Source: a virus
Lineage: Duplodnaviria; Caudoviricetes
IMG/VR virus record: IMGVR_UViG_3300021964_000073
Location: 1 to 58,464 of that record
Length of the DNA stretch: 58,464 nucleotides
Direction: 5' to 3' (one strand)
Part shown: positions 1 through 58,464 of the stretch, in pieces
Position numbering within the stretch: the first letter of the stretch is position 1
How the letters are laid out: each line of letters opens with the position of its first letter
Translations under genes and position numbers: made by a program
The notes under the pieces: model-generated
The model's database searches: none
What the model saw: only the letters and a program-made list of their open reading frames with translations
What the model was told of the DNA's origin: nothing

Positions 1-160
1 CTACAGTTTGCACTGGTGCATTCTTTTCTTTTCTATCTATACTTGGATCAACTTGTAATCCACATATAAGATATTCACATTGTTCTTTTGCTTCACGCAA
101 CATAATCAAATGTCCTGCGTGTAACAAATCAAATGTACTACAAGTAAATCCTACTTTCAT
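1..160 (-). CDS. Cytidylyltransferase, TagD-like (runs off window edge)
   Basis: Hand translation MKVGFTCSTFDLLHAGHLIMLREAKEQCEYLICGLQVDP; FDLLHAGH is the HxGH nucleotidyltransferase motif; ATGA overlap with the upstream ORF. Confidence 0.85.
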   Translation of the reverse strand, partial: MKVGFTCSTFDLLHAGHLIMLREAKEQCEYLICGLQVDPSIDRKEKNAPVQTV

Positions 161-345
161 ATATCAACCTCGTTTATTTGTATACAAACTGCTTGACTGG
201 ATAGGTTAAAGTATCCGCTTCCTTTACCAACTTGTTCACTAAGCATGTCTCGCATACGGAAACATTCTTCCATTGTTCCTGGTAAGTCAACAACCGTACT
301 AAAAGATACTCCTGCTTCTATCCATATATACACTAAGTACCACAT
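157..345 (-). CDS. Hypothetical protein
   Basis: 62-aa ORF tightly packed between polB and the cytidylyltransferase. Confidence 0.6.
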   Translation of the reverse strand: MWYLVYIWIEAGVSFSTVVDLPGTMEECFRMRDMLSEQVGKGSGYFNLSSQAVCIQINEVDI

Positions 346-347
346 AG

Positions 348-3014
348 TTATTCTCCAAACTCAAATAGACTTCCAAATGTAGTGTGTTGTTTTGTATCTT
401 CTAGTGGATAGTTAAGCACACCAATTAGGTTATCTAGTTTGTTATCAATAATAGTTTCTGCCATTGCCGCATCATCGAATGGAAGTTCTTTGAACCAATC
501 TGGAATACGCAATTCATCTGTAGGATATGCAACACTAGTATAACCTAACGGATTTTGTTTTAATTTACAAACAATAACTTTCATACCGTCAACAACTTCT
601 TGCGAGTACTTGTCACCGTTCATACGTTTAAGTGTGTTCCAGTTAATACTTGCTCTAACGTGTCCTGGCATATTTGCTTTGCCTTGCTTTTCTTCAAGAC
701 GCTGATAGTGTCCAACTTTGTTTGCACGTTTCGGACTACCTTTCTCCCAACCCGGACGTTCACTAAACTCTTTACGGAATGTTGTAATACGTTCAAGTAC
801 ATCTTCTTGCGGAACGTCAGTAAGTACCATCTCAAGTAATTCTTTTAAGAAGTCTTGCATAAACACCGGAGTGTCTGACCTACGCAAGTCTAAGCCCATT
901 GCTTTTATCTTACCATTGCTATCAATATCAGTTCTAAATCCTTCATTATCAATTACTAGTGCCGCATAACGCTTCTTAGTAATATATAAACCTGACTGTG
1001 CTACAATCTCTCTACCTGCCGCAATAACATCTGATCTGCTCTTTGGACAATGAAATGCTTGTGCCATAAACTTTGGAAATGTTTCATTAGCCGCTTCGCA
1101 TACTTGATCATACAGTGTAATTACATTTTCTTTAGTCCAAGGTAACTTTCCTGAATCAATTTGTTCTTTAAGTACAGGATATGCACTAAAGTAACAAGAG
1201 TCAGTATCACCATATATCATTGCTTCGCCAACATGATCATACGTACCTGTAATAACCTTGTTTACTTCTGCACTCATATGCTTAACAATAGTACGTCCTG
1301 TTAGCGTTGTAGACTGACCGATACGTTTATCAAAGAATCTACAGCCTGGATTAAGAATAGCACCGTATAAACTGTTCAAGTTAATCTTCTTAACTAGCTG
1401 TCTTTTATCCCAGTATTCAATCTCTGCTTCGTTGCCTGCGTCTTTAGCTTTCTTTAACATCTTCTGCATGTCTTTACGCTCTGCATACCAACGTTTTAGT
1501 AGTCCAGGAATAACACCTTCAAATTCTGTTGTAAAGATTGTACCGTTTGAACTAAGCATCCAAGGTTGATTACCATCAAAAATTAGTTTGTAAATCTCAG
1601 CACCACTTAGTGTATCTGTTTGGCCATTTTCCCAATCCACAGTTAGTGCAATATCACGCTTTTGCTCCATGACTGCTTCATATTCTTCTGTGCTAAAACG
1701 TCCTTCCCAGCTACCTGCAAATGACTTCTTCTTAAGAGTCATGTCTTCTTGTACACGCCCTTCACTTATGTCCGGACGAATTTGTCCTACAACAGTTTCA
1801 GGAGCCATATTCAACGCACGAATCACACTAGGATATAGTGAATTCAAATCCATCGAACCTACCCATTTGTGCAAGCCTTTTTTCGGAAATGCTACATATG
1901 CACCTGCCGCTTGTGTGTTTTCATCATCACGCTTCTTACGATTAGGAACTTGTAGTCCTCTGTGATGTGCTTCGTTAACAATGCCTTGTTCTGTAACTGC
2001 AACTGCACCCATAGTGGTCTGTAGGAGAACTGTGTTCTCGTGTGCAACAGTATTACTAAGATCAATAAACCTTAGTTTTTTGTCCAGCTTGTCCAGTAGT
2101 GCGGTATCTTGTATGTTGTATTCGATGAATTTTCTAAAGTCATTGTTGTACAACTGATCCAAAGTGCCTTCATAAGGGACTTTGTTCTCTCCAACTTCGA
2201 TTTCGCCAATGGCATCAAGTCTATATGTGTGTCGTTCTTCATAAGTGTATTTACGATATAATTCTAAACTATCTAAATGCACTCTGCCTATTAGGTCAAA
2301 GGTTACAGCTGATTTGCCATACTTCTCATATTCACGTTTCTTAGGAAGTTGTCCCCACAAACAAAAACGTCTTGTGTCATCTTTGCTTAGTACACGACTT
2401 GTTCTGTTTACAGTGTACGGAATATCATAACCTTCACTGTTCCAACCTGATAATATGTCTGCATCTTCAATCAGCGTTAAGAAAGTGTCAATCATTTCGC
2501 TTTCTTTTTCAAACAACATTACATTGTCAATGCCTTCTAGTTCTACTTTTGCTTGCTCCATTGTAAGTGTTTTAGGAGGTACAGCCAAACATACCATTGT
2601 TTCCATCCACTGTAAATATACAGAGATAGAAGTAATTGGCATAAAAGGATCAGCAGGATCAGCAAAGCCTCGCTCTGGATCAAAGTCTGTCTCAATATCA
2701 AAAAATGCAATGTTTAGTTTAGGAGCATCTTGGTTAAGATAGTTTTCACTTAGACATTGGAAAATAGGATTAACATCACTTTCAAACAAAGTCTTGTCAC
2801 GGTTAATTGCAACTTCTTTGCGAAAGTCTTTGGTGTTCTTACATACAATACGTGTTAGTGGATCTCCGTAAACGCTTTTGTATTTGCCTCTAGGGTCTTT
2901 ATAATAGAATGTATATTTTGCATTATATTCGTGATAATGTCTTTTTCCGTCTTTACGTTCAACAACTCTGATGATATCAGAATCGCGATCAAATAGTGCG
3001 TCTACGTAACTCAT
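348..3014 (-). CDS. Family B DNA polymerase with 3'-5' exonuclease
   Basis: Exo motifs FDIETD, GWNSEGYD, YNIQD; polymerase motifs SMDLNSLYPS, KINLNSLYG, YGDTDS, KKRY; SD GAAGGAG. Confidence 0.97.
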   Translation of the reverse strand: MSYVDALFDRDSDIIRVVERKDGKRHYHEYNAKYTFYYKDPRGKYKSVYGDPLTRIVCKNTKDFRKEVAINRDKTLFESDVNPIFQCLSENYLNQDAPKLNIAFFDIETDFDPERGFADPADPFMPITSISVYLQWMETMVCLAVPPKTLTMEQAKVELEGIDNVMLFEKESEMIDTFLTLIEDADILSGWNSEGYDIPYTVNRTSRVLSKDDTRRFCLWGQLPKKREYEKYGKSAVTFDLIGRVHLDSLELYRKYTYEERHTYRLDAIGEIEVGENKVPYEGTLDQLYNNDFRKFIEYNIQDTALLDKLDKKLRFIDLSNTVAHENTVLLQTTMGAVAVTEQGIVNEAHHRGLQVPNRKKRDDENTQAAGAYVAFPKKGLHKWVGSMDLNSLYPSVIRALNMAPETVVGQIRPDISEGRVQEDMTLKKKSFAGSWEGRFSTEEYEAVMEQKRDIALTVDWENGQTDTLSGAEIYKLIFDGNQPWMLSSNGTIFTTEFEGVIPGLLKRWYAERKDMQKMLKKAKDAGNEAEIEYWDKRQLVKKINLNSLYGAILNPGCRFFDKRIGQSTTLTGRTIVKHMSAEVNKVITGTYDHVGEAMIYGDTDSCYFSAYPVLKEQIDSGKLPWTKENVITLYDQVCEAANETFPKFMAQAFHCPKSRSDVIAAGREIVAQSGLYITKKRYAALVIDNEGFRTDIDSNGKIKAMGLDLRRSDTPVFMQDFLKELLEMVLTDVPQEDVLERITTFRKEFSERPGWEKGSPKRANKVGHYQRLEEKQGKANMPGHVRASINWNTLKRMNGDKYSQEVVDGMKVIVCKLKQNPLGYTSVAYPTDELRIPDWFKELPFDDAAMAETIIDNKLDNLIGVLNYPLEDTKQHTTFGSLFEFGE

Positions 3015-3063
3015 GTTTCTCCTTCGTTGCTTGTGGCCAACTTAACCTTCTTCATGCCTGCTT

Positions 3064-3720
3064 TTAAGCGTCTGGCGATTTGTATATAATATCATTTATG
3101 TTTCCAGCCAACACATGCCTCTTAGATGTGGTAGGATACACTTTATGATCCAGGAAACTTGGAAAAAATACAATCATTCCTGGATATGCTTGTAAATGAT
3201 ATTCTTCTACTGATTTATAATTGCCATACTTTGGTATAGCTTTTTTTACAAATGTCAATGGACTTCCGTCCGGCTCACAATCTAAATAATAAACAAAACT
3301 TGTTCTACTAATTGATCCATGATTGTGTTCATCGGCCCTGTCACCTTTTTCGTATTCTGAATACCATACTTCGGCATCCAACTCAAAATCTCTTTCTTGT
3401 TTTATTAAGCCTGGAACATCTAGTTCGTTACGAGGATGTGAAACATTTATGTTGTGCCAATCTAAAATGTCCATCATTAATTCTTCTAATATATCATGAT
3501 GATCTAAATGTGCTTTCCAACTTGTTCTCCAACCTGTTAGATTGCTTGGCTCGTAGTGAGGATTGTCTTTTCTAAACTTTTTAAAATAGTCAATTATTGT
3601 TTTATCATCTCCTAAAGAGCGACCTAAATGACCATGCTGTACTTTACACGGATAATCAATATGCAATGTTGAAACTGCATGTTGTTTTCTTAAATACTGT
3701 TCTTCTAAAGTTTTAACCAT
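3064..3720 (-). CDS. Putative 2OG-Fe(II) oxygenase
   Basis: HNH...SFVYY...IVFFPSFLDHKV...RHVLAGN pattern of the phage double-stranded beta-helix oxygenases. Confidence 0.75.
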   Translation of the reverse strand: MVKTLEEQYLRKQHAVSTLHIDYPCKVQHGHLGRSLGDDKTIIDYFKKFRKDNPHYEPSNLTGWRTSWKAHLDHHDILEELMMDILDWHNINVSHPRNELDVPGLIKQERDFELDAEVWYSEYEKGDRADEHNHGSISRTSFVYYLDCEPDGSPLTFVKKAIPKYGNYKSVEEYHLQAYPGMIVFFPSFLDHKVYPTTSKRHVLAGNINDIIYKSPDA

Positions 3721-3934
3721 AAAACAATCCTACTACATATATAACAGTTAGTCCGGCATTAAGAACAACAAGACTTTGTTCTTTCCATAAAATTCCTATT
3801 AGTACCCAAAGTCCATTACTTGCAATAAATGCATAAATGTACCATGGGTATATATTAAATGCCGCCATTGTAGCCGCAACTAATAGACATGCTGTACTAA
3901 ACCATGCTAGTGGTTGATAGGGTTTTACCACCAT
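3713..3934 (-). CDS. Small 3-TM membrane protein
   Basis: Three hydrophobic segments, YPW motif. Confidence 0.7.
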   Translation of the reverse strand: MVVKPYQPLAWFSTACLLVAATMAAFNIYPWYIYAFIASNGLWVLIGILWKEQSLVVLNAGLTVIYVVGLFYG

Positions 3935-4206
3935 AGTGCCGCAACCCCATATCCAAATACATTAATAACAGCAAAATATCCTGTTAATAACATTACCCAT
4001 GCCGCGCCTCTGCGTACAGCCGCGTAGCATTGGGTTACCGATCCTACAAAGAAGAACGGATATATAATTAGCATGTTCGGATCTCTAGCATTAAATGCCA
4101 AAGTCAAACTTGCCATAACTGTAAATACGAAACTTATTAATTCGAATCCAAAAGCAACCTTATCACTTTTGTAACTATTGATCCAAAAATCTTTTATTTT
4201 TTGCAC
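3925..4206 (-). CDS. Small 3-TM membrane protein
   Basis: Three hydrophobic segments, YPF motif; similar layout to its neighbour. Confidence 0.7.
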   Translation of the reverse strand: MQKIKDFWINSYKSDKVAFGFELISFVFTVMASLTLAFNARDPNMLIIYPFFFVGSVTQCYAAVRRGAAWVMLLTGYFAVINVFGYGVAALWW

Positions 4207-4469
4207 TACACTTTATCCTTACCAACAGTAACAACTAATGTTTCTAAGTCGTCAAACTCGTCAGCAACACGCTCCCAATCAGCTTTTTGTGCAATTTTAA
4301 TTGCCTTGTTAATAAGACTAGGCTTAATGTCTAGTTCTTCTGCTACTGCTTTTACAGTATCTTTAAGACCTGCTTGTAGATCTTCTACTTCTTGAAGTAC
4401 CGTAACACCTTCGTTAACTAGTCTTTCAAGTTTTGCTTTTTCATCAGCACCGTATGTTCGTTCACTCAT
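4206..4469 (-). CDS. dsDNA-binding protein, T4 DsbA/GapR-like
   Basis: 87-aa helical protein (EVEDLQAGLKDTVKAVAEELDIKPSLINKAIKIA); SD AGGAG; own sigma70 promoter. Confidence 0.65.
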   Translation of the reverse strand: MSERTYGADEKAKLERLVNEGVTVLQEVEDLQAGLKDTVKAVAEELDIKPSLINKAIKIAQKADWERVADEFDDLETLVVTVGKDKV

Positions 4470-4492
4470 GATATCTCCTTATTATTAAGTTA

Positions 4493-4521
4493 ATTATACA
4501 CTATTTTTTTAACAATGTCAA
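4493..4521 (-). promoter_or_regulatory. sigma70-type early promoter
   Basis: TTGACA-17 nt-TATAAT, perfect consensus. Confidence 0.85.
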
Positions 4522-4525
4522 CTGT

Positions 4526-5665
4526 TTATTTAGATTTATAGTAACAACTTGCATTGAATCCAGAGTGTACATTCACGTTTTCCTGGGTTCTGCCTCTTCT
4601 AAAGTGTTCATTACGTGGATTAATGTATATTCCGTATTCTTCTTCAACAATTTTTGTAAGATTAGTTGCATTTTGATGCATATGTGGTCTTGCATTTTTT
4701 GGACCAGTGATATGATTCTTACCTTTGTATCCTTTTTCGCTAAACTTTTCTAATGATTTGTTTCCTAGGATTGTTTTGTCAATACTTGCCTGTACACGTG
4801 GTCCTATAACAGGATCATTAAACAAATCTACACCATTAGCTCTAGCAATAATCATATAACCTAATACTGCATCTACACCAAGTGTATGGTACCAATAGTC
4901 TCTATTACCGCGCCAACTGTTATTTTCAATCCAACCGTCTTTACGGAAATGTTTTTTGATAATTTTCTTACGATATTTAATTTCTTTAGCAAACAATCGA
5001 GAATCTCTAGTCCATCGTGCATAAGCTAAGTTTCCAATACCTCCATTTGATCCAGCATAGAATCCAGTACTCCAATTATTAAATGCCTGAGGCTTAATAA
5101 ACCGTTTATGCATTTTACTAAAGTAACGATCAAACTTTACTCTTTGTTCAGGTGAAATATATTCTTCTAATATTACTGCACTTATCAATATACCTGAAAT
5201 AAATGACGTTGCAAATTCAGGATGATGATATGCACACTTACCGTTAGGTCCCTTCCAACAAGATTGTCCTGCAACATCAGACCAATTTTCCCAGTTGTAC
5301 ATTAAATTTGTATCTGCCGCTTCTTCAATAGTTTCAAGGATCATTTGTGCATAATCTTCGTCCTTATTACTTGCCGCATAGTAAGACATGTCAAGCAACC
5401 TAAGAATTCTATCACCTATATAATTCCATTTGACTGTAAGAGAATTACTGTTATATAATTCGTCTGGTTGAATACCAATAAGTTCATCGATAAAATATAT
5501 ATTATCTTCTGATAAATCAGTTATACCACACTGTTTTACTTCGTCTACAAAAAAGTCGTTTGCAAAGTTTACATGTTCTGGAGTTTTACTAAAAGTTATG
5601 CCTGCATTTGTAGTAGTATTACACGCACTTAGGATTAATATGATTGTAAATAGTAGATACTTCAT
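4526..5665 (-). CDS. Lipoprotein, alginate-lyase-like (alpha/alpha toroid polysaccharide lyase)
   Basis: Likely start MKYLLFTIILILSAC with lipobox; DGWIENNSWRG..YWYHTLG resembles the alginate lyase family; TAATG coupling to the upstream ORF. Confidence 0.6.
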   Translation of the reverse strand: MKYLLFTIILILSACNTTTNAGITFSKTPEHVNFANDFFVDEVKQCGITDLSEDNIYFIDELIGIQPDELYNSNSLTVKWNYIGDRILRLLDMSYYAASNKDEDYAQMILETIEEAADTNLMYNWENWSDVAGQSCWKGPNGKCAYHHPEFATSFISGILISAVILEEYISPEQRVKFDRYFSKMHKRFIKPQAFNNWSTGFYAGSNGGIGNLAYARWTRDSRLFAKEIKYRKKIIKKHFRKDGWIENNSWRGNRDYWYHTLGVDAVLGYMIIARANGVDLFNDPVIGPRVQASIDKTILGNKSLEKFSEKGYKGKNHITGPKNARPHMHQNATNLTKIVEEEYGIYINPRNEHFRRGRTQENVNVHSGFNASCYYKSK

Positions 5666-5757
5666 TACGCACACCCACTAACACATACCATGAATACTTC
5701 GTTACCAAATACTTTTGTAATAATCCACATGACGCCTACAATTTCTAACATTCCCAT
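5665..5757 (-). CDS. 30-aa hydrophobic peptide
   Basis: Hand translation MGMLEIVGVMWIITKVFGNEVFMVCVSGCA; stop overlaps next ATG (TAATG); lies behind a promoter. Confidence 0.5.
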   Translation of the reverse strand: MGMLEIVGVMWIITKVFGNEVFMVCVSGCA

Positions 5758-5792
5758 GATCTTGAATCTTTCATACTGTTAATAATACAACT

Positions 5793-5821
5793 ATTATACT
5801 GTATGTTTAGATGAAAGTCAA
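5793..5821 (-). promoter_or_regulatory. sigma70-type early promoter
   Basis: TTGACT-17 nt-TATAAT. Confidence 0.8.
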
Positions 5822-5836
5822 TGTGTTTTGGTAAAT

Positions 5837-6439
5837 TTATTTGATAAATGCACCGATTCTTCCATGTACGTCAGGATAGTTTCGGTAAGAATATCCAGTT
5901 GGAGGAGTGGTGTCTTCGCCTTCCCAGACTGGGATAAAATGATTGATGTTCCCGTCAAAGTCTTCATTGCGTCTTAGATGTACTTCGATAAGTTTATCAC
6001 CTATGAACTCACAGTTCATCCAAGGATGATATTGAACTAATTCATTTAGTATAGTTGGAAACATAAATTTTTTATCATCTCTGCGCCAATCAGTCCATTT
6101 GGTAAATGTATCTGCAGGCTTGTGTCCTTGTACAGATAACATTTGCTTACCTTTGAAATAATCAACACTATAATGATCACCTTCAAAGAATTCGCACCAA
6201 AAGTGACCTACTGGAAGATGCATTGTTTCTTTTTCAATCCATACTTTTTGTGTACCGAGTCCTAGTCCTAACATGTTTACACACGGTCGAACAATATACC
6301 AACCCGGAATAGATACATCTAGTCCTATTGGTCCGCAATTATATTTAAGTTTACGTGAAAGTATAAGTTTATCTAAAGCCCAAATGTGATCTGGGTCAAT
6401 ACTCTGCCAAACAAAGTCTTCTTCAGTGTCTTCCCACAC
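5837..6439 (-). CDS. ATP-grasp-like protein
   Basis: IVRP..GLGLG, EFFEGDHYSVD and NCEF..LIEVHLR follow the ATP-grasp motif order. Confidence 0.5.
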   Translation of the reverse strand: MWEDTEEDFVWQSIDPDHIWALDKLILSRKLKYNCGPIGLDVSIPGWYIVRPCVNMLGLGLGTQKVWIEKETMHLPVGHFWCEFFEGDHYSVDYFKGKQMLSVQGHKPADTFTKWTDWRRDDKKFMFPTILNELVQYHPWMNCEFIGDKLIEVHLRRNEDFDGNINHFIPVWEGEDTTPPTGYSYRNYPDVHGRIGAFIK

Positions 6440-6834
6440 TATTTGGTGTTCTTCAAAGCCTCTAATCTAGAAGCTAAAGACTCTTTGTAGGGATCTTTAA
6501 CAGTTTCATTCTTCTTCTTTTCATTTTTTGAAGCATGAACTGCTTTACGCTGTGCGTCATTTTTGTATTTGCCTTCTTTTACAGCTTCAAAGGCATTTTC
6601 GTAATCCATATGATGATAAACAGATGCCATATAGTCAGCACTTTTAGTAATTTTAGACTGGACCCATCCTTCAAGACCTTCTTGCTCACTTACACCTTTA
6701 AGCATTTCGTGAAGTTTGATAGCATACTTTGCTACTTTGTAAATTTCTGCACGAGCCATTTGTACTTCGTGATCAGCTTCTACTTTATATGCTAAATCAG
6801 CTAGACCTTTTTCAGTTAATTGTTTTTCATTCAT
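6439..6834 (-). CDS. Hypothetical late protein (possible head-associated)
   Basis: 131-aa ORF with LEGWVQSKITKSADY; TAAATA upstream. Confidence 0.65.
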   Translation of the reverse strand: MNEKQLTEKGLADLAYKVEADHEVQMARAEIYKVAKYAIKLHEMLKGVSEQEGLEGWVQSKITKSADYMASVYHHMDYENAFEAVKEGKYKNDAQRKAVHASKNEKKKNETVKDPYKESLASRLEALKNTK

Positions 6835-6855
6835 AATATCATTCCTTGTAAGTAT

Positions 6856-7200
6856 TTATCTTTTTGCTATCTTACCGCCAAAGAAACTATCATTAGCATC
6901 TAGTGCGTTTACAACAGTTCCATCTGCATTTTTCTTAGATTTTTTCTTAGGAATACCATTCTTATCACGTGGTATTTGTCCGTGTGCGTGTACTGGATTT
7001 GCTACTGTGGCAACATTGCCTGCACTAGTAGCGCCTGCTGTTGCTGTTTCATTTGTTTTAGATAAACGTTGTATTTCATGGCAATTACAATGAGCACATT
7101 CTGGCCCACAACTACATTCCATAACAGGTGCGCCACAACATGCATCTGGACACATTAGTTCACCTTTTACTTTTCTTTCAATAAGGTCTCTGATTCTCAT
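6856..7200 (-). CDS. Putative internal head protein
   Basis: N-terminus MRIRDLIE; Cys-rich block CPDACCG..CSCGPECAHCNC; ETATAGATSAGNVA. Confidence 0.55.
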   Translation of the reverse strand: MRIRDLIERKVKGELMCPDACCGAPVMECSCGPECAHCNCHEIQRLSKTNETATAGATSAGNVATVANPVHAHGQIPRDKNGIPKKKSKKNADGTVVNALDANDSFFGGKIAKR

Positions 7201-7403
7201 TTTTTCTTTCCACCTTTCATATTAGCACACCAGTGATACATTTTAGCCTTCTCACCACTGCTGTTTTTAGCTCGTTTGCGTAGTGCTGTTACACTACCAT
7301 TGCAACTAGCACCTGACTTTTTTACACGCCCTGGTCTGCTTTTGCCTTTTTTCTTACCATCAGCAAAGTTTTCTTGTATTTTTATTAATTCACGTAGTCT
7401 CAT
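7197..7403 (-). CDS. Small basic putative internal head protein
   Basis: N-terminus MRLRELIKIQE; very Lys/Arg-rich. Confidence 0.55.
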   Translation of the reverse strand: MRLRELIKIQENFADGKKKGKSRPGRVKKSGASCNGSVTALRKRAKNSSGEKAKMYHWCANMKGGKKK

Positions 7404-8811
7404 GTCGTTTTAATCCGATAATAAGTCTATATGCATTAGGATCATCACTGTATTGTTCGTCATACTGTGCATCATTATAACCGTCACCATCTTGTACATT
7501 GTAGCCAAGACGTTTTAGTTGTTTTAACATATATACTTTTTCTTTGTCTCCACCATAAAACTGTACCATGATATCTGGATCGTCTGGATTCATATCAGAT
7601 TTGTCAACATCTTTAACATTAGCCATGTTAGTGCCAAGTTTTATAAAGTCATAGTCTGCATCTGATTTAACTATTGTAGTATTTTTAGGATTAGGTATTA
7701 AGTCGCCTTCTTTAGCTATTTTATCAGTTGCAGGTTGTTGCATGTGTTGTTTTATGTTTTTAGCAGTTCTTTCAAACTTATGATCCTTGTGTTTGAATCC
7801 AACACCACCTGATGCTTCCCATTTAGAAATATTACTTCCAAAATCATCAATTAATATATTAGGTGTACCGTCTGACTGTGTAGCATACTTTTGTTTGTCT
7901 GCTGTAATAATAATATTCTTAGGTGGAAAAAAACTAAGATTCTTTTTAATCCATTCACGCTTGTGTGGCTCGGCTTTTTTATCGCCTGCTAACGGAGCAG
8001 AAAGAATAGTATAGCTACCTTTAACATCTTTAATTAAATTAAGTAAAGGTTTTGCATTAGCAGTCAGTGGCAAACTTAACCAAAAATCGTCTTTGTCTCT
8101 AATTGCTTGTAGTGCAGGTTCAATTGCTTTGCCTTTTACGTCACGCCAACCTTTGCCAATTAATTTTTGCCACTCACCAAAAAAATCAGCAAGTACACCA
8201 TCCATATCTACAAATACTTCTGAACTTTGTCCTAAATCTGTTACTGCTTCTTCTAAGTCTGATTTGTTTTTAATGTTATCAACTAATAATTTTTGGATTT
8301 GTTTTAAAAGTCTTATTAGCTCATTAGGCAATTTATTTTTTTGTATAAATGATATGTACTTGTTATAAAACATATTCAAGTCTCTAATAAACTTTTTAGG
8401 ATCTTGTCCTGCTTGAATTACTTTACCTATCTGTCTAAGTTTTTGTGCTGTTGATTTCCACTGAAATTGCCTACCAACTGATCTTTTCCATATTTCTTCG
8501 GCTCTTGCTTCTAATTCTATTGCGTGTCTAATATGTAAAGCTGGATCTTTAGATTCTGTCATTCCTAAATTAAAAAGAACATTAGTACTAGAGCCTTTTA
8601 CTTTCTTACTTAATGTTGCAGGACGTCCGTCTTTGTCTACTTTGTTGCCAAACTTTCCTGCTTCTTTTGAAATACTATTAACATCTACATCTGCTGTAGT
8701 GTTGACACCTTTTACAATACGCCCATCTTCCTCAAGTTGACGCATAACATGTCTGATACTACCGGGCTTAGGAATTTTTTTATCAATGTCTTTTAAACTG
8801 TTAAACTTCAT
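7390..8811 (-). CDS. Modular protein with HAD 5'(3')-deoxyribonucleotidase-like domain
   Basis: VFVDMDGVLADF, ILSAP, K.EW and ILIDD HAD motifs; probable start MKFNSL by ATGA coupling at 8808-8811. Confidence 0.75.
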   Translation of the reverse strand: MKFNSLKDIDKKIPKPGSIRHVMRQLEEDGRIVKGVNTTADVDVNSISKEAGKFGNKVDKDGRPATLSKKVKGSSTNVLFNLGMTESKDPALHIRHAIELEARAEEIWKRSVGRQFQWKSTAQKLRQIGKVIQAGQDPKKFIRDLNMFYNKYISFIQKNKLPNELIRLLKQIQKLLVDNIKNKSDLEEAVTDLGQSSEVFVDMDGVLADFFGEWQKLIGKGWRDVKGKAIEPALQAIRDKDDFWLSLPLTANAKPLLNLIKDVKGSYTILSAPLAGDKKAEPHKREWIKKNLSFFPPKNIIITADKQKYATQSDGTPNILIDDFGSNISKWEASGGVGFKHKDHKFERTAKNIKQHMQQPATDKIAKEGDLIPNPKNTTIVKSDADYDFIKLGTNMANVKDVDKSDMNPDDPDIMVQFYGGDKEKVYMLKQLKRLGYNVQDGDGYNDAQYDEQYSDDPNAYRLIIGLKRHETT

Positions 8812-9026
8812 TTCTTTTTGCGTCCTCGAAATTGAACTTGCCCTGTCATATAAGGTTTGCTGAACCAAAGTTTAAACCAATCTGCGTCACCTGGCTTTAG
8901 TCCAAGTTTCTTTTCTTTATCTTTTATTTTTGCCGCGGTAATACTAGGATTTTCATCTATTTGGTATTCTGAATATCCTTGGAATTCGTTTATACCTGCA
9001 AGTCTTTTGAGTGTTGCAATATCCAT
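8808..9026 (-). CDS. Hypothetical protein
   Basis: MDIATLKRLAGINE; KPGDADWFKLWF. Confidence 0.6.
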   Translation of the reverse strand: MDIATLKRLAGINEFQGYSEYQIDENPSITAAKIKDKEKKLGLKPGDADWFKLWFSKPYMTGQVQFRGRKKK

Positions 9027-9931
9027 TATAGTTCCGCTTTTCGTATATCGTGATCAATTCCTAAATTTTTAAATAGATTAGCAGTTGTTTGTATACTTGT
9101 CAACGCTTTTTTCATCTTATCTTGGTATTCTGGATTGTCATCAAACTTCATCATAAACTTTTTAGCGGCATCAGGCTTAATATAAATTACCCTTCCGCTC
9201 CATGCCGCCTGCGGCGAATAGAAACTAATAAAATGTTCTTTACCATCTGCACGTGATGCAATGTAATCTAATACTTTCATTTTATTTGGATCTTGATTTT
9301 TTACACTTGTATTATCAACTTTATCTTTACCAAAGATAAGTTCGTCTACTTGTTGTTCTTCAACTGGGTCTGTACCTAAATAACCTTGTAATGTATCAAA
9401 CATTTTCTTAGCAAAAGGTTTTGCACTTTTAGTTACATTCTTTTCGAAAGTTTCATAATCATTTTGTATTGCGGCTTGACGTAATTTTGTAGCACTTGCT
9501 CCGTCAGCGTCTTCGCTTGCTGAATTTCTACTTAATCTTTCTTGTTTAATAGTTTCAAAATTAAAAAACCCATGTGGTCCTTCGTTACCGTTATACTTTT
9601 GTATTAAAGGAGTAAGTTTATTTTCTCCTTCTAGTATTGTTAGATTAGTATAACCTTCTTTAAATAATTCTGTAGCCGCAAAAAAAATATTTTTTGCAAG
9701 TTTTACATCTATATCTGGAAAACTTTTTTGTGCCCATGCTAGTTTTTCTGATGGTGCTAAAGGATCATCTGGTAGCTTTGCAGGTCTATCAGTTAAGTAA
9801 AGTCTACTGTCTCCCGGAGCCTGTTTTAGTGCTTCTACTAATAATCCATGTCCTACGTGTGCAGGATTTAATCTGCCTAACGCAATACTAATTTCTTTAC
9901 TAGGAGCTTCAAACAGTTGTCTAAGACGCAT
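9026..9931 (-). CDS. Nucleotidyltransferase (HxGH superfamily) with putative head-targeting N-terminus
   Basis: GRLNPAHVGH and SATKLR motifs; N-terminus MRLRQLFE. Confidence 0.75.
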   Translation of the reverse strand: MRLRQLFEAPSKEISIALGRLNPAHVGHGLLVEALKQAPGDSRLYLTDRPAKLPDDPLAPSEKLAWAQKSFPDIDVKLAKNIFFAATELFKEGYTNLTILEGENKLTPLIQKYNGNEGPHGFFNFETIKQERLSRNSASEDADGASATKLRQAAIQNDYETFEKNVTKSAKPFAKKMFDTLQGYLGTDPVEEQQVDELIFGKDKVDNTSVKNQDPNKMKVLDYIASRADGKEHFISFYSPQAAWSGRVIYIKPDAAKKFMMKFDDNPEYQDKMKKALTSIQTTANLFKNLGIDHDIRKAEL

Positions 9932-10254
9932 TATAGTTTTCCTTTATTGAAGTAATCAATATCGGTATCCATAACGTTTGCTCTTAGTTTTGATTTGTCA
10001 TCAGGATTTAATAATTCTCTTGGGTGCATAGGTAGTTTATACTTTTTGCAATAATCTACTGTTGCTCTATCTATCATTCGATCAAGTATACCCGGCACTT
10101 GGTCGTCTTCTTTACATTTACTACATTGGTCTAATGCAGGTAAGTATTCACCTCGATAAAATGCAGGGTCGTTACGCATATGAAATTGCATATCGTCTAC
10201 TACATCAAAAGGTAATTTATCGTCTTTTCTTATATTAAAGTCTTCAGCTTTCAT
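9931..10254 (-). CDS. Hypothetical protein
   Basis: Probable start MKAEDF just after the upstream stop. Confidence 0.6.
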   Translation of the reverse strand: MKAEDFNIRKDDKLPFDVVDDMQFHMRNDPAFYRGEYLPALDQCSKCKEDDQVPGILDRMIDRATVDYCKKYKLPMHPRELLNPDDKSKLRANVMDTDIDYFNKGKL

Positions 10255-10255
10255 A

Positions 10256-10825
10256 TTACCACTTCCTACATGACCAGTAACGTGCCTTAGTACGTGGACC
10301 CGGATTATCACAGTTGTGTCTAGCCCGGAATGAACGTCTACGTGCAGGGTTTGACTTTTTAATCTTCATGTTAGGATCACCAAAGTTTACTTTTTTAACA
10401 TTTTTAGTCTTTGGGTCCTTGACATATACTTTAAACTTTTTAACATCGCCACGCATTGGCTTACCAAGTTTTACTTTGCGTCCTTGATACTCTGCTTCGT
10501 CAACTTCTTCATCTTCGTTGAACCACATAGTACCGTATGCTTCAAAAAACTCGTCACCGTCGTATGTTTCTTCATCAATATTAGCATCTTCACCTGTGCT
10601 AATTTCAATATCAAAATCTTCATAGCCATTTTCAAACATCATATTTGCTAGTTTATTAGCATACTCGTCTGCTTGTTCTTCAGAAAGTGTAGTTGCTAAC
10701 GGAATCTCAATAACAGATACTTCTTGTTCTGTTTCAAACATATCTACATTTTCAAAAACAGAAGTCATTAAACTTTCATTAAGTTTATTCTGCTTGTCCA
10801 TTATAATTCTTACAAAGTTTTCCAT
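10256..10825 (-). CDS. Hypothetical protein with acidic N-half and basic C-half
   Basis: C-terminal KKVNFGDPNM...RRRSFRARHNC...KARYWSC domain typical of T4-like phage proteins. Confidence 0.7.
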   Translation of the reverse strand: MENFVRIIMDKQNKLNESLMTSVFENVDMFETEQEVSVIEIPLATTLSEEQADEYANKLANMMFENGYEDFDIEISTGEDANIDEETYDGDEFFEAYGTMWFNEDEEVDEAEYQGRKVKLGKPMRGDVKKFKVYVKDPKTKNVKKVNFGDPNMKIKKSNPARRRSFRARHNCDNPGPRTKARYWSCRKW

Positions 10826-10834
10826 TACTATTCC

Positions 10835-11176
10835 TTAATTATTTAACAATATACTACTTACACTACCATCAGTATACACTAACTTTGCTCTTATGTAAAC
10901 AAAATTTCCTGTAAAGTTGGCAAATTTATTGGCAGTTTCATTACTTGCTGTGTAAGTATGTACAGCAAACCAATCCGAATCAGTAGGTGTATTTGCTAGA
11001 GTTGCTTGGATGGTTATAGTGCCAGTTAACCCTGTAAAGTTATACTGCACCGTATGGACACCGTCGGCTCTACTGTAGTATCCGTCACCTTTAAAATTAG
11101 ATCCTGTAACAGTCTCAGTTGTACTGTCCCCTGGATGTGTTTGATTTGATAAAATTATTTCACTATTACTTGGCAT
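10835..11176 (-). CDS. Hypothetical beta-rich virion protein
   Basis: Thr/Ser/Gly-rich 113 aa; TAAATA-N5-ATG upstream. Confidence 0.6.
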   Translation of the reverse strand: MPSNSEIILSNQTHPGDSTTETVTGSNFKGDGYYSRADGVHTVQYNFTGLTGTITIQATLANTPTDSDWFAVHTYTASNETANKFANFTGNFVYIRAKLVYTDGSVSSILLNN

Positions 11177-11184
11177 GCATGTAT

Positions 11185-11853
11185 TTATCTTATTTCATCC
11201 CTAGTAACATGTTTGACGATTCGCTTGATAGTAGCGCCTGCCATTATACACAAACTTAAATATCGTTTATCTTTAAGCCAAAAGTAAAGGCCACCAGTTG
11301 ATCCTCTATTTACAGCATCCATTGCTGTCTTTCCTATTTTTATCTTGTCTTCATTTGCTTCAACAAAATCTTTAAATGCTGGATTACATTTATAACCAAG
11401 AAAGCATTTATAACGCCATTGAACTGGTTTGTCAACTATAACAACATTAGGATGTTCTAATAAAAATTCTATATCGTTATGACTTTTTGGAGTGTGTATT
11501 TCAGCTAAACCTATTCTTTTATCAAGATGTTCAAGCCAAGCTAGGTCATTGGTATATATGCCAAGTGTTATTCCTTCAGCCCGTAGTGTGTATTCTGATT
11601 CTAAACTTTTTAATTCGTCAAACAACACACAAGCATCTGCAAATTCATCAAACTTAACTGTTTGTTGATACGCTCTTGCAGGGTTATATAAAGGCATACC
11701 AGCTTCGGCGTTAGCTTGTAAATAGTCTAAATTTGTTTTAATGGATTTAAGGTTAGCATTCCGAAAAACGCTAGCCAAACTTGTCATTATTACACCCTTA
11801 CATACAAACTTATTGTAAAAAAGTGTATTAGTATCATGCCTCTTGGAGGACAT
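11185..11853 (-). CDS. Hypothetical protein
   Basis: 222-aa ORF overlapping the end of clpA. Confidence 0.6.
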   Translation of the reverse strand: MSSKRHDTNTLFYNKFVCKGVIMTSLASVFRNANLKSIKTNLDYLQANAEAGMPLYNPARAYQQTVKFDEFADACVLFDELKSLESEYTLRAEGITLGIYTNDLAWLEHLDKRIGLAEIHTPKSHNDIEFLLEHPNVVIVDKPVQWRYKCFLGYKCNPAFKDFVEANEDKIKIGKTAMDAVNRGSTGGLYFWLKDKRYLSLCIMAGATIKRIVKHVTRDEIR

Positions 11854-14074
11854 TGTTCTTATCTACTGTTAATATGATTTCTTCGTCAGCATCAATTGTA
11901 AGAGTTCCTCCATCTTTAAGATCACCAAACAACATTTTCTTAGATAAAGGACGCTTAATATCTTTATCAATAACACGTTGTAATGGACGAGCTCCCATTG
12001 CTTTATCAAAACCTTTTTCAACCAAATAATCAATACATTCATTTGTTACACTAACTGTAATTTTTTTGTCATTTAACATAATTCTAAGTTCTTTTAAGAA
12101 TTTGCCAACAATTTTAATCATTACATTTTTATCTAGTTTGTTAAATGTAACAACACCGTCAAGTCTATTTCTAAATTCAGGTGCAAAGTATTTCTTCAAT
12201 TCAGTATCTTCGTAATTAGTGTCTTCTGCGTCACCAAATCCAATAGTGCTTTTTTCTGCTTGTTCAGCACCAAGGTTTGTAGTTAGAATAAGTGTACAAT
12301 TACGTGCATCTGCTTCTTTACCATCACTACCAGTTACTTTACCGTTATCCATAACCTGTAACAAGATTTGTGCAACATCGGGATGAGCTTTTTCTATTTC
12401 ATCCAGGAGTAGAACACAATTAGGATTTTCTTGTAATTTATTAATTAATATACCACTGCCTTCATCGTGTCCTACGTAACCTGGAGGAGAGCCAATTAGT
12501 TTAGCAAGACTATGTTTTTCTTGAAATTCTGACATATCAAAACGTACAAGTTTTACATTTAAGTTGTGTGCTAACTGTTTTGCTAGTTCTGTTTTACCAA
12601 CACCAGTTGGACCCATGAATACAAAGGCTCCAATTGGTTTATCTTCGCTTTTTAATCCTGCTTGGGCTACAAGAATTTTATCAGTAATTTCATCTACTGC
12701 TGTATCTTGGCCGAACACCTCGGATTTTATATTTTTAGCCAATGATGCTAAGTTACTTGTTTCCTTCTGCTGAATCTGATCAGGTGGTAAACCAACAACT
12801 TTAGCAAGTTCAAATTGAATCTCTTCTTTTCCTACTACTCTTTCTGAAACATCCATAACTTTAAATCTTGAACACGCTAAGTCAATTAAGTCGATTGCTT
12901 TATCAGGCAACTTTTTATCTGTCATATACTTAACGCTAAGTTTCACTGCTTCTTCAATTGCTTCGTCAGTAATCTCAGCTTCGTGATGTTCTTCATAATA
13001 TTTTTTAATACCTTTTAAAATATCATATGTAATTTCTTTAGTAGGTTCTTCAACACTAACACGTTGGAATCTACGCATTAATGCTCTATCTTTTTCAAAA
13101 TACTTTCTGTATTCGTCCCAAGTAGTAGATGCTACTACTTTAATGTCACCTTTACCTAGTGCCGGCTTTAACATGTTTGCAAGATCATTTGCATTACCTT
13201 GTCCGCCTGAACCTGCACCATTCATCATGTGTGCTTCGTCGATGAATACAATACATTTACCTTGTTTTTTAATACCGGCCATTACTAGCTTAAAGCGTTC
13301 TTCAAAATCTCCGCGGTATTTACTACCAGCAAGCATAGCACCAATATCTAAATTATAAACTGAATAGTCTTGTAAGAAACTAGGAACTTGTTTGTTAACA
13401 ATTTTGTGTGAAAGACCTTCTGCAATAGCAGTTTTACCTACACCTGGCTCACCAACAAGTAAGACATTGTTTTTACTTCTACGTCCTAGTGCAAGAGCTA
13501 ATGTTTCAAGCACATCTTCACGTCCGATAACAGGATCAATTTTACCTTTGTCAACTTCTTTGTTAAGATTAGTTGTAAATGCACGTAACGCTTTTTGTGC
13601 GGCACCTGCAAGTTCTGCATCTTCAATATCTTGATCAACATTTAATTCAAGATATTCAGTAAATTCTTCTTTGTTTATGCCAACTTTATGTATCTCATAT
13701 AATGACCAACTTTTTTGCTCACTAAGTAAACTTAGAAAGATATCATTCACTTCAATGGTATTACGTCCAGCAAATAAAACTTGTGCAAATGCTCTGTTCA
13801 AAGCACGTTCAACTGCTTGTGTTTTTTTAGGCTTAAAGTTTGTTACATCTTCTGGTAGAGTAATTTCTTCAAGTTTAGTTTTTAAATAATGTTCAATATT
13901 TTTCTTTAACAACTCTGAATCGGAACCATATTCATCTATCACTTTTGCAAAACTTTCGTGACATAGCATTGCATAAAGCAAATGCTCTAAGGTTACATAT
14001 TCGTGTCGTAATTTACGAGCATCTTGGACAGCTTTATCAAATACTGCCTGCAAATTTTTACTTGGTTCTACCAT
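11834..14074 (-). CDS. clpA: ATP-dependent Clp protease ATP-binding subunit
   Basis: Clp N-domain (HEYVTLEHLL), two Walker A (GEPGVGKT, GPTGVGKT), KYRGDFEER, FDMSE, IGF ClpP-docking loop, MGARPL; no ClpB M-domain; start placed after SD GGAGA. Confidence 0.93.
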   Translation of the reverse strand: MVEPSKNLQAVFDKAVQDARKLRHEYVTLEHLLYAMLCHESFAKVIDEYGSDSELLKKNIEHYLKTKLEEITLPEDVTNFKPKKTQAVERALNRAFAQVLFAGRNTIEVNDIFLSLLSEQKSWSLYEIHKVGINKEEFTEYLELNVDQDIEDAELAGAAQKALRAFTTNLNKEVDKGKIDPVIGREDVLETLALALGRRSKNNVLLVGEPGVGKTAIAEGLSHKIVNKQVPSFLQDYSVYNLDIGAMLAGSKYRGDFEERFKLVMAGIKKQGKCIVFIDEAHMMNGAGSGGQGNANDLANMLKPALGKGDIKVVASTTWDEYRKYFEKDRALMRRFQRVSVEEPTKEITYDILKGIKKYYEEHHEAEITDEAIEEAVKLSVKYMTDKKLPDKAIDLIDLACSRFKVMDVSERVVGKEEIQFELAKVVGLPPDQIQQKETSNLASLAKNIKSEVFGQDTAVDEITDKILVAQAGLKSEDKPIGAFVFMGPTGVGKTELAKQLAHNLNVKLVRFDMSEFQEKHSLAKLIGSPPGYVGHDEGSGILINKLQENPNCVLLLDEIEKAHPDVAQILLQVMDNGKVTGSDGKEADARNCTLILTTNLGAEQAEKSTIGFGDAEDTNYEDTELKKYFAPEFRNRLDGVVTFNKLDKNVMIKIVGKFLKELRIMLNDKKITVSVTNECIDYLVEKGFDKAMGARPLQRVIDKDIKRPLSKKMLFGDLKDGGTLTIDADEEIILTVDKNNVLQEA

Positions 14075-14104
14075 GTTGTTAATATTCTCCATAACTTAAT
14101 ATAC

Positions 14105-14133
14105 ATTGTACTTTAAAACTGTTGCAAAGTCAA
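14105..14133 (-). promoter_or_regulatory. sigma70-type promoter of clpA
   Basis: TTGACT-17 nt-TACAAT. Confidence 0.7.
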
Positions 14134-14142
14134 ATACTTATT

Positions 14143-14946
14143 TTACCAAATCTCTTTTATTTTATTAAGTAGATCATCTGGTATATCTTTAGGTATAACT
14201 CCTTTTAGTTCTATTATTATCTTTCCAGTTCTTCCTGTTTTTCTGTCAGGTAATCCGTAACCAGGGATTGCCATTCTTGTACCAGGAGGAGTTTTTGGCT
14301 TCACATTGAGCATTAAGGTTGAGCCTTTTGGAGTTTTAAATTCTAACTGTGTGCCTGTTATTAGATGAAATATGTTTGTGTCTTTAATTGTAATTAAGTC
14401 TATACCATTAACTTGGTAGTCAGGACTGGCTTTAACTCTTACCTTTACATTAAGGTTACCTCTTGGCAATCCTTGAATATTATCTTGACCCATTCCGTTG
14501 TATCTTATAGTATCGTTAGGTCGTATTCCAGGAGGTATAACTATATTTACTGTTTCCATTCTATTACTAGCTAATCTATAATTAACAACATATTCTTTAC
14601 CGGTATAGATATCAGGTATTTCTATTTCAACAGCAATAGTAATGTCATCATTTTGCATCCTTTGTTGCCTTCCGCCCATATTAAAACCAAAATTGGCAAA
14701 TACGTCTTCAAATCCGCCCATGCCTTGGAAGCCATTAGGCCCAAAACCCTGAGGTTGTGGATTATCATATTCTTGACGTTTTTGAGGATCTTTAAGAGTT
14801 GAGTATGCTTCGTTAATTTCTTTGAACTTAGAATCGTCACCACCTGTACGATCAGGATGATGTTGCATACTTAATTTCTTGTATGCTGATTTAAGTTCTT
14901 TGTCCGAAGCGTTTTTTGAAACACCTAAAGTAGAATAGTAGTCCAT
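14143..14946 (-). CDS. DnaJ/CbpA-type co-chaperone (class B, no Zn finger)
   Basis: DYYSTLGV...HHPDR J-domain, G/F region, DnaJ C-terminal domain. Confidence 0.92.
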   Translation of the reverse strand: MDYYSTLGVSKNASDKELKSAYKKLSMQHHPDRTGGDDSKFKEINEAYSTLKDPQKRQEYDNPQPQGFGPNGFQGMGGFEDVFANFGFNMGGRQQRMQNDDITIAVEIEIPDIYTGKEYVVNYRLASNRMETVNIVIPPGIRPNDTIRYNGMGQDNIQGLPRGNLNVKVRVKASPDYQVNGIDLITIKDTNIFHLITGTQLEFKTPKGSTLMLNVKPKTPPGTRMAIPGYGLPDRKTGRTGKIIIELKGVIPKDIPDDLLNKIKEIW

Positions 14947-14963
14947 ACTATTACTTATAGTAA

Positions 14964-15371
14964 CTATTTCTTAGATTTACTAGATCCGGTGTATAAGCCA
15001 AACCATGCCGCACCAGCACCAACTACAATACTAACAAGACCACTTTGTTCAAAACTCGGAGCAGGCAATGCCATAAACCATATTACTACTTTGTATAATA
15101 ATACAATGTAAACAGTTAAGAACATTCTTGGAAAAATTCTCCAAGCATCAATTGCTCTTGCTAAGTGTATTAATCTAGCATATGGGTTAGGACCCATATC
15201 TTTTACACTTGTGTCAACTTCTAAATCTAATTTTACTTTACGTGTAGTTGAATCACTAGTTGAAACTACTTCTGCTTGATACTCTTGTTCTTGGTACTTA
15301 ATAGGTTCTTTTTTAGGCGTCGATTCTTTTGTCGCCGGCTTATCTAATTCATCTAGACTTTTTCTAGGCAT
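14964..15371 (-). CDS. 2-TM membrane protein, holin candidate
   Basis: DAWRIFPR + two C-terminal TM helices + basic tail, at the end of the lysis cassette. Confidence 0.55.
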   Translation of the reverse strand: MPRKSLDELDKPATKESTPKKEPIKYQEQEYQAEVVSTSDSTTRKVKLDLEVDTSVKDMGPNPYARLIHLARAIDAWRIFPRMFLTVYIVLLYKVVIWFMALPAPSFEQSGLVSIVVGAGAAWFGLYTGSSKSKK

Positions 15372-16125
15372 TATTTGCTCCCTCTATATGTTTAATATAT
15401 TCATCCATGCTGTGGTCTCCAAAGTTATCAATCTTACCTTGCTTGATGCCCATCCACATGCCTCTAAATTTATCCTTGACTAATTGCCAAGCAGTAGGCT
15501 TTCTGTATTTGCCATATGCGTTTAGATAATGTTCAGTACCATGGTGTACATATCCCATTAACCATAAAGGAACACTTGTAACAATATCATTATTATTCTT
15601 CCATCTATGATGGTTTACACCTAAACTCTTAACATACTTTCTCCAACCTACACGAGGAGATCCAAATGTATAAAGTTCAACTGGATCATTTAACTCTATA
15701 TTGTATAAGCAACGACTTGACATTATAGTAGCCATTGCCGCGCCTAAACTATGTCCACAAAACCAAAGTGTCTTGCCTAGGTTTACTTTTCTATTGATGT
15801 CTTCGCATATCATAGGCCATAAGTCATCTACTTCTTTTTTAAATCCTTGATGTACCTTACCTACAGTTTCTGCCATTACAGGTATTGCTTTAAGATCTGC
15901 ACTAATATCATTAAACTCTGACGGCTGTGTTCCGCGACATGCAATAACTAAATCTTCTTTGTTCATGAAGCGATATGCTTGTGCGCCATCTTTTTCATAA
16001 AATTCAACAGTTGTAAATCCTAATTTTCTAACAGCTTTTTTAACATCTTTCTCATCCATATATGCTATAGATGATAGTTTTGCAAACAATACACTCTTTT
16101 CTAAAAAAGTCATTTTGTTTATCAT
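15364..16125 (-). CDS. Class 3 lipase
   Basis: IACRGT, GHSLGAA nucleophile elbow, YTFGSPRVG, NDIVTSVP, DHSM. Confidence 0.92.
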   Translation of the reverse strand: MINKMTFLEKSVLFAKLSSIAYMDEKDVKKAVRKLGFTTVEFYEKDGAQAYRFMNKEDLVIACRGTQPSEFNDISADLKAIPVMAETVGKVHQGFKKEVDDLWPMICEDINRKVNLGKTLWFCGHSLGAAMATIMSSRCLYNIELNDPVELYTFGSPRVGWRKYVKSLGVNHHRWKNNNDIVTSVPLWLMGYVHHGTEHYLNAYGKYRKPTAWQLVKDKFRGMWMGIKQGKIDNFGDHSMDEYIKHIEGANNA

Positions 16126-16406
16126 TTTTTCTTGCCCTCCATTTTCTTAATGCGGGCTTCTAATTCATCTATTTTTTTAGTTACGTGTGGATATTTTTTA
16201 CGCCATGCATCCGTAGGTTGCTCTAACCAAGTCCAACCATAACGTTCGACTAAAAAGTCTACGCATAAATCAAACTTAGCATATAGCCATAGTCCTATTC
16301 GTGTGCTTTTAAAATATGTTGAAAACGCAAGCCCGAATAGCGATCCAACTAATGCCGTATAAATCCACAGGCGATCGCTCGCCATTCTTTCAATCATTTC
16401 CCACAT
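16122..16406 (-). CDS. Membrane protein
   Basis: N-terminal TM helix and coiled-coil tail. Confidence 0.65.
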   Translation of the reverse strand: MWEMIERMASDRLWIYTALVGSLFGLAFSTYFKSTRIGLWLYAKFDLCVDFLVERYGWTWLEQPTDAWRKKYPHVTKKIDELEARIKKMEGKKK

Positions 16407-16436
16407 AGTTTACCCTTTTGTATTAACTATGTGTAT

Positions 16437-16823
16437 TTATTCAGATTGGTCGTCTTCTGGAAGGGGTTGTACAGCATTCTCGTAGTATACAATAATGGCT
16501 TTTTGCTGTTCTATATAACGTCTTAGTTCGGCAAAGTTCTTAGATAAATTTTCGTAGTCTTTTATACTAATAGCAATATATGCATCGCCACCGTTCTTTG
16601 CTTCAAATTCTTTCTTAAATTCTTCGAAGTTTTCTTCAGGTGATACAACATAAATTTTTATGTCGTTCATTTGCACAGGCTTAGGCATTGGAACAACAGG
16701 TACTACTGTTTTCTCAATTTTAGTAACCACTTTAATTTGTGGCTCTTGAAAAGTACTACAACTACTCAGTAGGAGTGTCGCTAGTAATAGACTCGAGATC
16801 ATCCCAAAGTTTATCTGTCGCAT
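16437..16823 (-). CDS. Outer-membrane spanin (Rz1-like lipoprotein)
   Basis: Lipobox LLSSC, Pro-rich PVVPMPKP; overlaps the 3' end of the i-spanin. Confidence 0.75.
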   Translation of the reverse strand: MRQINFGMISSLLLATLLLSSCSTFQEPQIKVVTKIEKTVVPVVPMPKPVQMNDIKIYVVSPEENFEEFKKEFEAKNGGDAYIAISIKDYENLSKNFAELRRYIEQQKAIIVYYENAVQPLPEDDQSE

Positions 16824-17148
16824 TTTGTGTCCTAGTTTCGATTAAGCCTGGCTTCTTGTTAGCCAAGTGTGTTAAGTTGTGCTTGTTTAGAGTAGCACGA
16901 AGTTCATCTCCGTACTGCTCTGATTTAGTTAAGTCTGCGTTAAGTTGATCAGTAAGTGTGTTTAGTCTAGCATTGTCTGCTTTAAGTGTTGCAATACTTG
17001 CTTCACTTGTTTCTATAGCAGTTTCTAATTTAGCATTATTAAGTCGGGCAATTTCCAAATTGGATTGTAGTTGTTTTACATAAAACAATCCTCCTCCAGC
17101 ACTTGCTAACACAATAAAAACTAATGCAATTTTTAATCCACTAAACAT
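16762..17148 (-). CDS. Inner-membrane spanin (Rz-like)
   Basis: N-terminal TM + long coiled coil, directly after the endolysin. Confidence 0.75.
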   Translation of the reverse strand: MFSGLKIALVFIVLASAGGGLFYVKQLQSNLEIARLNNAKLETAIETSEASIATLKADNARLNTLTDQLNADLTKSEQYGDELRATLNKHNLTHLANKKPGLIETRTQNATDKLWDDLESITSDTPTE

Positions 17149-17156
17149 ATTTGTAT

Positions 17157-18005
17157 TTACCCTAGTAACTTTCCCAGCGTTTTTGGTCCTACAATACCGT
17201 CAGCAGTAAGTCCATTTGAACTTTGCCACTCTTTAACAATACGTGCAGTTCCCGGACCAAAGATGCCATCAGCAGGTGAAATGTCAAGTTTCTCTTGTAC
17301 TTCTGCTACTAATGGACCACGTGATCCTTGCCTAATTGTTTGATTGTAGTCTGTTTCTGGTTCTTCAAAATCACCACCTAGTACATCCATTGCATGTAGG
17401 TAATGTTTCTTACGATCGTCTAAACCAATTGTACCACCGTTAATTCTTTTTGTTGCTCCAACAATGTCCATGTTATCACAATACTTGTTAAGTCCGTTTG
17501 TATCCCAGAACCAACATGCTGAGTCTAGTGCGCCTTTCTTAGTGCGTACATAGTCTACTGCTTCTTCTGGTGACATGTCCATTTCTTTTGCAAATTGTGT
17601 GTAGTTGTAACGTCCTGTAAGTTGCAATATGCCGCCACCTCTGAAGCGCCAGCCATCACCGCTATCGGTATCGCCGTTGTCCATGCGACTTGCATATATG
17701 ACGTTAGCGATTGCTTCTGGTTTTCTGTGATATTCATTTGCATCTCTTCCTGCTCGTCTAAAATATTTAGGGAAAATTGTGTTTAGTGCTTTGGCGCTAT
17801 AATTTAAGTTTTCACTTAGTACTCTAAAGCCGCCAGACTCATGTCCGCACTGTGCAATAAACATTGCTACACGCTCTGCTGTATTTACTTCCCATAAAGG
17901 AAGTATTTCTAGCATTGCTTCGTACCAATCTTTCCAGTCTTCTCTATGAATTAGATCTTCTGCCATCCATTCTTGGAAGTCGAATTTAAAATGTTCCTTA
18001 GCCAT
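17157..18005 (-). CDS. Endolysin: GH19 domain + C-terminal peptidoglycan-binding domain
   Basis: AQCGHESGG, ENLNYS, FRGGGILQLTGRYNY, TKRINGG; DGIFGPGT and DGIVGPKT PG-binding repeats. Confidence 0.93.
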   Translation of the reverse strand: MAKEHFKFDFQEWMAEDLIHREDWKDWYEAMLEILPLWEVNTAERVAMFIAQCGHESGGFRVLSENLNYSAKALNTIFPKYFRRAGRDANEYHRKPEAIANVIYASRMDNGDTDSGDGWRFRGGGILQLTGRYNYTQFAKEMDMSPEEAVDYVRTKKGALDSACWFWDTNGLNKYCDNMDIVGATKRINGGTIGLDDRKKHYLHAMDVLGGDFEEPETDYNQTIRQGSRGPLVAEVQEKLDISPADGIFGPGTARIVKEWQSSNGLTADGIVGPKTLGKLLG

Positions 18006-18150
18006 TATTGGTATCCTCTTTTATGCACGAATTACATCTGCAATGGTCACAGACAGTAATCGGATATGTTGCGCCATTGTAATCAGACTCGGTACGTTGT
18101 AACCTAGTGCCACAATGTGATTCATGTCCGCAATTTTTACAATTTTGCAT
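17998..18150 (-). CDS. 50-aa Cys-rich (Zn-binding) protein, not in ORF track
   Basis: Hand translation MQNCKNCGHESHCG...VCDHCRCNSC; TAAGTA-N5-ATG upstream. Confidence 0.6.
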   Translation of the reverse strand: MQNCKNCGHESHCGTRLQRTESDYNGATYPITVCDHCRCNSCIKEDTNNG

Positions 18151-18154
18151 ACTA

Positions 18155-18340
18155 CTACTTAGTTTTGTTTTGCTTGTTTAACCAAGCTTCTGGTGGATCC
18201 TGAAACCAAAGTTTGTCACATTTTTTACAGTTCCATGTATGCTTTATAGTATAATTTTTACTATTCATAACTGTGTATTGGTGGATATCTGTATGAGGAC
18301 AATCTTCTTGGATTTTGATTTCTTCGGGACTTAGTTCCAT
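18155..18340 (-). CDS. Small Zn-ribbon-like protein
   Basis: CPH...CKKC; SD AGGAG. Confidence 0.55.
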   Translation of the reverse strand: MELSPEEIKIQEDCPHTDIHQYTVMNSKNYTIKHTWNCKKCDKLWFQDPPEAWLNKQNKTK

Positions 18341-18350
18341 AATCGTACTC

Positions 18351-19061
18351 CTATCTTCTGTTTACAATTAAGACTTTGCCTTCGTTTTCCAAAGTAAATT
18401 TATCTCCGTACTTATTAATGTCATAATCACCAAGATATTTACTTAGATATATAACTTCAGCAAAGTCATTAAAATTATAACTTTCTGTTATTTCATCATA
18501 TTTAGCTTTGCCGCCTACATCAATGAATTCTAAATTGAGAGGTTCAGCATAACGTTTCTTAATTTGAATTATATTATCTAGCATGTCTACGCTTTCAATA
18601 TAACTCTTACTAAAGAAATTTTGGTAGTTTTCCATTTGCATATTTGATATTGTAGACTCATACGAATCTTCATCTAATGGTAGCATTTCAGATAATGCTT
18701 CCGCTGTTGCATCTTTACTTCTAAAGTTCTTGTAATATCTAAATTTCATACTATCAATTTCAGATAGTTTCTTTATGCCATCTACTATTTCAAGTATTTG
18801 TGTTGGATTTTCTTTTTCTCTTTCAAGCTCAACGAATACTTTATATGTACCATCAGATTGTTCACCTGATGTCATATCAGCATCTAATACAAAAGGATAA
18901 CCTTTTTCAATAAAAGTCATCAAATCTTTTGCTACTTGATTTTCTTTTACACTAAAACTAAGCACACATATATTTTTATCGTCGCCCATTTTACTTTTGA
19001 AACTATCTATTTCAAAAATATCATCAACCATATGTTTTAAATCACCTTGACGTAAACTCAT
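18351..19061 (-). CDS. Hypothetical phage protein
   Basis: 236-aa ORF, ATGA coupled. Confidence 0.7.
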   Translation of the reverse strand: MSLRQGDLKHMVDDIFEIDSFKSKMGDDKNICVLSFSVKENQVAKDLMTFIEKGYPFVLDADMTSGEQSDGTYKVFVELEREKENPTQILEIVDGIKKLSEIDSMKFRYYKNFRSKDATAEALSEMLPLDEDSYESTISNMQMENYQNFFSKSYIESVDMLDNIIQIKKRYAEPLNLEFIDVGGKAKYDEITESYNFNDFAEVIYLSKYLGDYDINKYGDKFTLENEGKVLIVNRR

Positions 19062-19336
19062 TTCATTATACCTATTTCATCTATAAGTTGCTGAACAACA
19101 CGCCAGTTTGTATTGTTACTATTAATTTCTTTTAACGCCATTCTAGTTAATGACGTAATATTTGACTTTGGACAGTCATCATGATCTAAAAGCATTTGAA
19201 TATCTGATTGGCCAATTATCGCAACTAGTTTATGTTTATTTTCAGTCATATCTCGCATTGAAGATATCTTATCAACTATTATATGTGATATTTCATGTAT
19301 TAATTTATTTTGAACAATTTCTTCATCTAACGTCAT
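19058..19336 (-). CDS. Hypothetical protein
   Basis: 92-aa ORF, TAATG/ATGA coupled on both sides. Confidence 0.55.
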   Translation of the reverse strand: MTLDEEIVQNKLIHEISHIIVDKISSMRDMTENKHKLVAIIGQSDIQMLLDHDDCPKSNITSLTRMALKEINSNNTNWRVVQQLIDEIGIMK

Positions 19337-19863
19337 TATACTACTGCCCCTTCTTCAGCGCCAGCGTTGGCTGTTGCTTCAGCTTGTTCTACTTCTGGAC
19401 TTGCAATTTCTTGTTGAGTTGCAGGATCAGTTACAGCATTTATCATTTCAGCATAGCCGCCGTATATATCTGCAATTATTTTCTTAGGCATCATAATTTC
19501 TACTACCCATATAGGCATACGATCTAGTTTGCCTTTTTTAGTTCCTGGACGCATATCATCTGGTTTACGAATTTTACGTGGAGTTAGTATAGAATCTTTT
19601 TTATAGGTAACACGACAGTCATAATCTAATAGACGTTTGCCTCCCATTGGATCTGGCATCTTATTTCTTGGCCACATAAAGCCACATGTTATCCAATGTC
19701 GCTCTATCTTTGGACCCATGACTAATTCACCGTCTGCCCAGTTATCGTAAACATATAAGTCAAGCTCGTCTAACACACGCTCATAGTCTTTAAGGACTTG
19801 AAACTGTGTATCGCTTTCGTATATGCTTTCTATGTTTTTTATTACTTCTAAAATATCTTTCAT
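19336..19863 (-). CDS. Hypothetical phage protein
   Basis: 175-aa ORF; TAAATA and SD AGGTG upstream. Confidence 0.7.
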   Translation of the reverse strand: MKDILEVIKNIESIYESDTQFQVLKDYERVLDELDLYVYDNWADGELVMGPKIERHWITCGFMWPRNKMPDPMGGKRLLDYDCRVTYKKDSILTPRKIRKPDDMRPGTKKGKLDRMPIWVVEIMMPKKIIADIYGGYAEMINAVTDPATQQEIASPEVEQAEATANAGAEEGAVV

Positions 19864-19998
19864 TGTATCACCTGAAAACTTTACTATATGTATTTATTCC
19901 AAAACATAAGTTACTATATAATCATTGACACACAAAGGTAAATATCTATACAGGACGCAACGTTCTGTTTGATAGGCTAAATCCAGAAGGAGAACTGA

Positions 19999-20727
19999 AT
20001 GGGTGCAAAGCGGGCTCGCAAGAGCAAAAAAACTAACTTTTACAACAACGTAGTACAAATAAACAATTACCTTCCAGAAAAGAAGGAGAGTGTTAAGATT
20101 ATTCCAAGGAATAAACATCAAGAGGAATACACTTTAAAATTATCCAACCCCAAAAAAGACATTATATTCGGCATCGGACCAGCAGGAACAGGCAAAACCC
20201 TGATTGCTGTGCTGAATGCTATTCAAATGTTTAAAGCAGGTGTAGTGGATAAAATAATTGTTACTAGACCAGCAGTAAGTGTCGATGAAGATTTAGGATT
20301 CTTACCAGGTACGCTAGAACAAAAAATGGCGCCCTGGACAAGACCTATATTTGACGTACTGAGGGAGTACTTTACAAGTCCAGAAATCGAAGGTATGATT
20401 GAAGAAGGAATTATTGAAATTGCTCCTTTAGCATATATGCGTGGACGTACATTTAAAAGTGCTTACATTATAGCAGATGAAATGCAAAATGCAACACCGA
20501 GTCAAATGAAAATGTTGTTAACCAGACTAGGAGAAGGATCCAAGATGGCAGTAACGGGCGACTTAGCTCAAGCTGATAGAATGTCAGATAATGGCTTACT
20601 AGACTTTATAAAACATCTAAGATCAAGTAGTAGTGTGAGTAGATTAGACATAGTTGAATTCTATCACGAAGATATAGAGAGACATCAAGCAGTCAAGGAG
20701 GTTCTTGAAGTATACGGAGACGAATAA
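19999..20727 (+). CDS. phoH: PhoH-family ATPase
   Basis: GPAGTGKT, LGFLPG, LAYMRGRTF, DEMQN, LTRLGEGSK, GDLAQ; SD AAGGAG. Confidence 0.95.
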   Translation: MGAKRARKSKKTNFYNNVVQINNYLPEKKESVKIIPRNKHQEEYTLKLSNPKKDIIFGIGPAGTGKTLIAVLNAIQMFKAGVVDKIIVTRPAVSVDEDLGFLPGTLEQKMAPWTRPIFDVLREYFTSPEIEGMIEEGIIEIAPLAYMRGRTFKSAYIIADEMQNATPSQMKMLLTRLGEGSKMAVTGDLAQADRMSDNGLLDFIKHLRSSSSVSRLDIVEFYHEDIERHQAVKEVLEVYGDE

Positions 20728-20729
20728 AG

Positions 20730-20750
20730 AAAGGGGCTTTATGCCCCTTT
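20730..20750. terminator. Bidirectional intrinsic terminator between convergent phoH and thyX
   Basis: AAAGGGGC-TTTAT-GCCCCTTT hairpin. Confidence 0.65.
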
Positions 20751-21410
20751 CAACTCTTCAACTAATGGAAAAATTTTAGCAATAGCTTTTGCACATTCTA
20801 CTGCTATTTCCATATGCTCTTTTTGTGTGCCATTTGCACTACGTAATTCAATGTAGTGTACCCAACTTCTTATTGTTCCGTTCATGTACAAACGTGTTTT
20901 TGTAAGTCCTTCTGGAAGTACTGCACGAGCTTGTTCTTTTGCTATTCCGTTATTAATAGCCCACTCATATGCTTTACCTGCTGTATACATTACATCTTGT
21001 TGCATTTCTTCCCATTTATCGTTTAGTACAGTATCTTCTGTTTCAATACTATTTTGTCTATTTTTAGTATCTTGTAAACGGGCTTCTCTTACAACAAACA
21101 TATCACCCATTTCACTAGGCTCTGCGTAACGTTGACTAAACTCTTGAAAAGCAAAACTACGGTGACGTACAATTTGATGTGCAATATCACGTGTAGTTTC
21201 AATTTCTAATGTAGCATTAGCCATTTCTAAAGGTGACCAGTGTTGATGCTTGATTAGATACTTAATTAAACGTTCACTTGTTTCTTTATTAATCTGCGCC
21301 GCTGGATTTGAAACTTTAGCACAAAACGCAATTAAGTCCTGTACGTTTTCTAATCCTTCATTGATAAATTCTTGGGTAGGTTGCGAGTAGCTTACTAGTT
21401 TTACATTCAT
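20739..21410 (-). CDS. thyX: Flavin-dependent thymidylate synthase
   Basis: RHR-x7-S signature (RHRSFAFQEFSQRY), HWSPLE, KEQARAVLP, QKEH; start MNVKLV by TAATG coupling. Confidence 0.96.
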   Translation of the reverse strand: MNVKLVSYSQPTQEFINEGLENVQDLIAFCAKVSNPAAQINKETSERLIKYLIKHQHWSPLEMANATLEIETTRDIAHQIVRHRSFAFQEFSQRYAEPSEMGDMFVVREARLQDTKNRQNSIETEDTVLNDKWEEMQQDVMYTAGKAYEWAINNGIAKEQARAVLPEGLTKTRLYMNGTIRSWVHYIELRSANGTQKEHMEIAVECAKAIAKIFPLVEELKGA

Positions 21411-22906
21411 TAATTTTTCCATTCTAATAATGTTGGGTCCATACTCATATTCAGATATAAACCGTAGTTGTCAATTGCTTCTTTATGTGTTACTGTTCCG
21501 TTCTTTGTTTGGCTTTCATCCATTTGTGATTTCCAATCTTTAAGAACTTCTAATGCAGTTTCGTCAGATATGTTAGATGTTGCACCTATTTCTTTTTCAG
21601 TTTGTAATAACCAACATAGCCAATTACTACCTCCGAAGAAGTGCCCTTTACCGTCATTAGGTAAACGTTTACCTTCTTTGATTAGTCTACGATACCATAA
21701 TAGTGTTTCACTAGGAATATAAGTTTCTTTTACAAAATTCCAAAATGGTGTATCAAAATCACTTCTTGCATAATGCATGTTTATGAAGTCAATAGTATCT
21801 TCATATATACTTGTCATAATTGAATTGTACATATCAATATCAGCTTGTGTAAAATATTGCTGTCTAATACGTGCGGCTAATGTATAAATTGCTCCTGTAA
21901 TAGTAGCAAGACCTGTACTTTCAAGTGGTTCAATAAATCCTCCACTAAGTCCAATAGCACAAACATTTTTATCCCAAGGGTTAGTATTATAATAAGGCGT
22001 CCAGTCGATAACTTTTAATTGTTCTGGTGTAATTCTATTATTCCAATATTCACAAAAACGTTTCTTTGCTTCTTCCGGACTTGTTATACTTCTATTAAAA
22101 ACTAGTCCACTACCAATGCGTGTTTGTACAGGAATATTCCAAACCCAACCGCAATCAACTGCTTCACTAACAACATAAGGATGTTTTTCTCTAAGTTCAT
22201 TTTCGTAAGGCACATGACCTGCTACTGCTGTATCACAAAACAGTCTACCTTTTAAGTCGACTCTATCTGCGTTATTTTGTAGCAGTTGTTTGAATCCAGT
22301 ACAATCTACAAAAAAGTCACCTTTTACATTTTGTCCATCTAATAAATCAATACTAGTAATAAAACCTTCGTCGTCTCTATTGATGTTTGTCATTTCACTT
22401 TTAATTACTGTTACATGATCTTTCAATTGATCTTGCAACCATTGTACTAGTTTACTAGCATCAATATGACTGGCATAAAAATTTAAATTTTCTGTGTCAA
22501 CTTTATTATCCTGACTTAGGCGCCAAAATGCTCCTAACTCTGTAAAGTCAAAATCCTTTTGGTGATGAGTCCAGGCTTCAAAAACACTAGTTTCTTTTTC
22601 AGGATATTCTCTATTAAGGAAAAAAGGATGCCATACTAAATTGTCATCTTTGCCCCAATTTGGAAAAAGTATACCACTTTTATATGTACTGTCAATTAAA
22701 TCAAACCAACTGTCTGTAGGGAATCCACAGCGTTTTAAAAAGGTATCAAAATGCAACAAAGTGCCTTCACCTACGCCAACACTAGCACCAACTTCTTTAT
22801 CAACTAGAGTAACATGCATATCTAAATTACGTGCTATAAAAGCCGCAGTAAACCATGCACTTGTGCCACCGCCTACAATTACTACACTATTAACTTCTTT
22901 AAACAT
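21410..22906 (-). CDS. Tryptophan halogenase-family flavoprotein
   Basis: GGGTSAW, VGVGEGT, TYKSGI, WVWNIP, FIEPLESTG; start MFKEVN by TAATG coupling. Confidence 0.9.
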   Translation of the reverse strand: MFKEVNSVVIVGGGTSAWFTAAFIARNLDMHVTLVDKEVGASVGVGEGTLLHFDTFLKRCGFPTDSWFDLIDSTYKSGILFPNWGKDDNLVWHPFFLNREYPEKETSVFEAWTHHQKDFDFTELGAFWRLSQDNKVDTENLNFYASHIDASKLVQWLQDQLKDHVTVIKSEMTNINRDDEGFITSIDLLDGQNVKGDFFVDCTGFKQLLQNNADRVDLKGRLFCDTAVAGHVPYENELREKHPYVVSEAVDCGWVWNIPVQTRIGSGLVFNRSITSPEEAKKRFCEYWNNRITPEQLKVIDWTPYYNTNPWDKNVCAIGLSGGFIEPLESTGLATITGAIYTLAARIRQQYFTQADIDMYNSIMTSIYEDTIDFINMHYARSDFDTPFWNFVKETYIPSETLLWYRRLIKEGKRLPNDGKGHFFGGSNWLCWLLQTEKEIGATSNISDETALEVLKDWKSQMDESQTKNGTVTHKEAIDNYGLYLNMSMDPTLLEWKN

Positions 22907-23229
22907 TAACCTGTCCTTACAATTATATGTACACCGAACGGTGTAATGCATGGAGGAGCAAGCGTATCTATACCTGAAATTTTAACAGCATTACTAAAAT
23001 CTGGATGCATTTGTTCTTCTTCAAACCAACCCAAGTCTCCATAAGATCTTTTTCCACTAGGACACGCACTATTTTTAGCCGCGGCATCGTTCCAAGTAGT
23101 CTTGCCTGTTTCAATATCTCTTATAATATTTGCCGCATCTTGCATAGCTACACCGAGCGGTCTATTATGTGTACTCATCTCTGCTTTGTCATAACTTAAT
23201 AAAATATGTTTTGCTTTAAGCTTCATCAT
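22906..23229 (-). CDS. Parvulin-type peptidyl-prolyl isomerase
   Basis: AKHIL, SACPS, GDLGWF, TPFGVHII. Confidence 0.92.
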   Translation of the reverse strand: MMKLKAKHILLSYDKAEMSTHNRPLGVAMQDAANIIRDIETGKTTWNDAAAKNSACPSGKRSYGDLGWFEEEQMHPDFSNAVKISGIDTLAPPCITPFGVHIIVRTG

Positions 23230-23860
23230 TTCTCCCTAGTATTGGATGATTAAATACAGTTAAATTCATTGCAACTGTACAACGTAATTTATCTGATTTT
23301 TGTTCTTTAAAGTAATGATTCAGATACGGAGGAAACCAAATAATGTCTCCTTCTTCTACTTTTATAGCAGTATCTAAGTCGTCACAATATTGTGGAACAT
23401 TTTGTTTTTCGTTAGTAGGCCATAAACTACGAATCATAGCGGCCTGTGGATTTTGAAAATTTGTACTTTCATGTTCTTCATTATCAAATACTGCATAATG
23501 AATACCGCTCCACTGTACTTGTAATGGGCCACCTACATGATCATGTACGTGTTGCCATCCGCCTTTACGACTAAAATTATACCAACTGTCTAAATTAACA
23601 TGCCAATTTACATCTGAACTAAATTTCATATCAGATAATAATTCCATTATATTATCTTCGTATAATGGATTAATAAATTTTTGATCTAGTGCATTTTCTT
23701 TATTGTCGTAATCAGTATAAACGTCAGTACCAATAAGATTACTTTTTGCTTTTTCCTCACCAGGATAGATATCATCTAGCAAATATTTTTTAATTTGTTC
23801 TTGATTTTTACATTTCTGTCTTATAATAGGAACTTGAAACAATCCATATACTTCGCCCAT
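23216..23860 (-). CDS. Putative 2OG-Fe(II) oxygenase
   Basis: QHVHDH...WSGIHY...EGDIIWFPPYLNH...RCTVAMN. Confidence 0.8.
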   Translation of the reverse strand: MGEVYGLFQVPIIRQKCKNQEQIKKYLLDDIYPGEEKAKSNLIGTDVYTDYDNKENALDQKFINPLYEDNIMELLSDMKFSSDVNWHVNLDSWYNFSRKGGWQHVHDHVGGPLQVQWSGIHYAVFDNEEHESTNFQNPQAAMIRSLWPTNEKQNVPQYCDDLDTAIKVEEGDIIWFPPYLNHYFKEQKSDKLRCTVAMNLTVFNHPILGRNDEA

Positions 23861-24213
23861 TAATCACCACCACCTGGTTTTTCACTGAAGTGGTCTCTTA
23901 ATTTATTAGGAACACCATTCCATTCTTCTGCATCTTTAGGTACATCTTCAGGGCGTACTTGGCTTATTACTGGCCATTCATTTGAATATTTAAAATTTAA
24001 TAATTCCCATTGTTCGCGTTCACCGTCAGGCAACATACTATCTTGTACAATAGCATCTGCTGGACATTCGGGTTCACATACTCCGCAATCAATACATTCG
24101 TCTGGATTAATTACAAGCATGTTTTCACCTTCATAAAAACAATCCACAGGACATACTTCTACACAATCCATATGCTTACATTTAATACAGTTTTCTGTAA
24201 CTAGATAAGACAT
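23860..24213 (-). CDS. fdxA: 7Fe/8Fe ferredoxin, FdxA type
   Basis: [17 protein letters not shown] and [12 protein letters not shown]; C-terminal FSEKPG.GD extension as in alphaproteobacterial FdxA. Confidence 0.93.
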
Positions 24214-25127
24214 TATAACCTCGCTAATCTAATTAGCGTTGCCGCCAAATTAATTTCAGGATCTACAACTAATGTATGATCCACCATTCCTTGTTTAATA
24301 GTTAGTACGGCTGTATCCTGTTTTTCTTCATCGCCGAACAACTCAATGTTGTCATACAGCCAACGATAAATCTCTTCCATTTCTTCTGGACGAACTGCTC
24401 CGCATAATAGTTTACGTGCTTCTTGAATCTTACCTGCTTTAAATAATTCAACCATATCAAGTTTCCAGTCAGCTTCGCCTGTGTCGCCTTCATGTGGTTT
24501 AAGTAAACTACCATCTTGACAGTTCATTTGTACTGTGTTAATACACTTACGCAAGTCTGGGTACGTTGCTTTTACATATGTATCAAGTGTATCTAAGTCT
24601 GGAGTGATGCCTTCTGTAATAAGAATCTCTGCAACTCTTGCTGTAAATTCTGTTTGATCTATTTTAGCAATGTGAAACCCTTGACAACGACTGTGCAAAG
24701 CAGGAATAATACGGTTGGGGTAATTACAAGTAAGAATAAACCTTGAAGTGGTGTGATATTCTTCCATAACTCCACGTAACGCCGCTTGAGCATTCGGACT
24801 AAGATAATCAGCTTCATCAAGTAATACAACTTTAAAATCTCCAAAAGGTATCATCTGTACAAAGTTAACAATCTTATCTCTAACATCATCAACACTATTT
24901 GTACGACTTGCGTTAATTTCTAAAATGTCTAAGTCTTGTATATCAAGTTCATTAAACAATAGTTTTGCAAGTGTAGTCTTACCAATACCTGCATTACCAC
25001 TAAACAGTAAATGCGGAATAGTTTTATCTTTGATCCAAGTCTTTACTTGGTTGCGTTGTGCATCATCACGAAATACATATCCGTCTACCGTCTTAGGACG
25101 ATACTTTTCTACCCATAACTCTTTCAT
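24213..25127 (-). CDS. Sliding-clamp loader ATPase subunit (RFC/gp44-like)
   Basis: [30 protein letters not shown]. Confidence 0.95.
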
Positions 25128-25243
25128 CTTTTGCCTTTTCTACTTTAAATGATTTTTCATAACCTTTTGCTGACTTTTTTGCTTTTAGATATTTAAAGTC
25201 TTTTTCGTCAACAACGGTCCCATCTGGACTCATATAGTATTGT

Positions 25244-25783
25244 TTATCTGCCATTAGTTACTCCTAAGTGTTTGTATGATTGTTGTACACACTTAGCCTG
25301 ATAAAAACAATCAGCTAGTGCGTTATGTAGTTCTTCTTGTATTGCTTTTCGTGGATCACTCGGCATCATAGCAAACAGTGTACGACTGTCTCTAATCTGC
25401 CAATAATTCCACGGAGTAGGCTTTTGTATATTTTTATAAAAGTCCTGCAATATAACAAAGTCGAATGTTGGACCTTGACACCAAATATAGTCTAGTCCTA
25501 CACACCATTTATTAAGTTGTTTGGCTAGACTATCACATGTTACACGCTCATGATCTCCAAACGCTTCGTCTTGTATTGATTGGCTTTGCTTACCCCACCA
25601 TGCTAACGTATTCTCGTCAATAGTTCTATTATAAACTTCTGACTGTTCTTCTACATCAGCTCTTAGGTATAAAGGTGTATGCGGTTCAGAATCACTAAAA
25701 GGATCAAACTTGATAGCACCAAGTGTCATAATAACACTATCAGGTTCAACACCTAGTGTTTCTAAGTCAATCATCCCGTGCAT
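25244..25783 (-). CDS. DEDDh 3'-5' exonuclease
   Basis: MIDLETL, FDFVIL, RDSRT, HNALAD. Confidence 0.88.
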   Translation of the reverse strand: MHGMIDLETLGVEPDSVIMTLGAIKFDPFSDSEPHTPLYLRADVEEQSEVYNRTIDENTLAWWGKQSQSIQDEAFGDHERVTCDSLAKQLNKWCVGLDYIWCQGPTFDFVILQDFYKNIQKPTPWNYWQIRDSRTLFAMMPSDPRKAIQEELHNALADCFYQAKCVQQSYKHLGVTNGR

Positions 25784-25947
25784 TATGGTTGCCTCTTATT
25801 CTCTTGTCCGATACCCATTAATATGAGTAATACATAAAGTATAGGCCACGCCCATCCTGTTAGTTCATTTGTGATATGAAGGTACATTAGAACAACGCCT
25901 GTTAGACCGGCTGTTCCTAAACCTGTTAATTGTGTTGGTAATTTCAT
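25783..25947 (-). CDS. 54-aa 2-TM membrane protein, not in ORF track
   Basis: Hand translation MKLPTQLTGLGTAGLTGVVLMYLHITNELTGWAWPILYVLLILMGIGQENKRQP; SD AAGGAG; TAATG coupling. Confidence 0.7.
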   Translation of the reverse strand: MKLPTQLTGLGTAGLTGVVLMYLHITNELTGWAWPILYVLLILMGIGQENKRQP

Positions 25948-25971
25948 AAAAACTCCTTATACATATATCAT

Positions 25972-26000
25972 ATTATACGATAAAATGTATAAGAAGTCAA
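25972..26000 (-). promoter_or_regulatory. sigma70-type early promoter
   Basis: TTGACT-17 nt-TATAAT. Confidence 0.8.
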
Positions 26001-26176
26001 GTACTATTTGCTCTAAATCTTTCGTAGGCTTTCCAAAGTTCCCATGTTACATACAGAATAGTGGCTGATACAAAGCCACCTCCCATTAATGTTACTAATA
26101 TTAATACTTGGAATACTTTGGCGAATATTGCTACAACTAAGAAGTCATACCATTCAAAGTCATTAAAGATCTCCAT
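25997..26176 (-). CDS. Small membrane protein
   Basis: Probable start MEIFNDF; hydrophobic core. Confidence 0.5.
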   Translation of the reverse strand: MEIFNDFEWYDFLVVAIFAKVFQVLILVTLMGGGFVSATILYVTWELWKAYERFRANST

Positions 26177-26582
26177 CTTTTCTATTCTCTGAATAGTGTA
26201 CATCAAACTCGCCACCTGGGTAACGTGCTTTTAGTTTGTTTACGTTTTCTTCGATTACTTCGTTAGGGTCCAAACTAAGGCTCCGGCAAGCAGTAATCCA
26301 ATACCACATAATATCGCCAAGTTCTCGTTTACAATGAAATATAGTTTCATCGTCCATAGGTTTACCTTGGAAGATACATTTTTTAACAATTTCTGCAAAT
26401 TCGCCTCCTTCACTGGCAATGCCAATTGCGCCTGTCATCAATGACGCCGCATTTACTTTCATTTTACTTTCAACAGTTTCAATATCAATCATACGATTAT
26501 ACATCTGCATACTTGACATTGATTCGTTGCTAGTTACTTCTTTTACAAAGTCTTTGTATTTGTTTAAATCTACGTTACTCAA
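26163..26582 (-). CDS. mazG: MazG-like NTP pyrophosphohydrolase
   Basis: EGGEFAEIVKK, ELGDIMWY, NVNKLKARYP. Confidence 0.9.
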   Translation of the reverse strand: MSNVDLNKYKDFVKEVTSNESMSSMQMYNRMIDIETVESKMKVNAASLMTGAIGIASEGGEFAEIVKKCIFQGKPMDDETIFHCKRELGDIMWYWITACRSLSLDPNEVIEENVNKLKARYPGGEFDVHYSENRKDGDL

Positions 26583-26593
26583 TTTTACCTCTA

Positions 26594-26989
26594 TTAATTT
26601 GCGCCAAAGTCTTCTGGACGTATGTCTGCTGGGCCATCTGAATATGTAATGCCCATGTTCACGTCTTCTGGTTTAGTATCAGATACAGCAAGCACTGATT
26701 CTTTTTCAACCATACGCAACGTAAGATCTCCGTCATCTGAATCCATATCTAAACCACGTGTCCAACGACCGTGTTCAATTAGAATCCAATCACCTACTTT
26801 ATAGTCGTCTTTGTTACGAGGACCTATAGAGTAGACTCTACCCCAACGTGGGTAAATGCCTCGAGTTTGGCCATTATCGTCTCCGATAATAAGTCCACTC
26901 TTTGTTTTTTGTTCTCCGAAGTGCATATCACTTACAAGCACTCGATCACCTATTGCCTTAAGTGTGCCTTTAAATTTATTAATAGCCAT
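26594..26989 (-). CDS. GroES-like co-chaperonin
   Basis: LKAIGDRVLV, KTKSGLII, V.SIGP, KVGDWIL. Confidence 0.85.
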   Translation of the reverse strand: MAINKFKGTLKAIGDRVLVSDMHFGEQKTKSGLIIGDDNGQTRGIYPRWGRVYSIGPRNKDDYKVGDWILIEHGRWTRGLDMDSDDGDLTLRMVEKESVLAVSDTKPEDVNMGITYSDGPADIRPEDFGAN

Positions 26990-27390
26990 TAGTCACCTTT
27001 TTTCACAAAATTGCCGTCTGCGTCTTCAACCCATTCGTCTTCAACTTTAGCTTCTGCTTTAGTTTGTCCGGCTTTACGAGCTGGTGCTTTTTTTGTTGGA
27101 GCATCGTCAACCATTTCACTTACTGGTTCTGGTGCTTCAGCTTCTTGTTCTTTTGCTTTTACTGGTGCATCATCTGGTACAGGCATTGGATTATCTTCAT
27201 AGAAACTTTGTAAAACATCTTCACGTTTCTTAATAATCTTACCACCTGGTCCTAATTCGTCACCACGTGCATTTACTCTTGCGTTACCTACTGCTTGAGT
27301 AAGTTCGTTACGCTGACGTAATAAGTCCATATCTACTGCTTTACCTTGCATAGTTTTGTACTGTTTACGTCCTGTTTGTTTTAGAGCCAT
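26989..27390 (-). CDS. Hypothetical phage protein
   Basis: AVGNARVNARGDELGPGGKI; SD AGGAG. Confidence 0.7.
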   Translation of the reverse strand: MALKQTGRKQYKTMQGKAVDMDLLRQRNELTQAVGNARVNARGDELGPGGKIIKKREDVLQSFYEDNPMPVPDDAPVKAKEQEAEAPEPVSEMVDDAPTKKAPARKAGQTKAEAKVEDEWVEDADGNFVKKGD

Positions 27391-27418
27391 ATTTTTTCTC
27401 CTTTAGTTATAATACTAC

Positions 27419-27973
27419 TTATCTCAAGAACTCATGCCAGTCCAGGCCATATTGGATTGAGTCTATTTTGTGTACTCCTATTAAATATAGCACATATGAT
27501 GCTACACTTGATCCACGTCCTACACCCCATACAATATCATTCTCACGCATAAAGTCTACAAGATAGATCATATACTGTAATAATGGATACATACCACGCT
27601 TTTCAAATTCGATAAGTTCTTCGGTTACTCTAATCCATTCATACGTATGTGTTTCTTTAACATCATCTGTTTGATATTTTTCCATTAATTTTTCTTCAAG
27701 CCATTTATTAGGATTAATAGCCTTGTATGCATCGGGCATAAACCATTCACTTTGACATACACCGTCAAAAGTCTTTTGATCTACATCTAATGGAATATAC
27801 TTTTGTAGTTTGCTAAGGCCTTGTTCTTCCATAGCCTCATTAAACTTGTCTACATCATCGTTGGCATCACATAATACCACATGGACTTTATCTGCATGAC
27901 CACTATAGATCATATCGATTAAGTCTTTGTTTGTAAATCGCGGAATCCCGAGAGAGTCTGTTTTCATAATCAT
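27419..27973 (-). CDS. Stand-alone fragment of DNA polymerase III alpha (DnaE) palm region
   Basis: RVTEEL...YLVDFMRENDIVWGVGRGSSVASYVLYLIGVHKID...FLR; no PHP domain and no PDID motif. Confidence 0.85.
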   Translation of the reverse strand: MIMKTDSLGIPRFTNKDLIDMIYSGHADKVHVVLCDANDDVDKFNEAMEEQGLSKLQKYIPLDVDQKTFDGVCQSEWFMPDAYKAINPNKWLEEKLMEKYQTDDVKETHTYEWIRVTEELIEFEKRGMYPLLQYMIYLVDFMRENDIVWGVGRGSSVASYVLYLIGVHKIDSIQYGLDWHEFLR

Positions 27974-27979
27974 ACTTGT

Positions 27980-28008
27980 ATTTTAACTGATATTAATCAG
28001 ATTGTCAA
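27980..28008 (-). promoter_or_regulatory. sigma70-type promoter (apparently leaderless transcript of the dnaE fragment)
   Basis: TTGACA-17 nt-TAAAAT, 6 nt before the ATG at 27973. Confidence 0.65.
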
Positions 28009-28213
28009 GATCTTTATTGTCATTATCTTGATTTAATTTTTGTTTTGCTAGTTTTACCTGCAATTCAGTCTTATATATGTCAAGAAATGTAGCAATTTGA
28101 TCTCTAACTTGTGGATTTGCAGTCGAGTGGTATTTTCTAGACAATTCCAAAATCTTTTGTTCAACTTGTGGTATTGTTAAATCTTCTAGTTCAGGCTGAA
28201 ATGGATGAAACAT
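27983..28213 (-). CDS. Hypothetical coiled-coil protein
   Basis: 76-aa ORF MFHPF..., TAATG coupled. Confidence 0.65.
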   Translation of the reverse strand: MFHPFQPELEDLTIPQVEQKILELSRKYHSTANPQVRDQIATFLDIYKTELQVKLAKQKLNQDNDNKDLDNLINIS

Positions 28214-28788
28214 TATGCTGGCGCCGTGAACGTACCTTTGTATTCTGCAAATATAGTAGTGCCACCATCAATTGTCATGAAGTTGATAATAGTATAATCT
28301 GCATCACTACCAATTACAGTTGTATTATTTGATGTAGGCCAGTTTGTATCAACTTTAATACTACCGCCAGATTCAACTGCCCATGTAACTGTTCGATTTG
28401 ATCCGTCATTCAATAGCATTACGGTTAGTTTACCTACTTTTGCCGCCGCTGGCCAATCAGACAATGTAAGTGTTAGGTCTGCACCGATGGAGAATGTTTG
28501 AATATTTCCGTTTGCAAAACTTACGTTTTGTCCCGAGTTAATTGTACCACCTGGATATAATGTTTCAGTGTTAGCAATTAAGTCAGCACCTGTAATTTGA
28601 TTACCAAAGAAATTGTTGTTTGCATTTGTTTTAGCAGTATTGTCTTGTAATGATTCTATTTCAGCTTTTGCACTTACAAAGTTATTTTTAACAGTTGCAA
28701 AGTTATCTCTAAAACCTTGTGAATCGTTATCAACTCCTGCTACAGGATAAGATTCGTTTATGTTAGTTGTGTTTATATTACTGGCCAT
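28213..28788 (-). CDS. Virion structural protein (baseplate/fibre)
   Basis: GVDNDSQGFRDNF...NNF N-terminus; beta-rich C-terminus; TAAATA upstream. Confidence 0.7.
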   Translation of the reverse strand: MASNINTTNINESYPVAGVDNDSQGFRDNFATVKNNFVSAKAEIESLQDNTAKTNANNNFFGNQITGADLIANTETLYPGGTINSGQNVSFANGNIQTFSIGADLTLTLSDWPAAAKVGKLTVMLLNDGSNRTVTWAVESGGSIKVDTNWPTSNNTTVIGSDADYTIINFMTIDGGTTIFAEYKGTFTAPA

Positions 28789-28819
28789 ATTATTTGTTCT
28801 CCATTAGTATTTATCGCAG

Positions 28820-31819
28820 TTATACGTTATATTGATAATTTCCGAAAACAATGTATTGCTCTTCGCTGTTACCTTTAGTACTGTCTATTATATATCTATC
28901 TATATCAAAGTCAAGTACTTTAAAGTCAAAACCGCTGTTTTTGATATTTAATAATATATCGGCACTTGTTCCGGGTTTACAATAGCATAACGGAACAGCC
29001 GGCACAAATCCTAGTGTACCTTGTCCTAGAGTTTGTTGTGTACGCATCCAAAGTGGTAAAAACTCTCTTTCAGTATCACCTACTTGTTTTATTCTGTTAC
29101 GCATATTTGTAATATTTGTAAGATATCTAAATTGGTCTTTTGACTGACTTGCATTAACACCTTGTGTATCTGCTTTAATAGTATTTGTATTGGGTCTAAA
29201 TCTATAAGGTTCTGCAGGGTCTCCTGGCAAAATTGAATTACTATTAAACTGTGTACTGCCGTCATTACTAAACACAACTACAGATCCAGTTGTTGTTACA
29301 AATTGTTCACCTTCTCTAGTAACAATGATCAACGAGTCGTCTACAGATGGAACACTAAGAGTTGCACCCCTACCTAATATTTCTAATCCAGATCGTCCTG
29401 TACCAATGCCGCTATTATCATCTTTTTCTTCGACATTAACACTGTCGACTGTTATACTTTGATTATTTGATATCTTAATTTTATTTTTAGATCTTCCGAT
29501 TGTAGGTTCTGCTGGATCAATTATCTCTACATAAACTACTTCGTATACTATATCATTACTGCCACGTGCAGTTGCTTTTGCAGTTTTTACAGAACCAAAT
29601 CTAAATCGTTTTCTTTTGTGATTTAATCCTGCCGCGCCTATATAGGTTTCTATTTCTTTAGTTTCAATGCCTGCATATGCTAACATTTTTAAATTAGTTT
29701 GTAATCCAAACTGTGAATCATTAGGTCTGTAAATACTTGCTGGAGTAAAGATGTTTGGATTAGATATAAACTGATTGAATAAATTTTTATTTTGTTCTTT
29801 CATCAACGGACGCATACTTAAATTACTGTACAATGTATCATCAGGATCAATTGTACTTAAAGTAAATTGTCTTTCAATAGCACTAAATCCAAATTGGTCT
29901 TGGGCTCGTATAGTAAATGTATATTTTCTATCAATAGTAGTTTCAGAACCATCAAATGTTGTTGTTTTATTATCAAATACTGTTAATCCAAGATTTTCAA
30001 CAGTACCAAACTGTGTAATTTTACCTACTATTTCTCCGTCAATAGCTAAACTTAATCCAGGAGGTAGTTTGCCACTTACTAATGTATAAAATAATTTTCC
30101 ATCAGGCACGTTTGTACTTGCTTTTACACCTAATGTACTAATAAAATTTGCTCTTAGTGTTCCAAGATTTTCAGCAGTTAGCCATGAAATAGTACTTTCA
30201 ACTTCACCTAATAGTTTTACAGTAAATGTTTTTTCACTTTCTACAGTATCTGCTTCACTATTAGTAGTTTGTACAAAGAATGTTGTACCTCTTGGTATTA
30301 CTGTACCATAATAAATTTTTGTATATTCTGTAATGTCTTGTGCTAGTGTGCCGTCGATATTAATAATACCGTAATCAACTCCGTCAATAGTTTCAACTTC
30401 TAATCCTTCAAACTTATGTGATGTTGCACCGTCATAGTATACACCCGAAATATCAGTTGTAGTAGGATTATAAACTTTAATACGTCCTGCACCTGTAAGG
30501 TTATCTGCTGTTGCTAAAAAATAAGTTGAACTTTTTAAAGGCTCAGTCAATTCTACAGTATCAAAATCGTTACTTTGTGTGCCAGTTAAAATGTTTGCAT
30601 ACGTTTGACTTTTTGTACTAAGTCTTGGTAGACTTAACAACGTATCTAAATTAATAACTTTTGTAATTTTTACAAACTTTGTTCCGCCTAGTACCGGAGC
30701 ATCTTCGTATAAATCAAATTGTGTTTCTTCATAATCAATATCTGCAATCTGCCTAATAGCACTGATTGTAAATTTATATTCTCTTGTTATTGCAGGTTGG
30801 TAAGGAACTCGTCCTGCAATTTCACCTGTTCTAGAATCAAGTGCAAGTCCAGGAGGCAATGTACTTTCACTACCATCGTCATTAGTTTGTTTTAATATAT
30901 AACTGATTACACCTGTTGTACTAGCCGGATCATATGTATCTAAAAATAATGTTACATAGTTGTCTGCACGTCTAAATCCTAAATCACCCGGAGTTAACCA
31001 TACTGGCTTTCTTAGGTTTGTATTATCTGCTGTAAACAATCCTGAAGCAACTTGCATAATTGTGTTGTCTGTACGTAAGAAGTCATCACCTACAAGGTAT
31101 AATTGAAACTTACGTTTGGAAACTGTTGTTCCGTCGCTAACACTTACTATGAACTCATAATAGCGATTTAATTTTTTTGGACTACGTGTCGGTGTGTTAA
31201 AATCATAAAATGTTGTATCAAAGAAATAACTATCAAAACCATTAGAGCTTTTAACTCCAAAGTCGAAAGGAAATTCTCCATATGTATTTGTGTCAAAATA
31301 TCCTGTGTTTGCACGATTCTGTAATGCAAGTATAGGTTCAACTGCTCCAACAATCTTACCATCGGTTGTTAATCTTAATCCCGGAGGCAATTCTCCATCT
31401 TCGCTTGCAATCCAATATTCTAAATTTTCACCTGCTTTAAGATCAGGATCTAATACTTCTAATTGAAAATCTACAATACTACTATCTAATACATATGCTT
31501 TGGTGTTTGGTCCCATACCTAAAGCACCTTCAGGTGTTACCCAAGTTGGAGCATCCATGCCATCGATTGTTAGATTAAATGTTCTATCTTGTTTAAAGAT
31601 GCCACTTGTAGCTCTAATACAAAATGTGCTAGTTATACTTCTAGCAACTTCAAAAGGAGTTCCTTCTAATCTATTATTTTCTATTCTTAATCCTGCAGGA
31701 AGTTTACCACTTATTAGTGTTAGTGTAGGAGCGTTTTGAACAGGCAAGGGAATTGATTGGGTTGTGCCTTCTTGAAAAGTCCCAAGATTATATCCTGTTG
31801 CTACTGTCCATAGTTCCAT
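28820..31819 (-). CDS. Large virion protein with Ig-like repeats (baseplate wedge-like)
   Basis: Repeated LP(A/P)GL(R/A/S)(I/L)...G.I.G motifs typical of putative Ig domains; sits in the structural block. Confidence 0.7.
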   Translation of the reverse strand: MELWTVATGYNLGTFQEGTTQSIPLPVQNAPTLTLISGKLPAGLRIENNRLEGTPFEVARSITSTFCIRATSGIFKQDRTFNLTIDGMDAPTWVTPEGALGMGPNTKAYVLDSSIVDFQLEVLDPDLKAGENLEYWIASEDGELPPGLRLTTDGKIVGAVEPILALQNRANTGYFDTNTYGEFPFDFGVKSSNGFDSYFFDTTFYDFNTPTRSPKKLNRYYEFIVSVSDGTTVSKRKFQLYLVGDDFLRTDNTIMQVASGLFTADNTNLRKPVWLTPGDLGFRRADNYVTLFLDTYDPASTTGVISYILKQTNDDGSESTLPPGLALDSRTGEIAGRVPYQPAITREYKFTISAIRQIADIDYEETQFDLYEDAPVLGGTKFVKITKVINLDTLLSLPRLSTKSQTYANILTGTQSNDFDTVELTEPLKSSTYFLATADNLTGAGRIKVYNPTTTDISGVYYDGATSHKFEGLEVETIDGVDYGIINIDGTLAQDITEYTKIYYGTVIPRGTTFFVQTTNSEADTVESEKTFTVKLLGEVESTISWLTAENLGTLRANFISTLGVKASTNVPDGKLFYTLVSGKLPPGLSLAIDGEIVGKITQFGTVENLGLTVFDNKTTTFDGSETTIDRKYTFTIRAQDQFGFSAIERQFTLSTIDPDDTLYSNLSMRPLMKEQNKNLFNQFISNPNIFTPASIYRPNDSQFGLQTNLKMLAYAGIETKEIETYIGAAGLNHKRKRFRFGSVKTAKATARGSNDIVYEVVYVEIIDPAEPTIGRSKNKIKISNNQSITVDSVNVEEKDDNSGIGTGRSGLEILGRGATLSVPSVDDSLIIVTREGEQFVTTTGSVVVFSNDGSTQFNSNSILPGDPAEPYRFRPNTNTIKADTQGVNASQSKDQFRYLTNITNMRNRIKQVGDTEREFLPLWMRTQQTLGQGTLGFVPAVPLCYCKPGTSADILLNIKNSGFDFKVLDFDIDRYIIDSTKGNSEEQYIVFGNYQYNV

Positions 31820-32496
31820 TAAATATCACCTAAGTCTACATTTAGTTGATTCGGGCTTACATAAGTTCCAAAGTCAACATCGGTTGTTGCTTCAATAAAT
31901 TCAATAAAATTTGTTGCTACTTTGTTAATATCACCAAAATCAAAACCTTTAACAAAACTTTGTATGCCATCAACTTCACGCATGTCTACACCGAACACTG
32001 TAGTTCGTACATCCCCGGAACCTGTAATATTAAATCCGTTTGTGTCTAAGTTATTACCTAAGCGTGGATTTGAGTCTGATTGTAATACTGTTTGACTTGC
32101 TATAGTAACACTATTATCTGTGACAGTTGTTGTTACGTTTGAACCGCCTGCTATAGTAAGTGCAGAATTAGATTGATCAAGTGTACTATTACCTGTATCA
32201 GCAATAACACTTATTCCATTTAATCCTGTTGCAGTTGAGCTTATTGTAATACCATTTGCAGTTGCAACTAATGTAGTTCCTGATCCTGCAATTATTTTTT
32301 TAAATTGTAAGTCAGCATTAACTCTTTGTGCAAATATACCTTCACCTGAACTACCTAAGTTACTAGCAGTTGTTGCTTCGACTATGCGATTGTCTAATTC
32401 TGAAAAGTTACTATTTGCTTTAGTAAACGCTTCTCTTAGATCATCTCCGCTACCGTCGTTTGCAACAGTTCCTATGTTAATTGTTTTTATTGCCAT
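31819..32496 (-). CDS. Baseplate/tail-fibre connector, gp9/gp10-like N-terminus
   Basis: INIGTVANDGSGDDLREAFTKANSNFSEL. Confidence 0.75.
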   Translation of the reverse strand: MAIKTINIGTVANDGSGDDLREAFTKANSNFSELDNRIVEATTASNLGSSGEGIFAQRVNADLQFKKIIAGSGTTLVATANGITISSTATGLNGISVIADTGNSTLDQSNSALTIAGGSNVTTTVTDNSVTIASQTVLQSDSNPRLGNNLDTNGFNITGSGDVRTTVFGVDMREVDGIQSFVKGFDFGDINKVATNFIEFIEATTDVDFGTYVSPNQLNVDLGDI

Positions 32497-32498
32497 CT

Positions 32499-34994
32499 TT
32501 AACTCCTGATACTGTATTTACCTGATATTGTGCTTGTACTAGAATTTAATTTATTATATCTTTGTACAGCTACACGTCTAGGCCCGCCCATAGCGTCATT
32601 TGTATCGCCATATCCTGTAAGTGATCCTGCTTGCATTGTTTCTACACTATCATTATGTACCATAGTCTTTAACTGTGCTGGAGTCAGCATAGGATTGGCT
32701 TGCAAGTATAATGCTCCAATACCGCACATCTGTGGACTAGCCATACTAGTGCCTTGAATGTTACATTGTCTAAAACCGCCACCACCGTAATATGCGGCAT
32801 CAGTAAATTTGTTAGTTGTGCTTGTACAACTTGTAATCTCGTCACCAGCGGCATAGATATCTACACCCGGCCCTGTTGTACTAAATCCAACTTTGTTATC
32901 TGCTGTTGAATTTTGTGCAAGCAAACTTCCTACCATAAATGCTTCTGTACTATATGGTGAACTACCTCTGTGGTAAAAACGACTGCCGCCACTATACACT
33001 ACAATATTACCATAGTCATCACCGCCATCTACATCTACTTTAAAACTATTGTTACCTGCGGCAATACATACATGTACGCCTTCGTCTATAAGTTCTTGTA
33101 CGTCTGTATCTACACTTGTAACTCTTACAGGAACTCTATAAGATCCATTAGAAAAGTATGGATACAATCCGTAGGTATCTCTTAGGTGTGATCTAGTTGC
33201 AAAACTTGGATCATTACTACTACTATAGGTAGTTCCTCTGTACTCAATTGAAGTTGCTGTTCCATATCCTGTACTGTAGCCCCAACTCATGTTTACTATA
33301 GTTGGACGTTTACGTCCTGTTACAGGATCAATTGGTTTATTCCTGTGCCATAATTTTATAACATCAAAACAATTACTAATACTAATACCTGTACCACTGT
33401 CACCTGAGCCTTCTAGGCCTGCAACTTTGACACTATATACTCTTGAATTTTTTGCCCAACCAAAGTGTTTACCAGCCGCAGTGCCAGCAACGTGTGTACC
33501 GTGACCGTCTGTATCTCTGTAATGATTTACACTCTGTGCAAAACTTAATCCACTTGCTTCGGCCCAATTTATTTGATGTACTCTATATCCTGTATCTGCA
33601 ACATATCCTGAACCACCTGCTATTGCTGGATTGTCTTGTGCTGGTGTATTGCCGTCTTGGAATATGCTTCTAATAGTAGCAAGCGGTGGCTTACTAATAA
33701 CTGGAGCAATGTATGTGTTGTGGAAAGCATAACCTAATGGATTGTTTGCTAGAATACCTGCTTTAGTACGCATATCGTCTGTCCACTCTGGAGCAAGACT
33801 TCCGCCTTCCCATAAACTTGTATATTCAAACATACAAAAGTTTAGTAGATACAAGTATTCTTTTGCCGCTACTTCAAATGCATCTGCATCAGTCTTCCAA
33901 GCATTTCCGCCATATCCTGATGAATCCCATTTGCCTGCATCATATGCTTCTTCCATTGCCGCATACAAATCACCTGACTGCCAATCAGCGGCTAAGAAAC
34001 TATATAATTTTATATCATCTGCAGGTAAACCGTGCATGTGTAGAGTGTGTAATACGTGTTCAATAACTTCTTGTGCGTCTATGTCGCCGTCGCCATAACC
34101 ATCACCAGTTGAGTTCAAATACCAAACCATATCGTTTGCTACATGGCTATCAAATAGTGGTGATAGATTCCAAAAAGTAATACCAGCATCTGTTAAGAAG
34201 TTTGTGCTATAGTCTCCACCGGCTCCTCTTGCTACTCGTTGTAGTGTTGGCAATCCAGCGTGATAAGTCCCTGTGTCACCACGTAGTGTTTTAATCATCA
34301 TCCTCTGGTATGTTTTATTAATACCCGCGGCATTTGGATCTAAGAACAGTTCAAACATACGTGCTACTTTTTCTAGCCACGCATCTGGAACTGCTGTTTG
34401 TCCACCTACTCCGCCAGCACCCATTATTCTTACACCGTTGGTTGTAACTTCACGTTTGAAGAAATCACTGCCATTACCGTTAACATTAATAATTGAGCCA
34501 TTTCTGTAATCAACATCAAGATCATCAATAGCAAACTCTGGATGGTCAACTTGTAGTCCACTATCTTGTATTACAACATCTACTCCTTCACCATCTAAGG
34601 CATAATCGTAACTGCCTACTAATGATGTAGACCATGTTGTATCTTCTGTGGTTATACTATGACGTCTTTTACCCCAGTCTATAACTTGTGTGCTAAGTTC
34701 ACTAGTTCCTTTATAAAAAGTTCCTGTAACTCTAGCTTGTATTCCTATTTCTAAACTATCATCTTGTTCGGGTGGAATAGCAACATCAAGAACTCTGCTA
34801 TCACTTTTAAGTGCATCAGCTTCAGCTTCTGTAAGCAAGTAATGTGTATTACGTTGTGAACCTGGTCTTGCGTTTGCTACTGTGGTTGATCTGTTTGGTA
34901 TGTTACCAGCACCAGTTTCTTCAATCATTTCCTGATTAAATGCTTCGTAGTCTACACCTTTTTTAAGAGTAACTACATATTCTACTTCACTCAT
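32499..34994 (-). CDS. Subtilisin-like (S8) serine protease with a large insertion
   Basis: VVIQDSG (Asp), GHGTHVAG (His), AAGN (oxyanion), GTSMASP (Ser); N-terminal propeptide EYVVTL. Confidence 0.9.
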   Translation of the reverse strand: MSEVEYVVTLKKGVDYEAFNQEMIEETGAGNIPNRSTTVANARPGSQRNTHYLLTEAEADALKSDSRVLDVAIPPEQDDSLEIGIQARVTGTFYKGTSELSTQVIDWGKRRHSITTEDTTWSTSLVGSYDYALDGEGVDVVIQDSGLQVDHPEFAIDDLDVDYRNGSIINVNGNGSDFFKREVTTNGVRIMGAGGVGGQTAVPDAWLEKVARMFELFLDPNAAGINKTYQRMMIKTLRGDTGTYHAGLPTLQRVARGAGGDYSTNFLTDAGITFWNLSPLFDSHVANDMVWYLNSTGDGYGDGDIDAQEVIEHVLHTLHMHGLPADDIKLYSFLAADWQSGDLYAAMEEAYDAGKWDSSGYGGNAWKTDADAFEVAAKEYLYLLNFCMFEYTSLWEGGSLAPEWTDDMRTKAGILANNPLGYAFHNTYIAPVISKPPLATIRSIFQDGNTPAQDNPAIAGGSGYVADTGYRVHQINWAEASGLSFAQSVNHYRDTDGHGTHVAGTAAGKHFGWAKNSRVYSVKVAGLEGSGDSGTGISISNCFDVIKLWHRNKPIDPVTGRKRPTIVNMSWGYSTGYGTATSIEYRGTTYSSSNDPSFATRSHLRDTYGLYPYFSNGSYRVPVRVTSVDTDVQELIDEGVHVCIAAGNNSFKVDVDGGDDYGNIVVYSGGSRFYHRGSSPYSTEAFMVGSLLAQNSTADNKVGFSTTGPGVDIYAAGDEITSCTSTTNKFTDAAYYGGGGFRQCNIQGTSMASPQMCGIGALYLQANPMLTPAQLKTMVHNDSVETMQAGSLTGYGDTNDAMGGPRRVAVQRYNKLNSSTSTISGKYSIRS

Positions 34995-35003
34995 GTTAAC
35001 TCC

Positions 35004-36890
35004 TTAATGTAAGTCTACCCACGCACCGTTAGCATATCCTTGAAACTTATTAGTTGTAGTGTTATAAATTGTATCTCCGTTAACTGCTGTAAGAGCATTA
35101 CGTTCAGTAGTAGTGAAACTTGCCATGGTCAATGGACTCTTATTAATGACAACTCTATCTGTTGCACTTAGGTTTATACTTGAAGCACTTTCTATTGTAG
35201 GTACTCCTGCACCTGTGCTAACAATATTAGATGCTGTAATTGTTCCTGTTACGGTTAAGTCATTGTCAACAGTAAGATTATTTTCAACATCAAGATCACT
35301 GCTCATTGTTACTGCTGGAGTAATTGTAATACCGCTTGAATCGTCTGTGTCAATAATACTAGAACTTAATGTAAAGTTACCGATTGAGTCTCCGCCGCCT
35401 TGTGCTACCCAAGCGTAATCTCCACTAGTCCAACTTAGTACGTAACCATCAGTAGGATTGCTTTGATTTAAATGTGTGTCTACATCTGCGTTTGCATATG
35501 CATCAGTAATTCCAAATCCTGATATTGTAGTCGGCTTGCCTGTAAGTGCCGCCCATGAAGCTGATGCTGTAATACCGGTTAAGTTACTACCGTCACCGTA
35601 GAAATTATTTGCATAAACATTATTCCACTTATTGGCAACAGACCCTAAGTCTACTGAGTTTGCAGTTGCACCTGTTAGCACACCTGTACTAAATGGTTGT
35701 GTAGTTGAACTACCTCCTGTAATAACTTGATCTAAACTAATACTTGTTAAGTTACTTCCGTTACCATAAAGCGTATCTGCTTTGAATGTTCCAGTAACAT
35801 CTAAATTATATAATGGAGTAGTGTTCCATAAACCTATTCTACCTGCACTAGTATCTACAAATAATGCAGTTACCGCAGTACTTACTGGTTTTGTTTTTAT
35901 ATATAAATCATGCCCAACAGTATTAATACTCATGTCAACTGCTGTAGCTGTTGTGCTTATTGTAAAGTCGCTGTCTGCACCTAGAATTATTCCACCATCG
36001 TTTGAAACAGTAAGGCTACCTGTAATATTTTGATTACCTAATCTACCCAGTGCGTCTGTAATTCCGTAACCAGCTAATGTAGTTGGTGTTCCAGTTAATG
36101 AACTCCATGCACCGTCAAAAGTATTCGGAGTGTTTGAAAAGTTGTTATAGTCTAAATAATAACTTCCAGCAAATCCGCCAAGTGTTGATGCATCTAATCC
36201 ACCACCACCTTCTGCAATATCTGCGGCAGGCGCCCAGTTTGAGCCATTCCATTTTAATACTTGTCCTGCTGTTGGTGGTGTGCTTGATGTATCTACATCT
36301 GCTAAATCATCTATGTCGTTTGGAATAGTTGGTTTATCAGTTAAGTTTACATAACTACCTGTAGTTGCAACACTTGCTAAACTAGGTGTACCTATTACTT
36401 CATTGTAATTAATGTAACTGTTTACAAATGCTTGTTGCACACCGTCAAATTTTAATGTTTGGTTTGCACTTGGAGTTGTTAAAATAACATCACTTAAATC
36501 TTCAATTTCTCCAGCCGCGCCTCCGCCACCGCCTGTGTTTATAACAGTTAGTGTTCCTGCGGCATCGTTATATGTTAAATCTATCCCGGTACCTTCGGTT
36601 AGCATTGCGGCAACAATGTCTTGTACTCTTTCAGCTGTGTGATATAAATTAGTACTGCCTTCTGGTAACTCGTCAGTTGTTTGTGCAACTACTGCCGGCT
36701 TGTTTGTTAAGTCTGCATAACTTCCGCTGAACGGACTATATGCTACACCTGCTATAGTTAATCCTGTAGCGGCTATCGATCCTGCGTTTACTATTCCGCT
36801 TCCTGCTAAATTTAAATTATCACCTATCGGTAACTCTTTTAATTTATTGCCATCATCTGTATCAATTATTAGTGGAAATCTATTTGCCAT
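35004..36890 (-). CDS. Tail fibre protein
   Basis: Gly/Thr-rich; SY.DLT.KP, PTTLAGYGITDA and GQVLKWNG repeats; C-terminal GDTIYNTTTNKFQGYANGAWVDL. Confidence 0.8.
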   Translation of the reverse strand: MANRFPLIIDTDDGNKLKELPIGDNLNLAGSGIVNAGSIAATGLTIAGVAYSPFSGSYADLTNKPAVVAQTTDELPEGSTNLYHTAERVQDIVAAMLTEGTGIDLTYNDAAGTLTVINTGGGGGAAGEIEDLSDVILTTPSANQTLKFDGVQQAFVNSYINYNEVIGTPSLASVATTGSYVNLTDKPTIPNDIDDLADVDTSSTPPTAGQVLKWNGSNWAPAADIAEGGGGLDASTLGGFAGSYYLDYNNFSNTPNTFDGAWSSLTGTPTTLAGYGITDALGRLGNQNITGSLTVSNDGGIILGADSDFTISTTATAVDMSINTVGHDLYIKTKPVSTAVTALFVDTSAGRIGLWNTTPLYNLDVTGTFKADTLYGNGSNLTSISLDQVITGGSSTTQPFSTGVLTGATANSVDLGSVANKWNNVYANNFYGDGSNLTGITASASWAALTGKPTTISGFGITDAYANADVDTHLNQSNPTDGYVLSWTSGDYAWVAQGGGDSIGNFTLSSSIIDTDDSSGITITPAVTMSSDLDVENNLTVDNDLTVTGTITASNIVSTGAGVPTIESASSINLSATDRVVINKSPLTMASFTTTERNALTAVNGDTIYNTTTNKFQGYANGAWVDLH

Positions 36891-36900
36891 ATCTTTATCC

Positions 36901-37374
36901 TTATAACGCCGCTATTCTTGTTTGGAAGTCTGCAAAGTCGGCACTTGCCGCTACTTCTGTTTTTAGTGTTGCGAGTGTAATTGTTTCTGCTTGTAATGCA
37001 GTTGCCGCCAATGCACCTTGTGCAGATGTTGCCGCATCTGTAATTCCGTAACCTGCTAGTGTAGTTGGTGTACCGTTTAATACTGCCCACGATATAGTAG
37101 AATTAACAGCATCAACAAGTAACGTACTATCGTCTGCAAACACACTACCGGTTAAATCGCCGTTAAAAGTATTTGTAGATGCATTTACAATAACAGTACT
37201 GTCTTGTCCAATAACATCACCTTTAACACTTTGTACTGTAATAGCATTATCGTTATCTACAACAGCAAGATATAATTCTGTAAAGTTGTCATTTACTTTA
37301 TCAAATGCTGTTCTAATTGCATCACCGTCACCTTTGTTAGCACTTGAACCTATATTAATTAACTGTTGTGTCAT
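36901..37374 (-). CDS. Short fibre/connector, gp9/gp10-like N-terminus
   Basis: INIGSSANKGDGDAIRTAFDKVNDNFTELY; PTTLAGYGITDA. Confidence 0.75.
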   Translation of the reverse strand: MTQQLINIGSSANKGDGDAIRTAFDKVNDNFTELYLAVVDNDNAITVQSVKGDVIGQDSTVIVNASTNTFNGDLTGSVFADDSTLLVDAVNSTISWAVLNGTPTTLAGYGITDAATSAQGALAATALQAETITLATLKTEVAASADFADFQTRIAAL

Positions 37375-40300
37375 TATACTCTCCCTACAACGACTTCAAC
37401 TAAGCCCTTGCCGTCATCTGTTTTAGATCCAACTGCTTTACCTATAACTTGTCCTATACCTGGACTATTATTAACAATAGCATAACCTTCTATAGCACTT
37501 GTTACAAGCATGTCGCCTTTACGTACCATACCAATTACTTTACATGGAACTCTACCTTGTAATGCTAATGGAACAACGTGTTCGCCATCTAATGCACTAT
37601 TCATTAAGTGTGCTGGATTTTCTGAAACAATACCTGCTACTCTTGTATTACCTTTTTCATTAGTAATTGTAATTTCTTGTTCGCCGCCAAACACAACCAC
37701 TGTACCAAATTCATATTTTGCATCAGCTAGATAATTCTCAGCCAAGTCAGCATACTGTGCAGATGTAGCAGTACCATAAATTGTGCCAAAAGCGTTTGTA
37801 CCAGAACCAATATCATATGTTCCGTTTGTATAAGGTATAAACTTAGTTTGTTGGAATGTTATAGCTGGCTGGTTATCATTTGCAATTATTGCAACTTCAC
37901 CTGCGTCACTAAATCCTGTACCTGCGCCGATTGCTATACCTGTACCGCTGGCATCTTTTTCACCTGGTGCTTCAATAAAGCTACTGTAGATCCAGTCAAC
38001 GCCAAGTCTTGATTGGTTAAGTGTACTATCTGTATTACTACCGTAACTTGAGTTCTTTTGGTGTGTACTTGGAGCAACTCCTACACTACCAATATCAACG
38101 CTACCTGCAAAAGTTGTTGTTGTATTACTAGGTATTGTACCAACACTATCAAATATACTTGCACCACCCGGTGTAGTTACATTAAGAGTGTTTGCTGTTT
38201 GGTCAATAATTTTATAGTTATCAATATATAAACTTTGTCCGTCTATGCCACCATCTGATTTTGTTTTTACAATACTATCTGCTTGTCCTGTTGTACTAAA
38301 TGTACCACCAGTGTTAACAACGTCAGCGAATGTAACTGCATCTGGTTGACCAGCGCCTGCTGATGTTCTACCAATAACATAGTTTTGAGGAATATCAGGG
38401 AATAATTCAAATTGTAGTCCGGCATTCTTAATATAGATCCATCCGTTTGAATCTTCAAATTGTAAGCTATTAAACGAAGCAACACCTAAATCATTTTGTG
38501 TAATACCTGTTGCATTTAATCTAGTAGTTGCGGCATTAAGTAATAATTTACTTTGTGCAATTATAGCGTTAGCGGCAATGTCACTATCTTCAATTGCTCC
38601 TGGAGTAATTCCAAATGTTGCAATATTATTAGCTACGCTGATAGTTATATCACCTGCTGGAGTTGCATTGTCGTATGTAGTGCCGTCGTATATTAATAAA
38701 TCATTAGTTGCTCTATTACCAATGTCTGCACCAATTGCTTCTGTACCAAAAGGTGTTCTACCGTCAACATAACTTTTTGTTGTTGCATCTTGTGGCTGAT
38801 CACTTCTTGGATCTGCCAAGTTAGCAATTTGATTACTACCCGCATTAAGGTTTCCAGTCAGCGATGTTGAACCATCTCTAGCAAGTACACCCGGGCCTAA
38901 TTGTCTATTAAGACCAACAACAGTTCCGTCTCTTTGGAAATGCAACCTTCTGTTAATAAATTCATCTACTGCAAATTCTGTAGGTACTGCCTGTGGATCT
39001 GCATCACTTAATAAGTCATCGTTTGAGAACTCACTAATTCTTACACCACGTCTAAATCCTAATCCGTCTAAGTTACTAATAGCAATACTTGCCGCGAAAG
39101 TAACTGTACCTGTACCTTGATCAACTTCAAAGTACTTACCAACTCTAAAGAATCCATCTTGGTCTGTACTTACCCAGAACACTCTACCTTTGCCACGTTC
39201 GTCAACCTCAGCGGCTTGTGAAGGTGTCTTAGTAGGCGGTCCATAAATAACACCTGGATAGTTTGATTCATTAAATCCGCCTGATCCAATATCGTTAAAG
39301 TCATGTCCGTTAGCTCTTAGTGTTGAAATACTAATTGTAATTGTTGCGTTTTCACCTGCAGGTAATGATAATGGTATAGTACGCTGTTGTGGAGTTCCAC
39401 CACCAAATTTAATACTTGAAACTAATCCTGCACTAGTTGCCGGACTGTTAATATCTGTACCTGAAACATCGTTAATAACAACAGTTGCATATTCGTAGTC
39501 ACCGTTTCCTGCATCAACTCTTGGAGTATAGTTTGAAACTCTAAAAGTTTTACCATCATGTGTAAAGATCATATCTGCATTATTAATTCTATCAATATCA
39601 ATAGTGCTTGAAATTCTAGTTATAGCAAGTACTCTATCTCCTGCTGTAGCACCCATTGTAGTTCCTGCACCTGCATATGTTGAGTCGCTTGCATATGTAT
39701 TGTCTAGTAATAAATTTAAATAATCAAATCCACTATCAAAAACAATTTGTGATTGATCTGATGGAAGTGCCGCATTGTCACTGTCTTGGTTGTTATAACT
39801 AATTGTTCTGTAAACTTGTGTTGGCTGTTCATCAAAGATAATAGCAGTTGATGGTCTAATTGTAGTTGCTGGCTCAACACTATCAAACAAGAAGTTTTTA
39901 TTTTGTCTTATTGCTAAAATATCGCCATTGTTAATTACTGCCGCTAGTCCTTCGTCACCACCTATTGTTAATCTATAAACTGGTAAGTTTGAACCTTTTG
40001 TTCCTGTTGCTGTAACACCATCGACTACGCTAACGTTGGTTATTTCATATTGAACATTTGATGTACCATCGTCAACATCTAGTAATGAATTATTGTATGG
40101 AGGATAATCACAGTCAGTAACATATACACTTGTAGCACCTACTGGCATCGTATATGTTGCATCTGTAAATCCTTCAACTGGCTGTGTCATAGGACGTAGT
40201 GTTGTGACTATATCAACTTCTTCGTTTGGATCTGACCCTGCTGATACTAATCCATAGTTACCATTTGAGTTAGAACAGTTCAACGCTCTAATAATACTAC

Positions 40301-43300
40301 CGTTGTTACACATAAACGCTGTATGGTTGTAATATGTAAATGTTGAAACTTGCTCTGACAACGCACCATTGTTTACAAATAGTCCATAACCTAAGTCGTT
40401 AACTTGTGTATAGTCGTTTGCTAACATACTTCTGTTACCAGCTGTTTGTGTAAAGATGTCAATTGGAGAAGCTATTGCTGTATCAAACCCTGCACCTTCA
40501 TTACTTAAACTATTTAGAAGAAGTGTTGCTGTACCTGCTTCTGCATCATAATTTGTTACAGCATCAATTTGGTAACGCTTACCGCTAATAAAGAATGGCG
40601 CTGGAGTTTCAGGTTTTCTAATTCTTAAACCTTTACCAACTGCCGAACTTACATTCAGTGTAAAGTTATCAGTTTTGCTATCAATTTGCATTTCTAAGTT
40701 TCCTGAGAATGCATCAATATACATACCACCTCTGAACGCTTGTTCGTTTACACTCTGTGAGAATGAACCACAGACTTGCATGTAAGGTGATTTAATTAGA
40801 ATTTGTCCATCTGGATCAAGTACCTGTGCAAATCCACCGTGACCTTGGAATGTCATATTTGCTAATCTTGTAGCATCATTCATTAAGAATACATCAATTT
40901 CTTTATTATTCAATGGTGTTGATGTTATGTCAGTTGGATCTTGTCTGTAATGATAACCGTAGTTAGCAGTTTGTTTAATATGCCATGCGCCTGAAGCAAT
41001 ATCACTTAGGTTAGGTAATCTGTTTACTGTTAGTCTTACAGTGAAACTAGTACTACCAACATCACTTTGTTCAATTAAGCCAACTGCTCCGTTGTCAGTA
41101 TAGAACCATGCGCCTGCCCATGATGTAGGAGAAATGTTATCAGCTGGAGTAACTGTTATTAATCCACCAATATCGTTTTCACCTGAGAAACTAATAGTTT
41201 GAGCAGTAGCAAGGTCTGCACCTATTCTTGCTGTAACTGCTAAGTTATCAATTAACTTGTCTCTATAGAAATATGTGTTAATCCAAGGCGACTGCGAAAT
41301 TCTATCTGCTGGACGTATAATACAACGTCTAAAGTCTGAGCCTTTAATACTAACGTTTGCAGGAACCTTTAACGGATAGTCTTCGTAGTAAATACCTGTT
41401 TCAACATTGATAACAATTTGTTTGGTACGTGTAAAGTTACCGTATTCTAGTTCTTCACCTAGTTCAAATACTTTTGCTTCTTGTAATACAACTTCAACTC
41501 TATCGTATGCTGTACCACCTAAACTGTCACCGCTTGAATATTTTACAATTCTACCAATTGCTCCTGAGCTTTTACCGCGTATAACTTTTCCTGGAAGAAT
41601 ATCAACATTGGTGTTAACACCTTGGTCAACACTATCTTCACTACCATTTGAAAAGTCAATAGTGTATGTACTACCTTCAACAAGTCCTGGTTTACTTGCA
41701 GGACCGTTTTGTATAATAGTTGTAATGATGTCAAACTTAGCACTGATACTATTTCTAACAGTAAGTGAAGGTTGTGCAATGCCTGCATCTAATTTTTGTT
41801 GCATCAATGTTTGTAATGCTGTGTAGTTATTCTGTAAAACTACTTGTGCAATAATTGTATTAATTTGATTAATTGCCGCAATAGTTTGAGTACCTTGCGA
41901 AATTCTTGCTTTAGCACTACTTGGACTTCCGTAGTATCTAACACCTGACTGAATAGCATGGAAGTTAACATTAACACCGTTACCGATATCAATTAATAAT
42001 CCGTTAACAATTGATTCAACATCTCTTTCACAAGTGTTACCAGACTTTGTAGGTTGAACAGGTGCTGGCAAATCATTTAAACCATTTGTAATAACATCTG
42101 TAATAATAGCAAATAGTGTTGTAACTCTTGCAGTTAAGTTTGCTTCAACTGTTTCTGTAAATATTCTTTGTGTATCAACAATAGGATCTTGCAAAGGTGT
42201 ATACGCTACACCTGCTAAAATATTGTTTAAGATTAAATCTCTTGTTTGGTTAAGAGCCGCTACTGTTTGTTGTACTTGTCCAAAAACTCTATTAGCGTTA
42301 TTAGACCAATATGACTTAGCCATTCTACGTGTTTCTATATTACCACCACGTCCAATGTCATGTACCATAGCATCAACAATTTTAATTGTGTCTCTTTTAC
42401 ATTTTGCACTGTTATATACAAATGAATTCCAAATACCTGATCCGCCAGCATTTGCTATTTGATCGTCGATCCATGCAACAGTTTCTGTACCAATAAAATC
42501 TTTGTTCTCATGTAGCATTGCTTCTGCAATAGGATTAACTACATTTGTATCTGCATATTCTAAATTAGGATATGTTGTATTAATAAATGCTAAAACTTCT
42601 TTAGCAATAAACTTTTTATTTTTTGTAATAATATCAATAGCAGGCTGTGCATCTGCATATGGAGTAGTTACACCTACAGCATTTGTAATTGATATGCCTT
42701 CACCTTGATCGTAGGTAATAGTTTGTATGTATGCACCTGGCTCTAACGGACTTGCTTCAATAATTGTTTGTGCTTTTTGTGCGGCCGCGCCAACAGTTTT
42801 AAATGCATAATTTAAACTTCTGCCTTCTTTACCAACTGGTGAATTAGTTTGTGCATCGTCGCCACTTGTACTAACATATAAATCTACGTTACTTGCAAAA
42901 CTTGTATTGTCTACATAAAATTTTGTTGCGGCTTGTAAGTCTTCAGTAATACCTGTGTTTGTTCCTGCTAAGTCACCTGGATGATCATGCAAGAATAATG
43001 CACCTGTCATTCTGTCGCCTTGACGTCTTACAATACTTTCTCTTGGCAATGATTCATTATTTTTCCAAAAGCCTAATAACGTACTATCATATTCGTTATC
43101 AACTATAGTATCTGTTCCTACTGGAACAACAGTATCACCGTTATTAATATTAACTTTGACTCGTGTTGTATTGTCATTGTTTTGTGCTTCGGCTTTTGAA
43201 GTATGTAAACTTACAAAGTTTTCATTTACAACACGTATATAATAAATTGTATCGGCTATTAAATTAGTAGGTACAGTGTCTGTTGCTTTGTATTGGAACG

Positions 43301-43937
43301 GACTTCCATTAGCACCACTGTTTAAGCCGTGACCGATAACTTCTATGTTACCTGATCTATATTCAGTAATTGTTTTTGTGTATTCGGATCCATCAGTGGG
43401 TTCAGCTCTTACAAAATCTGCTCTATCTTCAAAAAGACCGTTAACACCATAATGTTGATCACTAAACTTTTTATCAATGACAAGGTCGTCTTGTGTAATT
43501 TGTGTACCATGTGTAGTATTAAACTGACTTACTGCTGTACTATCAGTTGCAATTTGCCCAATTCCATAAACAACGTTGCCACTTAGATGTCCACCTAACA
43601 CTGGAGCTGTGTCAGCACTAACATTAGCACCTACGTTATTAATAACAATTCTACCTTCTTGTGTACTGTCAACAGTAATACCTGTACCAGCTTGTAACTG
43701 GCGTTCAATAATTTCTGTACCTAATTGGTTAGTACCTAAAATAAAAGCCGCTCCTGGAGGGCTTGGTGTTAATGCATCTGGTGTGTCACTTAACGCTTTG
43801 AAAGTAATACTTCCGCCCTGTCCAAATACTGCATATAACTCTGTAAAGTTACCATTTGCTTTTCTAAAGGCTTCTCTAATACTGTCACCAGTACCGTCAT
43901 TACCTTCAACACCTAAGTAAATATCTTGTCTTGCCAT
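37374..43937 (-). CDS. 2187-aa tail fibre/spike protein
   Basis: gp9/gp10-like N-terminus; C.RD...I..D helical repeats; beta-helix-like G.YYE..P..VP.NVSI.G; C-terminal YADLAE autoproteolytic chaperone-like domain. Confidence 0.85.
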   Translation of the reverse strand: MARQDIYLGVEGNDGTGDSIREAFRKANGNFTELYAVFGQGGSITFKALSDTPDALTPSPPGAAFILGTNQLGTEIIERQLQAGTGITVDSTQEGRIVINNVGANVSADTAPVLGGHLSGNVVYGIGQIATDSTAVSQFNTTHGTQITQDDLVIDKKFSDQHYGVNGLFEDRADFVRAEPTDGSEYTKTITEYRSGNIEVIGHGLNSGANGSPFQYKATDTVPTNLIADTIYYIRVVNENFVSLHTSKAEAQNNDNTTRVKVNINNGDTVVPVGTDTIVDNEYDSTLLGFWKNNESLPRESIVRRQGDRMTGALFLHDHPGDLAGTNTGITEDLQAATKFYVDNTSFASNVDLYVSTSGDDAQTNSPVGKEGRSLNYAFKTVGAAAQKAQTIIEASPLEPGAYIQTITYDQGEGISITNAVGVTTPYADAQPAIDIITKNKKFIAKEVLAFINTTYPNLEYADTNVVNPIAEAMLHENKDFIGTETVAWIDDQIANAGGSGIWNSFVYNSAKCKRDTIKIVDAMVHDIGRGGNIETRRMAKSYWSNNANRVFGQVQQTVAALNQTRDLILNNILAGVAYTPLQDPIVDTQRIFTETVEANLTARVTTLFAIITDVITNGLNDLPAPVQPTKSGNTCERDVESIVNGLLIDIGNGVNVNFHAIQSGVRYYGSPSSAKARISQGTQTIAAINQINTIIAQVVLQNNYTALQTLMQQKLDAGIAQPSLTVRNSISAKFDIITTIIQNGPASKPGLVEGSTYTIDFSNGSEDSVDQGVNTNVDILPGKVIRGKSSGAIGRIVKYSSGDSLGGTAYDRVEVVLQEAKVFELGEELEYGNFTRTKQIVINVETGIYYEDYPLKVPANVSIKGSDFRRCIIRPADRISQSPWINTYFYRDKLIDNLAVTARIGADLATAQTISFSGENDIGGLITVTPADNISPTSWAGAWFYTDNGAVGLIEQSDVGSTSFTVRLTVNRLPNLSDIASGAWHIKQTANYGYHYRQDPTDITSTPLNNKEIDVFLMNDATRLANMTFQGHGGFAQVLDPDGQILIKSPYMQVCGSFSQSVNEQAFRGGMYIDAFSGNLEMQIDSKTDNFTLNVSSAVGKGLRIRKPETPAPFFISGKRYQIDAVTNYDAEAGTATLLLNSLSNEGAGFDTAIASPIDIFTQTAGNRSMLANDYTQVNDLGYGLFVNNGALSEQVSTFTYYNHTAFMCNNGSIIRALNCSNSNGNYGLVSAGSDPNEEVDIVTTLRPMTQPVEGFTDATYTMPVGATSVYVTDCDYPPYNNSLLDVDDGTSNVQYEITNVSVVDGVTATGTKGSNLPVYRLTIGGDEGLAAVINNGDILAIRQNKNFLFDSVEPATTIRPSTAIIFDEQPTQVYRTISYNNQDSDNAALPSDQSQIVFDSGFDYLNLLLDNTYASDSTYAGAGTTMGATAGDRVLAITRISSTIDIDRINNADMIFTHDGKTFRVSNYTPRVDAGNGDYEYATVVINDVSGTDINSPATSAGLVSSIKFGGGTPQQRTIPLSLPAGENATITISISTLRANGHDFNDIGSGGFNESNYPGVIYGPPTKTPSQAAEVDERGKGRVFWVSTDQDGFFRVGKYFEVDQGTGTVTFAASIAISNLDGLGFRRGVRISEFSNDDLLSDADPQAVPTEFAVDEFINRRLHFQRDGTVVGLNRQLGPGVLARDGSTSLTGNLNAGSNQIANLADPRSDQPQDATTKSYVDGRTPFGTEAIGADIGNRATNDLLIYDGTTYDNATPAGDITISVANNIATFGITPGAIEDSDIAANAIIAQSKLLLNAATTRLNATGITQNDLGVASFNSLQFEDSNGWIYIKNAGLQFELFPDIPQNYVIGRTSAGAGQPDAVTFADVVNTGGTFSTTGQADSIVKTKSDGGIDGQSLYIDNYKIIDQTANTLNVTTPGGASIFDSVGTIPSNTTTTFAGSVDIGSVGVAPSTHQKNSSYGSNTDSTLNQSRLGVDWIYSSFIEAPGEKDASGTGIAIGAGTGFSDAGEVAIIANDNQPAITFQQTKFIPYTNGTYDIGSGTNAFGTIYGTATSAQYADLAENYLADAKYEFGTVVVFGGEQEITITNEKGNTRVAGIVSENPAHLMNSALDGEHVVPLALQGRVPCKVIGMVRKGDMLVTSAIEGYAIVNNSPGIGQVIGKAVGSKTDDGKGLVEVVVGRV

Positions 43938-43949
43938 TCTATTGCTCCG

Positions 43950-44306
43950 TTAACTAGGTATCTCTAATTTGTCCATATCAAAATTTACACTAACTCCACA
44001 TCCACATGAGCTTTGTGCGTTAGGATTTTGTATGTCAAACATTGAACCAAACACTTCTTTTTTGTAATCAATTGTCGTTCCAATTAAAAACATTATACTT
44101 GCTTGGCCTACTGCAAGTTTACCGTTACTAGTCTCTATAATTTCGTCGTCTTTTTCTAAATCATCGTTAGTCGATGTACCCCATGTATATTCAAAACCAG
44201 CACAGCCTCCGCCCTTCATGTTTAAAGTTACAGCGTCTATACCGTCTTTTTCACATAATTCGTTGATTTTTTCTTTAGCGTTGTCAGTTAATGCAAGTAT
44301 ACCCAT
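43950..44306 (-). CDS. HesB/IscA Fe-S cluster assembly protein
   Basis: GGGCAGFEY and SCGCGVS. Confidence 0.92.
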   Translation of the reverse strand: MGILALTDNAKEKINELCEKDGIDAVTLNMKGGGCAGFEYTWGTSTNDDLEKDDEIIETSNGKLAVGQASIMFLIGTTIDYKKEVFGSMFDIQNPNAQSSCGCGVSVNFDMDKLEIPS

Positions 44307-44368
44307 GGTTTTTCCTTATAACAAATGTATTTATCGTATGATTTTATAATCTTAATGTAAATATAGTT

Positions 44369-44656
44369 ATGTTTTTAAAAGAATATTCCATATCGAAGCG
44401 ACATGTACGTACTAGTAAGACAGGTAAAGAACATGCTTATAAACGTCAATTAACTATGTGTGTGTTTATATGTGATAATTGTGATGCACATTTTGAACGT
44501 GCAAGGGGCAGTATGGATCCTAAACGTTTAAGCAACAACTATTTTCATGTATGTGGAAATTGTGATAGTAAAGTTTTTGCACAACGCAAAGGTGTAGAAC
44601 GCAAGCAAGTATGGAACTTGCCTGCGTCAAGTAATCTGCCTATTGGTAAATTTTAG
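44369..44656 (+). CDS. Zn-ribbon protein
   Basis: CDNC...HVCGNC; TAAATA-N5-ATG upstream. Confidence 0.7.
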   Translation: MFLKEYSISKRHVRTSKTGKEHAYKRQLTMCVFICDNCDAHFERARGSMDPKRLSNNYFHVCGNCDSKVFAQRKGVERKQVWNLPASSNLPIGKF

Positions 44657-44814
44657 TCTTTCTTCCAGATAGTCCATGCGCCGTATGCAATAGCAAGTCC
44701 AGCCGCAATTTTAGCTAATGGTGCTAAAAATAATACCATTAGTCCTAATGCTATCAAAGCCGCGCCATCCCAAGATGTACGCTCTTTCATTCTTGATTTA
44801 ATCCAAGTTCTCAT
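44653..44814 (-). CDS. 53-aa 2-TM membrane protein (holin-like), not in ORF track
   Basis: Hand translation MRTWIKSRMKERTSWDGAALIALGLMVLFLAPLAKIAAGLAIAYGAWTIWKKD. Confidence 0.7.
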   Translation of the reverse strand: MRTWIKSRMKERTSWDGAALIALGLMVLFLAPLAKIAAGLAIAYGAWTIWKKD

Positions 44815-44816
44815 AA

Positions 44817-45098
44817 TTATTTCCCTCTATTCTGCAAATTTGTGATACTACTGTCGTGTCTAGACAATTTACGTTCTAGTACGCTAATAGCTGATCTTTG
44901 CTTACGGAGTTGTTCTTCTAAACTTTGTACATAACGCAGGGTTGGTATTTGCTGTTGAGCACCATCTTCTCCCAACATTGTTAAATGATCAACACCTTGT
45001 CCTTTTAGTCCACCTGTAACCCTATTAGGATTTTTATCAGATGATGACTGGCTCGGGCTCGGTGCTTTTCTGCCGTACATTTTGTTTAAATAACTCAT
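44817..45098 (-). CDS. Hypothetical coiled-coil protein
   Basis: 93 aa; SD GGAG. Confidence 0.65.
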   Translation of the reverse strand: MSYLNKMYGRKAPSPSQSSSDKNPNRVTGGLKGQGVDHLTMLGEDGAQQQIPTLRYVQSLEEQLRKQRSAISVLERKLSRHDSSITNLQNRGK

Positions 45099-46131
45099 TA
45101 TGTTTCTCCGTATTGTATTTATGTAGAGCGATACTGGCTAGGTTCTTACATTTGGATTCACACATAATGTCTGCATACGGCAAAAATGACAATGCATAGT
45201 CGTTAACAGCATTGTTTGGATAGTAATCACTGTGTGCTCTTAGTTTGCCTTTCTTATGTCCTGCTTCTAGTAGTGCTGGAAAGTCGGGCATTGTATCGTG
45301 TGCAAAGCCTTCGGGTAGTGCTTCGTCTCTACTGTATGAATAATGTATTACAGGTCGTACGCCTCGCCATGAATCTATTACACGAGCAAATCTATCGTCG
45401 GTGGGATGTATATATTCACCTTCGCGGCACCAGTGATGGTGTATGTCAAGTACGAGAGCACAGGTGTCGACAAGTTCGAGGCTGTCTTGGATGCCCCATT
45501 TGTTTTCGTCGTTTTCGATCGTAATAGAGTTTCTCGCTTCTTGAGATAATCTTGTGTTAACTGCGTGTTTGATACCGGCTGGACCTTGCCTACCGGATAT
45601 ATGGACGTTGCATTTAAAGTCTTGGAATGAGCGTCCATAGCCCATCCACCTGATGACATCGGTGTGATATTCAAATTCTTCTACGCTCCTATCTACAATT
45701 TCGGGGTTGTCGCTCGCAAGTACAGTAAATTGGCCTGGGTGCATCGATAGTCGGACATCGAGGGCTCTTGCCGTTTCTCCGACTTTTGCGAACTCTCGTT
45801 CTGCGTAGGCAACAACGTCAGGACGCTTCCAATAATAGCACCAATCACGCTGGGTATAAACAGGAAGTACATCAGAACCCAATCGTACCATCCGTAATTC
45901 AGTTGGAAGAGATCCCACATATTCAATCAACCTTTTGTATGACGCAATGTTATGGACCATAATGTCCCACAAGCGTTCTTCAGCAACATCACGTGTCTGT
46001 CTGTTAAGCCACTGTACTGTTGTGCTACGAGTATTTAGCGGTCGCTGAATTTCTTCTAGTAGTTTCTTCTTCTGCGTTTGATCTGGGTGCATGTACTTAC
46101 ATGCGAAGCCTATACGTTTTATATCATTCAT
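45037..46131 (-). CDS. uvsE: UV-damage endonuclease
   Basis: RIGFAC, RLGSD, RLSMHPGQF, TIENDE, LDIHHH, HYS, RAHSD, MCESK; probable start MNDIKR. Confidence 0.92.
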   Translation of the reverse strand: MNDIKRIGFACKYMHPDQTQKKKLLEEIQRPLNTRSTTVQWLNRQTRDVAEERLWDIMVHNIASYKRLIEYVGSLPTELRMVRLGSDVLPVYTQRDWCYYWKRPDVVAYAEREFAKVGETARALDVRLSMHPGQFTVLASDNPEIVDRSVEEFEYHTDVIRWMGYGRSFQDFKCNVHISGRQGPAGIKHAVNTRLSQEARNSITIENDENKWGIQDSLELVDTCALVLDIHHHWCREGEYIHPTDDRFARVIDSWRGVRPVIHYSYSRDEALPEGFAHDTMPDFPALLEAGHKKGKLRAHSDYYPNNAVNDYALSFLPYADIMCESKCKNLASIALHKYNTEKHNELFKQNVRQKSTEPEPVII

Positions 46132-46137
46132 AGTGTT

Positions 46138-46166
46138 ATTATAGTGCCTTTTGTTAAGTTTGTCAA
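46138..46166 (-). promoter_or_regulatory. sigma70-type promoter (apparently leaderless uvsE)
   Basis: TTGACA-17 nt-TATAAT, 6 nt before the ATG at 46131. Confidence 0.8.
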
Positions 46167-46172
46167 TAGTAA

Positions 46173-47030
46173 TTAAACCCAATTCTTTGTAACCCATGAA
46201 TCATTACAATCGTGAGGATGTGGTTCACCATGGAATACAGCAATAGCAGTCTGGTCTTTGATTATAGGTGGCTTATCTTCTTTAAAGTTTCGTTTACCGT
46301 CTATCCTAATAAGATCTCTTCGATCTCGCATTTCCCATTTATAACTTTGTATCCATTCATCTGGCCACCAAACAAAATCATCTCGTTTGGTTTGATCGTG
46401 TATATAATCTTGGTCACCATGCATTCTATGTATATAATGTTTAGGATGTCTAGCAAACTCGTCGTATAGATAATGCATAGTACCTGTTTGATAACGGAAC
46501 ACACTACTGTTCATCTTCTTCCAGTCAGACCGTAACGACCTATTAAAGTCTCTTATGATGCAAAACTTTTCTGGATTAAATGTAAACAGTTTGTCTATGT
46601 TTCTAAAGACTATAACGTCTAAATCCATATACAATATGTTTCCTTTAACTGGAAGATTTTTATTAAAGAACATCGGCTTATACCACCAACCATGTGCTTC
46701 GCTAAGTGCAGGTAAAGGATATGTAACAATTGATTTGTCAATACCAGTAGTGTCTTCTGTAAAACAAACAAATGTGTACGGTATGGTAAGATTACGTTTT
46801 ACCATTCTTGCTAACGTGTTTACGTATTCAGGTCCGTACTTCTTTCCGTGCTTTAAACAAACAACATAGTTTTCTGTTTCGCCTTTTGCAATAGCAAAGG
46901 CTTCACTTTCATCAACTGTAGGTTTAGGTTGCGATTTTGCAAGTTTGGCAAGTTCTTTATCTTGCCTACGCTGTTCGCGAATTACTTTCCACTGTTCTTT
47001 TGTGTATTGTCGTTTATCAATCTTAGCCAT
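46173..47030 (-). CDS. Glycosyltransferase (GT-A, GT8-like)
   Basis: GWWYK, YMDLDV (DxD), NSSVF, GDQDYI, FHGEP.P; probable start MAKIDK. Confidence 0.8.
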   Translation of the reverse strand: MAKIDKRQYTKEQWKVIREQRRQDKELAKLAKSQPKPTVDESEAFAIAKGETENYVVCLKHGKKYGPEYVNTLARMVKRNLTIPYTFVCFTEDTTGIDKSIVTYPLPALSEAHGWWYKPMFFNKNLPVKGNILYMDLDVIVFRNIDKLFTFNPEKFCIIRDFNRSLRSDWKKMNSSVFRYQTGTMHYLYDEFARHPKHYIHRMHGDQDYIHDQTKRDDFVWWPDEWIQSYKWEMRDRRDLIRIDGKRNFKEDKPPIIKDQTAIAVFHGEPHPHDCNDSWVTKNWV

Positions 47031-47499
47031 TAAATCTAATCTTCTGTGATTCGAATGGAGTATAGATTGCACTATTTGCTCCATGCTCAGCACACTCGAC
47101 AGATTCAACCCAACAACGATCGTCAGTTGCTTCTCTAATCAATTTGTCTGCAAAATTAAATGCGTGTTCTGCAAACTTCTCTGCACCAACACCGTCAAAC
47201 TCTCTTACTTCACACAATCCTTTTTCTTGTAGATCATAAAAGTCTTGTTTGTGTGGGTCGTTAATGTCTACACAAGTCTTGTGATCAAAACTATCTTCAA
47301 GCCATGCTTTAACTTGTTTCAAGCCGCCAAAGTCTACTGCCCAATTTTTATTATCTAGTTTTGCACATCCAAAAGTAAATTTAAATTGCAAACTGTATCC
47401 ATGTAGCAGATGACAGTGTGAATGATCTGCGTTAGGTTGTCTAAAGACTGCTGAAAGTCCTATGTTGTGTCCGTATGTTTTTGTGCTATAATAAGCCAT
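47023..47499 (-). CDS. queD: 6-carboxy-tetrahydropterin synthase
   Basis: HCHLLHGY, VDFGGLK, FDHK, AEKFA, V.C.EH..NSA.Y. Confidence 0.9.
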   Translation of the reverse strand: MAYYSTKTYGHNIGLSAVFRQPNADHSHCHLLHGYSLQFKFTFGCAKLDNKNWAVDFGGLKQVKAWLEDSFDHKTCVDINDPHKQDFYDLQEKGLCEVREFDGVGAEKFAEHAFNFADKLIREATDDRCWVESVECAEHGANSAIYTPFESQKIRFNG

Positions 47500-47516
47500 A
47501 TTATTCTCCTATATAA

Positions 47517-47553
47517 TAGCGGCAGAATTAGGAGGGTTGACGCTAAGTCCTCT
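47517..47553 (-). ncRNA. preQ1-I-like riboswitch candidate in the queD 5' UTR
   Basis: AGAGG-ACTTAGCGTCAAC-CCTC-CTAATTCTGC-CGCTA: P1 GAGG/CCTC plus loop TAGCG/tail CGCTA H-type pseudoknot; resembles B. subtilis queC aptamer layout. Confidence 0.55.
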
Positions 47554-47567
47554 TTGTTAATGTACTT

Positions 47568-47596
47568 ATTATACTATAAATTGTCTAGCGTGTCAA
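47568..47596 (-). promoter_or_regulatory. sigma70-type promoter of queD
   Basis: TTGACA-17 nt-TATAAT, perfect consensus. Confidence 0.85.
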
Positions 47597-48116
47597 CCGA
47601 AACGTTTGGAAAATCCCAGTCTTTTGGTAACTTCCAATCAGCTGTGTTTAGTATTGTATATTGTTTTTCTTTGTAAGTGTCGAAAATTCGTGCAAGTTGG
47701 TATATCCAATAACTAGGATCTACATCTTTTGTATTGTAATTAGGAGTAGCTCTATATATATTTCCTTTGTACAAGTCAAACCCAATTAAGCATATACTAT
47801 TACTTAACTGTGATCCTAGTAATACTGCGTATGGACCACTCCCCCAATTAATAGGTTCGTCTTGTCGTTGTTTACCTTTGTAAGGAAGATCTGGAACTGA
47901 GTGTAAACTAGGATGGTTAAATGCTAGTTTCCATCGTTGTCTTGTGTAAATTGGATTAATGTTTTTAGCAATAGATTCTTTGACCATTCTTTTATCACAG
48001 GCTACAAGATAATCAACCTTGTAATCTCTACATATTGCATTACACCCTATTTTTGTACCGGCGTATTTGTTAAGGTCAATCCCTTTGCGACTTTCGCCGT
48101 TGCCAATTACTAACAT
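47574..48116 (-). CDS. Putative glycosyltransferase-like Rossmann protein (DUF115/Maf-like)
   Basis: VIGNGESR, IGCNA, LVACD, SGPYA, LIGFD. Confidence 0.55.
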   Translation of the reverse strand: MLVIGNGESRKGIDLNKYAGTKIGCNAICRDYKVDYLVACDKRMVKESIAKNINPIYTRQRWKLAFNHPSLHSVPDLPYKGKQRQDEPINWGSGPYAVLLGSQLSNSICLIGFDLYKGNIYRATPNYNTKDVDPSYWIYQLARIFDTYKEKQYTILNTADWKLPKDWDFPNVSVDTLDNL

Positions 48117-48124
48117 AAATTTAT

Positions 48125-48598
48125 TTAGCGTGGGTCAACTACTAGTAAAATATTATCGTATGTTTGAGTTTTTTCTGTTTGGAATATCATATGATTACAA
48201 GTGAACACACCTGTCATACTAACACGATATTCTCCACCTATAATCATATCGTTTGGAACAGCCATGCTCCATTGATTAGGAATAGCTTCTCCGGGGCGTG
48301 TGTTGCGAGTGTATTGTTTTGTAAACTTGTCTAATCTATGCGTATGTCCATCTTTATGATATGCTGTGCCATATACTTGTGTACTGGCGCACTCGTGCTT
48401 CTTAGTACCTATCATTATAAACTCTATGTCGTCATGCTTTTCAATTGGATTATTTACTACTTCAATTTTAACATCTTGGAATACAAAAGCATTATCAAAA
48501 CTCATATACATTATTCCTAATGTTATAAGTGTCACCATACTTAGTCCGCTGATTACATTAGCCATTGCCTTAACTATTATATACCTTTTATTCGTCAT
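48125..48598 (-). CDS. Single-TM protein with extracytoplasmic domain
   Basis: N-terminal TM followed by a beta-rich domain with two Cys. Confidence 0.65.
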   Translation of the reverse strand: MTNKRYIIVKAMANVISGLSMVTLITLGIMYMSFDNAFVFQDVKIEVVNNPIEKHDDIEFIMIGTKKHECASTQVYGTAYHKDGHTHRLDKFTKQYTRNTRPGEAIPNQWSMAVPNDMIIGGEYRVSMTGVFTCNHMIFQTEKTQTYDNILLVVDPR

Positions 48599-48911
48599 TT
48601 TTTAAGTCCTTAACTTCTTTGGTTACCGCAATGAATTCAGAACGTACTTCTTGTAAATTTTTGCTTGCCCTATTGAGTGTTTTAACTAAGTGTCTTATAG
48701 TGTATATAGTCCAAAACCACCAAGTTACTGCTGTTACAGCAAACAGTCCGAGACCCACCCAGAATGCTTGCTCAAAGTCTATTACGCCTGTTGTTACTAA
48801 TATTAGATTGATCACTAGAAATACTGTTGGCACTAGTCGTGCGAACAGGTCCCAGCGTTCAACCTGAGCCTCAATGTTGTTTATATTTGCCTGTTTTTGT
48901 GTTTTATTCAT
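48588..48911 (-). CDS. 2-TM membrane protein with coiled-coil tail
   Basis: Two hydrophobic helices; SD GGGAG; TAAATA upstream. Confidence 0.65.
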   Translation of the reverse strand: MNKTQKQANINNIEAQVERWDLFARLVPTVFLVINLILVTTGVIDFEQAFWVGLGLFAVTAVTWWFWTIYTIRHLVKTLNRASKNLQEVRSEFIAVTKEVKDLKNDE

Positions 48912-49006
48912 TCGTGATTTCTCCCTTAATAGAATTCATAACAAATTCCATATACTTTTTAGTACAATGTATTTAAATTTATTTTTGGGTTTATTAAATG
49001 TTTGCT

Positions 49007-49411
49007 TTATGTAGCAATTAGTCCGAATGGTTTCCATTCGCCGGGTGTACCAGTTCTAATACAAACCCATCCAACATAACCACCTATTGTTGCTTGGTTA
49101 TTCCAAACAATATCGCCCTGATTATATGTTCCAGTTTCTGGAATAATATTTGACGATTGCATTTTAATATTATCAAATGATATAGCACCGTTTGACATAA
49201 AAGAAACATCACTAGGTATGTTGTTTACACCAATTGCAATCTTTCCATCTACATGTAAATTTTCTTGTACGCACACCTTGCCGTCTGACGTTACGTTTAA
49301 TGGACGATTGTCGCCTATTTGTGTTAAAAGAGTTTCAACAGCATCACCTAGATTAACAAGTCCTTCACTCATCTGTGTTAATACATTTGCATCTAAACTA
49401 ACTAGTTTCAT
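49007..49411 (-). CDS. Virion fibre-like protein
   Basis: C-terminal GDIVWN...GYVGWVCIRTGTPGEWKPFG. Confidence 0.7.
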   Translation of the reverse strand: MKLVSLDANVLTQMSEGLVNLGDAVETLLTQIGDNRPLNVTSDGKVCVQENLHVDGKIAIGVNNIPSDVSFMSNGAISFDNIKMQSSNIIPETGTYNQGDIVWNNQATIGGYVGWVCIRTGTPGEWKPFGLIAT

Positions 49412-50481
49412 TATGCTTCAATCCTTCCAAACGCTTTCCAAACACCAGGTAGACCGCTTTCAATACATATCCAGCCTACAAACCCTTCAGCTGTTGGATT
49501 AGTGTTATAAGTTATGTCGCCCTTCATGTAACTACCTTCTGTTGGCGCTTGTACATCATACTGTATCTTTTTGTTCTGAATGCTTATTGGTCCTGCTATT
49601 GTTAAGTCAGCATCAGCTCTTGGAGCAGTTTTAACTCCAATTGAACTAGTTACTTTTATGTCGCCTGTTTTTTCAACATTAATTCTAGTAGTATTATCTG
49701 TAATAATTTCTAAGTTACTAGTAGTATATGTACCTATCTTAACTGTATCAAACCAAGGATCAACTACAAATTCTGCTTCATTACTGCTTACACTAAGTTG
49801 TCCATTAGGTAACTCATTACCGATTGACAATCTCATCAATCCGCTATCCCAAGTTACCCAACCTTCATCAAAGTTAAAATCACCTGAGGTATGTAAATTA
49901 TTAAGAACACCAACGCTTTGTAATTCACTGTATGTTACTGTAGATCCTAGAGCACCGGCACTTAGTACATCAATGTTATCAATTTTAAGACTTGCATCTC
50001 TATGTAAGTTAATTGAATCACTAGCATAAAAACTATTTGTTCTATCTTGCCAAACAAACAACTTTGTGTCTTCACCTGGTTTTCTCCAGTTAATTCCAAC
50101 AAGATCAATGCTACCATTTTCGGTTGCAAAATCTATATTAGCTGTGTGTCTTTGATCTGTAATAAATTCTGTTGTAACAATTTTATTTGCTGTTAGTACT
50201 CCGTCAACTGTAAAGTCACCTGTAGCAACTGTATTGCCTACAAGTGTGTCAGTATCAACAGCATCAACAGTAATACCATCATCAGCAACAAGTAAAACTA
50301 GTCTACTTGCATTATCAGTTATACCTGTGCTTCTAAATAATGTTAGTTTTCCACCGTGAACTGCATTGCCGCTGATAGAGTTACGACCGGGTGTATCCAG
50401 CGAAACTTCAGCGTTTGCAAGTGTTTTAATTGTTTGATCTAGGCGTACTAAACCTTCTCTAATACTTGTGTTTGTGCTCAT
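49411..50481 (-). CDS. Virion fibre-like protein
   Basis: C-terminal GDITYN...GFVGWICIESGLPGVWKAFG, paralogous to the neighbour; TAAATA-N5-ATG. Confidence 0.75.
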   Translation of the reverse strand: MSTNTSIREGLVRLDQTIKTLANAEVSLDTPGRNSISGNAVHGGKLTLFRSTGITDNASRLVLLVADDGITVDAVDTDTLVGNTVATGDFTVDGVLTANKIVTTEFITDQRHTANIDFATENGSIDLVGINWRKPGEDTKLFVWQDRTNSFYASDSINLHRDASLKIDNIDVLSAGALGSTVTYSELQSVGVLNNLHTSGDFNFDEGWVTWDSGLMRLSIGNELPNGQLSVSSNEAEFVVDPWFDTVKIGTYTTSNLEIITDNTTRINVEKTGDIKVTSSIGVKTAPRADADLTIAGPISIQNKKIQYDVQAPTEGSYMKGDITYNTNPTAEGFVGWICIESGLPGVWKAFGRIEA

Positions 50482-50492
50482 GCAAGTATTTA

Positions 50493-51785
50493 TCAGATTA
50501 CCTTAAGTAGAATCGTTTCAGGATTACACCTACCATTAAGTTTTGTGTCAGTAGTTTTAATATCCTCTAAGAATGTACGTAGTTTAACTTTACCTGCGTC
50601 TTTAAATTCTTTGAGTTGATCTGCTGGTTTACGTAGTGTCTTTTGTACACTCTTTGCTTCATCAAACGCAAGGATTGTAGTACCTTTTACAGTTAAACCA
50701 CTACCTTCTCTACCCATTCCTTTAGGGTCAATATTTTTAGCCACATACTTTCCTAGTTTACGTGTCTTACTATTGAATACCCATAGCTCACTAGCACCAA
50801 CAATATCTGCAGGATTTATACTTGCTAATTTAAATTTCTCATCTAGTTTTAGATATTTTAATTTTGCTACAAGTTTATCTGCACTGTACACTTTTGGCTT
50901 ACGTGGCTTACGAGTTGCTTTTGCAGTATCAATAACAAAATCAAGAGCAATAATTAATTCGTTTATTGCAATTCTATAATTTCTTACATCTGCTTTTTTA
51001 AAATGTCCGTATCCTTCTTTGAGCTGTAACCACTGATCTTGATCATGTTCGCTCATTTTTTTAAGTTGTCCTGCTGTAGGATATCTTTCTAGCTCATCAA
51101 AGTCTGTCAATGCATCTACATAAAAAGTTTTTAGTTTGCGGGCATGTGCTTGTGTAACATTTAGCTCCCTAAAATGATTTTTAAAGTTGAACCCTTTCGG
51201 GTCGAATGACTTTGGGTCTGTTATCCAACCTTCTAGCCAGTCATCAATCTTTTCACTTTGTAGATATGCTTGATCTCGAATACGTTCTTGGATAGTAGGA
51301 ACATATACATTTTCTTTTTCTTTTTCAACTTCTTTCTTTTCTTCAACTACGCTAGTACCTGCTTCTATTGCACGTTCAATTCGAGCTTTCAAAAACTTTG
51401 ATGCAGGAGCAGTATCGCCCATTGTTCCAGGTAGACTTTGCCAATACTTGTCATGCTTTTCGTTATAGTCAGGCATGCCGTTCATCAACAGTTTTGCTGT
51501 AATGCCGGCTGTAATGCTTAGTTCAAAACTAGGAGCGGCCTTTGCTTGTCTAAGTTGTTCTTTGGTGTAATCATTTTGCTCCATCCATTTCCATACGGCT
51601 GGATACAAATCTACAGGCTTGTAGTTTTCGTAATACCATGCTCTAGCACTTTGAGAAGCACGATGATATTGTTCACCTGTCCATTCTTCCCAACCTTCCC
51701 AACTAGGCTCAGTTAATTTGTTTCCTCTTTTAATACGAGGCGCACCTCTGACAGTTTTCTTTTTAGTTCTTTTTGGAATAGCCAC
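50493..51785 (-). CDS. Hypothetical phage protein
   Basis: 430 aa; GTG start with SD AGGAG; LWVFNSKTRKL...KTLRKP C-terminal domain. Confidence 0.75.
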   Translation of the reverse strand: MAIPKRTKKKTVRGAPRIKRGNKLTEPSWEGWEEWTGEQYHRASQSARAWYYENYKPVDLYPAVWKWMEQNDYTKEQLRQAKAAPSFELSITAGITAKLLMNGMPDYNEKHDKYWQSLPGTMGDTAPASKFLKARIERAIEAGTSVVEEKKEVEKEKENVYVPTIQERIRDQAYLQSEKIDDWLEGWITDPKSFDPKGFNFKNHFRELNVTQAHARKLKTFYVDALTDFDELERYPTAGQLKKMSEHDQDQWLQLKEGYGHFKKADVRNYRIAINELIIALDFVIDTAKATRKPRKPKVYSADKLVAKLKYLKLDEKFKLASINPADIVGASELWVFNSKTRKLGKYVAKNIDPKGMGREGSGLTVKGTTILAFDEAKSVQKTLRKPADQLKEFKDAGKVKLRTFLEDIKTTDTKLNGRCNPETILLKVI

Positions 51786-51808
51786 ATAAATCTCCTGCTG
51801 TTTTATGT

Positions 51809-51837
51809 ATTATATAGTCGAATAGTTAAAATGTCAA
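51809..51837 (-). promoter_or_regulatory. sigma70-type early promoter
   Basis: TTGACA-17 nt-TATAAT. Confidence 0.85.
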
Positions 51838-51842
51838 GTCTT

Positions 51843-53165
51843 TTAAATTTTTTCACCAGCTTTGAAACCCCTAAAGGTTTTAAAACGAGGGAAACGCAAA
51901 CTATACGTATCACTGTCTTGTGACTTAGTTCTTGCGTCTGCTCTAATTTCTATTAGCTGACCAATGAGACTAGCACGTTCAGTCCAGTACTCATCACGTT
52001 GAGAGTCAGTGAAACCGCTCCCACAGTTAAGGCGATAATTGTATCCATCGTCTTCTCCTTCTACTATTACGGCACCTAGTCTCCCCGCATTACGTCCAGT
52101 GCCTTCCTCGACGTCTACGACTTTTAGTGTAATTTCAATAAATGGTTTTGCTTTAAGCCAAGCATGTGTTCGTTTACATTCGTAGGGTGCATCAACATCT
52201 TTGATCATAACCCCTTCGTAACCACCGTCTACAGCCGTCTTATTAAGCTCTACAAAGCGTTTATTACCTTCTTCAGTACTAAGGTCTACCTCTTCCCATT
52301 CACACGCTGTAACGTGCTTTAAAAGGTCTTCGTTCTCTAGCACCCAATACTTGACTAAGTTACTACGATATGTTTGTGGTTTATCCCAACCACCTTCTAA
52401 AAAGTCTTTCAACGGAATAAAGTCAAACAAGTGTAGTACTGAGTCAGTTGCGGCCTTGCCGTCTTTTCTATGTACTTGCTTCATAAGGTCTTGAAAGTCT
52501 TTGCTCATTACTTCACCGTCTAGTACACAATCATATGGACTAGGCTTTCGTTCTAGTACTGATTCAATCTCTTCGATGATGTGTGGGAAGTTATGAAACT
52601 GTTTACCATTACGACTAAACAATTCTACCTTGCCTGAACGACATATAGCTAATACTCTTACACCGTCCAATTTAACTTCAATTTGTTTCTTGCCTACCAT
52701 TTTCTTTTCATGGTTAGCTGAATCGTGTGCTAAGGCACAAGTAAATGTTGGAATTGTATATTGTGGAAATTTCTTAGCAATTTTGTTAACAGTCTTTTCA
52801 CTTACACCGCAACGTAGGTCTTTGATTAAAATGCGTCTGTAAAAGCCGTTCCACTGTTCGGCAGTAGCAACACTCATTGCAAGTGCAATAGCATCACGTG
52901 CCGCATGTCCTGTAAGTTCACGGTTGATAAGTTGATTAGCCAGTACCTTAAAGTTACTCCAATCTAGTCCTTGTCCGTCCCATTCACTGTCTGCTTCTGG
53001 AACTTGTTTAACACCAAATGTAACAAGTGGATCTAGTGCCATTTTAACACCTTCAAAGAACTCATCTAGTCCTTCTTCCATTGCTTCTAAGATTACTTGT
53101 TCTTTTGCTAGACGACTGTTGTCTGCTTCTAGTTTTTGTATAATAGCCTGTGGTTGCGTTCTCAT
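51843..53165 (-). CDS. ATP-dependent DNA ligase
   Basis: EVKLDGVR (adenylated Lys), LDGEV, FDFI, EGVMIK, WLKAK, GSGF, LRFPRF. Confidence 0.96.
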   Translation of the reverse strand: MRTQPQAIIQKLEADNSRLAKEQVILEAMEEGLDEFFEGVKMALDPLVTFGVKQVPEADSEWDGQGLDWSNFKVLANQLINRELTGHAARDAIALAMSVATAEQWNGFYRRILIKDLRCGVSEKTVNKIAKKFPQYTIPTFTCALAHDSANHEKKMVGKKQIEVKLDGVRVLAICRSGKVELFSRNGKQFHNFPHIIEEIESVLERKPSPYDCVLDGEVMSKDFQDLMKQVHRKDGKAATDSVLHLFDFIPLKDFLEGGWDKPQTYRSNLVKYWVLENEDLLKHVTACEWEEVDLSTEEGNKRFVELNKTAVDGGYEGVMIKDVDAPYECKRTHAWLKAKPFIEITLKVVDVEEGTGRNAGRLGAVIVEGEDDGYNYRLNCGSGFTDSQRDEYWTERASLIGQLIEIRADARTKSQDSDTYSLRFPRFKTFRGFKAGEKI

Positions 53166-53195
53166 GTGTGCCTCTCATTAATTAATTATGTGTAT

Positions 53196-53224
53196 ATATT
53201 AGCACCATTTGATATAATTGTCAA
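53196..53224 (-). promoter_or_regulatory. sigma70-type promoter of the ligase
   Basis: TTGACA-17 nt-TAATAT. Confidence 0.6.
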
Positions 53225-53231
53225 CCGAAAA

Positions 53232-53305
53232 TGGACACTAAGGCCGGAATCGAACCGGCGTACACGGAGTTGCAGTCCGTTGCATAGCCACTCTGCCACT
53301 TAGTG
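53232..53305 (-). tRNA. tRNA-Cys (GCA)
   Basis: Acceptor CACTAAG/CTTAGTG, anticodon arm ACGGA-CTGCAAC-TCCGT, GTTCGATTC, U73, encoded CCA. Confidence 0.93.
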
Positions 53306-53307
53306 AT

Positions 53308-53384
53308 TGGTCGGAGTAGTAGGATTCGAACCTACGATCTCTTGGTCCCAAACCAAGCGCCTTACCAAACTAGGCCATACTCCG
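53308..53384 (-). tRNA. tRNA-Pro (TGG)
   Basis: Acceptor CGGAGTA/TACTCCG, CTTGG-TTTGGGA-CCAAG, GTTCGAATC, A73, CCA. Confidence 0.94.
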
Positions 53385-53458
53385 TGGCATCGGTGCAGGG
53401 AGTCGAACCCCGGCTTACAGTTTTGGAGACTGTCGTGCTACCATAACACTTCACCGAT
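53385..53458 (-). tRNA. tRNA-Trp (CCA)
   Basis: Acceptor ATCGGTG/CACCGAT, ACAGT-CTCCAAA-ACTGT, GTTCGACTC, G73, CCA. Confidence 0.93.
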
Positions 53459-53495
53459 AAAAAAAGCCCCTAACCGAATTAACTGCTAGGGGCTT
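53459..53495 (-). terminator. Intrinsic terminator (attenuator 3:4 hairpin) directly 5' of tRNA-Trp
   Basis: AAGCCCCTAGC-AGTTAATTCG-GTTAGGGGC followed by T7. Confidence 0.88.
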
Positions 53496-53523
53496 ACTTA
53501 AAATAACTTTTTAAAAAGTCACG

Positions 53524-53583
53524 TCAAGACATACCCCCGGATGGTGGCCAACAAGTAATATATGCTGTATTAGTCTTGATCAT
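53524..53583 (-). CDS. Attenuator leader peptide MIKTNTAYITCWPPSGGMS
   Basis: SD AAAGGA 8 nt before ATG; consecutive TGT TGG CCA CCA codons match the downstream Cys, Trp and Pro tRNAs. Confidence 0.8.
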   Translation of the reverse strand: MIKTNTAYITCWPPSGGMS

Positions 53584-53615
53584 GTTAAAATTCCTTTGTT
53601 TCTTAGTATGTATAT

Positions 53616-53644
53616 ACTATACTACATTTATTTATCGTTGTCAA
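53616..53644 (-). promoter_or_regulatory. sigma70-type promoter of the leader-tRNA operon
   Basis: TTGACA-17 nt-TATAGT. Confidence 0.75.
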
Positions 53645-53666
53645 CCTTTAAATTATTAGTTTTGAG

Positions 53667-54281
53667 TTAATCCCATAGACTTTCGTAATATCTGCCAAAC
53701 AATCTAAACCCGTTTGTCATACGTTCTTGGTGTGCATTAGCACCTTCACTGTCCCATTTGTTGTAGTCGTAATCTGACATCCAGTCGTCTCGACACTTTT
53801 GTTCGAACGCCCAGATCATTTCATCTAAGATCCAATCCCAACGCTCAAAAAACTTTTCGTCAGTGGTTCCATCTTTCTTATATGCTAATTTTTGATGAAC
53901 ATTCATGCGTAGCTCTTTAGGGACATCTACGTTTTCAACATAAGGAGCACCGTGCTTGGTTTCTTTCAACTGTTTAAGCATAGGTAAGATGATAGGAGCA
54001 AGAGTATGATCCATACTCCATGTGTCCCAACGATCAATATGTACCTTTACCTTTTGCACTCTCCTGTCAAGGAATAGATTAATAGTGCAGTTGTAGATAG
54101 TCTGCAAAATATCTTCCAGTTTTTCCAAGAACGCTTCTTTAAACGGTTGATGTTTGCCTGGGCCTAAACCTTTACTTGAACCATACACTGGCCAATCCAC
54201 ATAGCCATACTTTCGATCCATATAACGTGTATGAACGTTGCTTATCCATCTGTTGGGATAATTTCTAATACTAATCTTCAT
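53667..54281 (-). CDS. Hypothetical phage protein
   Basis: WDTWSMDHTLA.II.PML.QL...HGAP, RWDWILDEMIWAF, GFRLFGRYY..LWD. Confidence 0.75.
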   Translation of the reverse strand: MKISIRNYPNRWISNVHTRYMDRKYGYVDWPVYGSSKGLGPGKHQPFKEAFLEKLEDILQTIYNCTINLFLDRRVQKVKVHIDRWDTWSMDHTLAPIILPMLKQLKETKHGAPYVENVDVPKELRMNVHQKLAYKKDGTTDEKFFERWDWILDEMIWAFEQKCRDDWMSDYDYNKWDSEGANAHQERMTNGFRLFGRYYESLWD

Positions 54282-54366
54282 AATAATCTACAACTATTCT
54301 GTTAACACTATTGTATTACTAGTGTGCTTATACATGCTCTAACTAACACTAGTGTAGTAGTTGTAT

Positions 54367-54403
54367 ACTCTATCCAACATTTGACAGCAACTCTATCCAA
54401 CAT
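54367..54403. repeat. 14-bp direct repeat, 23-bp period
   Basis: ACTCTATCCAACAT at 54367-54380 and 54390-54403, intergenic. Confidence 0.85.
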
Positions 54404-54409
54404 CTTGCG

Positions 54410-54922
54410 TTACTCATGTTCGCCACCTGGATCGTTAGGATCTAAAGGAACCTTACGAGCATTGCCTTTTTCATCACGCCAAATAGTATATGTTCTACCT
54501 CGACCATATGATGTGTATCCATTAGCAAAATTAAAAGCACTAGGCTTACGTTTTGCTGTTTCAAACGTACCTACTGTGATTGCAATAGCACCTAACAGTA
54601 ATGTGTGTAGTACCATACTAAACACTCCCATGTACATGCTACCTACAATGATACCAAATACAATACACCACATCCATGCAAGTACCTGCATAATCATATG
54701 TCGTGTGCTAAAGTCTGGAATTGCACTTAGAGGATTCTTGTTATGATCCATTACTACATTCCAACAATTATAAATCCACTCTCTCATGGAAGTCTCCTTT
54801 TCAAATGTTACTTTCTTAGGGTAATGTGCATCGGCTACATCTCGCCAGTCTATAGCATCATACAAGTCGACAAATGATTGTGTGACTTTATGATTCTTGA
54901 AGTATGCTGTTACTCTATACAT
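54410..54922 (-). CDS. Membrane protein with two in-frame starts
   Basis: Upstream ATG 6 nt after a -10 box; internal AAGGAG-N6-ATG at 54787; two TM helices. Confidence 0.7.
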   Translation of the reverse strand: MYRVTAYFKNHKVTQSFVDLYDAIDWRDVADAHYPKKVTFEKETSMREWIYNCWNVVMDHNKNPLSAIPDFSTRHMIMQVLAWMWCIVFGIIVGSMYMGVFSMVLHTLLLGAIAITVGTFETAKRKPSAFNFANGYTSYGRGRTYTIWRDEKGNARKVPLDPNDPGGEHE

Positions 54923-54928
54923 TTTATT

Positions 54929-54957
54929 AATATAACACTTTTTTCACTGTATGTCAA
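54929..54957 (-). promoter_or_regulatory. sigma70-type promoter
   Basis: TTGACA-17 nt-TATATT. Confidence 0.65.
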
Positions 54958-54963
54958 ATATTT

Positions 54964-55047
54964 TGGTGCGCCTGGAGGGACTTGAACCCCCACGCCGTAA
55001 AGCACTGGTACCTAAAACCAGCGTGTCTACCATTTCACCACAGGCGC
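54964..55047 (-). tRNA. tRNA-Leu (TAG)
   Basis: GCGCCTG/CAGGCGC, CTGGT-TTTAGGT-ACCAG, long variable arm, GTTCAAGTC, A73, CCA. Confidence 0.94.
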
Positions 55048-55081
55048 GGTTGAGAGCTAACCGTTGACTCTCGCGAGCGTA

Positions 55082-55339
55082 TTAAGTCGCCACACTATCC
55101 TGTAATTCCTCTTGATCGACGTCATCGACAACTTCAGGCTCATCTAACTCTTTCTGATAATACTGTATTAGTTTTTCTTTTAGATCAACTCCGTCAAACT
55201 CGCCATCTTCTAGCCTTCGTATTGCGTCACCTTGACCGCTTGCTTGTTTAGTTCTAATTAGGTATGTACATACTCCAACTAAATCTGTTCTATTGATGCC
55301 TGTTTTTTGCATCGCTTCTTCAATGAAGACTCTCCCCAA
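55082..55339 (-). CDS. Hypothetical protein between tRNA genes
   Basis: 85-aa ORF with acidic tail. Confidence 0.55.
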   Translation of the reverse strand: MGRVFIEEAMQKTGINRTDLVGVCTYLIRTKQASGQGDAIRRLEDGEFDGVDLKEKLIQYYQKELDEPEVVDDVDQEELQDSVAT

Positions 55340-55361
55340 TATCTTTACCTTTCAAGTAAGT

Positions 55362-55435
55362 TGGAGCGGGTAAGGAGAATCGAACTCCTATCATTAGCTT
55401 GGAAGGCTAAGGTCTTACCATTACACAATACCCGC
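55362..55435 (-). tRNA. tRNA-Gly (TCC)
   Basis: GCGGGTA/TACCCGC, TTAGC-CTTCCAA-GCTAA, U73, CCA. Confidence 0.94.
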
Positions 55436-55439
55436 GTGT

Positions 55440-55529
55440 TGGCGGAAGATGTAGGATTCGAACCCACGGAAGAGTTACCCCTTCGACGGTTTAGTAAACC
55501 GTTGCTTTAAACCACTCAGCCAATCTTCC
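55440..55529 (-). tRNA. tRNA-Ser with rare ACT anticodon
   Basis: GGAAGAT/ATCTTCC, ACGGT-TTACTAA-ACCGT, long variable arm GAAGGG-GTAA-CTCTTC, G73, CCA. Confidence 0.9.
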
Positions 55530-55540
55530 AATGTTATATT

Positions 55541-55987
55541 CTACTTAGTGTAACGTAGCGAATAACTACGTCCATTAGAGTAAAAGTTAATAGTACTATG
55601 GCTATAAACTTCTTCTCTTGATTCTTCATAACGTGTTTCAATATTACAGCGTCTTTGTGTGCCGCCAGTAGCCTTTGAATTGTTATGACCAATCATGCCT
55701 CCAAGTACAGCACCTAAAGCACCACCGTTTTTAACATCACCTACATTGTTACCAATGATGCCTCCAATGATAGCACCTTTAAGCATGTCACCTGATTTGT
55801 CTCCACCGTAAGAATAATCTTTACAAACTTCAACACGGTAAGGTGTTTGGTTAACTACCCATTTGTAATGATCTGTTACTTGGCCATTAACTGAACCTTC
55901 AGCATGTGCCGCACCACTAAATCCTAGTGTTAAGCCTACTGCGGCTGAGATAACAAAGGTGTGGAAAGTTTTTTCAAAATATTTCAT
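55541..55987 (-). CDS. Exported glycine-zipper protein
   Basis: Signal peptide (AHA/E); GAIIGGIIG and GAVLGGMIG. Confidence 0.8.
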   Translation of the reverse strand: MKYFEKTFHTFVISAAVGLTLGFSGAAHAEGSVNGQVTDHYKWVVNQTPYRVEVCKDYSYGGDKSGDMLKGAIIGGIIGNNVGDVKNGGALGAVLGGMIGHNNSKATGGTQRRCNIETRYEESREEVYSHSTINFYSNGRSYSLRYTK

Positions 55988-55996
55988 TTTAATCTC

Positions 55997-56284
55997 CTAT
56001 GATGATGATTGGACTTTAGTTACACGATCATATTTAAATGAACGCCAACCTTTAGCATTGATGTCCCAAACAGTTACATTACCTTTAGGAGGTTCTTTTT
56101 CTGTCTTAGGACGGTTCTCTTCAGGAATAATATCATATGACTTTGTGCATGTCATAACTCTTTCATCTCCGTCAAGTTTATTAAAAGTAACAACAAGTGT
56201 GCTTTCTTTTAACTGTTTATTTAGTTCCTCTACTGTAGGGATACCTTTTAATTCTGCAATTTTATCTTGTACTTCTGGTGCCAT
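55997..56284 (-). CDS. Phage SH3/WYL-like beta-barrel protein
   Basis: VTFNKLDGDERVMTCT...VWDINAKGWRSF. Confidence 0.75.
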   Translation of the reverse strand: MAPEVQDKIAELKGIPTVEELNKQLKESTLVVTFNKLDGDERVMTCTKSYDIIPEENRPKTEKEPPKGNVTVWDINAKGWRSFKYDRVTKVQSSS

Positions 56285-56481
56285 TATAATTCCTCCGCAA
56301 TGCCTAGTATTTCAGCAACAAGTAACCCTGCGGCTAACCAACCCCAAGCGCCTGTGGCTAGGGCAACTACACATCCTGCAATACGTATTGCACTTTTTAC
56401 AAGACTAATATAAAAATGTTTCTTACTTGGATCCTTAGGTTCAGGTGCTCCGGGAACATATACTCTTTCTGGAATAGGCAT
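56284..56481 (-). CDS. Small membrane protein
   Basis: HFYISLVKSAIRI...AEILGIAEEL. Confidence 0.7.
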   Translation of the reverse strand: MPIPERVYVPGAPEPKDPSKKHFYISLVKSAIRIAGCVVALATGAWGWLAAGLLVAEILGIAEEL

Positions 56482-57098
56482 TATCGTTTCTCCACAACCA
56501 TATCAGCAAGACCCCATTCGACTGCTTCTTCGGCAGTCAAGAATGTATCAAACTTCATCGTTTCAGCCATTTCGTCATATGTCTTACCTGCTGTATTGTG
56601 TTTCACATATAATTCTGTAAGACGCTTGTTTACTTTCTTAGACTCTTCCATAGAACGACGAGCATCTTCAAATTCTAACTCTTGTACATATACACTACCG
56701 CTTGTGCCTCGTGTACCACTTGACACTCTGTGAATCATTGTACGACTCTCTGGAAGCACTACACGTTTGCCTTTTGCACCTGCTTGTGCTAAGAATGATC
56801 CCATTGAACATGCCTGACCCATTACAGTAGTTCTTACATCACTCTTGATGTACTGCATTGTATCGTAAATAGCTAGGCCGGCTGTAACTTGTCCGCCGGG
56901 TGAATTAATATATAAATTAATATCTTTTTCTGCATTATCACTTTCTAAGAAAAGCATCTGTGCTACAATCAAGTTAGCCATGTTATCTTCAACAGGACCA
57001 TTAAGCATAATAATGCGGTCTTTCATTAAACGTGAATAGATATCGTATGAGCGTTCGCCTCTGCGTTCTTGCTCAACTACCATAGGTACTAGTGGCAT
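56481..57098 (-). CDS. clpP: ATP-dependent Clp protease proteolytic subunit
   Basis: DIYSRL..DRII, YINSPGG, ACSMGS (Ser), MIH (His), DTFLTAEEA (Asp). Confidence 0.96.
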
Positions 57099-57292
57099 TA
57101 TTTGACCTCCATCATAGGATCAACAGTATTACTATCGTGCCAGTCTGATTGATCTGAATTAAATTTACGTGTTGTTACTTCCTTACGTAATATACCATCT
57201 TTGATACGGTACGTAATTAGTTCTTGTTTAACTACACCTGTAGGATCGCTTTCAAAAGCACTTACAAGTGGTCCATCAAATTTGCTACTCAT
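57098..57292 (-). CDS. Hypothetical protein
   Basis: 64-aa ORF coupled on both sides. Confidence 0.6.
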
Positions 57293-57519
57293 CGTCCTCG
57301 TCCTTCTTTTGTTATGTGTTCAATAGGTCCCGGAGTTGTAAATTCGTATCCAAATGCATTACCGACATATACTCTTCCGTTGTATTTCATATGAATCTTA
57401 TTAGTTGCCATTGCAACAATACAATGATCTTTTTCTTTGTAAGACATTACTTCTGCTTCTACAATTCTATCGTTATTAGTACAAGTTACCTTGCATGTTT
57501 CTTCAATGTGCGATTTCAT
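57289..57519 (-). CDS. Hypothetical protein
   Basis: Probable start MKSHIEE with SD AAGGA. Confidence 0.6.
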   Translation of the reverse strand: MKSHIEETCKVTCTNNDRIVEAEVMSYKEKDHCIVAMATNKIHMKYNGRVYVGNAFGYEFTTPGPIEHITKEGRGR

Positions 57520-58138
57520 AATTATCCTTAATATTAACACGATTTACTTCAGTTGTCAACCTTTTTCTTACCATTTTGTGTATACCAGGATTGACTTTTA
57601 ATACGTGATGCATCATATTGTGTCTAATATGATTTCTCATGTAACTGGTATCGTTATTACTTTCATCTTCTAAGTATGGTACATTTTTAATATTGCACCA
57701 AAGCTCTAAATCACGTTTACGGTTATGTCTAAATGGACGAATTACATTTCCTCTAGCATACGGAATAGTTCTACTCTCACCATGCATACTAGTAAACATC
57801 CAAGTTTCAACACAATCATCTAAATGATGTCCCATAACAACTGTTTCTCTAATATTATGTAGGAACTTGTATCTTTCGTCTCTCCAGTGTTCTTCTTGAC
57901 TCTTTTCGGCAGGCTTAGGATGACCTTTAATTTCATCTGAAATAAATTCTAATTTATGTTTAGTACAGTAGTCGTCAAGAAAGTCGTATGCTTCGATACC
58001 GTGCGGTGTTAGGTGATTGTAATAGGCAACTTGTACATCATGATTACGTTTTAGAAAATCTAAAATAGCCATGCTATCTGCGCCGCCTGAACAAGCAACT
58101 ACAACGTTACGTGGAAGTTTTCCTTCGACTTTAATCAT
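57503..58138 (-). CDS. tilS: tRNA(Ile)-lysidine synthetase, catalytic domain only
   Basis: PP-loop SGGADS, RDERY, GHHLDD..ET, IRP, EDESN, RNHIR. Confidence 0.9.
   Translation of the reverse strand: MIKVEGKLPRNVVVACSGGADSMAILDFLKRNHDVQVAYYNHLTPHGIEAYDFLDDYCTKHKLEFISDEIKGHPKPAEKSQEEHWRDERYKFLHNIRETVVMGHHLDDCVETWMFTSMHGESRTIPYARGNVIRPFRHNRKRDLELWCNIKNVPYLEDESNNDTSYMRNHIRHNMMHHVLKVNPGIHKMVRKRLTTEVNRVNIKDNYEIAH
57531..57559 (-). promoter_or_regulatory. sigma70-type promoter inside the tilS 3' end
   Basis: TTGACA-17 nt-TAATAT. Confidence 0.55.
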
Positions 58139-58464
58139 ACTTTATATAACTTTACATAGTTTAGACGAGTTTCGTTAGCACCAAACAATTTATTCTTTGT
58201 TTGTGATTTTACTTTTGCTTTGATACGTTTCATATCGCCTACGTTGTGTTCGAACTTGTTCATAAAACTAATCAAGTTACCGTCTATAACTGCTGTATAG
58301 TTATAGCTCTCCCAATGTGTGCTATAACGCTTGTCAAGAATCTTAGCAACACCTTCAACAACATCTTTTTCTTTGCCTAAGTATTGACTATCGCGGTATT
58401 CTATACGGATCTCTTTTGTTAGTCCTGTTTCGTGTTGATCACGTTTTACAAACTCAGGGATAAA
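58135..58464 (-). CDS. Hypothetical protein (5' end outside window), possible OB fold
   Basis: Open frame of 110 codons ending ...IKAKVKSQ...ETRLNYVKLYKV; ATGA overlap with tilS. Confidence 0.6.
   Translation of the reverse strand, partial: FIPEFVKRDQHETGLTKEIRIEYRDSQYLGKEKDVVEGVAKILDKRYSTHWESYNYTAVIDGNLISFMNKFEHNVGDMKRIKAKVKSQTKNKLFGANETRLNYVKLYKV

What the first reader, a model, noticed from the sequence alone, without database searches (positions are those of the whole stretch)
53232..53644. Leader-peptide transcription attenuator controlling a phage tRNA operon: Cys-Trp-Pro-Pro codons upstream of tRNA-Trp, -Pro and -Cys
Seen on the minus strand, in order: promoter TTGACA-17-TATAGT (53644-53616); SD AAAGGA; 19-codon ORF MIKTNTAYITCWPPSGGMS (53583-53524) containing TGT-TGG-CCA-CCA; a strong intrinsic terminator (53495-53459); then, with no spacer, tRNA-Trp(CCA), tRNA-Pro(TGG) and tRNA-Cys(GCA). 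These three tRNAs decode exactly that codon run. The classic alternative pairings are present. 1:2 is CATG-A-TCAAGAC..ATAC with GTAT-GTCTTGA-CGTG. The 2:3 antiterminator is GGGGGT..CTTGA..TGACTTT/AAAGTTA..TTAAG..GCCCCT, which captures the 5' arm of the terminator. 3:4 is AAGCCCCTA/TAGGGGCTT. Established knowledge: this is the trp/his-type attenuation layout, normally found in front of amino-acid biosynthesis or synthetase genes. Inference: a ribosome stalled for lack of charged tRNA-Cys, -Trp or -Pro leaves segment 2 free, the antiterminator forms, and the phage transcribes replacement tRNAs. That would be an on-demand tRNA rescue circuit, for example against host anticodon nucleases or starvation. 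I know of no described leader-peptide attenuator controlling tRNA genes, or one in a phage. Caveat: stalling at the last Pro may still cover the G-run, so Cys/Trp are the likeliest triggers; the Pro-Pro pair might instead report EF-P status.
Basis: partly seen in the sequence, partly recalled or inferred. Interest (0 to 1): 0.97.

Follow-up and report, generated by a model that had tools for sequence, protein, structure and literature searches.

The report
Leader-peptide attenuator controlling phage tRNA genes
A family of marine giant phages places a tiny translated "test" gene and a stop-or-go RNA switch in front of its tRNA genes, and the codons of the test gene match the tRNAs that follow, so the phage seems to make extra tRNAs only when ribosomes run short of them.

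Summary
On the minus strand lie, in order, a near-consensus promoter, a Shine-Dalgarno site, a 19-codon ORF (…Cys-Trp-Pro-Pro…), three alternative helices, a strong intrinsic terminator, and tRNA-Trp/Pro/Cys with no spacer.

The unit is conserved. I collected 76 distinct versions from IMG/VR phage contigs. tRNA-Trp follows in all 74 with enough downstream sequence, and every leader ORF has a TGG codon. The downstream tRNA set varies, and the codons beside TGG vary with it:
- 90 of 100 non-Trp operon tRNAs have a cognate codon within three codons of TGG (62.4±2.7 after permutation; 0 of 5000 permutations reach 90).
- In 30 independent nearest-neighbour pairs, 18 differences were concordant and 1 discordant.
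- Matching codons lie 10–30 nt upstream of the G-run that starts the antiterminator, where a stalled ribosome would leave it free.

ORF length changes in whole codons. The start:stop helix and the terminator show compensatory changes. The antiterminator folds in 53 of 53 leaders, but its covariation is weak.

Best reading: a trp-type, ribosome-mediated attenuator acting as a tRNA-supply homeostat. It is a new variant of a known mechanism, and seven literature searches found no description. There is no experimental proof. In this window the Pro codons are probably too close to the G-run to sense.

The parts
53616..53644 (-). Sigma-70-type promoter of the leader and tRNA operon: TTGACA, 17-nt spacer, TATAGT
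   Evidence: One search gives an 11 of 12 match. A promoter scoring at least 10 of 12 lies at the same place in 72 of 76 distinct leaders. In 5 leaderless relatives the same kind of promoter sits directly before tRNA-Trp.
53592..53597 (-). Shine-Dalgarno AAAGGA, 8 nt before the ATG
   Evidence: Read. An SD-like motif is present in 66 of 76 leaders.
53524..53583 (-). Leader ORF of 19 codons plus TGA: MIKTNTAYITCWPPSGGMS
   Evidence: Read. The ORF is present in 76 of 76 leaders at 15-24 codons. The start-to-core distance is 43, 46, 49, 52 or 55 nt in 63 of 69 leaders, so length changes come in whole codons. ATG changes to GTG with a compensating change in the partner strand in 3 sequences.
53548..53553 (-). 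Likely sensing codons TGT (Cys) and TGG (Trp): the last two positions at which a stalled ribosome leaves the G-run free
   Evidence: with the A site at codons 2-12 the nascent RNA forms the antiterminator (4 of 4 G:C pairs); from codon 13 on it is blocked. TGG is invariant. Cys codons track tRNA-Cys.
53542..53547 (-). CCA CCA (Pro-Pro): probably not sensors in this copy; a possible intrinsic pause that parks the ribosome over the G-run
   Evidence: One search shows the antiterminator blocked at these positions. Pro codons do not track tRNA-Pro; the share of Pro codons with tRNA-Pro in the operon falls from 14/23 at 13-15 nt to 4/18 at 4-6 nt from the G-run. WPPP is described as an arrest motif in passages of PMC11669330.
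53573..53584 (-). Segment 1: the 5' strand of helix P1 (CATGATCAAGAC), which includes the start codon
   Evidence: RNAalifold predicts the helix on its own. Pair 17:95 is AU in 50 sequences and GC in 3.
53520..53530 (-). Segment 2: the 3' strand of P1 (GTCTTGACGTG), which includes the TGA stop. Alternatively it forms the middle of the antiterminator.
53488..53538 (-). Antiterminator (2:3): a long imperfect hairpin from the G-run (53538-53534) to the terminator's 5' arm, with inner hairpin H2 at 53519-53506
   Evidence: it is the MFE of this segment in 53 of 53 leaders (-13.6 to -24.0 kcal/mol, z -2.0 to -6.0); 92.3% of cells are paired against 40-59% when partners are slid, but covariation does not exceed the shuffles.
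53459..53495 (-). Intrinsic terminator (3:4): AAGCCCCTAGC, loop, GTTAGGGGCTT, then a U-run that ends at the base before tRNA-Trp
   Evidence: 96.2% of cells paired; pair 135:146 is UA in 24 sequences and CG in 23. RNA contigs of two runs stop at 53459 (weak hint).
53385..53458 (-). tRNA-Trp(cca), first gene of the operon
   Evidence: ARAGORN calls tRNA-Trp first after the leader in 73 of 76 leaders and it was read by eye in 1 more; 2 leaders lack downstream sequence.
53308..53384 (-). tRNA-Pro(tgg)
53232..53305 (-). tRNA-Cys(gca)
53196..53224 (-). Separate promoter (TTGACA, 17-nt spacer, TAATAT, with TG) for the ATP-dependent DNA ligase gene (53165-51843); it marks the 3' limit of the regulated unit
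   Evidence: 10 of 12 match; PF01068 and PF14743

Best explanation
This is a ribosome-mediated (leader-peptide) transcription attenuator that controls a phage tRNA operon.

How it is proposed to work:
1. Host RNA polymerase starts at the strong promoter, and a ribosome translates the 19-codon leader.
2. If decoding is fast, the ribosome runs over the G-run to the stop codon and covers the 5' half of the antiterminator. The terminator hairpin then forms and transcription ends at the U-run, one base before tRNA-Trp.
3. If no ribosome loads, helix P1 (start region with stop region) locks up the same strand and the terminator forms again.
4. If the ribosome waits for a scarce charged tRNA at TGT or TGG (in relatives also at neighbouring ATA, TCA, TAT, CGN, CAA or GAA codons), it stands 10-30 nt upstream of the G-run. 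The G-run then pairs with the CCCC of the terminator's 5' arm, and the polymerase reads on into tRNA-Trp and the tRNAs behind it.
5. The new tRNAs speed up decoding of the leader and shut the operon down again. This makes a negative-feedback homeostat for exactly the tRNAs the operon carries.

Shown here: the anatomy, its conservation, signatures of translation, compensatory changes in P1 and the terminator, compatibility of the antiterminator, codon-tRNA co-variation and its dependence on position.

Inferred: that ribosomes stall there, that termination and read-through respond, and what makes the tRNAs scarce.
For: Anatomy in the window.

Conservation:
- nhmmer with alignment A1 finds 153 copies in 270 fetched loci. 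Of these, 149 are near full length and 76 are distinct.
- In protein-anchored loci that were fetched blind to the leader (L002-L161), 42 of 48 tRNA-Trp genes with at least 250 nt upstream carry it.

Specificity:
- A strong hairpin plus T-run directly before the first tRNA of a cluster occurs in 47 of 77 Trp-first upstream regions and in 4 of 146 others, none of which is analogous.

Signs of translation:
- SD in 66 of 76 leaders; start ATG in 60 and GTG in 16.
- Length varies in whole codons in 63 of 69 leaders.
- Synonymous CCA/CCT/CCG and TGT/TGC variants occur.
- The stop codon moves (TAG before the G-run in 2 leaders, TAA in the H2 loop in 3) while the RNA sequence stays. The peptide's C-terminus is therefore not what is conserved.

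Structure:
- P1 + H2 + terminator: 93.0% of cells paired, 5 pairs and 31 cells changed on both sides, 0 of 500 shuffles reach this.
- RNAalifold independently returns P1 and the terminator.
- The antiterminator is the MFE in 53 of 53 leaders.

Co-variation:
- Within ±3 codons of TGG, 90 of 100 non-Trp operon tRNAs have a cognate codon. Global permutation gives 62.4±2.7 and within-class permutation 73.8±2.3; 0 of 5000 reach 90 in either (n = 61 distinct window/tRNA-set combinations).
- Per species, given as tRNA+codon+ / tRNA+codon- / tRNA-codon+ / tRNA-codon-: Cys 36/0/14/11 (p = 1e-5); Ser(tga) 9/2/5/45 (5e-6); Ile(tat) or 'Met'(cat) against ATA 14/1/5/41 (7e-9); Tyr 3/0/6/52; Gln 5/1/10/45.
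- In 30 non-overlapping nearest-neighbour pairs with different tRNA sets: 18 concordant, 1 discordant, 45 uninformative (p = 3.8e-5).

Single cases checked with the tools:
- L247: TGT TGG CGC CGC…CGT with Trp-Arg(acg)-Cys, and no Pro codon and no tRNA-Pro.
- L238: CGT TGG TGC CCG GAA with Trp-Pro-Cys-Glu-Arg(acg).
- L265: TAT TGG TAT CCA CCG with Trp-Tyr-Pro.
- L225 against L164: TGT against GGT before TGG, with tRNA-Cys against tRNA-Gly.
- L256 against L248: TCA against CCA, with and without tRNA-Ser.

Position. The share of candidate codons whose tRNA is in the operon, by distance to the G-run:
- more than 30 nt: 28/123
- 22-30 nt: 48/88
- 16-21 nt: 33/50
- 13-15 nt: 30/45
- 10-12 nt: 20/39
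- 7-9 nt: 11/47
- 4-6 nt: 4/39
- 3 nt or less: 15/89
This is the profile expected if a stalled ribosome must leave the G-run free. Ribosome-mask folding of the window's leader puts the boundary right after TGG.

Weak hint: RNA contigs of a close relative in two metatranscriptome runs (X17 at depth 58, X18 at depth 93.7) cover 53459-53673 and stop at 53459.
Against: - There is no experimental datum. Termination, read-through and stalling are all inferred.
- Column-wise covariation of the antiterminator does not exceed the shuffles (2 pairs and 8 cells; 144-255 of 500 shuffles reach the observed values). Part of its conservation is by ascertainment, because two of my search patterns lay in it.
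- The coupling is loose. 45 of 64 tRNA differences between close pairs leave the codons unchanged, and 11 distinct Trp-only leaders keep TGT and CCA CCA.
- tRNA-Ala (L174), Arg(acg) in L223, Arg(gcg), Lys (within ±3 codons) and Gly under strict wobble have no cognate codon.
- Pro codons are nearly universal whether or not tRNA-Pro is present.
- The leaders are related, so permutation p-values overstate independence. The pair test answers this only in part.
- The footprint used (P-site -15 to +15) is an assumption recalled from the literature.
- More tRNA would not help if the amino acid, rather than the tRNA, were limiting.
- The RNA end at 53459 coincides with the RNase P site of tRNA-Trp, so it does not prove termination. 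Contigs cannot show ends, and I laid no DNA run beside them.
- RNA contigs of X15 and X16 also cover the promoter region at low depth, so transcription entering from upstream, or DNA in the library, cannot be excluded.
Confidence: 0.8

Rival explanations
1. The leader senses general translation status or an intrinsic nascent-peptide arrest, not tRNA supply. Trp-Pro-Pro stalls the ribosome by itself, so read-through would report EF-P activity or overall ribosome availability. On this view the codons next to TGG are not tRNA sensors.
For: W followed by P, or by C-P, is nearly universal. The W+1 codon is CCN in 47 and TGY in 20 of 69 leaders. WPPP and FXXYXIWPPP are described as arrest sequences in E. 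coli (passages of PMC11669330 and of PMC4176338). Pro codons do not track tRNA-Pro.
Against: The window has only two Pro codons. A ribosome paused at Pro-Pro would cover the G-run and favour termination, not read-through. This view cannot explain why Cys, Ser, ATA, Tyr, Gln, Arg and Glu codons follow the tRNA cargo, or L247, where CGC CGC replaces the Pro codons together with tRNA-Arg(acg). A pause may well be an added feature of the main mechanism.
Confidence: 0.07
2. The unit is a small independent gene for a micropeptide or a small RNA, with its own promoter and terminator, that merely lies upstream of the tRNAs. The tRNAs are made by constitutive leak through the terminator or from upstream transcription.
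For: A discrete RNA covering promoter to terminator appears as a contig in two RNA runs. The N-terminal half of the peptide is fairly conserved. Attenuator RNAs and leader peptides with functions in trans are known in Sinorhizobium (abstracts of PMC6614838 and PMC7298713 in the listing).
Against: - The peptide's C-terminus and length are not conserved, while the RNA is.
- The unit is never found without tRNA-Trp behind it in the 74 of 76 leaders that can be assessed.
- The gap is 0 nt in 40 of 76 leaders.
- The codons co-vary with the tRNA cargo in a way that depends on position.
- A conserved alternative fold overlaps the terminator.
Confidence: 0.06
3. The hairpin and U-run are a processing or stability element of the tRNA precursor (a 5' leader cut by RNase P), not a regulated terminator. 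The small ORF protects or times the precursor.
For: The U-run ends exactly at position -1 of tRNA-Trp, and the RNA contigs end exactly there. Other structured spacers lie between tRNAs in these phages.
Against: An 11-pair GC-rich stem followed by 7 U is a canonical intrinsic terminator. This view does not explain P1, the G-run mimic of the terminator's 3' arm, the placement of the stop codon or the codon co-variation. In more than 15 leaders a separate element of about 80 nt separates terminator and tRNA, so abutment is not required.
Confidence: 0.04
4. The switch works without translation, by direct codon-anticodon pairing of uncharged tRNAs with the leader RNA, as in a T-box.
For: The codons match the tRNAs. 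T-box RNAs sense tRNA directly (established knowledge).
Against: There is no T-box or other riboswitch match even at E up to 10. The leader is far shorter than a T-box. SD, start codon, frame-preserving length changes and stop placement are all conserved. Several different codons in one frame would need several binding sites.
Confidence: 0.02

Closest known systems
E. coli trp operon leader (trpL) and the his, leu and phe leaders: ribosome-mediated transcription attenuation
   Same: Promoter, SD and a short ORF with regulatory codons near its end. Segments 1:2, 2:3 and 3:4 pair in mutually exclusive ways. An intrinsic terminator lies before the first regulated gene. A stalled ribosome frees segment 2, and a ribosome at the stop codon covers it.
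   Different: The regulated genes are tRNAs, not biosynthetic enzymes, so the output restores the sensed quantity (decoding capacity) directly. Segment 1 holds the start codon rather than the control codons. The element is in a phage. There is no sequence or model similarity (Rfam Thr_leader 20.2 bits against a threshold of 55; no Trp_leader hit).
thr and ilv leaders (attenuators that sense several amino acids)
   Same: One leader ORF mixes codons for several amino acids and integrates them.
   Different: Here the mix is rewritten from phage to phage along with the tRNA cargo (Cys, Pro, Ser, Ile-ATA, Tyr, Gln, Arg, Glu). In thr and ilv the mix is fixed by the pathway.
pheST leader-peptide attenuator and T-box riboswitches before aminoacyl-tRNA synthetase genes
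   Same: The translation apparatus is regulated by sensing the state of a specific tRNA through premature termination.
   Different: Those control synthetases, and the T-box binds uncharged tRNA without a ribosome. This unit controls the tRNA genes themselves and bears the marks of translation. No T-box match was found.
Phage tRNA clusters (T4, T5, jumbo phages) thought to compensate for codon usage or loss of host tRNA
   Same: Clusters of phage tRNA genes sit behind host-type promoters. The window's phage belongs to the jumbo group near Agrobacterium phage Atu_ph07, Vibrio phage 2.275.O and E. coli 121Q-like phages (DNA polymerase 42-50% identical).
   Different: I found no report of demand-dependent control of such clusters. 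The leader has no match in 50,697 deposited phage records.
WPPP / FXXYXIWPPP ribosome-arrest peptide
   Same: The window's peptide reads …Y-I-T-C-W-P-P, an aromatic-rich stretch followed by Trp-Pro-Pro.
   Different: It has only two prolines and a different register. The arrest peptide is artificial and acts without tRNA shortage (passages). The resemblance was not tested here.

Membership tests
Ribosome-mediated (leader-peptide) transcription attenuators | Short translated ORF with SD and start codon in the 5' leader | tested here: met
   SD in 66 of 76 leaders, ATG or GTG start in 76 of 76, and whole-codon length changes in 63 of 69. Translation itself was not observed.
Ribosome-mediated (leader-peptide) transcription attenuators | Regulatory codons that correspond to what the operon supplies | tested here: met
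   TGG in 76 of 76 leaders, with tRNA-Trp first. 90 of 100 other operon tRNAs have a cognate codon within ±3 codons, against 62.4±2.7 after permutation. Pair test: 18 concordant, 1 discordant.
Ribosome-mediated (leader-peptide) transcription attenuators | Intrinsic terminator between the leader ORF and the first regulated gene | tested here: met
   an 11-pair stem plus U-run, 96.2% of cells paired, with compensatory changes. Terminator function was not measured.
Ribosome-mediated (leader-peptide) transcription attenuators | Antiterminator that shares a strand with the terminator, and an upstream helix (1:2) that prevents it | tested here: met
   The antiterminator is the MFE in 53 of 53 leaders, with 92.3% of cells paired but weak covariation. 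P1 is in the MFE of 63 of 68 leaders and has compensatory changes.
Ribosome-mediated (leader-peptide) transcription attenuators | Geometry: a stall at the control codons leaves the antiterminator free, and a ribosome at the stop codon masks it | tested here: met
   (with an assumed footprint) places the boundary after TGG; matching codons concentrate 10-30 nt upstream of the G-run. The stop codon lies within the 5' half of the antiterminator in all 68 leaders in which the core was located.
Ribosome-mediated (leader-peptide) transcription attenuators | Read-through rises when the cognate charged tRNA is scarce | not testable with these tools
   This needs reporter, in vitro or 3'-end data. One search gives only RNA contigs.
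Rfam leader families (Trp_leader, Thr_leader, His_leader and others) | Score at or above the family's gathering threshold | tested here: not met
   Thr_leader scores 20.2 bits against 55 (E = 1.5). No other leader family appears at E up to 10. The unit is not a member of any curated family.
T-box riboswitch | Specifier loop and T-box sequence (Rfam model) | tested here: not met
   no T-box match at E up to 10 in 52500-56000.
Nascent-peptide arrest sequences (WPPP type) | Trp followed by three prolines, with the upstream FXXYXI context | tested here: not met
   The window has W-P-P-S and the context Y-I-T-C. The motif is as given in PMC11669330. Stalling was not tested.

The most novel reading that the evidence does not exclude
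Marine jumbo phages carry a codon-programmable tRNA governor. Its short leader ORF is rewritten, codon by codon, whenever the tRNA cargo behind it changes. The phage thereby measures the ribosome's real-time decoding speed for each of its cargo tRNAs and transcribes them only on demand. The demand would arise when host tRNAs are destroyed or outrun during infection, by host anticodon-nuclease defences or by the phage's own shut-off. That would make this the first sensor-actuator circuit known for phage tRNA counter-defence, and the first attenuator whose output is the sensed molecule itself.
Probability: 0.35. Interest if true: 0.95.

Novelty: new variant of a known kind. Interest (0 to 1): 0.9.

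Why it matters
- Why phages carry tRNA genes, and how they are used, is an open question. Codon-usage matching explains little for single-codon Trp. A demand-controlled operon says the phage treats decoding capacity as a regulated quantity, and it names the limiting tRNAs (Trp and Cys first).
- It extends classical attenuation to a new class of target, in which the product feeds back directly on the sensor.
- The natural set of 76 leader variants with different codon and tRNA pairings is a ready-made mutational series for testing attenuation rules.
- A small element of about 140 nt that can be reprogrammed by codon would be a useful part for sensing the availability of individual tRNAs in cells or in cell-free systems.
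- It offers a probe for tRNA-targeting immunity.

Tried and rejected
- **Synteny through the upstream 204-aa gene.** Among the 60 of 80 loci scanned for tRNAs, only L002 (identical to the window) has the unit. L003 has tRNA-Thr without a leader. Most have no tRNA there, so this route was uninformative. The ligase gene and DNA patterns gave the data.
- **Deposited phages.** There is no relative of the leader. In one search only tRNA matches appear among the 60 rows listed of 386 records. In one search the 5 records match the promoter part only.
- **Bacterial and archaeal genomes.** The gapped pattern found 0 hits.
- **Rfam.** Nothing above threshold except tRNAs. The structured insert of about 80 nt also has no family.
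- **Promoter and terminator scan.** Totals are not above the shuffles, and it missed the leader terminator because of its loop size limit.
- **Column-wise covariation of the antiterminator.** Not significant. I rely on per-sequence folding and say so.
- **Analogous leaders before other tRNA clusters.** The 4 of 146 candidates are an ordinary gene-end terminator or structured inter-tRNA spacers.
- **Cultured phages carrying tRNA-Trp.** In Enterococcus phage BC611 a promoter is followed by about 290 nt before tRNA-Trp. I only read it and saw no comparable ORF-terminator unit. In Acinetobacter phage MD-2021a the annotation shows tRNA-Trp inside a Leu-Trp-Leu-Trp array. Neither was analysed further.
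- **RNA runs.** All four are contigs, so depth and uncovered parts say nothing. X15 record 6 crosses 53458/53459 with only 24 bases on the tRNA side, fewer than the 31 required, and is not counted as bridging. No DNA run was laid beside them.
- **Reading 'Met'(cat) as tRNA-Ile2.** This is suggested by its link to ATA codons (8 of 9) and by a TilS N-domain gene in the window, but the tRNA's identity was not tested. The statistics are given with and without it.
- **Supplementary files of papers** were not consulted. None bears on a claim here.
Full report
**What is in the window.** The following lie on the minus strand:
- a promoter, TTGACA, 17-nt spacer, TATAGT (53644-53616; 11 of 12 match);
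- an SD, AAAGGA (53597-53592);
- a 19-codon ORF, MIKTNTAYITCWPPSGGMS* (53583-53524);
- a G-run (53538-53534);
- a small hairpin;
- a terminator with an 11-pair stem and a U-run (53495-53459);
- directly after it, tRNA-Trp(cca), tRNA-Pro(tgg) and tRNA-Cys(gca) (53458-53232);
- then a second promoter and an ATP-dependent DNA ligase gene.

The leader folds better than all 200 shuffles (-39.4 kcal/mol, z = -3.46). The total count of promoter-like sites in the region is not above chance, so the promoter rests on its score, its position and its conservation. No curated RNA family matches.

**Where it comes from.** The window is an IMG/VR virus record estimated 16% complete, with 35-38% G+C. Its DNA polymerase is 42-50% identical to those of jumbo phages: Sinorhizobium phage Phosso, Agrobacterium phage Atu_ph07, Vibrio phage 2.275.O and E. 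coli 121Q-like phages. It also encodes ClpP, a Clp-type ATPase and a TilS N-domain protein. Near-identical DNA occurs in estuary, marine and salt-marsh runs. The host is unknown.

**Relatives.**
- The upstream gene gave little.
- The ligase gene gave 80 loci at 76-93% identity, in which the tRNA block before the ligase varies. The block is Trp alone, Trp-Cys, Trp-Pro, Trp-Pro-Ser-Cys, Trp-Lys-Gln-Cys, Trp-Met(cat)-Pro-Cys and others, or tRNA-Arg, or nothing.
- Wherever tRNA-Trp leads, the same promoter-SD-ORF-hairpins-terminator unit precedes it, with six exceptions.
- Two DNA patterns brought more loci (73 and 100 stretches).
- A profile of alignment A1 (53 sequences) found 153 copies in 270 loci. 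Of these, 149 are near full length and 76 are distinct.
- ARAGORN calls tRNA-Trp as the first downstream gene in 73 of the 76. In L191 it missed a tRNA with a CCA anticodon, which I read by eye. Two leaders lack downstream sequence.
- In the loci fetched by protein, blind to the leader, 42 of 48 tRNA-Trp genes have the leader. The other 6 do not, and 5 of them have a promoter directly before the tRNA. So the leader is an insert between promoter and tRNA.
- Terminators abutting a first tRNA are a Trp-operon speciality: 47 of 77 against 4 of 146.
- The window has one copy.
- Deposited phages and 185,579 prokaryote genomes have none by the searches used.

**Is the ORF translated?**
- SD-like motifs occur in 66 of 76 leaders, and the start is ATG in 60 and GTG in 16.
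- The distance from the start codon to the conserved RNA core is 43, 46, 49, 52 or 55 nt in 63 of 69 leaders, so insertions and deletions come in whole codons.
- Synonymous variants are common: CCA/CCT/CCG and TGT/TGC.
- Where ATG became GTG, the partner base in helix P1 changed as well (AU to GC, 3 sequences).
- The stop codon is not fixed. TAG precedes the G-run in 2 leaders and TAA lies in the H2 loop in 3, while the nucleotides stay the same. The RNA and the act of translation are conserved, not the peptide's C-terminus.

**Structures.**
- The terminated state (P1, H2, terminator) has 93.0% of cells paired, with 5 pairs and 31 cells changed on both sides. No shuffle of 500 reaches this, and slid partners give 33-52%.
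- RNAalifold, left to itself, returns P1 and the terminator.
- The segment from the G-run to the terminator's 5' arm folds as one long imperfect hairpin in 53 of 53 leaders, with the G-run on the CCCC (-13.6 to -24.0 kcal/mol, z -2.0 to -6.0).
- Divergent leaders (L207, L204, L210, L218, L224) keep the architecture with different inner helices.
- Column by column, the antiterminator is 92.3% paired (40-59% when slid), but its covariation does not beat the shuffles. Two of my patterns lay in it, so its sequence conservation is partly by ascertainment.

**The decisive test: do the codons follow the tRNAs?** They do.
- Within three codons of TGG, 90 of 100 non-Trp tRNAs of the contiguous operon have a cognate codon. 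Permuting tRNA sets among leaders gives 62.4±2.7, and permuting within classes of N-terminal tripeptide gives 73.8±2.3. In neither case do any of 5000 permutations reach 90.
- Other window sizes, and counting or dropping 'Met'(cat), give the same result.
- Rows dropped before the count: leaders with less than 600 nt downstream, with an N in the ORF, or without a called tRNA-Trp. Duplicates of window plus tRNA set were collapsed, leaving n = 61.
- By species: every one of 36 tRNA-Cys operons has a Cys codon, and 11 of the 25 without tRNA-Cys lack one. Ser(tga) is 9 of 11 against 5 of 50. ATA with Ile(tat) or 'Met'(cat) is 14 of 15 against 5 of 46. Tyr is 3 of 3 and Gln 5 of 6.
- Pro codons are nearly universal and uninformative. 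Ala, Arg(gcg), Lys within ±3 codons, one of three Arg(acg), and Gly under strict wobble are unmatched.
- To guard against shared descent, I paired each leader with its nearest neighbour (control window masked, pairs non-overlapping, tRNA sets different). Among 64 tRNA differences in 30 pairs, 18 were concordant, 1 discordant and 45 uninformative (p = 3.8e-5).

Individual cases, re-read with the tools:

| Locus | Codons around TGG | Operon tRNAs |
|---|---|---|
| L247 | TGT TGG CGC CGC … CGT | Trp-Arg(acg)-Cys |
| L238 | CGT TGG TGC CCG GAA | Trp-Pro-Cys-Glu-Arg(acg) |
| L265 | TAT TGG TAT CCA CCG | Trp-Tyr-Pro |
| L225 | TGT before TGG | includes tRNA-Cys |
| L164 | GGT before TGG | includes tRNA-Gly |
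| L256 | TCA | includes tRNA-Ser |
| L248 | CCA at the same position | no tRNA-Ser |

**Position.** If a stalled ribosome must leave the G-run free, only codons far enough upstream of it can sense. The share of candidate codons whose tRNA is in the operon, by distance to the G-run, is as follows (59 of 64 distinct leaders in which the core was located):

| Distance to G-run | Codons with their tRNA in the operon / all candidate codons |
|---|---|
| more than 30 nt | 28/123 |
| 22-30 nt | 48/88 |
| 16-21 nt | 33/50 |
| 13-15 nt | 30/45 |
| 10-12 nt | 20/39 |
| 7-9 nt | 11/47 |
| 4-6 nt | 4/39 |
| 3 nt or less | 15/89 |

Pro codons show the same gradient, from 14/23 at 13-15 nt down to 4/18 at 4-6 nt.

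I then folded the window's nascent leader with a ribosome mask. The assumed footprint, P-site -15 to +15, is recalled from toeprinting literature. The antiterminator forms with the A site on any codon up to TGG (codon 12), and it is blocked from the first CCA onward. So in this window Cys and Trp are the plausible triggers. The Pro pair more likely parks the ribosome on the G-run, a possible pause (compare the WPPP arrest motif, passages). That last point is inference.

**RNA data.** Only assembled contigs were available. In two salt-marsh metatranscriptome runs of different coded studies, a contig of a close relative (10 differing letters, 5 gaps) covers 53459-53673 and ends at 53459, with no loose end listed there. 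The depths are 58 and 93.7. This fits a terminated leader RNA, but it fits equally the RNase P product of a read-through transcript. Contigs cannot establish ends, and I laid no DNA run beside them. An X16 contig joins tRNA-Trp to a different upstream hairpin of another relative. I count all this as a weak hint only.

**Comparison with what is known.** Mechanistically this is the trp/his/thr type of attenuation, and every sequence-level defining feature that I could test is met. It belongs to no curated family and is not a T-box. What is new is the target (tRNA genes), the carrier (a phage), and the way the control codons are rewritten with the cargo. Seven full-text searches and passages of five papers turned up no description of a leader-peptide attenuator before tRNA genes. 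Subscription journals are largely outside that library, so this is absence in what was searched.

**Verdict.** My confidence is 0.8 that this is a translation-coupled attenuator matching tRNA transcription to decoding demand. What is unproven: termination and read-through in vivo, the physiological cause of tRNA shortage, and whether codons other than Cys and Trp sense in this particular copy.

Noticed in passing
L229:227-316; L134:2194-2286; L108:2196-2287; L245:816-900 (-); L194:6491-6566 (-): In more than 15 of the 76 leaders a conserved structured RNA of about 75-80 nt sits between the leader terminator and tRNA-Trp. It has a 10-pair closing stem around 2-3 hairpins (cloverleaf-like) and is followed by a U/A-rich tail. 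ARAGORN does not call it a tRNA, and Rfam has no match. Similar elements lie between other tRNAs (L204 and L248).
   Followed up: partly
L188:12982-13053 (-): One relative has a second tiny ORF with an SD (MTDSEYWRWMKSQVE, two Trp codons) between the leader terminator and tRNA-Trp.
   Followed up: no
window 57503-58138 (-): The phage encodes a TilS N-domain protein (TIGR02432, 116.4 bits against a cut-off of 93.6). In relatives, tRNAs with anticodon CAT co-occur with ATA-rich leaders (8 of 9). They may therefore be lysidine-modified tRNA-Ile2 rather than tRNA-Met.
   Followed up: partly
window 55440-55529 (-), also L086-L088 and L238: ARAGORN calls a tRNA-Ser with the unusual anticodon ACT. 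Its decoding role is unclear.
   Followed up: no
window 56481-57098 (-), 11834-14092 (-), 21410-22951 (-): The phage encodes ClpP protease, a Clp-type ATP-dependent protease ATPase (phrog_4871) and a protein like a tryptophan halogenase (phrog_2928).
   Followed up: no
L030:4717-5105; L058:5018-5398: Relatives of this phage group carry tmRNA genes, with tag peptides ending in ALAA.
   Followed up: no
L271:171-492 (Enterococcus phage BC611, AB712291.1): A consensus-like promoter is followed by about 290 nt of apparently structured, non-coding sequence before a lone tRNA-Trp. It may be a different kind of control region. I only read it.
   Followed up: no
window 51809-51837, 54929-54957, 57531-57559 (-): Further near-consensus promoters (10 to 12 of 12 matches) sit in intergenic gaps on the coding strand. 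This suggests many genes here are read by the host's sigma-70-type polymerase.
   Followed up: no
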